Assembly (NCBI RefSeq): GCF_022539665.2
Contig: NC_081333.1
Location: 11,160,001 to 11,224,000 of the forward strand
From: Daphnia carinata
Taxonomy: Eukaryota
DNA length: 64,000 nt
Direction: 5' to 3'
Under the pieces are notes generated by a model. That model did not search any database. It saw only the letters and a program-made list of their open reading frames with translations, and had not been told where the DNA came from. How positions within the stretch are numbered: the first letter of the stretch is position 1; each line of letters starts with the position of its first letter. Positions 1 through 64,000 of the stretch are shown piece after piece. A program made the position numbers and the translations under genes.

Positions 1-2452
1 AAATCTAACGAAAATCAAATAGATTACTTGTAGTTTTCGCAGGAAATTGCCAATGGCTTCTTTTCCAACGGTGCCGATTTTTGTCCTGTCGAGCGAAAGC
101 AAGAAATCATCTCTGCCGTCACTTCCGATTACTTTGGCAACTTTTACCAAACCCTGGCCTGCTTCCAAAAGTACTTGGAGGATAACGTATCGCGCTTGGG
201 AATGAGCCTGTAACGTTCAAGAGTGACAAACGAAAACAGCGAGTGAAAAATTTTCTATAAAGCAGACCTGCATCCATGATTGTGTTTTGGGATTGTAAAA
301 TTCCATGGCTCTTGTTGACCCATTCAACAGTAGACTAAGCCAGTTCACGTAAATAATATCTTGTGCCTTATCACCTTCGTGACCAAAAATCCTAGAGGGA
401 AAAAAAAGTGTTAATATTTTAGTGAAATCGAGTTTTCGGAAACAGTTACTTGAGGACGTCTTCGTTGAGAGACAAATAGAGACCGACACATTCTGCGCGG
501 CATTCTTCATACGATGACGAAATGGTGGAAAACTTAGAATCGTATGTTTCTCCCTCTTCATACCAAGACAACTATAACACATCCCGAAACAGTATGGTAA
601 GAAGAACAAGATTGGACAAGTCTTTTAACGTATACCTTCTCATCGCCCAACGATGCTTTAACGCTCTCCATGTCGAAGTTGTAGGTACCGTCAGGGTTTT
701 GACGAAATAGCTTACCACTACCGTGACCCAATAATTCGTGCAAACCTACTTGCAGCTCAAACGATTCGGTGTTGTGGCTGATCAGCAACTTCTTATCTTC
801 CTCCGAAATGAAGAAAATATTGGGATCTTTGTAAGAGGCAGGAATCACGTTACCCAATGAAACATTTTTGAACCCTTCGTCCTGGCGAATTTCACCGTCT
901 AAAAGAACACTAGGTAAATACGCGAACAGATAGCTTAACAAAACAAATAAATAATCTTTACAGTTTGGAATGTTAATCCCAGCTGGAATGCCACTGCCAC
1001 TAAAAGTAAGTACATCCAGAGATGTGAAATCTGGTTTCAGATATTTGTCGGTCTCCAACGTCGACGGCCATGGAAGTAGTGGCAAGAAGTTCTCGGCACC
1101 AGCCACTAACGTTCCGAACTTGGCAGACATTACTTTGTTGACAACTGCAACAAAACCTTCAAATTCACCACGCATACCCGCCGGATCACGGTAAGTTTCA
1201 ATAAAACCGATGTATCTACACAAATGGATTACATAAGAAAAATTTCCTGCTTAAGCTTTAAAATTGCAAAGTTTTACGTTTCAATTACTGGTCCTTTGTT
1301 TTGAACCCAATGACGCGATCCATTTTTATGATCAGTCAGTGAACCCGTGGTAAACGACTTGATGTATTCCGTTAGCATAGCAACTTCAACGTCGTTCGAA
1401 GCATAGCTCTAGGGGAATTGTTAGCAAATGAAATAAATACCATAGAAACGAACACAATTACAGAAAGGCAAAATACCTTAGCTTTTTCTAGCTCTTCAAC
1501 AACTAGTTTCAATAGTGGAGAATAATCTCCGCGTGTCACGCAGAACTGATAACCTTCGAATGTTTCTGGCTCGCGTGTAATACCGTCCATAGATCCAGTT
1601 TCAACGGAGGCCAAACGGATCTAATGGTAATAATAAATCTCGTGCGAAATGCGAGAGCCACAATCGGATTTTACCTCGTATTTTGTTACACCATTTGCTT
1701 CGGTTTTAACTACGCGGTTATTATAACCTTCCATTTGGATTGACTTGAAATAGCGGCTAACAATATCGGCATCTTCACTTGTGCAATTAGACGAGAAGTA
1801 TGTTGTAGTTCCTTTATCACCAAGGCCAAGATGGCACTTCTTGGGGCTCAAATCATAGACCAAATCTTTGATACGGTTCCACACCTTGATCAAATCTGTA
1901 TTCTTCTGGAAAGCTTTTGTGGCAAGTAAAAATTTCTCAAGCTTATCGGCAGCAAGATTTGGAATTATTTTTGAATCTCCAAAGCTTTTGTAATTTCCCA
2001 TGTTTGCATACACACCACAGGTGAATACAAGAATAGCCTAAATATAAAAAATTTAGTTTTTAAATCATAACACTGTTATAGGCTGCACTGAATGTACAAA
2101 TTTACCTGGAACTCATCTTCTGACAATCCATTAACTTCCAAGGCTTGTTTCTTGAGATCATCAATGATATCATTCTCAAAGACTTGATGAAGAATAGAGA
2201 ACATGGAACCAGCTTCAATGGATGTCTGCACACAGAACATGTTTATAGTGTAAGAACATTAAATTTAGCTAGATCACAACATTTACTAACCTGAATCAAA
2301 ACTACCAATCCACCGTACCATGAAGCCTTGCTCAAATGGTGCGCATAAGCTTTCTCTTTAGCACTTAAATTTGTAAAAGCAGTACCACATTCAAGGGGAA
2401 CCACAGGCTGCTCATTTGGAAGAATGAAATCCTTAACAGCTACTTCAGACAT
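1..2452 (-). CDS. DPP3: Dipeptidyl peptidase 3 (M49), multi-exon; 3' end runs off the window start
   Basis: N-terminus [16 protein letters not shown]...[56 protein letters not shown]; catalytic HELLGH motif; short GT-AG introns. Confidence 0.96.
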
Positions 2453-3150
2453 CTTAATAGAGAACTGCCTGGCTTGTTGAGAAAATCTGCAAGGGGAAAG
2501 TAAACATTGTCATTGCTTGACAAAACGCACACAAAGTTAGAATGCAAGCCAGAACAATAATTAACCCGCCAAAGGAACCAGAGTGATTTTTCATAAGTAA
2601 GTTGGAAAGCTCAAAAGTTCCGCGGGAATTGAATTTACGCCCCTTACATTCAGGTATCAATCGACCAGACAAGGGGCGAATCCGAAGCACATTCCTCGAA
2701 ATATTAAACATGACGTACAAGTTTTTAGTAAAAACAAAAAAAACAAACCAAAGTTACGGAACAAATGAAGTGGGACAGCTAGTTACGGCGACCGGCAGGA
2801 TGACAATTGCTATTTCGTAAGTGCTAGCACATCGTTGTCGACAGTGATGTTAACGTGATTGTGGCATACCGGAAAACCGTATTTTAGCGACATCGCACAT
2901 TTGTGCACGTGATAAATATGAACAAACACCTGTTGATGTGGAAAAATTTCTGTTTTCATTCTTTTTTTAGCTCTTGACGCTGATTGTTTTTGTTTGTAAA
3001 CATTTTTTGTTCGTTCACCAAGTTCACTTGCTATTCTCTAGCACAACAAAAGGAATGGCAATGTTGCTTAGTTTGTTGGTTACTTCTGCTATACTTCAAA
3101 TACCTTGATTATCCACGTGTGGTTTCTCCGTCTTTTTCGAAGGAATCACG

Positions 3151-5311
3151 ATGGCTGAAACCGGTAGGGAAAATATACCTGGCCAGCCTTCAGATGTTCT
3201 TTCGCATCCGATAGCTACGATAGAACCACTAGAAAATAGCAACAGTTTAATAGAACAGAAAGAGAAAGATGCCAAGAATCAGGGAACCATTATAACAGAA
3301 GGAAAAGCACAGGTTCACTATGCTGGATCTGAAGATAATGTTTTCTATAATCCTGTTCAGGAATTTAATCGTGATCTCAGGTAAAAATCACTAAAGAAAT
3401 ATTAGAAGGTTTCTTAATAAAACATTATTTATACATAAAAGCATTGCAGTACTGAGAGAATTTGCCTTGAACCACATCAAAGAACGAGATAAAAGTTTTG
3501 TTGGTGAAACATTTCTTAAACCAGGAGAAAGCTATGAGGTATAGAAAAATATTTCATATTATTATTATATTTGATTTTATACTGTATACTTTTAATAGCA
3601 TGGCCTGAATGTCCTTGAAGCCTTGTCTGCCTCTGGTCTGAGATCAATAAGATATGCAAAAGAAGTTGGAGGTCTAAAAAATATCCTAGCCAATGATTTG
3701 TCATCCTCTGCTGTTGAGAGCATAAAAACAAACAGCCAAATGAATGAAGTATCTCACTTGATCACTCCTAATGAAGGAGATGCATCGTTAGTAAAGTTTA
3801 TACCTTTTTAGTCAAGTTTTATTTATCTCCTCATTTTGGTTAGCAAAGGATCTTGATGTATCAACACAAACACAAAAAAATCTTTCATTGTGTTGATATC
3901 GATCCTTATGGATCGCCTTCACCATTTATTGATGCTGCTGTCCAGTGTGTGACCGATGGAGGCCTTCTCATGGTTACTGCCACTGACATGGTATTTACCT
4001 TTTATTCCACTTTTGGTATCGTTTCATAACATGACAAAAGTATTGTCTTAGGCCATTCTTTGCGGCAATGTTCCTGAAACATGTTTCGCTAAATATGCAA
4101 GCGTTTCCATTAAAACCAAAGCTTGCCATGAAATGGTAATATTTCCTTCAATGGCAAATTTTTGGTATCGCTTACGGATGATTTTTTATTTCAGGCTTTG
4201 CGAATTATTCTTCAATTCCTACAGACTACGGCTGCCAGATACGGACGCTATATTCGTCCACTTCTTTCTGTTTCTGTTGACTTCTATGTGCGTCTCTTCG
4301 TCGTGGTGCAGACTGGGAAAAATGAATGTAAATCGGCGGCTAGTAAATTGTCAATGGTAATGTTTGTTAAGCTAAAAAAAAAACAAGAAGATGCATACAA
4401 ATACCTTTTTATTTTTCCCAGGTGTATCAATGTGTTGGCTGTCATAATTTGACATGGCAACCTCTTATGAAAAGCGCGGAAAAGAGATATTCACGGGCCC
4501 ATGGACCCCCAACAGATACAAAATGTGAATACTGCCATTCCCGCTTAAATTTTGGTGGCCCTCTTTATTCCCAGCCAATCCACGACTTGGAGTTTGTTCA
4601 GTCTTTGCTTACCAGTTTGGATAATCCCGAGCTCGGAGAATTGAAAACAGAGAAACGCATCCGCGGTATATTAAGCGTAATCTCTGAAGAACTGCCAAAC
4701 TGTCCTTTGTACTTGAGCCTTGATGCAACGGCTTCAACACTAAAATTAAGCGTCCCTTCTTTAGTTATGTTTCGATCAGCAATACTGAATGCCGGATACA
4801 ATGTGTCTCTCTCCCACTGCTACCCCCTCTCCATTAAAACAGACGCTCCTATGTCAGTCATATGGGACTTGTTTCAAGGTACGTTCTTGTTTCCGTTTAA
4901 GTAATCAAAATCAATGGACAGTTGTACGTACTGTAATTTGCATACAGGTTTCGCAAAGAAACAGCATCCTGATAAAGTTTGGCCACGGCCCTTGGGAGAT
5001 AAAGCCTCTCCTACTCCGGCTGATTACATCCTGAGCCGGCTTGTCGCAGTCGAAGCTGATTTCACAACTCACCCCAAAGGAAACCCGTCTTCAAGAATGC
5101 AAAAACTTGTAAGGTTTCAAGAGAACCCGGAAAAGAATTGGGGACCGAAATGCAGAGCGAAAGCCAAGTAACCCGTGGTGTTATTCAAATATATAATTGT
5201 AGATTGTTCACGCCTTGGTTTTTATATTTTAGCGTTAGGCGGAACAAAGCGGATCGCCAATCGGAGAAAAAGAAACCACGTTTGGACGTTGACTGTAATA
5301 CCGAAAAATAA
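3151..5311 (+). CDS. TRMT1: tRNA (guanine-26-N2)-dimethyltransferase, multi-exon
   Basis: [42 protein letters not shown] and [13 protein letters not shown] motifs; last exon 5233-5311. Confidence 0.95.
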
Positions 5312-5937
5312 AAACGAGAGTATTTGGATTTTGTGAATTATGACTGTAAGACCCTGCACGTTTGTGTTGACGACAATAAAATTGAATACCGAAAAAGATG
5401 TTGCCTGCCACAGCTGCGAATTTAAAGCTGCCATTTGGAATGAGGTATGTTGTGTGTTTGCAAAATAATAACAATTTTTTTTTTATTAGGTTTATTCTAG
5501 ACTTCGACGTGATCAAGCAAGTGTGCATATTTATGGAAAATGTTTGCTGGTCAATGTAATTTTGAATGGTGAGATGGTCGTCATCTGGGAAAACGAACTT
5601 TAATGGTATTATACTATTGCAAATGGAGATTCTGAAGAGAGCAGAGAAAACGGAAAGAATGAAAAGTTTCAAGAGAACCCAAAGTTTCCAGGAAAAATTA
5701 ACCTTATCCAAACCATGGCACAATAGAAGTCCATCAGTAAAAAGAAACTGGTAAAAAGTTATAGGAATTAATATTGTGCAGTGCTACGTATCTGCTAAAC
5801 TTTAAATTCAATGAAATTAATTTACAGTAACAGTGTTTATACACCGAAATAATCATTAAACATTTTTGTGTGTTTTTCTTTTTAGAATCGCCGTTGGAAG
5901 AGTCAATGTTTACACTGTCTGGTGTGATGTAATTCGT

Positions 5938-6287
5938 TTAATGCGATAGACGAGGACAACTTGAGTAAAGTTCGGTGCAGTTCGCGCCTGAGCGGCCCAT
6001 CATCGCCGCATCCATGTAGGAAGTGAATCCGCCGACATGACGCGTATGCAACAGATAGCTTAAAGGCAAACTAGGTGAAACAAATGGTGAGATAAGACTT
6101 AAAACTAAATTAAATCTTTTTTAAAACCTGGATAACGAAACAGCCCATCCTGCTTGTCCTGGCGCGGACATAGCCAGCCGGTTCATGCGGCACAAAGTTT
6201 CCTGAGTGCAGATGGTATTTTCAAGAACTGTGTCTTGCTCCCATAATTCGTGAACCATACTCAACCAAGTCGGACCGTCCAGCAGCA
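5938..6287 (-). CDS. Shared 3' exons (6287-6128, 6070-5938) encoding a DM4/DM12-like Cys domain
   Basis: Phase-1 acceptor ttacag|TG; VLLDGPTWLSMVHELW...ICTQETLCRMNRLAM...SLPLSYLL...YMDAAMMGRSGANCTELYSSCP*. The Cys spacing resembles the arthropod DM4/DM12 family (recognised by eye). Confidence 0.8.
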
Positions 6288-6395
6288 CTGTAATGAAAAA
6301 TTGGAACCATTTAAATGTATTCCCAAGCAATGCACACAATCAGATGATGCTGGGATTTACGAACAAAGATTTGGCGATGGCCCTAAAAGATTTAC

Positions 6396-7916
6396 CATCA
6401 GAGAGATCATTATCGTCCATACTACGCGCTGCTGCAAGCGTGGTCGATCTGATGTAGAGAAAGAAGCCGAGGAGACCCAAAAGTCCCACCAAAAGGATGG
6501 GCAAAAGTTTGTTCTTACAACATTCGTCATATCCACTGTACCCGTAACTACTTCCACCCCCGTAACCGCCGCCATAACCACCTCCTCCGCCATAGCTACT
6601 TCCTCCGCCATAACCACCTCCTCCGCCATAACCACCTCCTCCTCCTCCTCCCCCACCCCCACCTTTTTGACCACCGTCATCATCGTCGTCATCTCTATTT
6701 TTCGGGATGTATTTGGTAGTACCACGATCAAGAGACTCATCTAATCCCGGAATAGATCCGTGCGATTCGCCATAGTGTACCTTACCAGGAAATCTGTTCG
6801 CCTTAGGATTCTCATTCATGTCATAACCAGTCATTGTTTGGTAAGAATCTTTATCTCTGTATCGATTGTTAAGCCGATTTTGATCATATCTTGAATACCG
6901 ATCTTCTTCGTAAGTATCATCGCGGCTAGTAAATGACTTTGTATCAAACAAGCCAGCAGGTTCACCAATGGCACGAGCCGACGACTCTTTGCTTTTGGTA
7001 CCACCAGCTTTGGGGTTGACATTGGTACTGTGCAATTTGACTTCCTCAACTTCTGCGTAATCCGGACCGGAACCGTACGCTTCATCATAGTTCTCATCCG
7101 GGTAGAAAACGTCAAACGAGTCCCATCCGCCAGGTGCTGCGTTATAACAATTAACTGTGGTGTCAAGGTTTACTACCTGTCAAGCGTACGTATATTTTGT
7201 TATTAAATTACCCCACGTTTCAAATTGTCAATCTGTCGTTACAATGTTATCCGGAAAGCCTCAAGACGTCTTAAATTATACCACCAGATCGAGTGGGTAG
7301 TATCCAGAAGCTTTCGGATAACAGTGTTGATACAAGATTGACAATTCTTTTCTAAACATACCTGAGGTGATTCCTCCTCCGATGAACTGTGATATCTTCT
7401 GTTACTAATGGACGTTTTTTTACCGTTCTCTGATGTTTCATCAGCATTACGGCGATTACTATTAACCCGACGGGTTTTTAACCTAGTACTTCTAATGGCA
7501 CGAGATAGCGACTCTTCAGGAGCATCGGTCCACTCATAATCATCTACTGATATGGTCGCTGTTCGGAGACCCAGGATCCGCGGATCGCTTAAAATGCGTT
7601 TGGCCATTTTGCTGACTACTTTGAGAACGTCTCCTTGGACGCAATCTCCATTCAGGCAATAATCGGCAAACTCACTACGCGCCATTCTGAAATGCCGGCT
7701 GTTGATTTCGTTGCCGGTGCCGATGTCTGACATAGCAAGGAAATCGCCACTTTCAGGATGGTCGTTTGCTGAAAGACTAATATCAGCTGACGACCTGGAA
7801 GTGGTCGTTAAACCGTTGGTCACGACCAACGTCCGAGCGGAAAGCATAACGACTAGAACAGCAGCCACGCACTTGCGCTTTCTATAGTGGGATGGCACTG
7901 TCGACGGTCGAGACAT
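6396..7916 (-). CDS. Variable unit E (exons 7916-7362 and 7176-6396): Gly/Tyr-rich protein with hydrophobic segment, spliced to the 6287 exon
   Basis: A phase-0 intron joins two ORFs in frame; GGGGYGGG tract, ECCKNKLLPILLVGLLGLLGFFLY; phase-1 donor GATG|gtaaat. Confidence 0.8.
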
Positions 7917-8815
7917 GCCAACGAATCAATTCAAAAGGTAACTAAAAAAATCACTTTGATATCAAAAATCAGATGATGCTAGAAGCACCTGTACTTGATT
8001 AAGATAGAGGCTTCTTAAGAATTAAAGCAATAGCTAATTGATAATCACTATTTAATTTAGCGAATGGGAAGAACTAATGTCGACCGCCCAATGAAGCAGC
8101 TCAATCTCAACTGATAGCACTAGTAACTGAAAAATAGACGAAGCGTTGAGAATTGAAAGAGGATGGTGGGCAGTCGGTAATTTTCGACAGGGTACGCCTC
8201 CGAGTCTAGGAGGCGTTCCACGACACGAAGGAGAAGTTTTTTTGCCAGCCTCCGGAACAAGGTCGATGACCACGATTCACGACTGAACTTATCACCCGAT
8301 CATAACACAATGGGCTTAACTATCCAAGATTAAACGGCCCTTGCCGAAGGACTTCAGTTGATTGCATTCTATCGTGCAGGTATACAAAAAATTTAAATAG
8401 GCAGCCGTTAGTTATTTTCCGCTCAATCAAGGCAAGGTAGTTTGCCGTCAATTTTCACGGTGAAAACTTCATATAATTTACGTCCTTATTACGTTTCTCA
8501 AAACAAATCAAGAGAAGACCTTCGTACGTTACAAACTCTTAGGCGTTAAGAAAACTATGCAAAAAGATGAACGTAAATTTCATTTTTCCACATTTTAAAT
8601 TAAATAATTAATATAAAATCTGTTTTAGACGTACCGGTTACAATACCACAGCCTACCTGCAACAAAATGTGCAACACGACGCGGAAATAGTTATTCTAAG
8701 CGAGACGAAATGGTTGGTCTTTTAACACAATTTTTACTTACTGTAGGCTCATAGCATCTATTTACATTTACTATCTAGCCAAATATGTATTGGGCAACTG
8801 AATCTGTAATCATAC

Positions 8816-9317
8816 CTATGTCCTGATGGGAGAGGAGCTCTTCAAGACTTAAAAGATCATTGGCCATCGATCGCTTTCGACGGACTGCTGCCTTCGTAGT
8901 ACTTAGCAACTGGATGAGGAAGAGGAACAGGAGACCAAGAGCAATGAGAGAGAGCAATCCCAAGTAATCATGCTTTTCACAGCACATCTCGGAGCCATAA
9001 CCTCCTCCGCCATAACTCCCTCCACCATAACCACCTCCGCTATAACCCCCTCCGCCATAACCATAATCATATCGATCTCTTCTGGGAATGGCGCGAGATG
9101 AAGTGATCCATTCAGTTCTTAACATATCAGTTGAGCGTCTGATACGGAGATCGCTTCGCAAAATCCCCATTAGTGGACGGACAAAAGTCAACATTCGTTT
9201 CAGTTCGTACTCGGAATCCAATGGTTCTTGGTCGTTGGCACCGACCAAATAACTCAATGGATCCATGACCAGTAAGATACAACTTCCGAGTTTAATATAG
9301 GTGCTGACTATTACCAT
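8816..9317 (-). CDS. Variable first exon D (Gly/Tyr-rich, CC, hydrophobic segment, RRKR)
   Basis: LDSEYELKRMLTFVRPLM; GYGGGGYSGGGY; MCCEKHDYLGLLSLIALGLLFLFLI; phase-1 donor ATAG|gtatga. Confidence 0.8.
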
Positions 9318-9959
9318 TATTAGGTGCTATTAATTAGAGGAACACTATCACTCAACCGTTGGCAAGGCAAAAATCGGAGAATAAATGTCAAAGATCGGAC
9401 ACTAGCAATAGAGAATTCAGTTCACCAAAGAATGGAGATAAAACAAGGTACGAATTTCTTTCAAACGACAAGAAGGTTTTAACAAGTTACCTCTGCGACT
9501 TTCGGGAGTGAAATGTAAAAATAAAGCTCCTCCCATCTCTTATTCGTTAAAACTCCGCCTCCGGATTAATCCGGCCCTTAAGGGTAGAATTATTTTGCTC
9601 CAACCCCGCTGTGTGGGACAGCCCCAATAGGCACCTGGACGACGTAATCAAAATAATGCTAGCAAAAACAACGTCTGATATGTTTTTGCCCGCGTTTTTG
9701 TGTTTCCTCGAAACAATTCAACTGCGAAAAGTTCGAAGAGAAGTTTATAATTGAATCGGAATTTGAAATACTTTAACCCCCAACTCTCGCAGGTGAATTA
9801 CCTAAAGGACGAAGTAAATCAAGGGAAATAATTGACACAGAGGTAAAAACGTTTGATTCGTTACTAAGATTAAGCATAATCAACTAACGCTTACGATTGA
9901 ATTGATAGAACGAAGTTAACAGCAGCAAATGAATTATTTACTATACGCAATTGCCTTAC

Positions 9960-10506
9960 CACTATTATAATCGTTCGAGCGGATCCATCTGTCCTCATCG
10001 ATGCCTCTCTCCGCAGATCGTTTATTGCTTCGACGGCCAACTGGTTTACGGGCAATGGCAACTAGATAAAGCAAGAGACCAGCCAGAGCGAGAAGAGCCA
10101 ATATAGGAAGAAGATCATCTTTTTTATCACAGCAACCGTAACTTCCACCTCCACCACCGTAGCCGTAGCTGTAGCCATCTCGATCGTAATCGTTACGATG
10201 AAATCTATTGCGATCGCGATTGATGTCACCGTAGCGTAGACCGTAGTAGTCTTCTCTGTTAGATCGAGCTGAGCGGGTGGAATGTCCACTTCGATTGATG
10301 GTCCGATCAGTCCTCAGGATGGCCATCAATGGCGTGACGAACTTCAACATCCACTTTAATTCACGTTCAGATTCTAGTACCGAATCAACAATCGCTTCCG
10401 GCAGGTCATCGACCTCTTCCGCGCCTGCCACCCCATTGTAGGGGTTAGTGTAGCAAGATACTAGAAACGAAGCTAATGCCGTCAAAACACACACCGATTT
10501 CTTCAT
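9960..10506 (-). CDS. Variable first exon C (signal peptide, Gly/Tyr, CC, hydrophobic segment, basic cluster)
   Basis: MKKSVCVLTALASFLVSC; LESERELKWMLKFVTPLM; GCCDKKDDLLPILALLALAGLLLYL; phase-1 donor AGTG|gtaagg. Confidence 0.82.
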
Positions 10507-11011
10507 GTTTTCTAACTTTTCTCAGATAAACAACGAATAACAAAGTCTTCAAGATTACGAATGACTACGCTGGAGCTGTTTCGGGCAGGTGATAGTCTGA
10601 GGGCAGTACACAGAACCGGCAATGGAATCATTCAATCAGAGAATGAAGGCAGAAACTTTTCTTGCATGATCATTTTTGTCTATGAGCTATAGACACTAGT
10701 TAATTACAACCGTACGCCGCAACAAGTTTTTATCATAGTCCCTCCGTCGACTCCGCCTCATTCTGTAAATAGCCCATGCCTTTTCGTTCCACATCCTTCC
10801 CATCATCGTCCTTCATATTTACGCCCTCCCGTGAACTTGCGGTCATTGTCTTAGTAAGACGGTCACTGGATCCCCTTTTTTTTTAAGACCTGTAACTAGC
10901 GTGCAACATCTTAACATGCCTGGCACTCTGTATCGTTTTGCCTTTAGCTATTTCTTCCAGAGCTTAAAGACAAACTGACAGAAGACTTGAAACATTTGAC
11001 GAATTACTTAC

Positions 11012-11516
11012 TTTCTTCTTCCCGTTTAGGCGGTGTGATCATCCGGCGACGTCGACCGCCCGTGACAGTAGCGTTGAGCAGGAAGAAAAGAAAATAAGAG
11101 ATGGCCACCAGAACAAAACCGGGCACGAAAGTGTGGAAGTCCAATTTCTCACAACATCCTTCTTGGTAGCTTCCTGACGAGGAGTAATCGCTACTGCTGT
11201 ATGATGAAGAGTATCGTTTATAGTCGTTGGTGATCCTAGATTTTAGATGTTCCAGGCCAATCATAAATTCATCTCCCATCCGGCTGACGAGATCTATTCC
11301 GGGAGGAAATTGGCGTTGAACCGATGGACTGTTAGGTTTGTCATTCCTTTGGATCAACGTTCCGTCGCTATACTGATCCGATTGATTAACATGGTCTGAT
11401 CCATAGAATTGCTTCGGCGCAAACTGTTGATCCACTTGTCCTTCTGTCACCAGCACAACAACAGTCAACAACCACCAGAAGAATAAAACACCCCGTCGAT
11501 GTCTGTTGAAATTCAT
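11012..11516 (-). CDS. Variable first exon B (signal peptide, Ser/Tyr tract, CC, hydrophobic segment, RRRR)
   Basis: Hydrophobic N-terminus; YSSSYSSSDY; GCCEKLDFHTFVPGFVLVAISYFLFFLL; phase-1 donor GAAA|gtaagt. Confidence 0.78.
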
Positions 11517-12827
11517 CTTTCGTTATTTGTCTCTGTGCAGGTTGAAAAAAAAAAATTTGCAAGCTGATGGAAATAAAATTCGGTCACGACCTCCGATTGC
11601 AAAAATACGAAACTGCAACAGAGAGGGGAGCAATCAACTCAAATTGGAAATGAAGAGCATATAATTCAGTTCACAGTGGCTCGTTCGGGGACAGACTGGC
11701 AGGTTTCTCCTACATTTCAATGTTGGGCTGCACAGGTAACATGCTCTGCCCAGTAATTTCTCAGCAAGCTAGTTATCTAGTCTGCTTTTTCAAGTCAAAG
11801 ATTTATTCTTCAAAAATCGCCAGTAGGCAGGAGATGTGGCAACGTCTTCCCTCATGTCTCGTTTCGTATTCCCTTCAAAAAAAAAGAAAAACGAAGGTTA
11901 TGTCAGTGTCTAGCACTAGGGAAGATTGTTTCATTATCTCGGCCACAAAAACCAACGTTGAACCGATTTACTAACCTGAAGCGTTTATTGCGTAGACATA
12001 TAACGGAACAACGGATTAGTTTGAACATGGATGAGTGTTGATTAACTGTTCTTTGGCAGCAGGAACTACACGAGACAAACGTAATGATATTTTATAAACG
12101 TTCGAAAATTGTGTATCGCCCAAATCTAAACTACATATTCAACTGTTAATCAATCAAACTAATAAGTAGCTTTCTTCTTCATTTGTTACGTTTGGATACT
12201 ATCTGTTCCAAATGACTGGAATAACAACCAAAAAAAATACCACAATAAATGTAGTCTCTATTTTGTAAGATTTTAAAAGATACCTACTGGACATTTTGCA
12301 TATTGCCTTACGGTGGTTAATGTTTAAAGAAATCCAGTAAATTCATTTTCTCCATTATCAGTTTTCTTGGTGTTTGCTTTAGGTTCTACATGTATGAACT
12401 TGATACCTGTGGTAATTCGTTTGCAAAGAAGCACATTGAGCTGAAAATGTAAGGATTACATCCTTAGATGATGAGTTTCATAATCCCAGTCTGATCATTT
12501 ACATACAAAGTATAGCTTTATATATTCCACGATGTTTTTACCGAATTTTCGTCTGTATTTAATTTTCAGATTTTCGACAGAAACATTGACACCAACGAAT
12601 TCCCACCCGATGTCGTTAACTAACCGTAGCCAATCCCACATGATGAAGAAAGAATCACTGTTGAAGGTATAAATAAATCATAGCACACAGATTTTGTTTT
12701 ATAATCGGATTGAGGTCTAACGTACGTAAATCATCATTAATTAGCCGAATTCATCAAGGTGATTTGTAATTGTAGAATCATGAATCCTTCTGTTATGTTT
12801 AACGGATAGATATGTATGACTTCAAGC

Positions 12828-14378
12828 CTAATTAATGCGCGAACAGCTACTGAAGATTGCAGTGCAGTTTTCTCCATAGCGGCCCATTAACGAGGCATCA
12901 AGTAACTAAGGAAGCCGCCTTGATGTCGATGATGGAGCATGTAGCTGAGCGGCCAACTAGACAGCGAGACGGCCATCCCGGTTGTGCCTGGGGAATCGAG
13001 AGCTAGTCGATTCATGCGACAGAGCGCTTGGAGTGTGCAAGCATCGCCGGAGTCGTTTTCGTCAGCATTCCAGAGTTCGTCTACCATTGAAATCCATGTG
13101 GGAGCATCCATCAATTCTGAAAAAAAAAATTCCAACAAGAAACATGACAACAACCAAAAAAAAAAGAAACTAAGGTAACTTGCCTCATAATAATATTATC
13201 TTCGATATATGTAACAGTAATTGCTAATGGCTTCGTACATAGTTGATGCCAAAAAAAGAAAAACTGGTCGTTGAACTACGCCTGAAACTTCTGTCCGTAT
13301 AATTTACCCAAACATTCTCTATAGTAATTGGCCCAAGGCGAGCAAGTATAGAACGAGCATTTAACCCTTCAGGACAGTGTTCCCGGCGTTGTTTGATTAG
13401 CTTGAATGTTTTTAGAATTTTATATTCTTTGATTGAACTCTGGCTCTTCTATTTACTATAGCAATTTCTTATAATAAGCAGCCGTTGGGATCAGACTCCC
13501 GCTCGCATGACATCAGTCTATGCCTTTCTACTACGTATGCTATTTACATAGGAAAGTTTTGCCGCGTAAAAATTTGATGTCAGCACAACAGGTACGTATC
13601 AAAAGTCGATGATAATTTGCTATACTATTATCAGTTTTTCTCGACAATAAATTTATCATAAATGTTTTCAGTTGACAATGATGATTAACAACATACCTCT
13701 ATCAGGCTGATCTTCATCCACGTAGAGATGATCGTCATCAAGACTGTTTGGATTTCTTCCTTCATCCGTTTCCATCGCGACTCTCCGCCGTCTCCGGGCC
13801 GCTACTGTCGTCGTTGCAATAGCGATCAAATAAAGCAGTAAAAGCGACAAAGCTAACAACGCCAATATAGGCAAGAGGTCATCCTTTTTGTCGCAACAAC
13901 CGTAACTACTTCCACCGCCATAACTACTCCCGCCGTAACTGCTCCCACCACCGTAACCAGAGGACGAAGAATAGCCACCGCCGTAACCACTTCGATCGGC
14001 TTGCATCTCTTCTGGATATTTGTTGTACTGATTGTACATTGGAGGACGCCTGCCAGCACCCCGTTTTCTGCTCTGACCGAACACTTCTCTGGCCACCCGC
14101 TTATTCAGTCTTGATGTGGAGATCTCAAAATTTTTCTTCTGGAAGATACCCATCAAAGGTGTTACGTAGAGCAGCATCCGTTTCAATTCGAGCTCCGATT
14201 CAAGTTCATCTTCCACTTCTTCAGCTGCGTTGTTGTCTAGTAATTTATTGTAGGAAAAAGAGGCCATATTGCCCTCAGTTGCGGCAGTCTGTCCGTCCAT
14301 CGAGTGGTCGGCTGCGTGACCGGCAATAAAAATCAACAGTAGACTACACACAGTTTGTGTGCCAATGAACTTGATCAT
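12828..14378 (-). CDS. Paralogous two-exon gene A (14378-13697, 13116-12828): Gly/Tyr-rich, hydrophobic segment, DM4/DM12-like domain; apparent 1-nt frameshift near 12899
   Basis: ELESELELKRMLLYVTPLM, GCCDKKDDLLPILALLALSLLLLYL, RRRRR; phase-1 splice to ELMDAPTWISMVDELW...CTLQALCRMNRLAL; the shifted frame gives DASLMGRYGENCTAIFSSCSRIN*. Confidence 0.82.
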
Positions 14379-17273
14379 TTTGTTTACCTTCCGAGTTAAC
14401 TAGAATATGCAAGCGGTATATAGTAGGGTATCAAATTTTTGAAAAAAAACTATGAACTTCTTGTATAATACCGGCTTTTCTGGTAGTTTTAGAAGCAGGA
14501 ATGGAGATGGGCAGACTGCATTTGCCACTGGATGAAAATTAACTGACTGAAGCTGCGTATCTGTGAATGGTAACTACGAAATATTCATGAATGCAGTTGC
14601 TGGCGTTCACTTTTTTTCTTCTCATTTTCTTGACCTTTTTCTTCTTAGTGCTTCACTTCCATAGAAGTACAGTGTTAACGTTAGACTGGACATCCTCCCG
14701 GAAGCTCCTCCTCTCGCTGCGACCCAGCAGGCAAAAGACTCTAGAAATCAATTGTTGTTTCTTGCGTGCAGCATATAAATGTAACGGTACAAGATGTTGG
14801 TTCAACTTCTTTAGTTAATCCGCACATGATCCCACGAAGAGACGGTAATTTTATTGTAGGTATTCATACAAGTCCCCACATGAATCTTAAAATCTCCTAC
14901 AATTTTGTCCAATTTTGTCCTCTAGGTAAGCAGTAGACCCTGCGGAGCTAGTATTATACATGCAAAAAATTAATCTATGGATTTCCTTGACTGCCCTCCG
15001 ATCGTTACAGATACGTATTATAAAATAGCAGACTACATTAACGATTTATTGGCCATGCCCAGGTGGAAGGACATCGCTATCGATATGTACCGTCAGCGAC
15101 GTAAAGAATAGTGCTACTAGAAAATAGACGTCAGAAAATGCATCTTTACAAATAAAGTGACAGCATTACATCAAGCGTAGATTACGGCGGAATCAATGAG
15201 ACGTGACGCAAGTGCATTTATTGCACGGCAATAAATCACGGGAGAGCAGCACCTGTTGGCTTTGCCAGTTGCTACACTATCGACTAGTTGAGCGGAAAAA
15301 ATTCGGAGCCGACAGGTCTTGGGCTTGTCAACCATGATGCTTCGGCAAAATTATACTGCCTCTCACATTCGTCAAGAAAAACAAAATAAAATATAGGCAA
15401 GTATAACGAACTTCAGATTCACGTTACGAAAATGTCGTTACCAGTTTATTTTATACCTTCCATAGACTACTTTAGCACGCAATTATCGTGTCTTACAGAA
15501 GTTTGCACGATATTCATTTGGATCAACATGGCGACAGTCAAGAATCATCACCTACCACGAAAGTTGGGAGGATAGTTTCCAAGATCGTTTTTACTTGAAA
15601 TATGATTCAACATTGCGTGACGACCAGAAGGCGTCACGAGCGTTCGAGGTAATCGTATCCTTGTTTCTTTTTGTTTTGGATATTTGTTACTTAAATATTT
15701 TATCATTTCGTTTATCAAAGGATAGTTAAAGAGCAACAGGCTTTTCGGGAGATTATCACGTTACAAATTTCGAAAACAGTTGTCGACAGAAAAAGCGATT
15801 TGGCGCCAAAAGAGCTAATTTAAATGCAATTGCAGAAAGGCTTGACCCACTGTTAGAGCGTTCCATGTATCTGCGTCCGTTGATCGCCAATTTTTTGCAA
15901 ACTCTTATCGATTTAAAATGCGACATTACAGCGATGAGCGAGGAAAACCACTCATGAGAAAGCATCTTACAAGAATTCGTCACCCCTAAAGAAATTGAGT
16001 TGCATTGCTTAGCATGAACATGCAGTGAAAACAAACTGGAGGAGACGCAATGGCTAGCCATTGTGAGCTTCAGGGAATTTCAAAACGCCCCGTGAGAAAC
16101 GGGCAGTCGACTTTGCCCATATAACGCAGGTAATGCCTACATTATCAAAGTAAATCATGCTTTTTAAAATTTGAACCTCTCTATGCCCGATGAAGTAACC
16201 TTGGAAAACCGTTACCTTTCATGTTTTTCTCGACACAGCATATCAGCAGTCCCAAAAGGCGACGACAGAAATTAGGCATAATCGGTGCACGGATTATAAC
16301 GTTACAAAAAAACGTTGTCCGGAGAAAATTGTGTTTTGCCGAAGCTGTAGGTTATCACGTCATGCACTAATTTGCCATCACTTTATTCCCGTTGTCGATG
16401 CAGACTACGGTGGAATGACGGCTTGAAACTTTCGATTAGAAAGACTTTTCATCTGCCTATGGGAGTCACGCTCCTGACCTGTCTATTCACATCGAACTCA
16501 GTGGCATCATTCTCATCATCAGACTCCCATCAATCTTGTTACCAGAGGTTGTTGTCCTTTTCGTGCGGCTGCACCATATCCGTAAGTAGAGAACTAGCTA
16601 TCATATTTATTGTGACGCGTGAAAAAAAAACGAAATCTTTTTGCAGTGCTAACAGATCTAGAAGAAACATCTACACACTTCATCTCTGTCAGCGTAATTT
16701 ATTTTTTCGTGAGCCTATACTCGGAATCAACATGAGATGGCATTTTTCTGCTTCATCGCCGAACTATTATGTCAAAGACCATTCGCAAATTACATGGAAA
16801 CTATATCGAAGTGTAAGTGTTGATTTTCAACATCTTTTTCCGCCCGCCAATATAAAAAAACGCTGTCAGTGAAGCAGGTAAGCTAATACTCTTGTAATGA
16901 ATTTTAACTGATGGGTATTTTTAATAATGTGATTTGCAGTATTATTCACAGCAATTGGAACTTCCAGTATCGAAGGAAGCGAAGAGCGCCTCGTATCTGA
17001 ACAAATAATAATTCCACAAACTCATCCCGAAATCAGCAAGTTGAAGTTTTCAAATACGTCAGATCCCTTGTAAACTATTAATCTTTTGTTTCAAACTCAT
17101 CTTGTACGATCCCGTCCATGCGACGGAAAAATTTCAGTCCAGTCTCTAACGCTTTTAAGTAAAGGAACACAACATTGCAAAACACGTGGAAGTAAAATGT
17201 ATCGTTCTGTAACAGTTATCAACACAGTTCATGTACAGAATAGTAAACACATAATCTGGACAAGTCAGGCACA

Positions 17274-18195
17274 TCATAAGGCATCAGAGACATTCAGTGA
17301 AGCGACCGTCTCATCGTGAGTAGCAGCTTTCGTCGACTTGTGTAGATTCAATTCCAAATAAAGAAAATAAAGAAGAGGGCAGGCTAAAAGCACCAAGAGC
17401 GCCATTCCGAGTATGTGAGTCCAGGAAAGGCCACAATCGTCACCTTGGCAGTCAGTTCGGTTTAGGCGAACAGTCCGCCGCAGGCGTTCAGCATCAGGGA
17501 TAAACGTAGAAGTTGCAGGATCGTTACTGTCAATGTCATATACTCTTGCTTTTTCTTTCAACCGTTGAAGATCTTGGTCCACTTGCTTCAAGAATTCTAG
17601 AGAATTGGAAGGTTTGAAATCCCCAGATTTGGTATCTCCGCATGGCAGAAGGCTTGCTTTATCACTGGGAAGCCTTTCTGTCAATGAAGAGTGCTGGCGT
17701 ACAGGAATTTTTAAAGTTCTTCGAGCAAAGAATTCAGCTTCCTTCTGAATGTTGTTTGCAACCTTCAGTTCAAAAACCTAAGTAAATTTTTTTTAATAAA
17801 ATGGAAATACCAATAATTTTTTAAGTGATTAAAGTAGCACTGTCATACTGTGCACCGATAGTGAAGGGCTAACCCTTGCAAAGTCTCCTTTGGTTTGATT
17901 AGATGTTCTCTATATTCTCGTTGAATATCAGAAGGACTGGAAAGAGATAAATGGGAAGCTGAACCAGGCCATCGTTCTTTTCTTTGGTCAATATTAGTTA
18001 GTCTTCGTAACTTGGTACTCGGCAGGGAATCATTATCATCATCAGTACTACAATAGACAATAAAATTATAAGGGTAAGGCTGTTTAATGCATGTTATATT
18101 CGAGGTAGTAGATGGTAAAACCTTGAATCTTTTCGACTGGCCGCTTTTTCTTCATAGCTTATCAACCGGGAGTATCCGTAGGATCGGTTTGTCAT
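17274..18195 (-). CDS. LysM-domain protein with C-terminal TM (LYSMD3/4-like)
   Basis: Spliced LysM HLIKPKETLQGLALHYRCT|VFELKVANNIQKEAEFFARRTLKIP; FLKQVDQDL; CGLSW followed by a TM helix. Confidence 0.88.
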
Positions 18196-18345
18196 GTTCT
18201 AAAATGATTTCCATACAGGTATATTTACAAAATTTGGTCAGGAACAGTCACATTCACTGTAATTCTTTAGACGTTCCTTTTATCAAACGATAGCGTAAAC
18301 TTATTCCATGTTGGCAAAAAAGAAAAATTCAATGTCAAACTTAGC

Positions 18346-18353
18346 TATCGATA
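18346..18353. promoter_or_regulatory. DRE (TATCGATA) upstream of the LysM gene
   Basis: Exact palindrome ~150 bp upstream of the ATG; DRE is a known arthropod housekeeping core-promoter motif. Confidence 0.5.
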
Positions 18354-19253
18354 TATTTTTGGTCGATAGTTTTTCGGAACTTTCAAAATAGAATGTAAAC
18401 TTTAATATTCAGAATAGTGATTTATGCCAGATTACACGAAAGAAGATCTTCCGTGTAAGTTCAAAGAATTTTCCCTGAAGAAGCTAAGTTTACTTTATGA
18501 ACAGTTACGTTTGACAATCGACTGGCTCCGCCCATTTAGTGAGCTGTCATTCGGTTTGCGTGCAACACGGTTCTCTACATCAAAACTGCAATATACGAAA
18601 CGAAGAAGAAAAATAAACATGGGTAAACGAAAAAAGTACGCTGTTCTTTTGAGGTCTTCATTAATTATTTGTCTTTTTCAGCAATTTCTAGCAATCAGTC
18701 TTTTATTTTGGCATCTGTGTTATCATTTTTGGTATTTTCTGGGATGCAAATGTATAAACACTTGCTGGTGTCATCTCAGCCCCTAACACTTTTCGGCGGA
18801 TTTCTTGGATCAGTTCTTTTTTCCCTCATTTTGACTGTAAGCCAATAGCTTAGATTTATGCAGTGTGCACAAATGTCATTATCATTATTATAGGCTGTGG
18901 GGAACCTGGAATCTACGCTTTTTGGAAAAAGCTTCCAGATGAAACTATTTCCTGAGGTTGTCATTTGCTTGGCAATTGCCTTGACAGCTTCAGGAATGGT
19001 TCACAGGATCTGTACAACTGTTTGGTAAAACCTCAATTAGTTTGGGATTTGAGTTGGTACTTTCATGAGCCTTTTTTAAAATTCACTTTAGCTTGGTGCT
19101 ATCATTAGTCCACTTGTACCACATAAACTTGCTGTCTCAGAAAATCTATGGACAAAGTGCAGTTGTTCAAACCTTTGCTACAAAGAAAAGGAAGTAGGAT
19201 TGTACAGTCATTGAATACATTTCTAAACCCTTTGTATATTATTTCAATCCATT

Positions 19254-20064
19254 TCAAATTTGTTGCATAAGATTTTGCTGAAACCTAGAAATCCTTTTGA
19301 AGTTTTCTTCCATTAGTATGTTTGCTTTTGTAACAACATGGTCAACATACTGCAAAATTAAAATTTTTTTTTTTACTTTATTCTATTATTCACAAAGTGG
19401 AATTTGAAGATCACCTCAGAAGTAACTAGCAATTTGCCATTAGCTGATAAAGGAGCTTCAATGCCATGGGTTGAACGGATTGCTACAATAATTTTTGGCC
19501 ATTCTTGATGTGAATTTTTCCGTGATTTGAGAGATATGCCAGAATTTCTGAATCCTGCTTGTACTCCACAGCTTAGCTTTTTCAGAAATGCATTTAAGAT
19601 AAATGAAATGTTAGAGATGAAATCCTGATGTGGAAATACCATAAGCTGTGCATCATCTAGGGTTCTACATTGGACATGTAGTACAAAGGCCTCAAATTTG
19701 AAACTAAGATCTCCAATCGAAGGGTCAAGTTTTGAATATATTTCTTCACATGAACACTTACTATGTGATACATAAACCCATTTGCAACCTTCTTTTTGCA
19801 CAGACAGCTCCTAACATTAAACCAGAAATATTAGGAAAAACCAAGTTGCAACTTGAAGAAGAGGAAATGGCTGTGCTTTACTTCTTCTACAGTCTCCGCT
19901 AACACAACAATTCGTCCAGAGCAGGAGCTGGTTGTGAAGTATCTTTCTGACGAATTTATGCAATCAACTAGCTCTCTGATTGGTTCGTCAACAGAGCCTT
20001 TTCGACTTAAATCTTGTCCTGCAAAAGCAGCCTGTTTTTGATTTGCGAACATTTTCACGGACAT
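19254..20064 (-). CDS. TYW3: tRNA wybutosine-synthesizing protein 3
   Basis: DLSRKGSVDEPI, YFTTSSCSGRI, FEAFVLHVQCRTL, AGFRNSGI, AIRSTHGIEAPL, ANILMEENFKRI; 3' end approximate. Confidence 0.92.
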
Positions 20065-20291
20065 TTTGACTAATAAGTTGGTTCGTAACTGTAGTTGCTT
20101 GGAACACTACTGCTGCTCATACCAAAACCTTACGTCGCTAAAAATGATATTACAACATTTTAATTCAAAATTAATTAATTCATTTAAGCATAGGATATTT
20201 TTCACATCTCCAATGTAACTCACTGGCATGTAGTTTTCTTTACTTTTCCTCTTAAATACGCAAGGCGTTCGAAGACGATTCAAACACAAGA

Positions 20292-20299
20292 TATCGATA
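20292..20299. promoter_or_regulatory. DRE in the TYW3/PIAS divergent promoter
   Basis: TATCGATA roughly midway between head-to-head start codons (20064 and 20551). Confidence 0.5.
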
Positions 20300-20550
20300 T
20301 CCAACTCCTCCGGCTCTCTACGGGTTCCAATCCCGCTCGTTGGCATAGAAATAGAATTTTTTTTTGATTTTGGGGAAGGCCAAGCAGACATTTCTTTCTA
20401 TAAGAATATATATAGTACCGGACGGGTTGTGCGTGTGTGTTAAGTGTTCAGTCAGTAAAGTGTTTTGAAACTTATTAGTTGTCGGAAAATGATATAAGAT
20501 TTTGAAGTTTTTTTTAGCATGTAACAGAGATTAACAATTTTAGCATCAAA

Positions 20551-23499
20551 ATGTCAGAAACTGAAGTATTAAAGAACATGGTGATGAGCTTTCGTGTCTC
20601 GGAATTGACTATGTTGCTGAGTTTTGCTGGACGTAGTCGATCAGGTCGGAAAACAGAATTGCAGATGCGAGCTCTGGAATTGATCAAATTACGATCTTCA
20701 CCTATAAATGCCAAAGTTCGCGAATTATATCGGTCAATTCAACAGCAAACAGTGGCAATGGGACAGAGTGCTGCAGAAACCACACCACCTTACATTGGTG
20801 CATCAACCAGATCAAGCTCATCTCTCTCGCCATCCAAATCCAGTAATTATTCTGAAATGGAGAGGGCTGCAATCCAAGGAAGAAATCCTTACATCCATAC
20901 CAGTGGTCTGCCTTACTCAACAGGTTACACTTCTAAGCAAGCTGTGTCTGGCGGTGGTTCACAACCATCATTTCCGGTTCACCCTGATGTCCGATTGAAG
21001 AGATTACCATTCTTTGATTCAATAGCAGAACTTCTACGCCCTTCCAGCTTGGTCCCTACAGGGAATTCTCGATATCACGACACAAATTTTGTATTTCATC
21101 TCACACCTCAGCAAGCAACAGACATAGCAAGTTCAAGAGATGCCAGGCCTGGGTCCAAAATAGACTATTTGAATCAAATTCAAATGAGGTTTTGTCTCTT
21201 GGAAACATCATGTGAGCAGGATGACAACTTTCCATCCAACCTCTCAGTCAAAGTAAACAGTAAACTAGTGACCTTGCCGAATCCTATCCCGACCAACAAA
21301 CCGGGGGTAGAACCTAAACGGCCACCAAGACCTGTCAACATAACTTCACTGTGCAGGCTTTCACCAACAGTGGCTAACCAGATCAATGTGACGTGGTCAT
21401 CGGACATGGGCGGGAGAGGTTATGTTATGGCCATCTATGTTGTCCGGCGTCTTGCCTCCACTGATCTTCTCCAGAGATTGCGAACAAAAGGAGTACGTCC
21501 AGCAGAATATACTCGTGGCCTCATCAAAGATAAACTAGAAGACGCCGACACAGAAATTGCCACCACATCTCTTAAAGTGTCGCTCGTGTGTCCTTTGGGG
21601 AAAATGCGAATGCAGTTGCCTTGCCGAGCAACATCTTGTTCACATCTACAATGTTTCGATGCCTCGCTTTTTCTGCAAATGAACGAACGAAAGCCAACTT
21701 GGGTCTGTCCCGTCTGTGACAAATCTATTCTCTACGATCAACTTGCGATTGATGGCTACTTTTCTGATATTCTGAATTCACCTCTTCTTCCGGCTGATAT
21801 TATGGAAGTTCAACTGAACGTCGATGGAACATGGACCGTGCTGTCGGCTAAAAAAGAAACGAAAAGTAGTATTACTTTCTTTTTGGGATGGAAAGAATTA
21901 TAAATTAACTTTTTATGATTATTTTGTAGAAAATACAAGTGGAGAAAGTTCAGTTAACTTGGACGTCGTCGAGGAATTGCCAACTAATCCGACGAATCCA
22001 AAGGTAGAGACTATTGATGAAACAGAATTGGAATTAGTTTGCGAAGGTCCTCCTCCCAAGAAGAAAGCCCCTATGGTAGTAGACCTGACGCTTAGTAGCG
22101 ACAGCGAAGAGGACAGTGACACTTTGATGAGTATCAAGGAGCGTATGCTTAGTCGTCAGCGTAGCTCCGGCAGTCAGTCAAGTTGCCCTGGTGATTCAGC
22201 CGACGAAAACGCAGCAGCTACGAATGGTATTGGGAGCTTATTCTTATTTTCAAAAAGCGCAATCAATTTCACATTTGCCTTTAATAATTTATTTAAAGCA
22301 CCTGTTAACCTCAGCAGCAACGTGAATACAGTCACAGGGAGCAGTAACAGCAGTCTAAGTTCATCAGCATCGAATAGCTCTGCGAGACCAGCTCAAAACT
22401 TTGAATCTTCGTCAGGGTTAGTTTATTCCCCACCTTGTATTGATTTGGATGACGATTCTCTTTAAATTAAAAATCAAAACAAAAAACAGAAAACAAAACA
22501 ACAATCCTGCTATTTTCCTGTCATAAAGATATACTTGAAGGGATCCATGTACCATCGTGCTTGAGTGACGTTCGCAAGGCATGCTTCTGATCCATTTGCT
22601 TCTGTGTTTGATTCGGTATACTTGATGGTTCACCTTCAAAACCATGATTATACTGTTGTGATTATTCCTTCGCTATTCTAGATATCCAGAGTATCATGGT
22701 GTTGTGATTCATTTCCACGCTCCACTAGTTCTTTTTACAGGTTTCAATAAAGTCGTCTTCTCGGTTTTGCTTTTATGTTTTCGTTTGTCCGTTTCAAAAT
22801 TCTTTGCCTCGGTTCGCAAAAAATTTCAGCATGACATTTTATGGGTTGATTTTCTACTGCTCATTTCGAACTTCGGCCTATTTTTTTCCCCCTTGTTCTG
22901 GTAGCGGTATTTAATTTCTTAGTAATTTTTCTTGGCTTTTTCGCATGAAGTTTCCTGATTCGTTGAGAGTCTGCCAACTTGGATGAATGGCATTCTTTTC
23001 TCATCATTATATCGTTGTTTTCTAATTGTGAACTTGAAATATTTGTTATCGTGACCCTCGAAGCGCTTTTTATCGAATCCATTGCCTATTTAATTTTCCA
23101 GAATTTTTGGAATGAAATTAAATTATTTTACAGCGTTAACAGTCCACTTGCATACAATTATATGGCCGGGAGCAGTTATGGAAGTCCGACTTACTTTTCC
23201 TACAGTTCATCAACTACCAATGGACAAAATCTTTATGCACCGTATTCCAATTTTGCCTATTCCTACGGAGGTATGATTTACTGTTCATGTTTTGTTTTTT
23301 TAAACAAACAACTCACTCATGTCTGTTGAAATTGTTGACAGGTACGAATGAGCTACAAAGCGTATTAGGCGACGCGATGAATGGCCACACCTTGCCAACT
23401 GCAGCGACCCAACATCAATCCCCAAATAATTCGGTGCCACCTGTTAGAAATAATTATAGACGATCCCAATCCCCACCAGATGTAATATCTTTGGACTAG
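20551..23499 (+). CDS. PIAS: E3 SUMO ligase PIAS (SAP, PINIT, SP-RING, SIM); probable alternative 3' end at 22465
   Basis: SFRVSELTMLLSFAGRSRSGRKTEL, RPVNIT, VSLVCPLGKMRMQLPCRATSCSHLQCFDA...WVCPVC, VVDLTLSSDSEED, terminal PDVISLD*. Confidence 0.96.
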
Positions 23500-23877
23500 T
23501 TAGTTACGATGGAGGTAAAAATGTGTCGTCAGCTCGCCACATTTACTCTTTTATTCTGTATTTTTTAAAAGTTTGTATTCCAAAACCTATGTAAAACTAA
23601 AATCATTTTTATGACTGTTTAGTTAATTTAATACAACTTTTGTCATTCTTAACTTCGTTATACTGTAACCTCGTTGCTATTTATTTTTACGTGGTTTACT
23701 TTTAGCCAGATTCCTCTAAGAAATGCAATTTTAAAATGGTACACTAGAGAGTTGCTCGTTGATTGGCGCAAATTTTCGGTTACCGCCCAGCTGGCAAAGT
23801 TGGACTGGTTGGTTTAAATCCACATGTTGCCAATTCACTGTAAATCATCGTTCTTTGATTTTCTCATTTTTTCTAAG

Positions 23878-24518
23878 TAGGGCTTGGCGCCGGATTACCC
23901 ACCGAGTTGTCAATGGAATATACTGACTCGAAAGTTAAAAAATGTGGCAACAAATACAAGTTAAAGCACATTGCGTGTGTCGCGCCAGTATCTTCCGGCA
24001 GTAAAAAGGTAACCGGGTGCCGAGCCCTGCCTCTAGAGCCTCACCCTCACCCTAGGGCTCGGTACTCATTGTCTGAGTACCCGTTAAACTGCACCGACCT
24101 ACCGGAAAATGAATAATCGGTTACGACTCGGGTAGATGTCTGCCACTGTTGCCATTCTTTTAATGATTAGCTAAAACATGTTCACTAAACACAAAAACAC
24201 GGCATCTTTTTGTCTTGTATTTACAATAAAATAATACAATATATTGCAGAAAATGCGTAAATGCAACAATATTTAATTTTCTGTTTAAAAAATTAGGGTA
24301 TAAGTTGAGGTTAACGGGGCAGAAAGCGGTGTAATTGGGATTTTAACCAGAGCATTGTTACCGGTTTCTGTTTTCTTTCGTTCCGATTTTAAATCGGAAG
24401 CCTTCACGAATATATATAGACAGAAAAAGAGATACTACCCGATGAAACCGTACCGAAATCCTAAACGACTCAATAGATTGGCCTAAAAGTTGCCCGATTG
24501 GCACGGGGCCGAGCTCTA
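23878..24518. mobile_element. Possible pair of small MITE-like elements (23878-24029; 24053-24518) with (T/C)AG(G/A)GCT(C/T)GG termini
   Basis: TAGGGCTTGGCGCC ... GGTGCCGAGCCCTG and TAGGGCTCGGTAC ... GGCCGAGCTCTA form imperfect inverted termini; no clear TSD. Confidence 0.3.
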
Positions 24519-24792
24519 CGGCCCTACCCTAACTGACGTAGCCTTTTGTCCTATCAAGTGGAAGAAGACAAACTTAGGAAAACAAGAACACCAACTGGCA
24601 ACTACCATTTTGGCAGACCGCGCATTTTATTCCACCATTGCTCTTCCCTCTCTAAGGTAACCACGTGTCTGTTCCTGCCACACAAGATTTCCCGAAAGAA
24701 ATTCGGTAAGTTTCTCAGAGGAAAATTATAACGTTGTATTTACTAAGGCGTAATGAAACAGCTGTTTTGTTGTTGATACTGTCAGCACAATA

Positions 24793-27700
24793 ATGACTCG
24801 TTACGCCAGAGCAAACGGTTCTAAATCATGCAATGCTCGTGTGAGTGCAGATCCGACGCCGTGGTCCGAAATGGTTTCCCCTAACAAGCGCGTAGCCGAA
24901 AGCATCGATGATGATGACGTTACAACTCCTAAAAGAGAGAAGAAAACTCCCAAGAAGACTCCCAAAGTTGTCAAGCTTGAACCTGGGACGCCAAAATCAC
25001 TTGCTGTTCTTAAGAGTCCAGTTCATGAAACTTCACCACTAGTAGCTACAACATCTGCTAAAAAGGTTTTGCGGAAAACTCCTGCAAAGCAGAAGGACAC
25101 AAGCTCTGTTAATACCCCTGGAAATGCCAGCACCCCACAAGGTATATTTGCCATTTTGTTTAATCACATTTTGTTTCTGGCAAGTGGTTATATTGTTTTT
25201 AATTTTTGTAGCAGGAAAGCTTTCACAACCGAGTCCAATTCAAACAAGGTCAGCACGTAAGAAGAAAGCTGAACTTAATGCAATACTGGGAACCCCAAAT
25301 AGTAAGGCAGTTTCTCCAACTAAAACTGTTAAGGGGACAAATTTAAACTCGAAGACTACAAGGAAAACCCAAAAAAGTACTCCTAAGGCTAAAGGAATGA
25401 AAAATAGCAATAAAGAAGACTTTAAACTTGAGCTTGATGATGAAATGGATTCTGACGATTTGGATTCTGATGACAACATGGGCCCTGATCATGATTCAGA
25501 TGACATTGATTCAGATGATGAATTTATAGGTATGAATAACATGAGAGCCAATACTTTTTATGGATTGAGTAATATTCTGTTTGGTTAAATGAGAAATAAT
25601 CCAATGTTATCTATTGGTAGATGAAGAGCATGCTGCAAAACTAAAAGCAGAACTTCAATCAATCATCAATAAACCAGTCAATAGCAAGTCAATTCTGAAG
25701 AGCACTAAAACACCAGTTAAGAAAACGAAAACGCCGGCGAAGGAATCCCATGCATCCAAAAAAAGCCCAATTAAGGCGGACACTCCAGCAAAGGAAACGC
25801 TTGAGCAGGGTAAAACTTCAGCGAAAGAAACGTCTACTCAGGTTAAAACTCCAGCCAAGGGAACGCCTATTCAAGTTAAAACTCCAGCAAAGGAAACATC
25901 TATTCAGTTTAAAACCCCAGCCAAGGAAACACCTATTCAGGTTAAAACCCCAGCCAAGGAATCACCTATTCAGGTTAAAACCCCAGCCAAAGAAACACCT
26001 ATTAAAGCTGAAAATTCGGCCAAAGAAACATCTGTTCAAGCTAAAACTCCAGCAAAGGAAACATCTATTCAGGCTAAAACTCCAGCCAAGGGAACCCCAT
26101 CTCAACCTAAAATTCTGGCGAAGGTAACGCCTACTCAAACTAAAACCCCAGCCAAGGAAAACCCTACGCCAGCTAAAACTCCAGCCAAGGAGACGCCTAC
26201 TCTAGCCAAAACTTCAGTGAAAGAGACCCCTACCCAAGCTAAAACCCCGGCGAAGGAAACGCTTACTGTAGCCAAAACTCCGGCCAAGATTCCTGCCCCG
26301 GTTACAACCCCAGTGAAGGAAATTCTTACTCCAGCAAAAACTCCAGCCAAGGAGGCGCCTACTGTAACCAAAACTTCAGCGAAAGAGACCCCTATCCAAG
26401 CGAAAACCCCGGCGAAGAAAACGCTTACTGTAGCCAATACTCCGGCCAAGACTCCAGCGAAGGAGATTCCTGCCCCGGCTACAACCCCAGTGAAGGAGAT
26501 TCCTACTCCAGCTAAAACCCCAGCGAAGGAGACGTCTGCTTCGGATAAAACTACGACCAAGGGGTCTCCTGCACAGGTGAAAACTCCCAAAAAGCCTCCG
26601 ACAACAACGCTCGCCACGGAAACCACTGCTCCAGTTAAAGCCCCGGCTAAAGGCAAAGAAACTTCGCCTCCAGTGAAGACTACAGCTAAGGCGAAAAACT
26701 CTGCGTCTCTGGCTGAAACTTCGGCAGCGGATGCCACATGTCAAGCAACAAGTGCAGTACAGGATAAAAAGGCTCCCGCGAAATCGTTGACTTTAGGGAA
26801 CTCAAAATTGCCAAACAATAGAGAACGAAAAGCTCTGAAGGCCAAGGAAAATCAAGCACCGAAAGAGTCAGGAGTTTCCGAAGTGGCCCATAAAGGATCA
26901 CCTAACGATTCACAAGCTGAAGATGCAAAAGCAGCCAAAGCTGCAAAAGCTCTAGCGAGGAAGTTAAGGTGGAAAAAAAAGAGACTTGAAGCTAGAGACA
27001 AGAAAATTGCTGCAATGCAGGCAGAGAATAGTGGAAATAGTGATTCACAAATAAATAATGGAACCTCATTGTCAGAAAAGGAGGCTAATGGCGCAGTTAA
27101 AAAAACTGTCGTACACGACATGATGAAATATCTTACTTCTAGACAAATAGGCTTAACGTCGTCAAATCAGTCTCCGAAAACTAAGACGAATGCCGCATTG
27201 GCCGAAGAAGAAAGATTTGTCGAAGTTCGCAAGAAGCTAGTAGCCAGTGGCAAAACGGAGGAAGAAATCGATCGAGATCTTCCGAGGGTAATTTTACCAT
27301 TTTTTCGCTTGTTTAATCGGTTGAATTAAAAATAAAATACTTTTTAGATAATGATGGCGATCCAGAAGCGCTTAGAGGGAACCCGATGCCTTAGGTGTCG
27401 TAAAAGGGGACACATGCAGAGAGACTGTCCGGTTTCTGAGCGACGACTGGCCAGCAAATGCTATAAATGCGGAGACACGACGCACACTATTAAAGAGTAA
27501 GGCACAATTTTGTCCTATGTTGAAGTCTTACTTAAATGTTGTTTATTTAGTTGTTCCATCAAGGAAGAGGTTTACACTTATGCAGAGTGTTTCATTTGCC
27601 GCCAGACTGGTCATCTTACTCGAAGTTGCCCTAGTAACCCAAAAGGGATTTACCCTCATGGTGGTGCGTGCTTTAAATGCGGTGACAATAGTCACTTGAG

Positions 27701-27890
27701 CAAATCTTGTCCTGGTACCAAACGATCCCAGGACGAAAAAAAAATGTCAGACGTTATTCAGAAGAAAGTCATCGCTGGCGTACTGAACGTTAAACAGTCC
27801 GCTGATGCTGACGTCATGGAGGATACCGTTGAAAAGATTCAAAACAAAACTCCAAAGCAAGGAAATAAAAAGCGGGTCGTGAAATTTTGA
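24793..27890 (+). CDS. Lys/Thr/Pro-rich protein with long KTPAKE repeat array, acidic patch and C-terminal CCHC zinc knuckles (ZCCHC9-like C-terminus)
   Basis: Knuckles CLRCRKRGHMQRDC, CYKCGDTTH, CFICRQTGHLTRSC(PSNPKGIYPHGG), CFKCGDNSHLSKSC; ends KRVVKF; exons joined by GT-AG introns. Confidence 0.82.
25717..26700 (+). repeat. Coding minisatellite, ~33-bp unit (KTPAKETPxQx)
   Basis: More than 20 degenerate AAAAC(T/C)CC(A/G)GC(A/C/G)AAGGA units. Confidence 0.9.
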
Positions 27891-28733
27891 TGCATTGACT
27901 AGTGGTGTACTAAACATTTATGTATACACCATATGCTGTCCTAATCGGATTCTTGTGAATTGACTTACGGGAAATACACGGTTCTTCAAGACGTTTTCGT
28001 ACTCATAAAATGTTTCGTGAAAAGTTTAAAATTTGGATGGTATAGTACCAACTGTTTGTAGTGCATAGTGTGATAAGTTTGAATTTCCTAGTGGAAGTCG
28101 ACATAAAATAAATTGGAAAAACAACTGATTTCGGCACTAAAATGGTAGATGCAATACAAGAATGATATTGGTCTGCAACATATTTTAACGCATAAACTTT
28201 GATTTCAAGGAAAGGCCTTTTTCTTGGTAACCAGTTGAGGTTTTCTTAGTCACTACTATTTAAAAATACAAGTTTAGTGCTATCAAATCTGAAAGTTTCT
28301 GAAAGTCGAACAGAAAATATAACTGACAATCTGACATAACCAGGGCAATAATCGGGTAATCGATCGACTGTGATTGGTCCGGGTTGGGTCCAGAGGTTGG
28401 AACCATCGATATTATCAATCAAACAAAAAGTATTACACAAAGCGCTAGCGTATTATAGAGGAAATTAAAGAAAAATTTCATCAATTTTCCATCATAATTC
28501 AATTAATTATCAATTCAATAATCCCAGTAAAACGAGTATGAGGAATTAGAAACAAAAATGGTTTTGAATACAGTTGACGTAAATTACATCCATACGCTGT
28601 GTTGCCAATATTTTTAAAGCTGACAAGACGCACTTGTTTCTTTTTAGCAACGCTGCCTCTCTAAATCAGTCCTTTCATTGAAGTCGACTCCTTAGTTCGA
28701 CTCTCTCTCAGTCTTCATCGTTCTATCCGGGAA

Positions 28734-29860
<1,127 letters not shown>

Positions 29861-30053
29861 GATGTGAACCTGTCTTGGCATTAATACAGCGTCTATATCA
29901 AACTGGTTTTATTTTTTTTTTTATTTTGGTTTATCAGTATGAAAGTTAAATAATTTCGATTTCAGTATTTGACTTGAGATGCAGCCTAAGCTACAATTTG
30001 TCATTCCGTTTAACATTTCCTTGTAGGCAAAATGTTTTCACAATACGGAACAT

Positions 30054-31905
30054 TTAACATCGCCGCTTGAAAACTTTTTTTTCCAGACGAGATCTCGACG
30101 AATTGTTTAGTGTCTTCAAATCCGTAAGATTGGGAAACGGGTTTTTCCTGAGCCGTTTTCCCCTCGTCGGCATTGTTAGATCAACACCCGTAGCAGCCTC
30201 AAGAAAAAAAAGGTTATTTCTTTTAGACAGGATATCAAAATATCGTTACTATACCTTAATTTCCGCAAGTAAAGCGGGATCTTGCCATTCGGGTACCGCA
30301 TCTTTGACGGGAGTGCGCAATGTTAAAGGATCTTTGGGTCGACCTTGTTCATCACGAGCGACAATTAGTCCATGAAAAGGACATTTTTTTCGATCTTTTC
30401 TAAGACAAAGTTTTCCATTTGGTAGTTGAGCCCTGCAAGACCATTTAACTGGACAGAAGGCTTCCCCTAGTTCTACGGGATGACTAACCAAGTCTATTGT
30501 TGCTGAAGAGCCGCTTTCCGGATCCTGAACCCAATAACTTTCCACGGTGTTTCTAGTTATCAAGTTAACCAAATGAAATCAACAGTAACAAAATTAATAA
30601 AATGTTTTAGTCACCGTGAAAATGTTGGAGCCGGTACACTAGACAGCGAAGTTGCGTATGAATCTATATCAAGAGGCAACGTCCTTTCGTTGTTTTTTCT
30701 ACGCCTTTTACGGCATAGATATCCATGGGATTCTGGCTTAGTTTCCACAGTAGCGTCTGTTGTGCTAAATATATCGGTTAAATTTTCCTCATGGCTGTCC
30801 AAATCAGGTACAGTTTCTAAATCAGAATCGGAAGAGCAGTCTAAATCGCTATGTAATTTGCAACTTGCAAGATTAGTTTCTTGATATTTTTTGATCGTCA
30901 ACTCCACTTTCATTTTCAAGTCAAGAATACTTTTTTGCAATTTTTCTTCAGCCCCTAGTTTAGCTGAAATGATATTCCACTTAAAAACAGCAGGTAGCCA
31001 CCGACCAGTGAGCAATCGATATTGATCTTGCATGCATCTGATTAATTCCCGATTATGTTGGTTCACTTCGATGATTTGAAAAGGTTGGACATCGATTACA
31101 AGGCTGAATGTTGCGTTATTGCTTATGCCATGCGCCCTGAAATCACATGTGTCTGAACTATCTGGATCTTCACACCCGTTGGGTGCCTTGATGGCAAATT
31201 CATCAGGCAGCAACAACTCCAGTCCATTTTCAATTTGTGTAAGACAATCCCTAATTTCGATTTCTTCAGTAGTTACTTCTTCTTTTAATACTTTCAGTTT
31301 CTCTTTTCTCACAGCAGTCAATTTAGCCTCTTTTTCTTGCATCCTTTGTCTCTCCTGAGCTGATCTAGCTTCCATATCTTCAAAATCAACAACTTTACTT
31401 TTCTTCAAATATTGAAATCCAATTTTTAGCTTTTTGTAAGTCTCGCCATAGGTTTCATACCATTCTTTAATAGTTTTGGTTGCAAGAACTTTTAATTGCT
31501 TCAGTGCTGTAGAAGGTGGTGGAAGAGGAGTATTAGGGTCTATTTCTAGCACCAATTTGGAGAAACACTGGAAATCTGCAATTAAGAGCTCTCTGAAGTG
31601 ATGTGACCTTTTGAATAACTCTTTGATTATGAGCAATGATGACAAACGAATCTCTGAATGCATTTGGCTCAAGTGATGTATGACAATTTTGAAGGCTTCA
31701 TTCACATACACATCTGAAATTCTGAAAATTTTAGATCAGCCAGTGCTTACACCTTACACAACAGGAGTAAATGGATTTACCGACAGATGTTTTTAATCTC
31801 TCTCAATTTTGATTCCTCTATCTGTTTCAGACCACTGCTGACAATATTTTCAATGGTCTGTCCTAACTTCGCGATCAAACTGATGTCCGCCAACTTTAGA
31901 TCCAT
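30054..31905 (-). CDS. UVSSA: UV-stimulated scaffold protein A
   Basis: [77 protein letters not shown]; last codons uncertain. Confidence 0.93.
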
Positions 31906-33400
31906 TCTTTAACGAGGTAATGAATATCAGTTTTGGCTTCAAATTTTTGTGTGAGCAATGTTCTAAACTTTTTCATTTATTCTATATGGCAATCCGTTTT
32001 ACCCAAAATAAAAATAAAAAATATTGGCCTTTTTTCTGTTTTACTGCTATTGCCATCTACCGGTCAAATTTCTAGTTAATTCTCTACATACACTGACCGA
32101 AAAAAATTTTTAAGCCCGACTAAGTAAGTCCGACTAAATAAGCCCGACTTTTCTCGGTCGGGCTTAAATTTTTTTTCTGAAAAACTGACACTCATCGGAA
32201 TTGGTTGAATATCACAAGGTATACTCAAAACTGAATGCTGATTCCGAATAAATTGCTATTTTTTATGAAGTTAATTGTTTTTGAAATACACCGAGTATTT
32301 GACGCAATGCTAGCGCGCCAGTACGCTACAGCGCTAGTGCGATGCTTATTTTGTCGGGCTTATTTTAAACCTGGCCATACAGTTTTTCCACTAGATGGCG
32401 CTGCAGATCAGCCATCATCAGATCAGCCCATCATCAGCCTCTAGCGTGTGCAATGGAACTATTGTTACTTTTTGTTGTCATGTGATTCTCATTGTTTACT
32501 TTGTTTTTACGTTGACAACGTGTATTTGAGTTTCCCTCGTCTGAACGGTATCGTTATTTCTGTTTTTTTTTTTGTTTTTACCTCCACCCCTATTATCGAT
32601 GTGCAAATATTGCACTGCTTCATTACCTAAACGAAATGTCAGCCGTTGCACTTGGGCTTAGAATGAGGTAATATTAACATACTTTTGGAAAACCAGGTCT
32701 CATGTTGTATCATTCTGGGTAAAGCCAGTGTTACCAGCAGAACTGTGCATGATATTTGGTAAAAATTGATGGTTTTTGTGTTTACAACCAAAAGCCAATT
32801 TTCAGGATTATTAAGATGATAATTTACTACTTTTACATTTGCAACATGTTAATCTTATTCTTCTTTATTAGTAAACATATCCAGTAGTGGAGTTGCAAGT
32901 AACAGATGTGTTCTGTTGTGTACTCTGCACATATCGTGGTTTGTTGCATGATTCTATTACTTTGTGAATCAATTGTAACTTATTTATGAATTGTTCATGC
33001 CTGAATATTAATGCAAAAACTACATGCATAGCAGTCATTTCCCAATGCAACAAAATATTCATAGTTTGTAGCAGAAGATTTTATCATAAGTAAACCTTGA
33101 AGACATTCTTGAAGATGTGCTATTTGCTAATATTCTGCAAGAATAGGATCACCCATTTACTTCTGTCTGGTAATAACCATATCTGTTCCACTATCCCCTT
33201 AATTCTGATGGCTACAAAATTAAAGGTATGGTTTTAATTATTTGCTTCGATTATTATGTGCGTGGTAGTGCTTTGAAATGGTATACAGGTCGTACCTGAA
33301 AACTGACCTTTAAGAACTTTGAAAGGCCATGTTATGTTCATTTACTATAGTTTACGTTTGAAACTACGCAGATCTTTTCTAACTTGTGAAGGAGAACATA

Positions 33401-33885
33401 GTTCATTTTTTAAATTTTCGAAATTTTAACTTTCAGTACAACTTCCGGTTTAAAAATGCCTAATAACTTACTATCTGTTGGTCTGAATTAAAAAAGCCAC
33501 ATTTTCGTAATCCTCGTAAAATTTGGGGTCGAATCCATGTGTCAGTAGGAAATACCCGAAAATCGTCAAAAATCGCAAATTTCCCTGAACTATAGTTCAG
33601 GAAAAATCGCGATTTTGGCCAAATTGGACTTTTCGCCAAAAACAGGTCAAAATAGGTCAGACACACCTTAAAGTTCACGAGGATCACGAAAATCATCTTC
33701 GTTTTTGGCCAAATTGGACTTTTCGCCAAAAACAGGTCAAAATAGGTCAGACACACCTTAAAGTTCACGAGGATCACGAAAATCATCTTCGTTTTGTTGT
33801 GGGCCCAGTATTTCTGGAGATATAGTCTACTTCTGGTCACTTCCGGTAATTTTTTTTTCAACTTCGCAAAAACTAAAAAATGAAC
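33401..33885. mobile_element. Nested MITE-like element with ~25-bp TIRs and internal ~90-bp tandem duplication (33613-33795)
   Basis: GTTCATTTTTTAAATTTTCGAAATT vs the reverse complement of AACTTCGCAAAAACTAAAAAATGAAC; two essentially identical TTTTGGCCAAATTGG...CATCTTCGTTT units. Confidence 0.6.
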
Positions 33886-34220
33886 ATTAATATGCCAAAC
33901 ATTTTAAGCATTTTGATCATATATGAAATGGTGTAGTGTCTTCTTTCGTGCTTGTTTTGTTATTGCACTGTTGGTTGATCGCGCGACTTGATATACTTAT
34001 GACACTACTTCGTTAACAGAGACTACTAGCATTATGTATCACGCTAATGGGAAGGTATACCTGGTAAATATAGATCATAGCATGAAGATATACCACATAC
34101 TATTATTATAACCTTATCATGCACGGCCATCTGATGTACAGTCAGGTTTAAAAATAAGCCCGACTTTTTCTTATTTTACGTTACGCTGTAGCGTATTAGC
34201 AAGCTACGGGAAGTTACGTA

Positions 34221-34291
34221 GTACTAATAGCTCTGAGGTAGAGCGTCTGAATACAGGAATCGAAAGTCAAGAGTTCGAGTCACGTATGGAT
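34221..34291 (+). other. tRNA-like motif T1 (distal type)
   Basis: TAGCTCTGAGGTAGAGC D-arm/A-box and GAGTTCGAGTC B-box-like; acceptor stem poor. Confidence 0.6.
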
Positions 34292-34488
34292 CCTATGTGC
34301 CAGAGGATTGGGTTACGGTTCCCACTGTAGACAATATTTCTTTGTCCAAAAAATGAATCACTCTATTGTATTTATAGGTGACATTCCGAGATGGAAATAT
34401 TAAATTGCGTTGGGACGCACAACAATATTATTACAAGTGCAAATAGATTTCCTTCAAAATACATGGAAAAATAGTTAACTAATTGATA

Positions 34489-34558
34489 AAACTCATGGCT
34501 TTATGGTTGAGTATCGGCGTCGCACGCCTGTAATCAAGGGTTCAATCCCGTAAGGAGT
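34489..34558 (+). other. tRNA-like motif T2 (proximal type)
   Basis: TGGCTTTATGGTTGAG, GGCGT-CGC-ACGCC stem, GGGTTCAATCCC T-arm/B-box, ACTC...GAGT ends. Confidence 0.62.
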
Positions 34559-34914
34559 AAAAATGAAATTAAATAAATATATATACGTAACTCAAAATGT
34601 CAAATTGTATGTACAATGCATGTATACTATTCAATATCATTAATGCACATGGAGTTGTAAAATCTCCATGAAGTGAGATTAAAGTGCATCATTCCATAAA
34701 CAATCCATCGTACAACAACGAAATGTTCGCTCATGATTGGGTACAGGAAAAAATTGAAAATACGAGTACGCCAATAAAATGACATTACGACATAATTAAG
34801 GAAATGTTCACAAAAGTTAAAAATGCAGAGCAACACCACGACAGAACAAAAAGACAAGATCTGTAAAGCTTTTTTTAAAATTTGTATTGAAAATACTCTG
34901 CACAATTTAAAGAC

Positions 34915-35270
34915 TTGCAACTTTGAAAGGGCAAAATAGCCGATTCCAAAGTTGCTGTCAACTAAGGTAGGGGGAGACACTACCTCAGTTGACTCACCGG
35001 GGAGATTACCCGGTGCGTGGCTAAGAGAAGCCGGAAGAAGAACCAAGGTTTCGGACAAGCTTTTACGTGAGCGATTAACTGTTAATTCGGATTTTTGGGT
35101 AGCCCCATAGCCCTCCAATGATATCATCGGACCATGAGGACCCCCACGTCCCCTTTCCATACAGCGCACTCACAACCTTTGCTGCTGATCACAGTAGGGG
35201 CATGACCCCCTAATTATTACAAATCTAGGGGAAACGGGGCCACAGAAAAGAAGGGAGCCCAGATATACAC
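34915..35270 (+). ncRNA. Conserved multi-hairpin structured element, diverged copy A (strand uncertain)
   Basis: Successive stems GCAACTTTG/CAAAGTTGC, GTCAAC..AGGTAG/CTACCT..GTTGAC, CACCGGG/CCCGGTG, GGCT/AGCC, TAGGGG/CCCCTA; homologous to 39278-39650. Confidence 0.6.
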
Positions 35271-35289
35271 TTTAATTTTTAAACACATA

Positions 35290-36290
35290 AATGTTTTACG
35301 TTCTGGATGAATCAGCAATTAACCGTGAAGTGAAAGTATCGTTCTTCAAAAATCTAGCATCTCTTTTCGTCTTCTATTTTTGAAACGGAAATATAACGGC
35401 TGGACATCTTTTACGGTTAGCTGCAAAATTTCATCATGAAATCTGGAAGGAAAAAGAAAATTCAGATCAAGGTAAAACATGACCACAGAAAAGATGAGAG
35501 AACCTATTAATTGTGCTTCACTTTGAATGAAACAAATACCGTAACATGGGAGATCTGGACGATATTTCCAATGGGAACTTAATTATGCACTTCACTTTGA
35601 ACATACCATGGGTGACGGTTGGACCAAAATATCGATATCCTTTTAACAATACTGATAGTTTTCAATTAAAAATATGTCAACCTCCACCAAAGTATAGGCT
35701 TGTCACTTGGGAGTTTCCTTTCTGTAATTTACAATATTTTATTTAATAAACTCATGATCTCTAAACCATCAATTAATTACCAAATTGTTTAAGAAGACAT
35801 GTTTGGCAGAATGACAGTCATTGATAGAAAATCAATAATCTTTGCAGGCCTCTTCGATTGCTGAAAAGGCAAAACACTGTTCAAGAAAGAGGACAAGATC
35901 CAATTACTGCAACTGAATATTATCAGAGCAACTCCAACCAAATATTCCAAAATGTTTTCAACTTCAGGCAACAATTCAGGGAAGTTCTCTAAAGAAAACA
36001 AGAACATTCCCTTCGTTATGCAGGGAATTTTGTTGTAATTATAACAAACGATCAAAGTTGTCTCACAGCCGGGATGGGAAAATGGAAAAGGTTTGTCCAT
36101 AGATAACCTATCAACCAGTACTGTCACATCACTGCCAATACAGAGAAGGAAATTCAAAAGTTATTTAAAATTCAATAGATATTTTACCATTAATGATACT
36201 GCAACACATAGCTGTAGCAGATGCTTATTCTATGAAAAATTTATCCTATTGTAGAATAGGCCTTGCCTAAAATGTAACGCGAATGCCATC
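35290..36290. pseudogene. Decayed ORF remnant adjoining structured copy A
   Basis: Interrupted frames. Minus-strand FPELLPEVENI matches FPKLLPEVESI in the 37.7-kb arm and AF*KLLPGI at ~41.8 kb. Coding strand not resolved. Confidence 0.45.
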
Positions 36291-36521
36291 ACCTAAAATT
36301 TATGGCAATCCGTTTTACACAAAAAAAAAAAAAAATTTCGCAAAAAAAAAAAAAAAAAAATCACACTTTTTTCTTATTTTCCGACACGTAGCCATCTACC
36401 GCTCAGACTCGTTATTACTGGCGTAGGCAATTTCAGTCCATTGGATGCCAATATGCCATTCGCAGTTAGTTCAGTAGCGTGGATGGAGAGAATAACGCGT
36501 GGCTGGAGGAACAATTGAAAA

Positions 36522-37260
36522 ATGGATAAGATAATACAACAAAAGGATGGTAAGTATAAACATTATTATATTGGTTTTCAATTATTAATTATTGTTTATT
36601 AGATCAAATTATGGACCTGCAGGCTCAATTATTGCAACAGCACAAAATATTAGATAACAGCAAAGATAAGGATGGTAAGGCCTAATACATAATGATTCTA
36701 TTTATTTGCTTTTATTCATTTGTGTTTTGTAGCTCAAAGTTTGAGTCTACAAGCTCAGCTAGGGGAAAGGAATAAATTGAAACGGAACAGTTTCCAAACA
36801 GTGAAGGAGGTTTTTCCAAACTCAAACCTAACTGAACATGAGGATGAATTGGCATTAGGCGAACACAGTCAGGTACCTAAACTTTTCAAATAAGAATTCA
36901 AAATAAGTATAGAATTTTAACAAACAATTATTTATTGTTTAGTTATTCAGTCTACCACCTGACAGTGTGTTAAATTTAAATTCTGTTAGTGCTGCACTAA
37001 AAGAATCATTAGTAATAAGTCCATGCAGCGAAGAAAGTGAACAATTGTGGGACCATATTTGGGCTGAAAATGGGTGTGGTACGGAAACCAAGAAATAGCA
37101 CAAGTTCAACATGAAACATGGATTAGGTACTTTTTGGTTTTTTGTCTATTGAAAAAGTATTTTTAATGCTATTATTTTGCATTCACAGAATTTTAGCGGG
37201 GGATCAAGTAAAGTCTGGAAGTGTTACAGGATGGAAGAGTGAGCCTACAGTTGAAAAACA
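36522..37260 (+). pseudogene. Spliced ORF in left arm (MDKIIQQKD|DQIMDLQAQLL...), in-frame TAG near 37096
   Basis: Four in-phase GT-AG introns; coiled-coil-like N-terminus; no family recognised. Confidence 0.55.
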
Positions 37261-37991
37261 TTGAAAGTGCATTACCATTAAGGTATGAGGTAAAGTAATA
37301 GAGTATGCAAATTGTCTAATGAGAAGTACCATCTTGTGTGAATGAATCCTGTGTAACAGCAATCCTTTATAGTTCTGTCACAGCTAGAAGCCTCAAATAA
37401 TTCTGCTTCTCTTGCTAAAGAACAACTTGTCCTTTACGTTCAGAGTGTTGGTGAAGCTGGTTACTTAAATGGCCCTAAAGATGTTTCATTTCGTTGGCAT
37501 TGCAGCGATGAACATCATACATGGACTTTTTAGGTATGAAAGGAATTTTCTTGAAAATTTTTTAAATTTATGACAAAGCATTTCTCCTGCTTTTTGCCAA
37601 CCATGTCTAATCTAAAAAAAAAATTTATCCAATAGGAAAGGATTTTCAGCATACTGGGAACACAACTATCAACAATGCAACATTCTAGGGGTGCTATTTT
37701 ATCATTCAAGAGCCTTATACAATGATTATCATCTGCAATTTGTATGGCCTTTCCCAAGCTTCTGCCAGAAGTTGAATCTATAAGTCATGTAAGTCACATG
37801 AGCAACAATTGAGATGCTTAATGGTGTTGTTTTTCTTTTCTAGGCATAGGTTAATAGTAACATTGGATCTGAAAAGATTCTTGGTTGGGGCAAGACACTG
37901 AATAAATTGTAATGATTGAATGGATGACATGACATTTCTATACTTAATTTGGATTCCCGAGACGGTATTTGATATTAAAAAAATTGAAGTG

Positions 37992-38364
37992 CATATCTGG
38001 GCTCCCTTCCTTTCCGTAGCCCCGTTTCCCCTTGACTCGTAATAAGCCCGTAGGGGGTCATGCCCCTACTGTACGGTATATATAAAAATAACATATACCG
38101 AGGTTTGGAGGGCTCTGGCCGGAAAGGGGACGTGGGGTGCCGCTTAGTCCGATGATGTGTTCACGGAGGGCGATGTGGCTACCCACAAATCCGAACTAAA
38201 GGTTAATCGCTCCTGTAAAAATGTTCCAAATCTTCAGCTCTTCTTCCGGCTTCTCTTAGCCAATCACCGGGTAATCTCCCCGGTGGGTCAACAAGGCAGT
38301 GTCTCCCCCTGCCTGGGTTGACGGCAACTTTTGAAAGGGCTATTGTGCCTTTTTAAAGTTGCAA
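37992..38364 (-). ncRNA. Structured element, left-arm copy B
   Basis: Near-identical reverse complement of 39278-39650. Confidence 0.6.
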
Positions 38365-38563
38365 AAATAATTGTAATGTGCAGAGAATTGTCAATAAAAT
38401 TGTTTTTATAAAATTTTTTTTTGCAAAATTTGTTTCTTTCATTGTCTGTGACACACATTACAATTATCAACTTTTTTTTATTTTGCTTTGCTTTATTTGT
38501 TTTTGTCACCTTTGATGGTAAGCATTGTTTCCATTGGTTTATCGTTTATCTGTAAGCATTCTA

Positions 38564-38634
38564 TTATTATCCAGGGATCGAACCCTGTATGTTCGGCATG
38601 CCGCGCCGATGCTCTACCAATGAGCCATGAATCA
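38564..38634 (-). other. tRNA-like motif T3 (proximal type)
   Basis: TGGCTCATTGGTAGAGC, TCGGC-GCGGCAT-GCCGA, CAGGGTTCGATCCCTG; acceptor stem weak. Confidence 0.68.
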
Positions 38635-38747
38635 TATGATGTCAAGATGGCTTTTTTTCTAGTCACTTGTGGACTTGCATTTACACTTAGAATAAAACTG
38701 AAATGCAATTCTCTCTTCTACATTTTTTCTACTTCATTTTAATACAT

Positions 38748-38815
38748 CTACTCAGGTTTGAACCCAGGGTAACAGATATCGAAGCTAAAGGCTCTACCAC
38801 AGAGCTATGAACCGT
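38748..38815 (-). other. tRNA-like motif T4 (distal type)
   Basis: TAGCTCTGTGGTAGAGC ... GGGTTCAAACC; same 5' block as T1. Confidence 0.62.
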
Positions 38816-38910
38816 ATGAAAGCAATAGAAAGATAAACATATAGTTGTGAAAGACTGCATAAACATCCTAGACGATAACATATGATATGCGATAATAACA
38901 TATTTAGATA

Positions 38911-38980
38911 TATCTCGTGGCTCAATGTTAGAGCTTCGGCGTAGCACGCTGAATGTCTGGGGATCGGTTCCCATACGAGT
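38911..38980 (+). other. tRNA-like motif T5 (proximal type)
   Basis: CTCG-TGGCTCAATGTTAGAGC, TCGGCGT-AGC-ACGCTGA, GGGATCGGTTCCC, ends CGAG. Confidence 0.58.
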
Positions 38981-39277
38981 AAAACAAAATACAAAATTAC
39001 TTCAAAAAATATCCAGGTATTACGCGTTGTTCCTTGAATCTAAGTTGAAGAATTCAAATAATGTAATAAATAATAACTGAATACTTACAGATACACGATA
39101 AACCAATGGAAACAATGCTTACCATCAAAGGTGACAAAAACAAATAAAGCAAAACAAAATTAAAAAAAAGTTGATAAATGTAATGTGTGAACACAGACAA
39201 TGAAGGAAACAAATTTTGCAAAAAAAAAAAAAAAAAAAAAAAATTTATTGACAATTCTCTGCACATTACAATTATTT

Positions 39278-39650
39278 TTGCAACTTTAAAAAGGCACAAT
39301 AGCCCTTTCAAAAGTTGCCGTCAACCCAGGCAGGGGGAGACACTGCCTTGTTGACCCACCGGGGAGATTACCCGGTGATTGGCTAAGAGAAGCCGGAAGA
39401 AGAGCTGAAGATTTGGAACATTTTTACAGGAGCGATTAACCTTTAGTTCGGATTTGTGGGTAGCCACATCGCCCTCCGTGAACACATCATCGGACTAAGC
39501 GGCACCCCACGTCCCCTTTCCGGCCAGAGCCCTCCAAACCTCGGTATATGTTATTTTTATATATACCGTACAGTAGGGGCATGACCCCCTACGGGCTTAT
39601 TACGAGTCAAGGGGAAACGGGGCTTCAGAAAAGAAGGGAGCCCAGATATG
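39278..39650 (+). ncRNA. Structured element, right-arm copy B', ending in ATG (39648-50)
   Basis: Same stems as copy A with a compensatory change (AGGCAG/CTGCCT vs AGGTAG/CTACCT) and an extra CGGTATAT/ATATACCG hairpin. Confidence 0.62.
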
Positions 39651-40389
39651 CACTTCAATTTTTTTAATATCAAATACCGTCTGGGGAATCCGAATTAAGT
39701 ATAGAAATGTCATGTCATCCATCCAATCAATACAATTTATTCCGTGTCTTGCCCCAACCAAGAATCTTTTCAGATCCAATGTTACTATTAACCTATATTG
39801 AGAAAAGAAAAACAACACCATTAAACATATCAACTGTTGATCATGTAACTTACATGACTCATAGATTCAACTTCTGGTGGAAGCTTGGGGAAGGACATAC
39901 AAATTGCAGATTAACATCATTGTATAAGGGTCTTGAATGATGAACTAGCACCTGTACAATGTTGCATTGTTGATAGTTGTGTTCCCAGTACATGAAAATC
40001 CTTTCCTTTTGGATAAAATTTTTTTTGGTAGATTAGACCTGGTTGGCAAAAAGGAGGAGAAATTCTTCGTCATAAATTCAAAATTATTTGAAGAAAATTC
40101 CTTTCATACCTAAAGAGTCCATGTATGATGTTCATCTCTGCAATGGCAGCAAAATTAAAACATCTTTAGGGCCATTTAAGTACCCAGTTTCCCCAACACT
40201 CTGAACGTAAAGGACAAGTTGTTCTTTAGACAGAGAAGCAGAATTATTTGAGGTTTCTAGCTGTGACAGAACTATAAAGGATTGCTGTTGTACTGGATTT
40301 ATTAACACAAGATGGTACTTCTCATTAGACAATGTGCATACTCTATTACTTTACCTCATACCTTAATGGTAATGCACTCTGTGTTTTTT

Positions 40390-41120
40390 CATCTGTAGGC
40401 TGACTCTTCCATCCTGTAACACTTCCAAACTTGATTTGATCCCCCATTAAATTCTGTGAATGCAAAATAATAGCATTAAAAATACTTTTTCAATAGACAT
40501 CAAACCGAAAAGTACCTAATCCATGTTTCATGTTGAACTTGTGCCATATCTTGGTTTCCGTACCACACCCATTTTCGGCCCAAATACGGTCCCACAATTG
40601 TTCACTTCCTTCACTGCATGGGCTTATTACTAACGATTCTTTTTGTGCAGCACTAACAGAATTTAAATTTAACACACTGTCAGGTGGTAGACTGAATAAC
40701 TAAACAATAAATAATTGTTTGTTAAAATTCTATACTTATTTTGAATTCTTATTTGAAAAGTTTAGGTACCTGACTGTGTTCGCCTAATGCCAATTCATCC
40801 TCATGTTCAGTTAGGTTTGAGTTTGGAAAAACCTCCTTCACTGTTTGGAAACTGTTCCGTTCCAATTTATTCCTTTCCCCTAGCTGAGCTTGTAGACTCA
40901 AACTTTGAGCTACAAAACACAAATGAATAAAAGCAAATAAATAGAATCATTATGTATTAGGCCTTACCATCCTTAGCTTTGCTGTTATCTAATATTTTGT
41001 GCTGTTGCAATAATTGAGCCTGCAGGTCCATAATTTGATCTAATAAACAATAATTAATAATTCAAAACAAATATAATAATGTTTATACTTACCATCCTTT
41101 TGTTGTATTATCTTATCCAT
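40390..41120 (-). CDS. Spliced ORF in right arm, unknown product (possibly pseudogene)
   Basis: Mirror of the 36522 ORF; has TGG (ETKIWHKF) where the left arm has TAG. Confidence 0.45.
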
Positions 41121-41368
41121 TTTTCAATTGTTCCTCCAGCCACGCGTTATTCTCCATGCACGCTACTGAACTAACTGCGAATAGCATCCAATGGACTGAA
41201 ATTGCCTACGCCAGTAATAATGAGTCTGAGCGGTAGATGGCTACGTGTCGGAAAAAAAGAAAAAAGTGCGATTTTTTATTTTTTTTCCGCCATTTTTTTT
41301 TTTTTTTTTTTTACGTAAAACGGATTGCCATATGAAACGGATTGCCATACAAAAAAAAAAAAAAAAAA

Positions 41369-41558
41369 TAGCCACGTCGCCCTCCGTGAACACATCATCG
41401 GACTAAGCGGACCCCCACGTCCCCTTTCCGGCCAGAGCCCTCCAAACTTCGGTATATGTTGTTTTTATATATACCGTACAGTAGGGGCATGACCCCCTAC
41501 GGGCTTATTACGAGTCAAGGGGAAACGGGGCTACGGAAAGGAAGGGAGCCCAGATATG
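41369..41558 (+). ncRNA. 5'-truncated structured element, copy C, ending in ATG (41556-58)
   Basis: Near-identical to the 3' half of copies B/B'; preceded by a poly-A run. Confidence 0.58.
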
Positions 41559-41559
41559 C

Positions 41560-43260
41560 ACTTCAATTTTTACATAATTAATACCGTAATACGCGGGAAT
41601 ACACAGGCGACTGATGGAGGGAAATTCAATTCCGTACTTCAAATTATTATAACTTTTCGTCATCACATCCCAACCAGAAACCTTCGCAGGTTCACTATTG
41701 CTATTAATCTAAATTAAGAAAATAAAACATAGATAAGCATAAGACGTTCTTATTGATATCGCTTACATGGTACATAAATTCATCATCTGCCATATTCCTG
41801 TAGATTCCTGGCAGGAGCTTCTAAAAGGCTATGCAGTTGCAAATGATCACCATAGCCAAAACTTGAATACGAAAGTTTGGAAGAACCCTTCGTGTTGGAC
41901 ACAGAGATCTTCTATGGGCTTTCCGGTTGGACGTTCCATGCACCATAAAAAACAGATAGGTTACAAAGTTGGTTGTTTTGATCACTAAACGTTAAGATAA
42001 ACAATGTACCTGGTATCGGCAGTCTTGACAACAATTTCCATTATAACATCATATCACCTGATTTTATGGAAAAAGAATTTCGTAGGCGACAGTTCAGAAT
42101 AGAAATGGTTGCACTCAAATCTATTGACAGGTGAGGATTAAGGAATGTCGCCTTAGGGAGTGCAAACCGCGATTTTCAAAATTATTAAATGCTTGTTAGC
42201 CATTGAAAGATTGCTGGCTGACGCAGACAATAGTTTGGGACATGATTAATGAACTGCTTCGTGGATAAAGCTCGTTTTTTTTAGTCCTCTCCAGGATGGC
42301 ATGAATTCCAGCATGTTCTACACATGTATCAGCACTTAGCGATACACCAATTAAAACAATTAAAAAATTTAAAATAGTTCCACCTTTTAATGTTTTGGAC
42401 TCCATGATTCATCTTCGTTGCAATTGTGAAGGCAAGACAACTGACCTATGGTGATTTATTCATCGCACTTGCCATAACCGTTTTCCCAATGTATCAGCTT
42501 TTCCGCCAACAGTAGTTTACTAATACAACATTGACGATTAAAACTAGAAAACTAAACAAACTCAGCAGAAAAGCATTACCAGGGAGTAACATCTTGCATG
42601 TTGACGAAGAATCCTCGGTTTATCATGTACATGGCAGAATATCCACATTGCCTAGATGGCGCAATCCTTTGCGTAATCACACAAATAGTAACTAAAGCAT
42701 ATTGAATTGAAACAAAATTTAAATGAAGTTTTACCCAACAGCCAGCTGCACCTCTGAATTCCAAAACTATGTCTACACATTCATATCAAGCTTTTCCAGC
42801 ATGTCTCACCTTTGGCATTTGTTTAAATCATTCCTTCAAAAATTTTTAATCAATGTAAATAAAGTAAACAATTGATATTTATGTGACGTCAGAGTACCAT
42901 TTAGCTGTCAAGCATTCCATACAAGATAGGCATTTTGAAGAATCAGTGGCAGCAATCAAGTGCTACAATTTGAATATGGGCTAGGTGTTATAGTCACTGA
43001 GGGCTCTCAATCCCTAAACTGAACCTTGCTCACTGATGTGACAATCTATAAAAGGATTTAAATCTTAATTAATGAGACATGCAGGATACTGTATAAAATT
43101 ATAGTAAAGATGGTACCAAATGCTGAGTTACTAGAAATTTTGCCTGGGAAATCTCCAACTGACCATGTGAAACATAAGTCAGCTGTACTGCATTTGCAAA
43201 TCCAGTGTTCAAGTAACCATGTACAATCCATGTCTGAAGGAATGAATGAGAAAATTAAAC
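41560..43260. pseudogene. Decayed gene remnant between copy C and the 43345 TIR
   Basis: Fragmented frames; 41670-41860 is weakly homologous to 39735-39920 (SWQELLKGYAVANDHH vs FWQKLGK/AIQIADDNH). Confidence 0.4.
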
Positions 43261-44169
43261 AGGAATCTACCGCTAGATGGCCATAGCAGTAAAAAAGAAA
43301 ATAAGGGCAAAATTTTTTTTTTGGGGGGTAAAACGGATTGCCATAGGTTATAGCCTTCCCCCAAATCAAGACCTTGCAAAGGTCAAATGTGAGCCCACAG
43401 AAAGACTTTTCAGTTTTGCCAAGATAATAAAAGGGCAACTACATCAATGATAAAAACTTGATTATAAATGAAAAATAAATTCAGCTAAAAAGCTTAGCGG
43501 GTAAAACTGTTCCGCCTTATTTTTAAAGAAAGTTTATAGCAGACTGCACGAGTCTCTAAATCACCCACCAAACACAAACCCTTAGAGTTACCATTACTAT
43601 TGCACGAACGGACCGTTACCTGTTGTGCTGGATATTTTTCTTCGTTATTATTGTACAATTCTTACAGCATATTTTGGTTAACATTGCCATGGATATGATT
43701 TGTAATTATGTGACATTCTTGTTGTTTTTTTTTTTTTTGCATTTGCACTTTATTGTGTAGTATCTGATTTAATAAACGAAAAAAGACGGGAACATCAATG
43801 ATTTACGAATGAACAACCACCAATCAAAAGATGCCTGCCTTAAGGTTAAATTCACTTGGCATTTAAGGAGTTCCGAAGTTCCAAGATGGCAATTTTGAAG
43901 CCATTCTTTCAGCAATCAGCTGTGAAACTGCGCCGGAGATCGAAAACGGCGCGATAGTGTAGAATGGTGTAAATCAATTCAGAACCTTTGGCATGGCCAG
44001 CTTGGTTCCGTCTTGTTACAGTTTTGCCGATTAGTCACATTCATTATTTTGTAATGCTCTAAAAATGGTCATGAGTGAGGTTGCAGTACCCTTTAACTCG
44101 CTTTCTTACAACGAACCATTCGGGCTATTTGATTTTTAAATCTGTACTAACCCATTTGATATTCAACGA

Positions 44170-44250
44170 TATCCCGAGACGTTACGTGCTGAGCAATATT
44201 GAAATAAAAGGCCAAAATTTTTTTTTTTTGGGGTAAAACGGATTGCCATA
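44170..44250 (-). mobile_element. Additional unpaired right TIR of the same family
   Basis: AAAAGGCCAAAATTT...GGGGTAAAACGGATTGCCATA. Confidence 0.7.
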
Positions 44251-44308
44251 GTAAACCTTGGATTAATACAGCAGACGACCCACCAAACGGTATAGCCATC
44301 TATTGGTA

Positions 44309-45851
44309 TATGGCAATCCGTTTTACCCAAAATAAAAATAAAAAATATTGGCCTTTTTCTGTTTTATTGCTATCGCCATCTAACGGTCACGTTTCTAGTT
44401 AATTCTCTACATACACTGACCGAAAAAAATTTTAAGCCCTACTAAATAAACCCGACTAAATAAGCCCGACTTTCTGTTTTTTACGGTTAATTTAAAAAGT
44501 AGAAGCCTAATATAAAAATATACCCCATTTTCGTGATCAGCGATCAATTTCGAATCGGAATAATGTATTTTTAATGAAATCTAGGATTTGAAGAAAAGTG
44601 GAAAAGTGGGAAGGCCTTCTTACTATTTCAATTTTGGCAAAATTTTCGATTTCGCTTTAAATACATGGTTTCGATGCAGAATTGAACGGACATCACGAAT
44701 ATGAGGGTTGTTTTCTCGTGGGCTTCATAGTTTTTGAATAAAACGTAAAAAGCGGTAAAAGCTGGGTTAAAAAATAAGCCCGGGCTGATATTGTCGGGCT
44801 TAAAATTTTTCCTTTTAAAAAATAATAGCATTAAATCTAGATATCTATAGATGATTCTGATTCAAAATTAACCAAGGAACACGAAAATGGAATTTTTTTT
44901 TACGTAGAGCTTATAGTTGTGAAGTAATCTAAAATCTAAAATTAGTGTGTGTGCGAATCGAACCATTACTAGCGTGCCAGTACGCTACAGCGTTAGCCTG
45001 ACACATCAAAGTTCTTTGATTATTCAAAAACCATAAATTCTACGTAAAAACAAATTTCATTTTCGTGTTCCTTGTTAAATTTTGAATGAGAATTATCTAT
45101 AGATATCTAGATTTAATGCTTCCATTAGATAATCAATGCAAACCATCACTAGATAACTATATATAATGATTCTGATTCAAAATTTATATCGAATTCCAAG
45201 AGATGTAATTTTTGGCCGATTATGGCAAAAGTGGTAAGGCTATAGCGTTTCCACTTTTCCATTGTTGGCTAAATTTTAAATTTCGCTTAAAATACATGAT
45301 CTCGATTCAGAATGGACTGCTTATCACGGAAATCAAATTTATTTTCTAATGGGCCTTGTGGTTTTTTAATTAAACTTTAAAAACTAAACAATTAGAAAAG
45401 TCGGGCTTATTTAGCCGGGCTTATTTAGTCGGGCTTAAACAAATTTTTTACAAAAACTGACACTCATCGGAATAATGTAATATAATACACTGCAACAACC
45501 AGCAACGAGCTTTTATTATTCAAACACATAATTTATACCTTAAACACACCATTCTCATTATTATTAGAATTTAATACATCCTTTTGCTGCAGTACAAAGT
45601 GGACTTCAAGTTAATAGTAATAATAAATAAATTAAGTAAATAGAATAGAACAAAATAAAATAACGTTTAATAATATGTTGATTAAATAAAGTTATTAGTT
45701 TAAAATTTTTTATTTTTATATGGCTAGAATATGTAAAGTTGTCCTTAGAGAAAAAACTATAAATCTGATCGGTAGATGGCGATAGCAGTAATACAAAATA
45801 AAGGCCAATTTTTTTTTTTTTGGGGGGGGGGGGGTAGAATGGATGGCTATA
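44309..45851. mobile_element. Non-autonomous 1.5-kb member of the same TIR family, internally palindromic
   Basis: Left ~165 bp nearly identical to 31985-32150; diverged right TIR ...GGTAGAATGGATGGCTATA; TAAGCCCGAC clusters at 44433-70 and inverted at 45400-37; internal inverted repeat ~44827-44915 / ~45033-45120. Confidence 0.85.
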
Positions 45852-45983
45852 AATGCGAACACGATAGACACCATCTATTGCCGTAATTTTGTACCGATAA
45901 TGTTTGTTGTACCTTGGAAATAGTCTCTATCCAAACATTTTGTAAATTTTATTTGATACATTAGTCATCCAAAATTAACTCAA

Positions 45984-46561
45984 ATGGAAAATACTACGTT
46001 ATATAAAGAGCTCAACAATATTCCGTTGGCTGATGATGATCCCCAAGGTGAAAATTCCTTCATATTACATTCAATTCATACGTTGTTTAACTTTTCGTTT
46101 CGTTATGGCTGCAGCTGTCATTCCGTCCGATGGAGAGGAAGCAGGCGTAGAGCGCCATTCATTAGACTCTATGTCTTCTCGTTTTACCAATGATAGCTCA
46201 GAGCATCCCCTTTGTGGTGAATCGACCATATATAGTTAGATATTCATTACTAGATTTAAGATCATGAAGTGTTACAGATGGAGATATCAACTTGGATGAA
46301 CAAGAAGAAAAGGCGCGTCTAATAGCCCAAGTTATGGAACTCCAAAACACTCTCGATGGTATATAATGTATTGTTGCTAAAAAAAGTGTCAATTTATTTT
46401 TGTGTATATCGTTGACAGATCTCTCTCAACGTGTGGATAGTGTTAAGGAAGAAAATCTGAAGCTGAGGTCAGAAAATCAAGTTTTAGGGCAATATATAGA
46501 AAATCTAATGTCAGCATCTTCAGTCTTTCAATCAACATCTCCAAAAATTAAAAAAAAATAA
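45984..46561 (+). CDS. SCOC: Short coiled-coil protein
   Basis: [67 protein letters not shown]. Confidence 0.95.
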
Positions 46562-49525
46562 ATACTCTGGTCAAGCAATTACGTGAGCCACCACAGCTTT
46601 TAACAATTCATCATCATTCTTTTTTAGCATTATATTTATAATTTTGCCCACTAGTCTTATTGACAATAAATTTCCACTGCACTGAATTTTCTCGAATCAT
46701 TTGAAAATTTATCCAGCGAACCGAGTTGACATGTTGTTCGAACAATTTAGTTGGCACACAACGTAGATACACTTGTGCCAGCTGCGACTGTCGGACCCAT
46801 TTTGGCCCTTATTTTGCTGACGCAAGCTTTTGGCCAACACATGTATCACTCTTATAGGTGAAAACATTGGTGTGTTTGGATATCCTTGCTTTTCTACTAT
46901 GAAACTACGCAAACCTTTGCGCCATAAGATACGCTACCCTTTTCGTGAGCGCAAATATTTGGAAAGAACCAGAAAAATGTAACAACTGTGTGCGGTATTT
47001 TATGGGCAGATTCAAAAAAAGAATCTGTTTCCTTGTAACAGCGACTATTTTATCACTGACCTTTTTAATGAAAAATGGGCCGCATTTGCTGACGATACAA
47101 TTTTGACCTCATTTTATTCCTTTCTTTTGGAGTATCCTTGTCGATATGGCAAAATAATACTCCAAGTGGGTTATTGCAAAACTTCCTATTAGTACAACAA
47201 AAAAAAAAGGAAAAAATTTTGAGCTGTAAATGGTAAGAGCCCAATTTGGGACCTCTTGTCCACTTGCTGTTTATAATGCTGCATCTTCTTTTTGTGATCA
47301 GTATTGGTCAAGTCACCTAGTTATAACGGATAAATGAAGAGAACGATGTGAAAGCGAGACGATCCCTGCAATTGCAGTAACCTACATTTGATCCAAACTA
47401 GTAGAGGTTATACCTGCTATCTTATGTTTCGCTGATGTCCTTATTATACTCATCAGAGTACAAGAAACAGTGTACGTATATGCAGAATATTCATATTTAC
47501 AGAATAGTTGTATCCCTTTATTTTTAAAACGTCGTAATTAGTAATAAACATAACTGGAGTGACGCAATGAGTTATTTTATGCGTTTAAATCTTTTCTTTT
47601 TTTTTTTTTTGCATTTCTTTTTCCCCTGCGGAAAAGGAAACGGGAAATACACGGTCGACTGATATCCGCGTTTGACCAAACAGTGGATTCACATGACTTA
47701 CGCTACGACCCATAAATGAGAGTGAGCGAATGATAAATTTGAAAAAAAAAAAATCACCGGAAGTTGTTGTGCTGGGTTGTGCAGCACGCAATACACGCAT
47801 AAACATTGAGAAACCATTGCGAGGTGATTGAAAGGGGTGGTGAATACAAGGAAAGCAACGGAGCTATGTATCGTTGAAAAAGAAATAAAAACTCCTTTTC
47901 GAGTGACGGCAAAATTCAAGTTCAGTGCTCAACACACGATCGTCCTGTCAACGGTCTTTTAAACAATCACGAACACCGCGATTCGTGAAACGCCTCTATT
48001 CCAAACCGAAAAGCGGTTCCAAAAGGAGGTTTATAGATGACGACATTGTTTTGCTTTTTTCCTTTGTTTTCTTTTTTTTTTTCAAGTCTGAGCCACTCAA
48101 CGGAAACAGGAAAACCATCAATTCCGTCTCCCTACCCCCTCGATTTTCTCCTCTGTTATCCCATTTTAAGAATATTACAATGAACCATCCCTTCGTGTAT
48201 TACTAACATCCTTTCTCGACGATGATCTACCTCAATAACGGAGCTTTTCTAAATGATCATGTTATTCGAAGGCACATGACCTTAAAGGTTGAAGCCTACG
48301 TGGTAGAAAAACGCATACAGGTATATGGGGGTAGGGGGGGAGGTGAAATAGAGGGGGAAATCCCAGCATCATAACGGTATCTCGTTCTGTTAGAATTAAA
48401 AGAGGGAGGAAAAGAAAAAGAAGTGTCTGGATCAACACAATCTTTTCTCTTTGTTTCTTTTCCGATGTTAAAAAATCTATAAGAAAAGCTATCTGATGGA
48501 TCCCCATTGGAGGTCAGCGAACTCTCGAACAGCACGACATCCGATGAGAAAAGTTGGATAAATTTGGTTTTTTATAAGACGATTTAAGCTGCCCTGGACT
48601 AGAAGACATGACTGTACTCTAGAGAGAAAGAGAGATAATATGTAGAACTGAAGGGAAGGAAGGAGAAAGAGGGGGGAGGGATTGACCCCGACTGCATAAC
48701 AAACGGTTGTAGCCTTCAAGCTCCGTAAACGTCACAAAAGGAAGGAAAAGGTTTGGGGTTTGGCCCAGCCGCGAAAGGTCCCGTCACGTCAGTACTTCTG
48801 TGTCCTCCGAACCGGACGGACGAATTATTTTCTGTGTGTGTGTGTGCTACCTTGCAGCTACTAAAACTACGCATTGTAACGCCTTTCTTGTGTAACACCA
48901 TCGATTTAAGCGGGCACTTTTAGTGCAAGGAATTGCCAAAGTAAGTACAAAGTTAACCTATAAAGTAAAGTGTGTCGTCTATGGTGTGTAGTAATAAAGC
49001 TCAAAATATAGAGCAATGGTGTTCTGATTAGAAATTCGATTTTTCAACCATGTCGTGAGCCGAAAATTTCTCTTTCCCTTTGTGCGTGAATGGTGGCTGT
49101 ATCTTTTTCAGCAATAGGAAAACCAATCGCTGTTGCGTTTGGTTGTAATGAGGTAATTGAACTAAACCAATGTTCCACATGCCAGCTGATTGGAAACGTA
49201 TCGTTGCATAAGATTCTAGTTTTTCTGGTGGGGCGGGAGTTTCTTTCCTCTTGCGATTTCTTTTCTTTCCCGCAGGAAATTGGCAAAGATTGTAGTTTTA
49301 TTTGTTTTGTCAGTGACGCCCATTACTCACACACCTTTCATCCTGTTTATTTGTTTTCAATGTTCCTGTAAACATGTCAGCTAATCTAAGACCCTATTTC
49401 AAGGTTCGTTTCGTTTCTTCCCAGCAAGGATTAGATCCCAGAAGAAAGAGATAATCTCAGCAGCTTTGAAAAAAGAGGTCATCAATTTGACTCTTGGGAT
49501 CTTCCTTTTCTTGCAAGCCTGAAAG

Positions 49526-51357
49526 ATGATGAAAAATTTGGTACTAATCCAGATGGCCTTCGTGGCCATCTACAGTGCGTCGATACGAGATTCAATCACC
49601 TTCGACGGGCCGGAAGCTAGCCCGTGGTTGCGGGACCCACGAATTGTTTTAGACGATGGTGTTAGTGTCCCGCCCGCACTCCGTCTCAATCCCGAGAGCT
49701 ATCACCACTATGACGAAATGACTACGTTTCTGAGGGCCGTTCATGTTGCCTATCCCCAATTGACGTCACTGTATTCAATCGGCCAATCCGTCCAAGGTAA
49801 AACACACTGTCTGGCTGCATCCGGCCGCCATTTGGTTTTAAATATCATATGATCTACATTGCATATTTAATTCGCTTTGCAGGCAGAGAGTTGTGGGTAT
49901 TATTGATATCCACTACCCCTGCAGAAAGAACGATTCTCAAGCCAGAGGTGAAATACGTTGGCAATATCCATGGCAACGAGCCCGTAGGCCGCGAACTTCT
50001 CCTCCGCTTGATTCAGGTACCAGAGCAAACATAAGCCATGCATTTGTTAAAGCACCATCTCAATATTTCAAATCCAATTTGAACCCATACTTTTAGTATT
50101 TGCTGGTGAATTATCCAAAAGACGACTACGTCAGGTTTCTAATGGAAACGACGAACATTCACATAATGCCGTCGATGAATCCTGATGGATTTGAAGTATC
50201 ACGAGAGGGCGACTGTGGGGGCGTGCAAGGAAGGTGAGTGCCTTTTCAACCTGTGGGCGTTGATGACGTCATGTCAATCTCTAGTCTAACCCATTCATTG
50301 TTTTTGACTTTGTGATGCCCCTATTTTTAGATACAACGCCAACGGAAAGGATTTGAACCGAAACTTCCCAGACCTGTTCAGAGGAGGCAAAAACAATGGA
50401 GATCCGCAACCGGAAGCAAACGCCATCGCTCGATGGATGACTCAGAGGCAATTCGTCTTGTCGGCCGCTTTCCACGGCGGAGCTTTGGTGGCTTCCTATC
50501 CATTCGACAACAAGGAAGTGACATTGAATTTGCCCCATCTGAGCGGACGTTATCAACCGTCTTTGACGCCTGACGATGACACGTTCAGACATTTGGCTAC
50601 GACGTATTCGTTCAATCACCGAAAAATGCACTCGGCTGGCGCCTGTTTCCCAGGCGACTCCGTCTTCCCCAACGGAACGACCAACGGAGCCGCTTGGTAC
50701 TATTTGGCCGGCGGGATGCAAGACTACAACTACGTGTGGAACGGTGTCATGGAATTGACTTTGGAACTCGGCTGCTGCAAATATCCGAGGCGAGACCCTA
50801 CCTGAATATTGGGAAGATAATAAACAAGCCATGCTCAAATACTTGGGCGAGGCTCACCGCGGAGTTCGTGGCCAAGTGTTCGACTCACTCGGCAATCCCG
50901 TGCCCAATGCTAACGTCCGCATCAAAAGCCGAAATTTCGGTTTGAAAACGACTCCGCTAGGTGAATACTGGCGTATTCTAATGCCCGGTGTTTACACCCT
51001 CCAGGTATGTAATCATTTCAAATGTATGGTTTGGTCGTTGAAATTATATATTTGTTTCGTTTGTAAGGTCGAGGCTGATGGATTCGCCACGCACGAAGAG
51101 ACATTCCAGGTGGAGGACGGTAGACACACCCTTCTTAACGTGTCATTGCGACGAGGAGATAAGGTAATCGCAGCATGTTGACCTGCTAATTGACGTACAT
51201 AATGTTCAATGTTTTTGCATGTACATAGAATTCTGGATCCAATACATTCAATGATCGATTTCCATTGCCACAGCTTCAACCGTCTCAACCTCCTAGAAGA
51301 CAATCTGTGTTCTCGTCATTAAACAAATTTTTCGGCGCGTTTGGCCGTGCAAAATAA
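49526..51357 (+). CDS. Secreted M14B (N/E-type) metallocarboxypeptidase, CPM/CPD-like; apparent frameshift near 50788
   Basis: [82 protein letters not shown], transthyretin-like [10 protein letters not shown]. Confidence 0.93.
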
Positions 51358-52262
51358 GAATTTATTCGCCGCTAATGAGGCTTTTCATGTTTGATATTTT
51401 ATCCCACTGGATTTTTTGTTTTTAATTATAGTTCCTGTTGGTTAAAATTGAAAAGAGACTGTGAATTTGCTACCAACAATAACGAGAATAATGGGAAATA
51501 CACCTCTTTTTGTCTTCCAATTACGTGCGATGATACGATGTTTATTATTATAGTTTCTCGTTAGGTGACAGACCGATACGGTTCGACTGAATGCGCATCT
51601 CCAAAAAAAAAGTAGAAGAAAAGAGAAAACGGGCATAAAATGACCAACTGACGCCGTGAATGCTTGTATACACGACAAGTCATCACCCAAAATGATGAAA
51701 TTCGGGTTAGTAGACCGACACCAAAAAGAAGTAGCCGCGCTCTCTTTTAACACAAGCCAAGGGTACGTTAGCTGCGGTGTGGCTAATGGAGGTGACCACC
51801 AATAAGAAAAGAGGACTGCTACGATATACTACATATTCCTCCTCTCTTTTTTTTTTTTAGAGACACTTGGTGAAAGTTTCTTTCCCCTTCTTCTTTATTA
51901 TCTATTTCCCTCTTCCTCTTTAATCGTGGTTCTTTTTCTTTATAGATTTCTTCTCGCGGGAATATCTCACGCCCAGATGGAAAGAGCGCAAGAGAGAGAT
52001 AAGTAACAAAACAAAACAAAATAGACGCTGGTCCAGTCATTCGTGATCCGACAGTCACCGCGGCGGGTGCTCGTGTTTGCGTGCGCGGTAACACAGTCCC
52101 GGGACGAGGATGACCATGTGACCATCGGTTTCAAATTGTTTGATTTTTTTCATTTTGCTTCGAAGTTTGAGATCAGTTTTGGAAATACAAAAGTGTTGGG
52201 ATTTTAAGGTGGACGAATACTCTAGTGACACGTTATCGAATCAAAACAAAAATCAAAACATA

Positions 52263-53222
52263 ATGAATTATCGTGCGATTCTTTCAACAACAATTTTCGT
52301 TTTGTTTTCGTATTGCGGCTACTCGAGTGCGGCGGTCATTCCGCCCGAATGGGCTGACGTCCGTGTCAATCCGTGCGCCAAGGTTTCAACATATTTATCT
52401 GTTTCATTGAACACTCTTATATATCTATGCATCAAAAAATACTTCTAAGAAAAACAAATGGTTCTTACGAAATATAATTCTACCAGGAAGTCATAGTTTA
52501 CGTTTTCATGTCTAAAAACAACTTCCGATGACAAAGTTTGATGCTGTTATTTAACACGAATGTTTATCTTGAAATTTTCAAAGGCGTCGTGGCAATACTT
52601 GTTCTGGAAATCTGACGGGAAATGTTATCCGATATTCAAGCAAGGCTATCCATGTCCGGCTACGATGGAACTCGTTTTTGACTCTTCAACCAAAGAGGCC
52701 AAATGTCAATGTCCGTCTGGTCGGCTATATTGGGAAGAAGATGGTCGCTGCTACGAGCCTTTCACTCCAGGTTTTCAACTCTTCCCTCCATTTTTTTTGT
52801 TCTTCTTCTTGTCGAACATCATTTCATTGAAACTGACGTATTCGCGCATATTTTTGTTGTTGTTCAGGTCCGTGTCCCGAAGGCAGTTTCCTCCACCCGG
52901 GCCAAGAAGTCCAGTCACGCGGTATGCAGCGACCAGATCCACATCGCCGGACGCTTCATCAAGTGCAGGTCAGTTGGCCAAGTGTCCTTCAATATAAAAG
53001 ATGCTGGGGGATATTTTACGGGATTGTCCCTGTACACCGCGACAGTGTTTCCTATCTCTACTGATTCCACTGTATATATAACGAAAAGGTTTTCAAGAGG
53101 AAAGAGGCAAACCATCGAAAAATCGATCAGACATAAAGTAGGCCGTCTCTTACAATATTCCGTTATACTACTGATACTGTTCTCATTACAGAGTGTCCAC
53201 GGCGGGTACGGACTCTCTACTA

Positions 53223-53267
<45 letters not shown>

Positions 53268-55255
53268 GCCGGCTACTCTTTTTTTTTTTTCTTTGTTATT
53301 ATTTACATTTCCGAACAGTTAACCCACACGTTGATGGTGCGGAAAGTGTAGAACATCTGTCTTGCATTTTCTTTTCTTCATTCTAAAAGTTAGACTATTA
53401 TGGTCGGTCGTCACCAATGACACTTGTAGTCGACCATTTTCTTCTGTATTTGACCGACTTAACCTCAATTTAACAAGTCGAAAATTGTTTGCGCTCTAAC
53501 GGGCCATTTCAAACGGCAAGAAAAAAAAAACCAGAGCGGTCCAGCAAAAAGAAGCAGCAGCAGCACTCTGGTCAAGCAAGATAAACCCGTTCGCTCTCGT
53601 TTGATAGTCCCCAACAATATATATGTGTTTGCTTCAGGCTAAATTTGATTAGATCTACCGCAAAAGATCTGGGTTAAGAATATAACGTACTACGGTTGTA
53701 TGTTGATGCTGCTGGATATAGGTAAAATCGCATAACACTACTAATGCACACGTGATTGCGCTTTGATTTACAGGCATGGCTGGGTCAACAATACGAGCCC
53801 AGTAAAGTTGAACCACTTGGGTTCGTTCATTGCAAACAACGGGGCTACTGTCCGGCTAATTGGGGGTTTTGGCCCGCAACGGAACTTTGTTACCCATTTG
53901 ATAGCCAGGGACCTTGCCAGAGCGGCTCTCTCTTTCGCTGGAACGTCGTCAGTCAACAGGCGGAATGCGGGTGTCAGTCGGCAGTTATTTATCAAACGTC
54001 CACTAAGAACGATACTTTAGCTGGCAGTTCATGGCGCCCATTTTTTTGGCCGATAAGTGCCACCTGCCACGAGCACCACACCAATGGTATTTCTCATTTT
54101 CCCAACATTAAATTCAAACCTAAGGGATTTTCCTGTTGTTTAATGACATAGGTCCATGCAAGCTGGGCGAGGTCTTTGGTTACAATCAGACGGCCCAGAC
54201 CACACAGTGCTCATGTTCCAAACATCTGCCCAGCTATCACGCCGAATCAGGGCAATGCTTCGAAAAGTACACCCGAGGTCCCTGCAGTGTCGGCATGTGG
54301 CTAACTTCTCATCCGCAGGATCTGCCGCAATATTCGATGCCGGCATCTGTCCGGCCGACTCAATCAACTCGTTCGAAGGGCTCGAAAACGCGAAAGTATT
54401 CCAACACGCAACCGGTAGCCAACAATCGCCGGAATTCCATCAAACAGAGCCTGTCTTGTTACTGTCTCCCTGGATTTGTCTATAGCGAGGAAGATGATCA
54501 ATGCTTCCGGGAATATACTCAAGGCCCTTGCAGATCCGGATACTTTTTCATCCGAAGCGATGAGGACGACATTAAATCACCTGGCCTTTGCTGGAAGAAT
54601 CCGTGTGGCCGACAAGAACTCTACTTGCCGGAATCTCAGCGTTGCTATACCATCCACACACAAGGGTTTGATTCTAAGAAGTTTCTGTTATTATTATTTT
54701 GAGTTCCATGGCAGACCATTTAAATTGATTGTTTTATCTTACTTTTTTAAATGAAGGCCATGCTTGGATGGGCAAATTATTTTGGCGGACGATGCCCACG
54801 GCATTGGTTACCGAGGTCGGTGCGGATGCTCAACCACTAACCTTCAGCATTATTGGCCGGCTGACGGGAAATGCTACGCTCATGAAACGACGGGACCGTG
54901 CGATGGTGATCTACTTTTCAGTCTGCGATCCGGTGATGGATTGACACCTGCTTGTGCCTGTCCAGAGGACTACGTTAATTACAACGGCACAACAAACTGT
55001 TACAAACCTTTCAGCCAAGGCCCTTGCCAATGGAATGAGTGGCTAGTGCCCGCAGCCGCCGCATCTGGAGTTGGAACTAATGACGTTGGTTCCATCAACG
55101 ATAACCGCTTGGATTTAGAACCGTATGTGTGCCAGTGCAAACCTGGCTACGAATATCAGACGGGATCGACTTATTGCCAACCGCCCAGTTTGGAATTGTT
55201 GTTTTCGTTGCCAAAAGCCAAAAATGGGCCATCTCGTCGATTTAAACGAGAATGA
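52263..55255 (+). CDS. Secreted Cys-rich repeat protein (DUF4789-like modules)
   Basis: Signal peptide MNYRAILSTTIFVLFSYCGYSSA; repeated W..DG.CY....QGPC...C.C units over six exons. Confidence 0.8.
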
Positions 55256-55365
55256 AACGGTGGAATGTGTATCGGTTAATTCTTTGGACAATTTGCGTAA
55301 GGCCGTCAACACAACCCAAGTACGCATCAAGGGAAAAAAAAAAGACTTAAACAAAACAAATTGAA

Positions 55366-58300
55366 TCAATCACCAAGTTTCGAATCTCGTTCCGCTTCTT
55401 CGACATTCTGCAATCCGGCACTATAATGTAGGAGGAGGAGGACGAGAGCCTGACGCCTTGCTTCGCATAATTCCGCTTCTTTCTCCAGTTTCTGTTTTTC
55501 GTCGCCGGACCAAGGAGTTCCATCGGGTCGATCCAAACGAGCGGCCAACTCGTAACGACGGAGGATTTCCATTTCGGTTGCCGATTCCAGTCTCTGAAGC
55601 TAAAAATCGAAATGAAATTAAAAAGACAATGAAAATGTTATTAGTTCGCGATATTTTGAGCTGTGCGTGTGACACGGCCCGCTCGACGACTGAACGGACC
55701 ATTGAAGAGATTCTGTTTCGGCGCTGGCCACTGTTTAAATGACTGTAAATTTCCTTGCCGGAATCCTTGGCCAGGCGCATTAGCGACTCGTCGTGTTCGC
55801 GCGACTGCAACCGGTCGACGGCCGACTCCAATTCCACAAGTTCGTCGACATCCTCTTCCGTAGATAGAAACGGATTCTCTTCCGGATCGACCTGATGAAA
55901 GTTGTGTACAAAAACAAAATAAAATTTACCTTTAAATAGTCTACCTTGAGAAACGATCGTTATATATTGTTTAATAAATAATGAGTGGAAACCTTGGGCG
56001 TATCTATCGCGATCGGCATGGTGGGAAGAAAGAAATCATCAATACCACACCACTTCCGGTCAGGAAAACGCTTGATACATTTCTTGTGGCAAACCAGTTC
56101 GCAATTGCCACACTTGAATGCTTCCCTCAACCAAATCTGTACGTAAAAAAAAAAAAATATAAGATAGAAAACTATAGGCGGTGCAAAGATACCTTCAAGG
56201 TGAAATAAAAAGCAAACCTTTTTCCGGCAGAAATCGCACAGGCGGACATTAATAAATTGCGTAAGGACGAAATGGTGCATTGGCATTGAGTCGTTGACCA
56301 TAATGTCAACAGCAGGTCGGGCCATTTCAACAAGTGGTGATAGCAGATGATGTGCTGTCAGGTGAGTTAAAGGGGAAAGCGGATATGGAATGCCATCAAC
56401 GATGTCCGAATCCAAGTCAGGCGATGGTAAATCTTCGTCTTTATCCGGACGATAGACAAACGACAACGAAATGTCACCATAGCAGAGACGGGGATCAAAA
56501 CCCAACTGATGGCTAGACGGACTCTGGCGGCTATTAGTGGAATAGATAAAAGATGGCGAACGGGCCATTAAAAACATTTGTTAATAAATTTTATACCCTA
56601 AATTCGCCTTGACATCAGCCGGATACAGCTGATAGGTGGAGATGTGATGACCCTGTGTATTGAGATGACAATCGGCCGCAACTTCCGGGAGGCAAATATT
56701 TACGTAGCCAATTGGAACGTCTTTCGACTGCTCTTTAGTTCCAGTAGACCCTTTGCTTTCCACTTGATGAAGCGGTGAATGTTTTTTGAACAAATTGCTC
56801 AAATTGGACTTGGCAACGGACGATTTACTCGGGCTAGTCGTTGTCGATGATGAAGGCTTGCCGCTGCTATTCTTGCCGGTCGTCGTTTCGTCGACCGCGG
56901 GAACACCCGTCAACCAGATGGATAAGTTAAGGAAGCGGTGCTGGCCAGCTGGCGCTACGTGAAATTTTAAAGTGTCACCCAAATGAATCACCTAACCACA
57001 TAAGAACACAGCGTGAGCACAACATCAATTTGGCAATAACAATTTGCCATTTCCCTGAACCAATTATCGGTTACTTTCAAAGACCCTTCGCAATTTCAAC
57101 GGGTTACCTTTTCTAGAGGACGGGTAGCAGTTCGTTTAATATCCAATGCTTGATTGAGTTTATTAATGGATGGCAGATTATTAGTGGGAAGGAAAAGATG
57201 TGATCCGGCCTCATCCCATAAAGACGCAGCAAGAGCACTTGCCTGGGATTTTTCGTCGAAGCCATCTAGGAAATGAGAGCATTACTTCTGATATTCGTGG
57301 AATTCTCTTGATTAAGTTAATGGATACCGAAAGTCATTGACGGCGTCGTCGTATCGAAGCGCATCTGCAACAAAGAATAATAATAAAGAAAGAGACCCAA
57401 AAAAAACTTAGATGTCACACCATCTATTTCTGGCTGATTGATGCGTTACCATGGAACCTCTCCTGCGTGCGAGTAGTCGATCAACTCGCAGAATGACAAA
57501 GAGATCACTGGATTTGTGAACAGCTTTGATGACGTCTTCGCCTGAGCGGACGGTAGTCTCATCAACTTGCAAGATAATATCGCCGATCTTGAGCCCTGCT
57601 TCTTCAGCCACAGATTCGGATTCTATTTCTAACACTGGCGCTCCATGGTTGGCCGGTTTCCACTCTTTACCAGTTTCTTCTAATGGCGAAGACTCTGGCT
57701 GTCAACAAATAAAGAAATTAAGTAATTTGAGGCTGCCATTTTTAATACAGGCAACTGAAGCTAAATGAATTTTTACCGAGGACGATTGTTGTTGAAATTG
57801 AATGCCTAAAGACTGATGTAGGCGACGAATCATGCGGATGTCAAGGACTACTCTCCCTTCTGTCTCCGACGGGGAAGCATTGAGCCAGGGACTGCTGTCT
57901 GTTGTCACGGAAAACAAAAACAAGTTGCCATGTTAAAATGAAAAAATGTTCCTCGGGAAAAACAAAACAAACATGATCCAATCAAAACGTGCCTAGCGCC
58001 ATGGTACAGTAAACTCCTTCCCCTTGGAGCAAGGGATTCAGACGGGCTATATCCAATGCAGTGACTTCTAGGGAGCCTCTGCGAATCGGTGAAGTCGTAG
58101 GAGGCGGAGGAGTCTGTGAGGAACTTGTGGGAAGGAGGAGCTGGTTCGGATGTGGGAAAAACGGTCGATGACGCATTCGGCTAGATGGTAGGGTGTATTT
58201 CCTTTGAATCCATTTATGAATCTGTTTTACAACGCCGGAAATTTCATAAGAAGACGTTACGTGCATGCCACAGATTGATTTATTCCACCACTGGACGTAC

Positions 58301-59598
58301 CTGCGATGAGACTAGGCTTGTTACATGGCTAAAAGATCTTCCTTGAACCCTGGATGTCACATCAACATCCAGCTGTGGTGGCATCGCAAAAGCCACAGAC
58401 CAGTGCGAATACGGTCTCCGTGAGAAACTTAATCTGACTTGGCCTTTTAGACGAGACACTGCGTCATCCACATAATAATGAATACATATGTTGTGTCCTC
58501 TTTTTTATTAAGTACTGCGTACGTGCAATCTATGAACATTAATACCTTTAGCCGAAAGGAAAGCAGATTTGCCGTAGGCCAAGGTTACATCGATCGCTAT
58601 ACCCAGTCCTCCACTATAGTCAATGGTGAGATCGAAATCCACCGACTCCATTTGTTTTCGGTCGTCATCCATACCGACCCTGTGGACACCGATTTGATGA
58701 ATGGACGGTGCTCTTGACCCCATTTCGATGTCGTAAATCTTTGGATGAAAAAGTACAAGGAGAATGAGAAAAACGTTGTCTTTGTGGCTTTTGAAGAACT
58801 CGACGCATACCTTAAGCCCTTTAATGATTTTGCTAACGGCTCCTCTGGTCAGGACTTCCTCCATCTCTTGGTTGATCCGCCGGAGTAGGAAACGTCGGAC
58901 GGGCCCCTGGGATCGCAATTCGCGGAAGAAGAACTGCACCAGTAAATTGACGGCCAATAATGTTTCATCTTTATTGCAGGAACCGACGGAATCGGCGTTG
59001 CTCGTCCGATCGACAAGTGCCTCCAGTTCCGCCAACAGTTCCTGGAATGATTAAATATTGTACAGAATATGTTGTAAGTTGAGCAGTGATCGATCGAGTT
59101 ATTGAAATGCCATCGAATTTCTCCGTTTGTCAAGCATGTGTTATGCCAATAACAAAATGTAGGTTGATGGACCCATAGCATCAAAACATGTTCTTGTTTG
59201 CAGTCACGATATCTCAATATCACGATCTAATTTTGATACGAAAGTCAGCTTTCGAGTTCCACTTACTCTGAAGCATTACAAAAATTAATAATCAACGAGC
59301 TTAAACAAAGAAGAAAACTAGGCGCAAGTTCGTTATGTGACAGGACGACGTTACATGTGAAAGTCGAAGAGTGTAACAAAAACACTGCACTACGCTGCAA
59401 ACGATTAGGTTGTACATAGAACAATGGTACCTCTGGGAGCTCGATGGGATTGTTAGCTTCAATCCGTACTTCGTCATCATCATGGGCAAGTCGATGAGAC
59501 CGGACTGGTTGAGAAAAAAGGTGCCACTCGACCCACAGAGTTAAAATCGCGCCGAGCAAGATGCAGACGGCGGCCGTCGCGATGAGCCAAATCACCAT
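55366..59598 (-). CDS. PDZD8: PDZ domain-containing protein 8 (TM, SMP, PDZ, C1, coiled coil)
   Basis: N-terminal TM; AVNLLVQFFFRELR; RLKGQVRLSFSRRPYSHWS; PDZ AEEAGLKIGDIILQVD; C1 HHFVLTQF...CDFCRKKIWLREAFKCGNCELVCHKKC; LLLHYSAGLQ. Confidence 0.93.
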
Positions 59599-60630
59599 AA
59601 TTTCACCGTTCCTGATGGAAAACTCAGAGCACCAGTCGGTAATTAGCACCTCAGGTAACCAAAAAAAAGCAAACAATCAGTCGGGAAGACCAAGTTTGCT
59701 TGATGGCATGGCGCACAAAACTTTTGACAGCGCGACTGGAATCGTTGCTGCAACTAGACTAAATTGAGGCCAGCGCCAACCGAGTGCTAGCAGACGACAA
59801 CACAACGGATTGTGCGTGGCTTCGCATGCGCCGTGACGTCAGTAAACCGTGTCGTAGAAATCGATTCTTCAGCGCACCCTCTTTTTCCTCAGTCAACTTC
59901 CTCCCTATCCCCTTCCTCGCTGGTTTCCGTTTCAGGTCGAGGGGGAAGCCCGTGGCTATACCACCAATCAATTCCTATGCACAGTGGTTAATGCATCCAC
60001 ATAGCGGGGACAGCAACATTTGATTTCGAAATTTCGATGGGCAGGCCAAGTGCTTCTAATTTTGTCTGAGTCAATACTGTCCAGGCAACGAAAAGATTCA
60101 CAGTTTGTTTGGCCAGCAGCAGCAATCGGTGATGGCAGCTGTCGTCGTCACAGTTCGTCGAGATTGGCGCTGCTGGATCGCGAAGGTGATAAACGTACAC
60201 TGGACAAGCTAATAAACACACATTCGACGCGAAATCAGTCGGTTGAATCTTAATTTAGAACATCAACCTTTCCTACTTGGAATTCAGGGCAACAGACAGC
60301 GTCCGATGCGGGTTTGTTTCCCAGAGACTTGTTTGTTTGTGCTATCGCAGACGATCTATGTGGGGATTATAAACGCCTTAGCTCCTTTCTAGGTAAAGCC
60401 TACGAAGTACCTCGGCTACGTCCTCACCTGCCATATAAAGAAAGCTGAAAGGTTAATCACAGATGTACTGCATTGAAACACGCAATTTAGAACTTGCAGA
60501 AAATTGATTTTGAAATTTGTTGATTATGACTTCGGACGTAGCTTATCAGGTAAGTGTCTGTTGTTTGATGTAGAACGCTTGCTCGACACGTTGGTATCGG
60601 AATAGTCGGGGCTACCACGATTAATGTTTC

Positions 60631-63351
60631 TCAGCATCGCTCAAATACTTTGTAGAGATCAGGAAGGTCGGCAATCTGTAAGATGGTGCCGTCATTTATC
60701 CATGTTTTGGGAGGAAGTAATGAAGCTTTTATGGCAGGATAGAGAACATGCTCCACCGTCCACTTCCAGTCTTTATCTGAACCAACGTTGAGGACCTAGA
60801 GTGTGTTGACGAAAACCTTTTGTTAAGAAAACGGCTTGAGGCTGCAATAACCTATAGAAAATCTTACTTTATGGTCGTTGGGTTTTCGGTAGAATCGAGC
60901 CATGACTCGACAGATGGTATCAAAGCAATCTTTTTCCACGTTCCACTCAACATCAGACGCCAGTCGCAAAACAAAAGATGGAAATTGAGTAAGGTCCGGA
61001 ATATAATCCACTACATCAAAACGCAAATTTAGTGGCGACATGCTAGAACGGTGAATAACTGCTAAAACTGTTACCCAGAAGTAATGGTATGGCAACAAGG
61101 TGTCGTTTTTCGTTAATTTGCAGGCTAAAATAATCATCTAGCATCTCCGATTTGGAAAACAAAAGCTGACTCGCCAGATTCGCCAGGTGGTCCTTCGGTC
61201 CGTCATCTGGATGCCATGCATTCTCTTCCTGGTCCAACGCCATTAGGGCAAGATTGTACAACGGAGGAGGATCCTACAAGAATAAAATAACAAAAAATAA
61301 TTTCACTCAATGAGGAACAATATTGTCGCATCTATATATAGCGTTTGCTACCGATAGACAAATAACACCGCAATTGCCAAATTCATCAAGAAATCTCTGA
61401 TAAAAGAATTCCTCTGCAACTCTTTCCATGTGAAATATGTAGAGACGCGTTCCATATTGAATGAGGCAATGCTTCTCACTCACGCAACCGACGAATATTG
61501 AATCTTTAAAAGTATCACGCAACACTTGATCGGTATTTTTCTTTACATCTTCACGCAACTGGGTGAGACTGGTAAGTTCAAACTGGCGTCTTTCGACGAT
61601 TCCCTGTGCAGCTGCATGCAAAAGAAAAATACACAAGACATTACTATACGTAACGCTACATGGAAAAGAATTATTACTTGAGCCGCGATGTCTCATTGTA
61701 CTATCGCTGCAATCTGGAACTCCTTGAATTTCTCTTTCAGCTTCCGAAGGTATACGTTTTTCAGTTTCTTTCTGCTGGAAACCTGCGGCGACAGGCTCCT
61801 CAAAGGACTCCATAGAAGTTTGATTGATAAAATTACATTCACTTGATGACGACAATGGCATCGACTCCATGGTTGTTGACAGAAATTTATCGATTTTCTG
61901 ATCACGGCTGTCGGTTCTAACAAGTTGCTTGTCGTAAACTTTGGCACCGGCAACTTTACTATGCTGTTTGTCAAGGAAACTAATCGGCGGAATGACAGTC
62001 TGTCGGCACGAAAGGCTGAAAATGAATAATCCAACGCGTTTTGTTTATAATGAAATAATAGCTATTGTTTACCTGTACAGCAAAACTTCTCGACGTACTA
62101 GCAGCTTTCAGCAACATATCTGCTGACGACTGAATCTTATGTATTATGGCATCTTCGTTCAGGAAATGCACCTCGTGCTTGGTGGGATGAACATTAACGT
62201 CGACGCAATTGGGAGCAATTTCTATGCTCAAATAAACGAAAGGGTGTTTTCCTTTAGCGAGATAAGTTGCATAGACGCTATCCAGTGCTCTCTTTACAAA
62301 AAAAATAAATAAATGAATAAAAAAAGGCAAGTAAAATAATAATAATTGACATTAAAGTACAACCAGACTTATACATAACGAGAAAATTCTTAGTTCACCT
62401 TCAGCGGCGTAGATTCCACAAGGCGGTGGTTTATGAATAACAGTATGGTGAATTTCGTTCCGGAATAGTCAACATTGGATATCAGGCCGTTTACTTGGGT
62501 TATTTGAAACAAAATTGTTACTTATGCCATTACATTCTCCCCAATCAAACAGGGTTACCTTTAACTTTAAGACTTGGGTCTTCTACTTGAAGTTTAATTA
62601 AATCTTTAGCCACAGCATGTCCGTAGAGAATTCTGATGTTATCTTCTTGTGTTGAATTTGGAGATGTCCTCACATCTGACCCATTATCATTTAACTTCTT
62701 TAGGCTGAATCCAACTGAAGCATTGTGCACAGCAAATCGAGTGACAACTTCTATAATTCTGTTATGCTCCTCTGAAGGAGATCTCAGAGAATTCTTTCGA
62801 GTAGGAACATTATAAAAAAGGTCTTCTACCACTATTTGAGTACCCTGTATGAAAAAATTCTACCTGTAGTGTCGGCATCAGTAGGTTGGTAACACAGAAA
62901 TTACCTGTGTTCCTGCACACGGTTTGGGTGCTCCAACAAGCTTTCCATCATGATAGGAACATTTGTAAGCACATTGCATTTCACTGGTTTTGGTTATGAT
63001 TGTCAAATGGGCAACATGTGAGATAGACGCCAATGCTTCCCCTCGAAACCCAAAAGTACCAATGGCATTCAGGTCTTCAAATTTTTGCAGTTTACTAGTA
63101 GTGAAACGTTCGCATACAATCGCAAAATCTTCCTTATTGATTCCACTTCCATTATCTTGAATCTTCAATAGTTTCAGACCACCGTCTTTCACGGTCACTT
63201 GAATCGATGTAGAACCCGCATCCAAACAATTCTCCAACATTTCCTTGAGGGCATTTGCAGGTCGTTGAATAATTTCTCCAGCCGCAATTCGATTGACAAC
63301 AGTCTCATCTAATTTTAAGATATTCTTGGGCCTTTTGTTTGATTTTTCCAT
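60631..63351 (-). CDS. MLH1: DNA mismatch repair protein MLH1
   Basis: [58 protein letters not shown], terminal LYKVFERC*. Confidence 0.97.
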
Positions 63352-64000
63352 TTTTAAGCGGGAACAGAGTGTTAATTCAGTCAAACCCTGATCAAACCAC
63401 AAAACAGGTTTTTGTATTTTTTTTTTCAAGCAAGCTATTGCGCTGTTGCCGGCTAAGCTTTACGCGCTAGCAATAACAAGATCCGGCAACGCAAGCAAAC
63501 CTGATGATTACCCTTAGGCTATGTCAAAGGCTGACAAAGTTGAATGCCCTGATAAATTTGTAAAAACAATTATTTAAAATTATATTGTACCATGAATTCC
63601 GCTAGCAATTTTCGCTAGCAGAGCCGAGTGAATTACAGTTCTTGTGGGCTTTTGCGACATCATAGAAAATTCTGACCTATTATCATGAGTGAGACCAACA
63701 AAAAGATGCAGCTAGAGCTGCTCATGGAAAAGCTAAGGCACAAAACAAGCCACCTAAATTTAACAGATAGCGCCAAAACTTTTCGAATGACAATATTGGT
63801 AATCAGAAGTTTAATGCATACTATGCTTAAGATTTGTTAATCATTCTGGGTTACAGGAAAAACGCTATAACAATGATACAGTGGAAAAATTACAGTACCA
63901 AAAATGTCTCGATCTGTTGCAAACCAACATGAAAGTCACCTCATTGCAGTCAATGCTTGAAAGGCTGGAAAGCATATCTAGACAAGCAGGGTAAAAGACC

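Follow-up and report, generated by a model that had tools for sequence, protein, structure and literature searches.

The DNA considered here is a window of 64,000 nucleotides of Daphnia carinata (contig NC_081333.1), and all positions below follow the numbering of this window. On its minus strand, four tandem coding units (B, C, D, and E) precede a small cysteine-containing 3′ module, and a related gene, paralog A, lies next to them on the same strand. The arrangement raises the question of whether the four units are separate genes or interchangeable 5′ parts of one gene with a common 3′ end. The locus is probably a single Daphnia-type gene of four tandem paralogous 5′ units and one two-exon cassette, with B and E joined to the cassette in relatives, C and D likely joined, and each unit likely served by its own promoter.

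Layout of the units and the shared exons

The locus is compact, spanning 5.6 kb (Table 1). As the preliminary description had stated, all four units end at a phase-1 GT donor, and their frames stay open through the acceptor at 6287. In-frame joining to this acceptor, with the 57-nt second intron (6127–6071) between the two shared exons removed, gives products of 265 (B), 279 (C), 264 (D), and 542 (E) amino acids with zero internal stops. A core of Cys-Cys, membrane segment, and basic cluster is common to B, C, D, and E, which identifies them as tandem paralogous 5′ exons. The hydrophobic leader ascribed to each unit is less uniform. Its 19-residue hydropathy is 1.86–1.91 in A, B, and E and weaker in D (1.71), while C falls under the cut-off of 1.6. 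The 3′ module is single and shared, as proposed, but consists of two exons rather than one.

Table 1. Features of the locus and of paralog A in window numbering.
Feature	Position	Strand	Remarks
Variable unit B, coding part	11012..11516	-	ATG at 11516; leader, variable region, Cys-Cys, membrane segment, basic cluster; phase-1 donor GTAAGT after 11012
Variable unit C	9960..10506	-	ATG at 10506; phase-1 donor GTAAGG after 9960; read-through ORF stop at 9934
Variable unit D	8816..9317	-	ATG at 9317; phase-1 donor GTATGA after 8816; read-through ORF stop at 8775
Variable unit E, exon 1	7362..7916	-	phase-0 donor
Variable unit E, exon 2	6396..7176	-	Gly/Tyr-rich region, Cys-Cys, membrane segment; phase-0 acceptor, phase-1 GT donor after 6396
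Shared (constant) exon 1, DM4/DM12-like domain	6128..6287	-	phase-1 acceptor, phase-2 donor
Shared (constant) exon 2, through stop codon	5938..6070	-	N-C-T sequon and last two cysteines
Paralog A, 5′ coding exon	13697..14378	-	phase-1 donor after 13697; own 3′ module; orthologues CAH0098088.1, XP_046441982.1
Paralog A, private 3′ module exon	12828..13116	-	phase-1 acceptor 13116; 1-nt frameshift near 12900 in window

The search for further copies of the module covered the window. With the first shared exon as query, tblastn returned only the exon itself (6285–6124) and the paralog-A copy (13114–12959, E 2e-16), all other matches having E>0.6. The spaces between the units hold 15, 12, and 21 YAG sites, from which the longest phase-1 continuations run to 24, 41, and 27 codons, none module-like. 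The absence of a PTW...CRMNRL-type exon between the units is thereby upheld for the window, as is the standing of 6287 as the only compatible downstream acceptor; B–E have a single set of constant exons and no private copies. The internal acceptor of E at 7176 was rejected as a partner for B, C, or D, since it is phase 0 and would add four residues before a stop; it must be skipped, as had been argued. As described, paralog A repeats the phase-1 junction and has a 3′ exon of its own, though tblastn with the D. galeata orthologue shifts frame in that exon at 12899/12902.

Probable joining of the units to the cassette

For B and E, gene models and spliced products bear out the idea that variable 5′ units lead to one constant module; these two units are joined to the same constant exons in relatives, not in the window's own species. 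Part of the evidence comes from RNA-type run contigs of a relative at ~90%, with four of 11 runs examined, none of the 11 on record as RNA, and with 15 of 29 joints and 32 of 156 pieces listed. The share of 0.05 at which the 11 runs matched carries no weight in what follows. The equivalent of the proposed 6396 to 6287 junction is present in three of the four runs (X1, X3, and X11, from three studies), with intron ends CT..AC. A record of X11 (record 8) connects 7359–7837 straight to 6675–7173, joining exon 1 of E to exon 2. The last shared exon has no cover in three of the four runs, which counts as evidence neither way. In a metagenome scan, 140 pattern matches resolved to five loci of 1.1–3.1 kb, none of which reaches B, C, or D. 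Four of them (L001–L004) keep the order of E and the shared exons with a phase-1 intron, and the fifth, a JGI contig, is intronless with E and the shared exons joined.

Unit B is joined to the shared exons in RefSeq models of the orthologous loci in D. pulex (XP_046441977.1, LOC124192619) and D. pulicaria (XP_046642049.1, LOC124327165), both uncharacterized and represented here by isoform X2 models only, as well as in the D. sinensis model KAI9561773.1 and an intronless JGI protein, P0007. The tail of P0007 is letter-identical to that of the E-type JGI protein P0008. P0007 likely derives from a spliced transcript, as two read-through ORFs that match it, P0208 and P0005, diverge at both of its junctions.

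Units C and D are likely joined to the cassette too, because their donors are conserved, contigs end on both donors, and neither unit has a private module. Conservation was scored on homologous ORFs called directly from DNA, as retention of the residue pair encoded by a phase-1 donor (G/A/T/C followed by GTA). The pair is kept in 18/18 C and 13/16 D homologues, after which come tails of 0–54 residues; the controls gave 20/21 for A, in whose orthologues the splice is annotated, and only 7/14 for B, and many of the homologues counted are close kin. Identity in the C group is 0.47 in the eight columns before the donor, 1.0 at the two donor residues, and 0.30 after them, and in the D group it falls from 0.34 before the donor to 0.05 after. 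Among the 32 of 156 pieces listed, contigs end exactly on 8816 (X1, X3) and on 9960 (X11), much as others end within 3 nt of the known E sites 7359 and 7179, although ends at one spot are a weak hint and the 9960 end comes from one study.

Some observations speak against a common cassette for C and D. Unspliced contigs cross the C donor in 4/4 runs and the D donor in 2/4. These contigs fit the intron of B, DNA, or true read-through equally well. They are also what would be seen if only B and E used the cassette and C and D were single-exon genes nested in the intron of B, whose short membrane proteins lacked the cysteine domain and whose donors were relics or rarely used. Annotation points the same way, in that D. 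magna RefSeq has C as a gene of its own (LOC123469381, XP_045024173.1, 189 aa) and D. pulex EFX77070.1 likewise reads through. Moreover, a product of C with the shared exons was found in 0/37 C-homologues (length window 100–319 aa), one of either C or D in 0/9 module-bearing matches, and a junction of 9960 or 8816 to 6287 in none of the 15 of 29 joints listed for the four runs. Against nested genes stand the fall in similarity past the donor in both groups, a tail length as unconstrained as in the spliced gene A, and the contig breaks exactly on both donors. The B–C and C–D intervals contain no AATAAA or ATTAAA, but there is also none within 340 nt past the shared stop. On balance, nested genes are improbable.

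The stand-alone RefSeq model, the conserved donors, and the contig breaks would all be accounted for if C and D were dual-mode, mostly reading through to intronic polyadenylation as tail-less proteins, with a minor spliced form, the choice between the two being set by regulated 3′ end formation. Such read-through tails are conserved neither in length nor in sequence and so give no sign of selection, which leaves this a slim prospect.

In the preferred reading of one gene with four alternative 5′ units, transcription would begin ahead of one unit, whose phase-1 donor would then be spliced to 6287, with any intervening units removed within introns of 4724 (B), 3672 (C), 2528 (D), or 108 nt (E). 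The products would be single-pass membrane proteins of the lengths given above, in which the leader, the outer region, and the membrane anchor vary and a four-cysteine helical domain of ~97 aa is constant. Every unit would probably have a promoter of its own. The upstream regions have two 8-mers in common, compared with a random mean of 5.0, and no shared promoter motif. Sites fitting a Grainyhead-like pattern number 4 in 4257 nt versus 12 in 48000 nt, too few for any claim. A single upstream promoter, with a non-coding leader exon spliced to any unit so that the units are mutually exclusive internal exons all reaching the cassette, is very unlikely: an acceptor-like YAG does lie ≤160 nt upstream of each ATG (e.g., 11532, 10596, 9326, 7941) and the 5′ UTR of paralog A contains an intron (joint 14399/14472 in run contigs), but YAG sites are frequent in the T-rich DNA here, X1 contigs 11062–11722, 10466–10884, and 7359–8082 span the candidate acceptors unspliced, and a leader joint is absent among the 15 of 29 joints listed.

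The shared domain and its predicted fold

The module resembles the DM4/DM12 family. Against the gathering cut-off of 22 bits for Pfam DM4_12 (PF07841), shared-type modules score 16.5–19.9 bits; among A-type relatives, P0113 (22.6), P0124 (27.1), and P0138 (29.1) lie above the cut-off and P0116 (20.0) below. The alignment has four conserved cysteines, and the Atlas structure match to DM4_12, with a TM of 0.87 over 94 residues, reaches the Atlas bar for the name. DUF1676 gave no match in the shared module. An Atlas search with unit C returned arthropod clusters without names, all under 0.9. As in DM4_12 proteins, the four-cysteine domain is C-terminal and lies behind a membrane segment. Desi probably carries a DM4/DM12 domain. 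Desi is a single-pass epidermal protein (PMC4661605), and Osiris17/24 of the brown planthopper are Pfam DM4_12 proteins (PMC12825958). From this family context, the gene may encode an epidermal or cuticle-associated membrane protein with isoforms for different tissues or moult stages; a combinatorial identity code is not the role proposed.

Serum amyloid A (PDB 4q5g, 4ip8, 6py0, 6pxz) ranks first among the structures matched to the predicted shared domain. In VIA, the match has Z 8.0–8.7 and rmsd 3.0–3.4 over 88–90 of 96 residues, with the next unrelated row at 5.9, although Z <13 can reflect a common helical arrangement and the match implies no function. Serum amyloid A is also listed for the Atlas's own model of the domain (TM 0.61–0.63); identity is 12–15%, and the best Foldseek E is 0.17. 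The pLDDT of the shared-domain model is 74.6, compared with 51–54 for the other four models. A sequence profile against the PDB gave two chance-level matches and no serum amyloid A. A wide VIA search had a best Z of 6.7, no clear match, and no serum amyloid A among the 50 rows listed; the chains with Z 8+ may be absent as representatives from that library. No paper linking DM4/DM12 to serum amyloid A was found. The predicted likeness offers structural work on this domain without assigned function a starting point; if it reflected a true distant relationship, it would supply a fold for the DM4/DM12 family, together with a testable lipid or retinoid binding role in epidermis or cuticle.

In favour of a cassette shared by further units, Artemia models have identical tails on units of E type and of A/C-like type, but Artemia has near-duplicate loci, so identical tails there need not be one exon. 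An ancient crustacean gene extending from Daphnia to Artemia, with at least four promoter-chosen membrane-anchor exons and a shared domain distantly related to serum amyloid A, is a speculative reading, doubtful as a whole.

Comparison with known architectures and probable origin of the locus

The preliminary description likened the locus to Pcdh, UGT1A, and sDscam clusters. The gene layout fits this comparison; homology is absent, and four units are no large expansion. Pcdh alpha/gamma, UGT1A, UGT2A, and GCNT2 are vertebrate variable-first-exon clusters, GCNT2 having three variable and two constant exons and UGT2A two variable exons in mammals (PMC1885805). The Daphnia locus resembles them in its tandem paralogous first exons of one phase, which encode leader and N-terminal region, and in its common constant exons, and its four units are comparable to the small numbers of GCNT2 and UGT2A. 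It differs in that a sequence relation is absent by Pfam (eight window pieces and 18 related proteins gave no cadherin, UGT, or Ig match), its units are short and of low complexity, and one of them (E) has two exons. The membrane anchor also belongs to the variable part here and to the constant part in UGT1.

The 5′ cassettes of chelicerate sDscam are described as numerous, with Ig domains and with promoter activity in reporter assays (PMC4835542). Both are arthropod genes with tandem 5′ cassettes, some multi-exon, and common 3′ exons, but only four units, without an Ig domain, are present here, and three of them (B, D, and E) represent old orthologous types. With units of only a few such types, the locus is closer to GCNT2 and UGT2A than to a recognition code.

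The architectural principle is well known, and this locus adds another case of it, as a compact arthropod variable-first-exon example outside Dscam in a tractable model genus. A literature search that reached few subscription journals found no description of it. Annotations conflict, C being separate in D. magna RefSeq and B run together with a C-like unit in one model from D. galeata, so expression counts for these models may be misassigned. The locus likely arose by tandem copying of an A-like gene, the copies retaining their 5′ exons but losing their own 3′ modules. Single-unit paralogs are intact nearby, which opens the step from tandem genes to a common tail to direct study, and paralog A, with its own tail frameshifted in the window, could be a fifth variable exon under recruitment.

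Layout of the locus

The four 5' units B, C, D and E end at phase-1 GT donors, with the exon at 6287 as compatible acceptor and E's internal acceptor in phase 0, all visible in the reading frames as originally proposed (table below). Joined in silico to 6287, units B, C, D and E give open frames of 265, 279, 264 and 542 aa. No acceptor lying between units opens a phase-1 frame of more than 41 codons; splicing into E's internal acceptor, being phase 0, meets a stop 4 residues later. Only two copies of the module exist in the window, one at 6287 and the other in the neighbouring paralog A.

Units, shared exons and neighbouring paralog (window positions)
Feature	Position	Strand	Remark
Paralog A, 5' exon	14378-13697	-	own 3' exon 13116-12828
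Unit B	11516-11012	-	ends at phase-1 GT donor
Unit C	10506-9960	-	ends at phase-1 GT donor
Unit D	9317-8816	-	ends at phase-1 GT donor
Unit E, two exons	7916-7362 + 7176-6396	-	ends at phase-1 GT donor
Shared exons	6287-6128 + 6070-5938	-	after unit E

Every unit has the same order: a hydrophobic leader of varying strength, a variable region that is often Gly/Tyr/Ser-rich, a Cys-Cys pair, and a membrane segment (19-residue hydropathy 2.3-2.8), followed by a basic cluster in all units except E. At the protein level, the shared exon has 98% identity with a Daphnia sinensis protein and 90% with D. pulex; a D. magna homologue is 86% identical to unit C. These matches mark the window as DNA of a Daphnia-type cladoceran. 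The gene layout is like that of Pcdh, UGT1, UGT2A and GCNT2, for which PMC1885805 describes variable/constant organisation, and of sDscam, as described in PMC4835542, although protein homology to these systems is absent. A literature search for a description of the B-E locus found none. The locus is a real feature, and the architecture itself is already known.

Units joined to the shared module

Unit B with the shared module is already in public gene models. The module directly follows unit B in D. pulex XP_046441977.1 and D. pulicaria XP_046642049.1 (RefSeq, both isoform X2) and in D. sinensis KAI9561773.1; in the window this join spans 4724 nt and skips the three other units. For E, Logan contigs were examined from 4 of 11 listed runs of a relative about 90% alike, whose RNA status is the tool's guess. 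The predicted junction 6396 to 6287 is present in these presumed RNA contigs (runs X1, X3 and X11; intron ends CT..AC), and E's first intron is also removed in one X11 contig. In four genomic JGI contigs (L001-L004) the module comes directly after an E-type unit, separated from it by a phase-1 intron; in a fifth, L005, an E-type unit and the two shared exons stand together intronless. Two JGI proteins, B-type P0007 and E-type P0008, agree letter for letter in their tails. Because the matching read-through ORFs P0208 and P0005 diverge from them at both junctions, P0007 and P0008 are most likely products of spliced transcripts. It is nearly certain that B and E, at least, have the tail in common.

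The proposal of several variable units and one constant module is supported for B and E by joined products in relatives; no C or D product was found. None of 37 C homologues carries a module, and C in D. magna RefSeq is a separate gene model of 189 aa. The nine module-region matches are B-type, E-type, A-like, Artemia models or read-through. No C- or D-to-shared joint occurs among the 15 of 29 joints listed, and unspliced contigs cross the C donor in 4/4 runs and the D donor in 2/4.

The donors of C and D are conserved. Of 154 representative proteins, 70 were aligned and 84 left out (12 with a module, 29 without a unit match, 18 ending too early, 25 ambiguous). The residue pair expected of xGT-A.. 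read-through, at the alignment column that corresponds to the donor in the window, is found in 18/18 C-type, 13/16 D-type, 20/21 A-type, 7/14 B-type and 1/1 E-type homologues, counts that are not independent since many rows are close kin. A serves as positive control because its annotated orthologues splice at the donor-column residue. Beyond that column, tail length is free (C, 3-26 residues; D, 0-54). Among 32 pieces listed, contig records stop precisely at 8816 in two studies and at 9960 in one, much as others end within 3 nt of the sites that E uses; by the tool's rating this coincidence is a weak hint, with the partner exon not displayed. Conserved donors and contig ends give indirect support to splicing of C and D to the shared exons. 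The architecture in the preliminary description is largely right, and the complete model, four units each with a promoter of its own, is reasonably probable.

Paralog A and the spread of unit types

In the private 3' exon of A, comparison with homologues from D. galeata, D. pulex and Artemia reveals a 1-nt frameshift at 12899-12902 (-), either an assembly error or a recent loss. Splicing from A's donor to the shared exon at 6287 would likewise keep the frame (324 aa). A's 5' UTR intron, 14399-14472 (-), is spliced out in X1 and X11.

A tree of a 49-column core (28 rows), with few columns and many open forks, recovers B-type (99/98), D-type (98/98) and E-type sequences (100/96, Artemia among them) as starred clades and places C and A in an unresolved group. 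Homologues of C in other cladocerans fall into two C-like types (P0027-P0043, P0162); species may therefore differ in how many variable units they have. CAH0098190.1, a D. galeata model in which B is fused to a C-like unit with the tail absent, is probably a prediction error. In Artemia franciscana, XP_065566896.1 is an E-type unit whose tail is identical to that of KAK2704371.1, in which two other units in tandem are joined to it; given near-duplicate loci, these models are only suggestive of several units with a common tail. Deeper contigs of the relative contain non-canonical skips (6513/7561, 7628/7700, 13118/13810, 13854/14193), a sign of additional E-like and A-like paralogs at other sites in its genome. 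The protein P0238 (574 aa, one ORF) contains several copies of a Cys-Cys / hydrophobic / poly-Asn / G-RRKR unit and looks like the variable units in polyprotein form.

The shared domain and surroundings

Shared-type modules score 16.5-19.9 bits against Pfam DM4_12 (cut-off 22), which several A-type relatives pass; the family is described as function-unknown in PMC12825958. An ESM Atlas structure search names DM4/DM12 (TM 0.87). The L005 module (96 aa) was modelled with AlphaFold2 from a 13-row alignment. The model used is all-helical with pLDDT 74.6 (the other four, 51-54), and serum amyloid A (SAA) fills the first seven rows of its Foldseek result (E 0.17-0.51, TM 0.55-0.60); on re-scoring, these reach Z 7.6-8.7 over 88-90 residues, and the row after them 5.9. 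Two SAA clusters are also listed from the Atlas's own model, below its naming bar, and SAA is absent from the results of the wide VIA search and the sequence search. For the fold of the shared domain (5938-6287), the resemblance to serum amyloid A is a lead, not an assignment.

On sequence features, a membrane segment followed by a basic cluster, together with a cleaved leader, would point to a cytosolic tail. The four cysteines, the N-C-S/T sequon (16/18 distinct modules) and furin-like RxxR sites (A, B and D) would point to a luminal tail, possibly released. P0141, a ribosomal L24 domain with a DM4/DM12-like tail matching that of P0136, is likely a gene-model fusion.

Grainyhead-like sites lie upstream of C, D and E (8633, 9481, 10614, 10721); 4 in 4257 nt versus 12 in 48000 nt are too few for a claim. 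Judging by sequence motifs, the flanking ORFs 558-2509, 3109-4904, 20518-21903 and 62878-63459 may encode dipeptidyl peptidase 3, tRNA dimethyltransferase TRM1, a PIAS SUMO ligase and MLH1.

Follow-up and report, generated by a model that had tools for sequence, protein, structure and literature searches.

A module of about 380 nt, present in three full copies (A, B and B′) and one half copy (C) when the window, i.e. the whole 64,000-nt stretch of Daphnia carinata DNA analysed here, was compared with itself, is a real, unclassified and strand-biased structured unit of an IS3EU-like Daphnia transposon. The initial annotation had proposed a novel structured RNA from two copies, A and B′; copy B, half copy C and the transposon context are additional. 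A conserved, strand-specific and unclassified fold is what stood of that proposal, and the free-standing gene, strong covariation, the plus strand and the GAGA loops did not: instead of a non-coding RNA gene of its own, the module is a constant component inside the DNA transposons of an IS3EU-like family. Its copies are as follows.

34917–35283, favoured strand minus: module copy A (self-comparison of the window, folding, strand evidence)
37978–38363, plus strand: module copy B, inverted, sense to the upstream gene (self-comparison)
39280–39662, minus strand: module copy B′ (self-comparison, folding)
41369–41570, minus strand: half copy C, corresponding to the 5′ half in the favoured reading, 95.6% identical to B′

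The sequences and stems first annotated (hairpins H1–H4, the TAGGGG/CCCCTA hairpin, the long-range pairing) were all found at their positions, and the description of a GC-rich island in AT-rich DNA was borne out, with 50% GC in the module versus 32–33% in the flanks. The length difference between A and B′, which had been put down to an extra hairpin, is mainly one replaced hairpin (39542–39568), together with a 4-nt insert. The window contains short introns and UVSSA and PIAS-type genes, and at 25614–27329 a 571-aa low-complexity, internally repeated reading frame without Pfam match.

The host elements have TATGG..CCATA ends, of the IS3EU type. Seven ends of the form TAYGG..CCRTA, reading TATGGCAATCCG or its reverse complement CGGATTGCCATA, were found in the window. 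At the ends, about 18 conserved bases are followed by an A-tract, and the arms of element B are inverted along their whole length.

36301–41332, no strand assigned: element B, a 5-kb near-palindrome bounded by TATGGCAATCCG ends, its 2.27-kb arms 93.9% identical
31985–32030, plus strand: left end of the IS3EU type, probably belonging to element A as its other end (a pairing that we infer)
43345, minus strand: element end that goes with the degenerate subfamily C gene

According to the available parts of two reports (PMC10045372, PMC12730594), IS3EU elements have TA..TA ends, which in rust fungi read TAYGG..CCRTA and come with 6-bp duplications; fungal IS3EU families have terminal inverted repeats longer than 30 bp, and the TET+ families carry oppositely oriented transposase and alpha-kinase genes. 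The elements of the window share with IS3EU/GingerRoot the TAYGG..CCRTA ends, a gene pointing inward from an end, and a 45-aa link to a D. magna protein that resembles HTH/rva_4 integrase-type proteins. They differ in that no transposase and no alpha-kinase domain was found by Pfam in 18 read-through frames, and no matching 6-mers, as expected for a 6-bp target site duplication, in the flanks of three left and four right ends. The missing duplication is a weak negative, because the cluster is nested and rearranged. No reverse transcriptase was detected in the host element. Membership is thus likely but incomplete, and we regard the hosts as non-autonomous, degenerate IS3EU-like elements. IS3EU has been recorded from D. 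pulex and, in trace amounts, from D. magna. The superfamily is described as largely unexplored in structure and function in the accessible part of PMC11934779, and neither a structured internal module nor a tRNA-like array figures in the portions of the IS3EU accounts consulted (PMC10045372, PMC12730594, PMC11934779, PMC6839031).

One layout is common to A, B, B′ and C: an element end, then an inward-pointing gene, then the module. The module thereby occupies the same position in three subfamilies (A, B and C), just downstream of an intron-containing element gene, and no intact element end lies within 1.5 kb of it. B and B′ form the two arms of a single 5-kb near-palindrome. Element B looks like a head-to-head fusion of two elements with convergent genes, read-through of which would give a 2.2-kb hairpin RNA. 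As to the surroundings, a MITE-like element at 44309–45850 shares its IS3EU-type left end with 31974–32151 (92% over 179 bp) and has inverted GCCCGACT subterminal repeats. At 32320–34200 an inverted TACGCTACAGCG-containing repeat pair surrounds another repeat as well as a gene remnant, and 96 bp are tandemly duplicated at 33610–33795. The genes of the elements are listed below.

35300–36290, minus strand: degenerate gene of the subfamily A element, directed into the module and truncated by element B at 36300
36433–37960, plus strand: left-arm gene of B, with TCAGTC at 36433, which we take to be an initiator-like motif, an ATG at 36522 and short introns
39700–41120, minus strand: right-arm gene, one exon of which gives 45 aa at 58% to D. 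magna XP_045026876 (E 1.9e-4)
41600–43345, minus strand: degenerate gene of subfamily C, its last exon weakly homologous to B

Exons 2–4 of the left-arm gene match multicopy 143-aa models of D. carinata at 79–92%, and the gene beside B′ matches multicopy D. carinata gene models at 82–92% per exon; spliced RefSeq-type models of the upstream gene are present at several D. carinata loci. A short spliced frame (36522–37125 and 41120–40517) matches a 143-aa D. carinata model at several loci, with a possible coiled-coil N-terminus by eye and, in the left arm, a stop near its end. Judged from sequence, it may be a real small element protein. The other half of XP_045026876 resembles HTH/rva_4 integrase-type proteins, its nearest Atlas clusters being HTH and rva_4 integrase-core. 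Protein searches returned no longer forms of XP_045026876 or XP_057374245, which is weak evidence, and neither a Pfam nor a homolog match for the subfamily A gene fragment. One protein match, P0003, was rejected as a repeat artefact.

The module is better conserved than what surrounds it. Between the arms of element B, differing sites were 3 out of 366 in the module, 84 out of 1500 in the gene and 14 out of 170 in the inner flank (Fisher p about 1e-5 for module versus gene, and 2e-5 for module versus inner flank). Identity between C and B′ falls from 95.6% in the module half to 61% in the next 200 nt, and between A and B′ from 78.6% in the module to 52–57% in the flanks, random pairs averaging 51%. 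Across subfamilies A, B and C, gene remnants decay and the module does not. Such a pattern could result from selection in cis, but also from recent exchange between subfamilies.

Three public DNA-type contig runs carry the module, two of them from a second organism. In both of these, 10 of the 30 bins covering 34400–36300 were represented, mostly on the module, and the summed depth went up to 9300 on the module versus at most 17–22 in covered bins off it. Depths of thousands versus tens suggest many copies, depth not being the same as copy number. Contigs of the second organism showed a sharp conservation border near 39661 with many different flanks behind it, one contig per run joined a tRNA-like unit to the module, and a 136-nt contig identical to B′ was found at high depth. 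The element appears to be multicopy and recently amplified in Daphnia.

Folding of the module was compared to that of shuffled sequences. The structural features, given for copy A, are the following.

34917–35032, minus strand: four-hairpin array H1–H4, at the 3′ end of the favoured reading (RNA z −8.2 minus, −5.9 plus)
34917–34955: hairpin H1
34957–34993: hairpin H2
34995–35015: hairpin H3
35019–35032: hairpin H4
35089–35260, minus strand: 5′ and central domain, where long-range G/C-run helices compete and z is near 0 in A
35114–35131: central hairpin, closed by helix 35106–35113/35129–35136
35195–35212: hairpin TAGGGG/CCCCTA

For whole copies, z was −3.25 (plus) and −5.04 (minus) with A, and −5.06 (plus) and −4.48 (minus) with B′. 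The signal is concentrated in H1–H4, which alone gave RNA z values of −5.6 to −8.2, the remaining two thirds of the module giving merely +0.07 to −3.7. With DNA parameters H1–H4 scored as strongly (−6.5 to −7.8), and DNA energies showed little strand preference. A count of GC-containing stems over 344 windows, each of 370 nt, gave three with the top score of 3; two of these are B and B′. Although the overall identity of the copies is 78.6%, A and B do not differ in the loops of H2–H4. The long-range pairing of CCCCTTTCC with GGAAA(C)GGGG, as annotated, forms 9 Watson-Crick pairs with one bulge.

An Rfam search at the gathering threshold gave no match in the window, in line with the initial comparison by eye to 7SK, SRP, RNase P/MRP, telomerase RNA and ribozymes, although divergent arthropod family members could escape covariance models. 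At E ≤ 10 over 34000–42000, the sole match on a copy was a weak mir-84 (34955–34995, 17.8 bits, E 3.1).

The stems had been called covarying, which was overstated. A single pair among the 41 of H1–H4 had changed on both sides, a score equalled by 170 of 500 shuffles, and the three rows compared, two of them nearly identical, amount to only two independent full sequences. This pair belongs to AGGTAG/CTACCT versus AGGCAG/CTGCCT, the one genuine two-sided change among the three examples put forward. The stem GCAACTTT/AAAGTTGC is invariant between copies and therefore uninformative on covariation, and TGGG/CCCA versus GTGG/CCAC is a one-base register slip, broken by a second-organism variant at 39465.

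The minus strand is probably the folded one. An A-C opposition on the plus strand corresponds to a G-U wobble on the minus strand. Out of 25 common variants in the second-organism contigs, 7 in local stems were G>A opposite C and none was C>T opposite G (p 0.016, a value weakened if one site confounded by an indel is dropped and three sites in one hairpin are merged). All 4 non-Watson-Crick oppositions in the local hairpins of copy A are A-C and none is G-T; those of B′ show 1–2 A-C and 3 G-T on the plus strand (H5, H8), base composition alone predicting 55–58% A-C. The three middle helices of A add 6 A-C and no G-T, a count biased by the choice of these helices while reading the minus strand. 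The three-lineage consensus energy of the middle part was −44.9 kcal/mol on the minus strand versus −27.9 on the plus strand. Against the minus strand, the second-organism change at 39603 fits the plus strand, and the whole-copy z of B′ is better there. The preference for G-T over A-C holds for single-stranded DNA too.

The G-U evidence had been called mixed; overall it leans to the minus strand (7 versus 0 stem variants). Both the wobble asymmetry and the positionally conserved poly(A) signal described below speak against the plus strand, and the minus strand of the module is sense to the upstream element gene. Since the minus strand is favoured, the loops would read UCUC instead of GAGA: the supposed purine-rich protein-binding sites become UAAUCUC, UCUCUU and UGUCUCCCC. 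GAGA-factor sites were rejected, the loops being without GAGAG.

Poly(A)-signal-like hexamers follow the module in its three full copies.

34883–34888, minus strand: AATACA of copy A, about 29 nt beyond H1 on its 3′ side, with a GU/U-rich stretch after it
38393, plus strand: AATAAA of copy B, aligned in position with the AATACA of A
39249–39244, minus strand: AATAAA of copy B′, aligned in position with the AATACA of A

The hexamer lies 28–31 nt past the last hairpin in A, B and B′, before U/GU-rich sequence. Such hexamers are frequent in this AT-rich DNA (6 on the sense strand of B, two of them shortly upstream of the module), so that the one after the module is supportive only. On the side away from the gene, degenerate tRNA-like units follow the module in A, B and B′.

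34225–34295, plus strand: degenerate tRNA-like A/B-box unit
34492–34560, plus strand: degenerate tRNA-like A/B-box unit, sharing a contig with the module in both second-organism runs (joint 34516–35185)
38565–38635, minus strand: tRNA-like unit (Rfam tRNA 28.1 bits, gathering score 29)
38745–38815, minus strand: tRNA-like unit
38913–38983, plus strand: tRNA-like unit with cloverleaf fold (z −2.5)

These five units (34225–34560 and 38565–38983) form tandem pairs about 180–270 bp apart, all aimed at the module. Judging by sequence, the element appears to include them, and they could be TFIIIC barriers. Dada transposons are not known to have terminal inverted repeats. They were considered and rejected, the units being internal and degenerate and the element having inverted ends (PMC3706591, in its available part). 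Just 5′ of the favoured module reading, a loose ATTCCC..CGGTAT motif with a variable spacer is seen at 39665–39700 and 41570–41600; it is also present in loose contig ends and is possibly one more hairpin.

We tentatively favour, at a little short of an even chance, that the module is the structured, protein-binding 3′ end of the element's own spliced transcript, acting in cis. The position, the conservation, the hairpins and the wobble bias on which this reading is based are observed; to be counted against it, covariation is not above shuffles and the identity of C and B′ is explicable by recombination or gene conversion. RNA polymerase II would transcribe from the initiator-like site through the module to the poly(A)-like signal, and a protein would bind the invariant pyrimidine-rich loops of the folded minus strand, whose UCUU/CUCU presumably resemble PTB/hnRNP I sites. 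The folded nascent RNA would then act at its own locus and favour copying of the element that made it, either by tethering the transposase, or by ensuring a clean end of transcription, so that convergent genes would not produce double-stranded RNA. A non-autonomous DNA transposon retains whatever it requires in cis, and in these elements the gene remnants decay and the module is kept; action in cis is suggested on that ground.

Four other explanations have to be weighed against a structured transcript end. The module might be a functionless old structured fragment, homogenised by recombination or gene conversion among many copies. This would account for there being a single compensatory change, for a middle domain barely above shuffles in stability, for the 95.6% identity of C and B′ beside a 61% flank, which resembles recent exchange, and for the 136-nt contig, which points to recent amplification. 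We nevertheless hold it to be unlikely: the H2–H4 loops are invariant despite 78.6% overall identity, stem changes are skewed to one wobble type, conservation ends sharply on both sides, and a second organism keeps the module but shows no match to its flanks. Quite unlikely, in our estimate, is that it folds as single-stranded DNA. If IS3EU moved by an IS3-like copy-out, the mechanism of bacterial IS911, one strand would be displaced and need priming, and hairpins with pyrimidine-rich loops on it would be the priming or recognition signal in cis. Against this, the module is located exactly between the gene end and the poly(A)-like signal, the DNA energies have little strand preference, and copy-out is not mentioned for IS3EU in the parts of the IS3EU literature examined. 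Retention in non-autonomous copies would, on the other hand, need no further assumption, the strand asymmetry fits equally well, H1–H4 are stable with DNA parameters too, and IS3EU transposases are related to IS3/IS481 (PMC10045372, in the part available).

We give an equally low probability to a separate small RNA gene of the polymerase III or the snRNA type, perhaps read from the plus strand, acting in trans as, for example, a silencing decoy or scaffold. The size of about 380 nt, the sharp border around 39661, beyond which other contigs have diverse flanks, the five A/B-box units aimed at the plus reading, and a loose PSE-like/TATA-like pair readable upstream of either strand would all suit such a gene. 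In the minus reading, however, the ATTC-to-TATA spacing is 20–24 nt and varies between copies, compared to about 31 nt in the corresponding Drosophila promoter (PMC1761439, available part); a PSE+TATA promoter was rejected on this spacing, by an insect rule from which the Daphnia PSE consensus may differ. T-runs of 5–7 lie between the tRNA-like units and the module, others of 4–5 inside it on both strands, and a trans-acting cargo would be weakly selected in non-autonomous DNA transposons. Least probable by far is a new class of self-cleaving ribozyme, or a nuclease-resistant fold, cutting or capping the element transcript. The module does lie at the transcript end, and its competing long-range helices could make a pseudoknot, but the possible pseudoknot helix is broken at 2–3 of 10 pairs in B′ and the second organism, Rfam gave no ribozyme match, and neither strand of A or B′ contains a hammerhead, twister or pistol core pattern. 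A triple helix, formed by the C-rich tracts, would be unlikely at neutral pH.

Several known systems resemble the module in part. ENE triple-helix elements are stability structures of transposon RNAs, with a U-rich internal loop between flanking stems. Like them, the module is a structured element near a transposon transcript 3′ end, close to a poly(A) site; in contrast, its MFE and consensus folds are without a U-rich internal loop, its pyrimidine tracts are rich in C, and introns interrupt the gene upstream of it. Self-cleaving ribozymes and retroelement 3′ structures, such as the HDV-like ribozyme of R2 and the hammerheads of Penelope, are likewise cis-acting folds retained in non-autonomous copies, whereas the host of the module has terminal inverted repeats and introns, and no ribozyme family matched. 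With 7SK, SRP, RNase P/MRP and telomerase RNA the module shares a length of 300–400 nt, several stems and a high GC content. It differs from them in being multicopy inside a transposon, without Rfam match to them at E ≤ 10; neither a GAUC pair nor an MRP/P CR-I motif was found in the module, and the TTAGG template hexamer is present on the plus strand of B′ only. The omegaRNAs of Fanzor/TnpB are also structured sequences 3′ of the element gene, on the same strand, in eukaryotic DNA transposons. As described in the available part of a review (PMC13565253), in which IS3EU is not mentioned, an omegaRNA reaches the element end, has a 14–15-nt variable guide and needs a RuvC nuclease. The module does not have the arrangement of an omegaRNA scaffold, being internal and more than 1.5 kb from the element ends, and Pfam and protein searches found no Fanzor RuvC/zinc-finger gene beside it. 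By analogy, the module's action would come closest to that of cis-acting 3′ structures in mobile-element RNAs, and its placement recalls a Fanzor omegaRNA.

Searches for relatives gave no match in viral, prokaryote genome, or plasmid and phage scans, and a search of the window with model R1 recovered just the three training copies. The metagenome pattern scan yielded no relative beyond one locus (L001, 1–5869), rejected as a chance match in a phage-like gene without blast similarity; its contig carries phage-like structural genes. No account of the module was found among titles and abstract openings of the literature, though Repbase or the D. magna repeat library (PMC8594854) may contain the element; the module motifs had no match in 12 of the 32 text supplements of PMC8594854.

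The wider proposal, that IS3EU elements of Daphnia depend in cis on a folded single strand, either a 380-nt RNA or displaced DNA, which recruits the transposase or primes copying, is speculative and in our view doubtful. Were it true, a DDE transposon family would need a folded nucleic-acid module, as retroelements and OMEGA systems do, by way of an unrelated fold. Non-autonomous cut-and-paste transposons are expected to retain their ends only; in the present elements a strand-specific fold from the interior is better preserved than the gene that accompanies it, both across subfamilies and in a second organism. If located in the transcript tail, such a fold would be an unusual and so far unclassified part for this kind of transposon. 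If functional, it would suggest that IS3EU transposition, or the evasion of silencing, involves an RNA or single-stranded-DNA step not recognised before.
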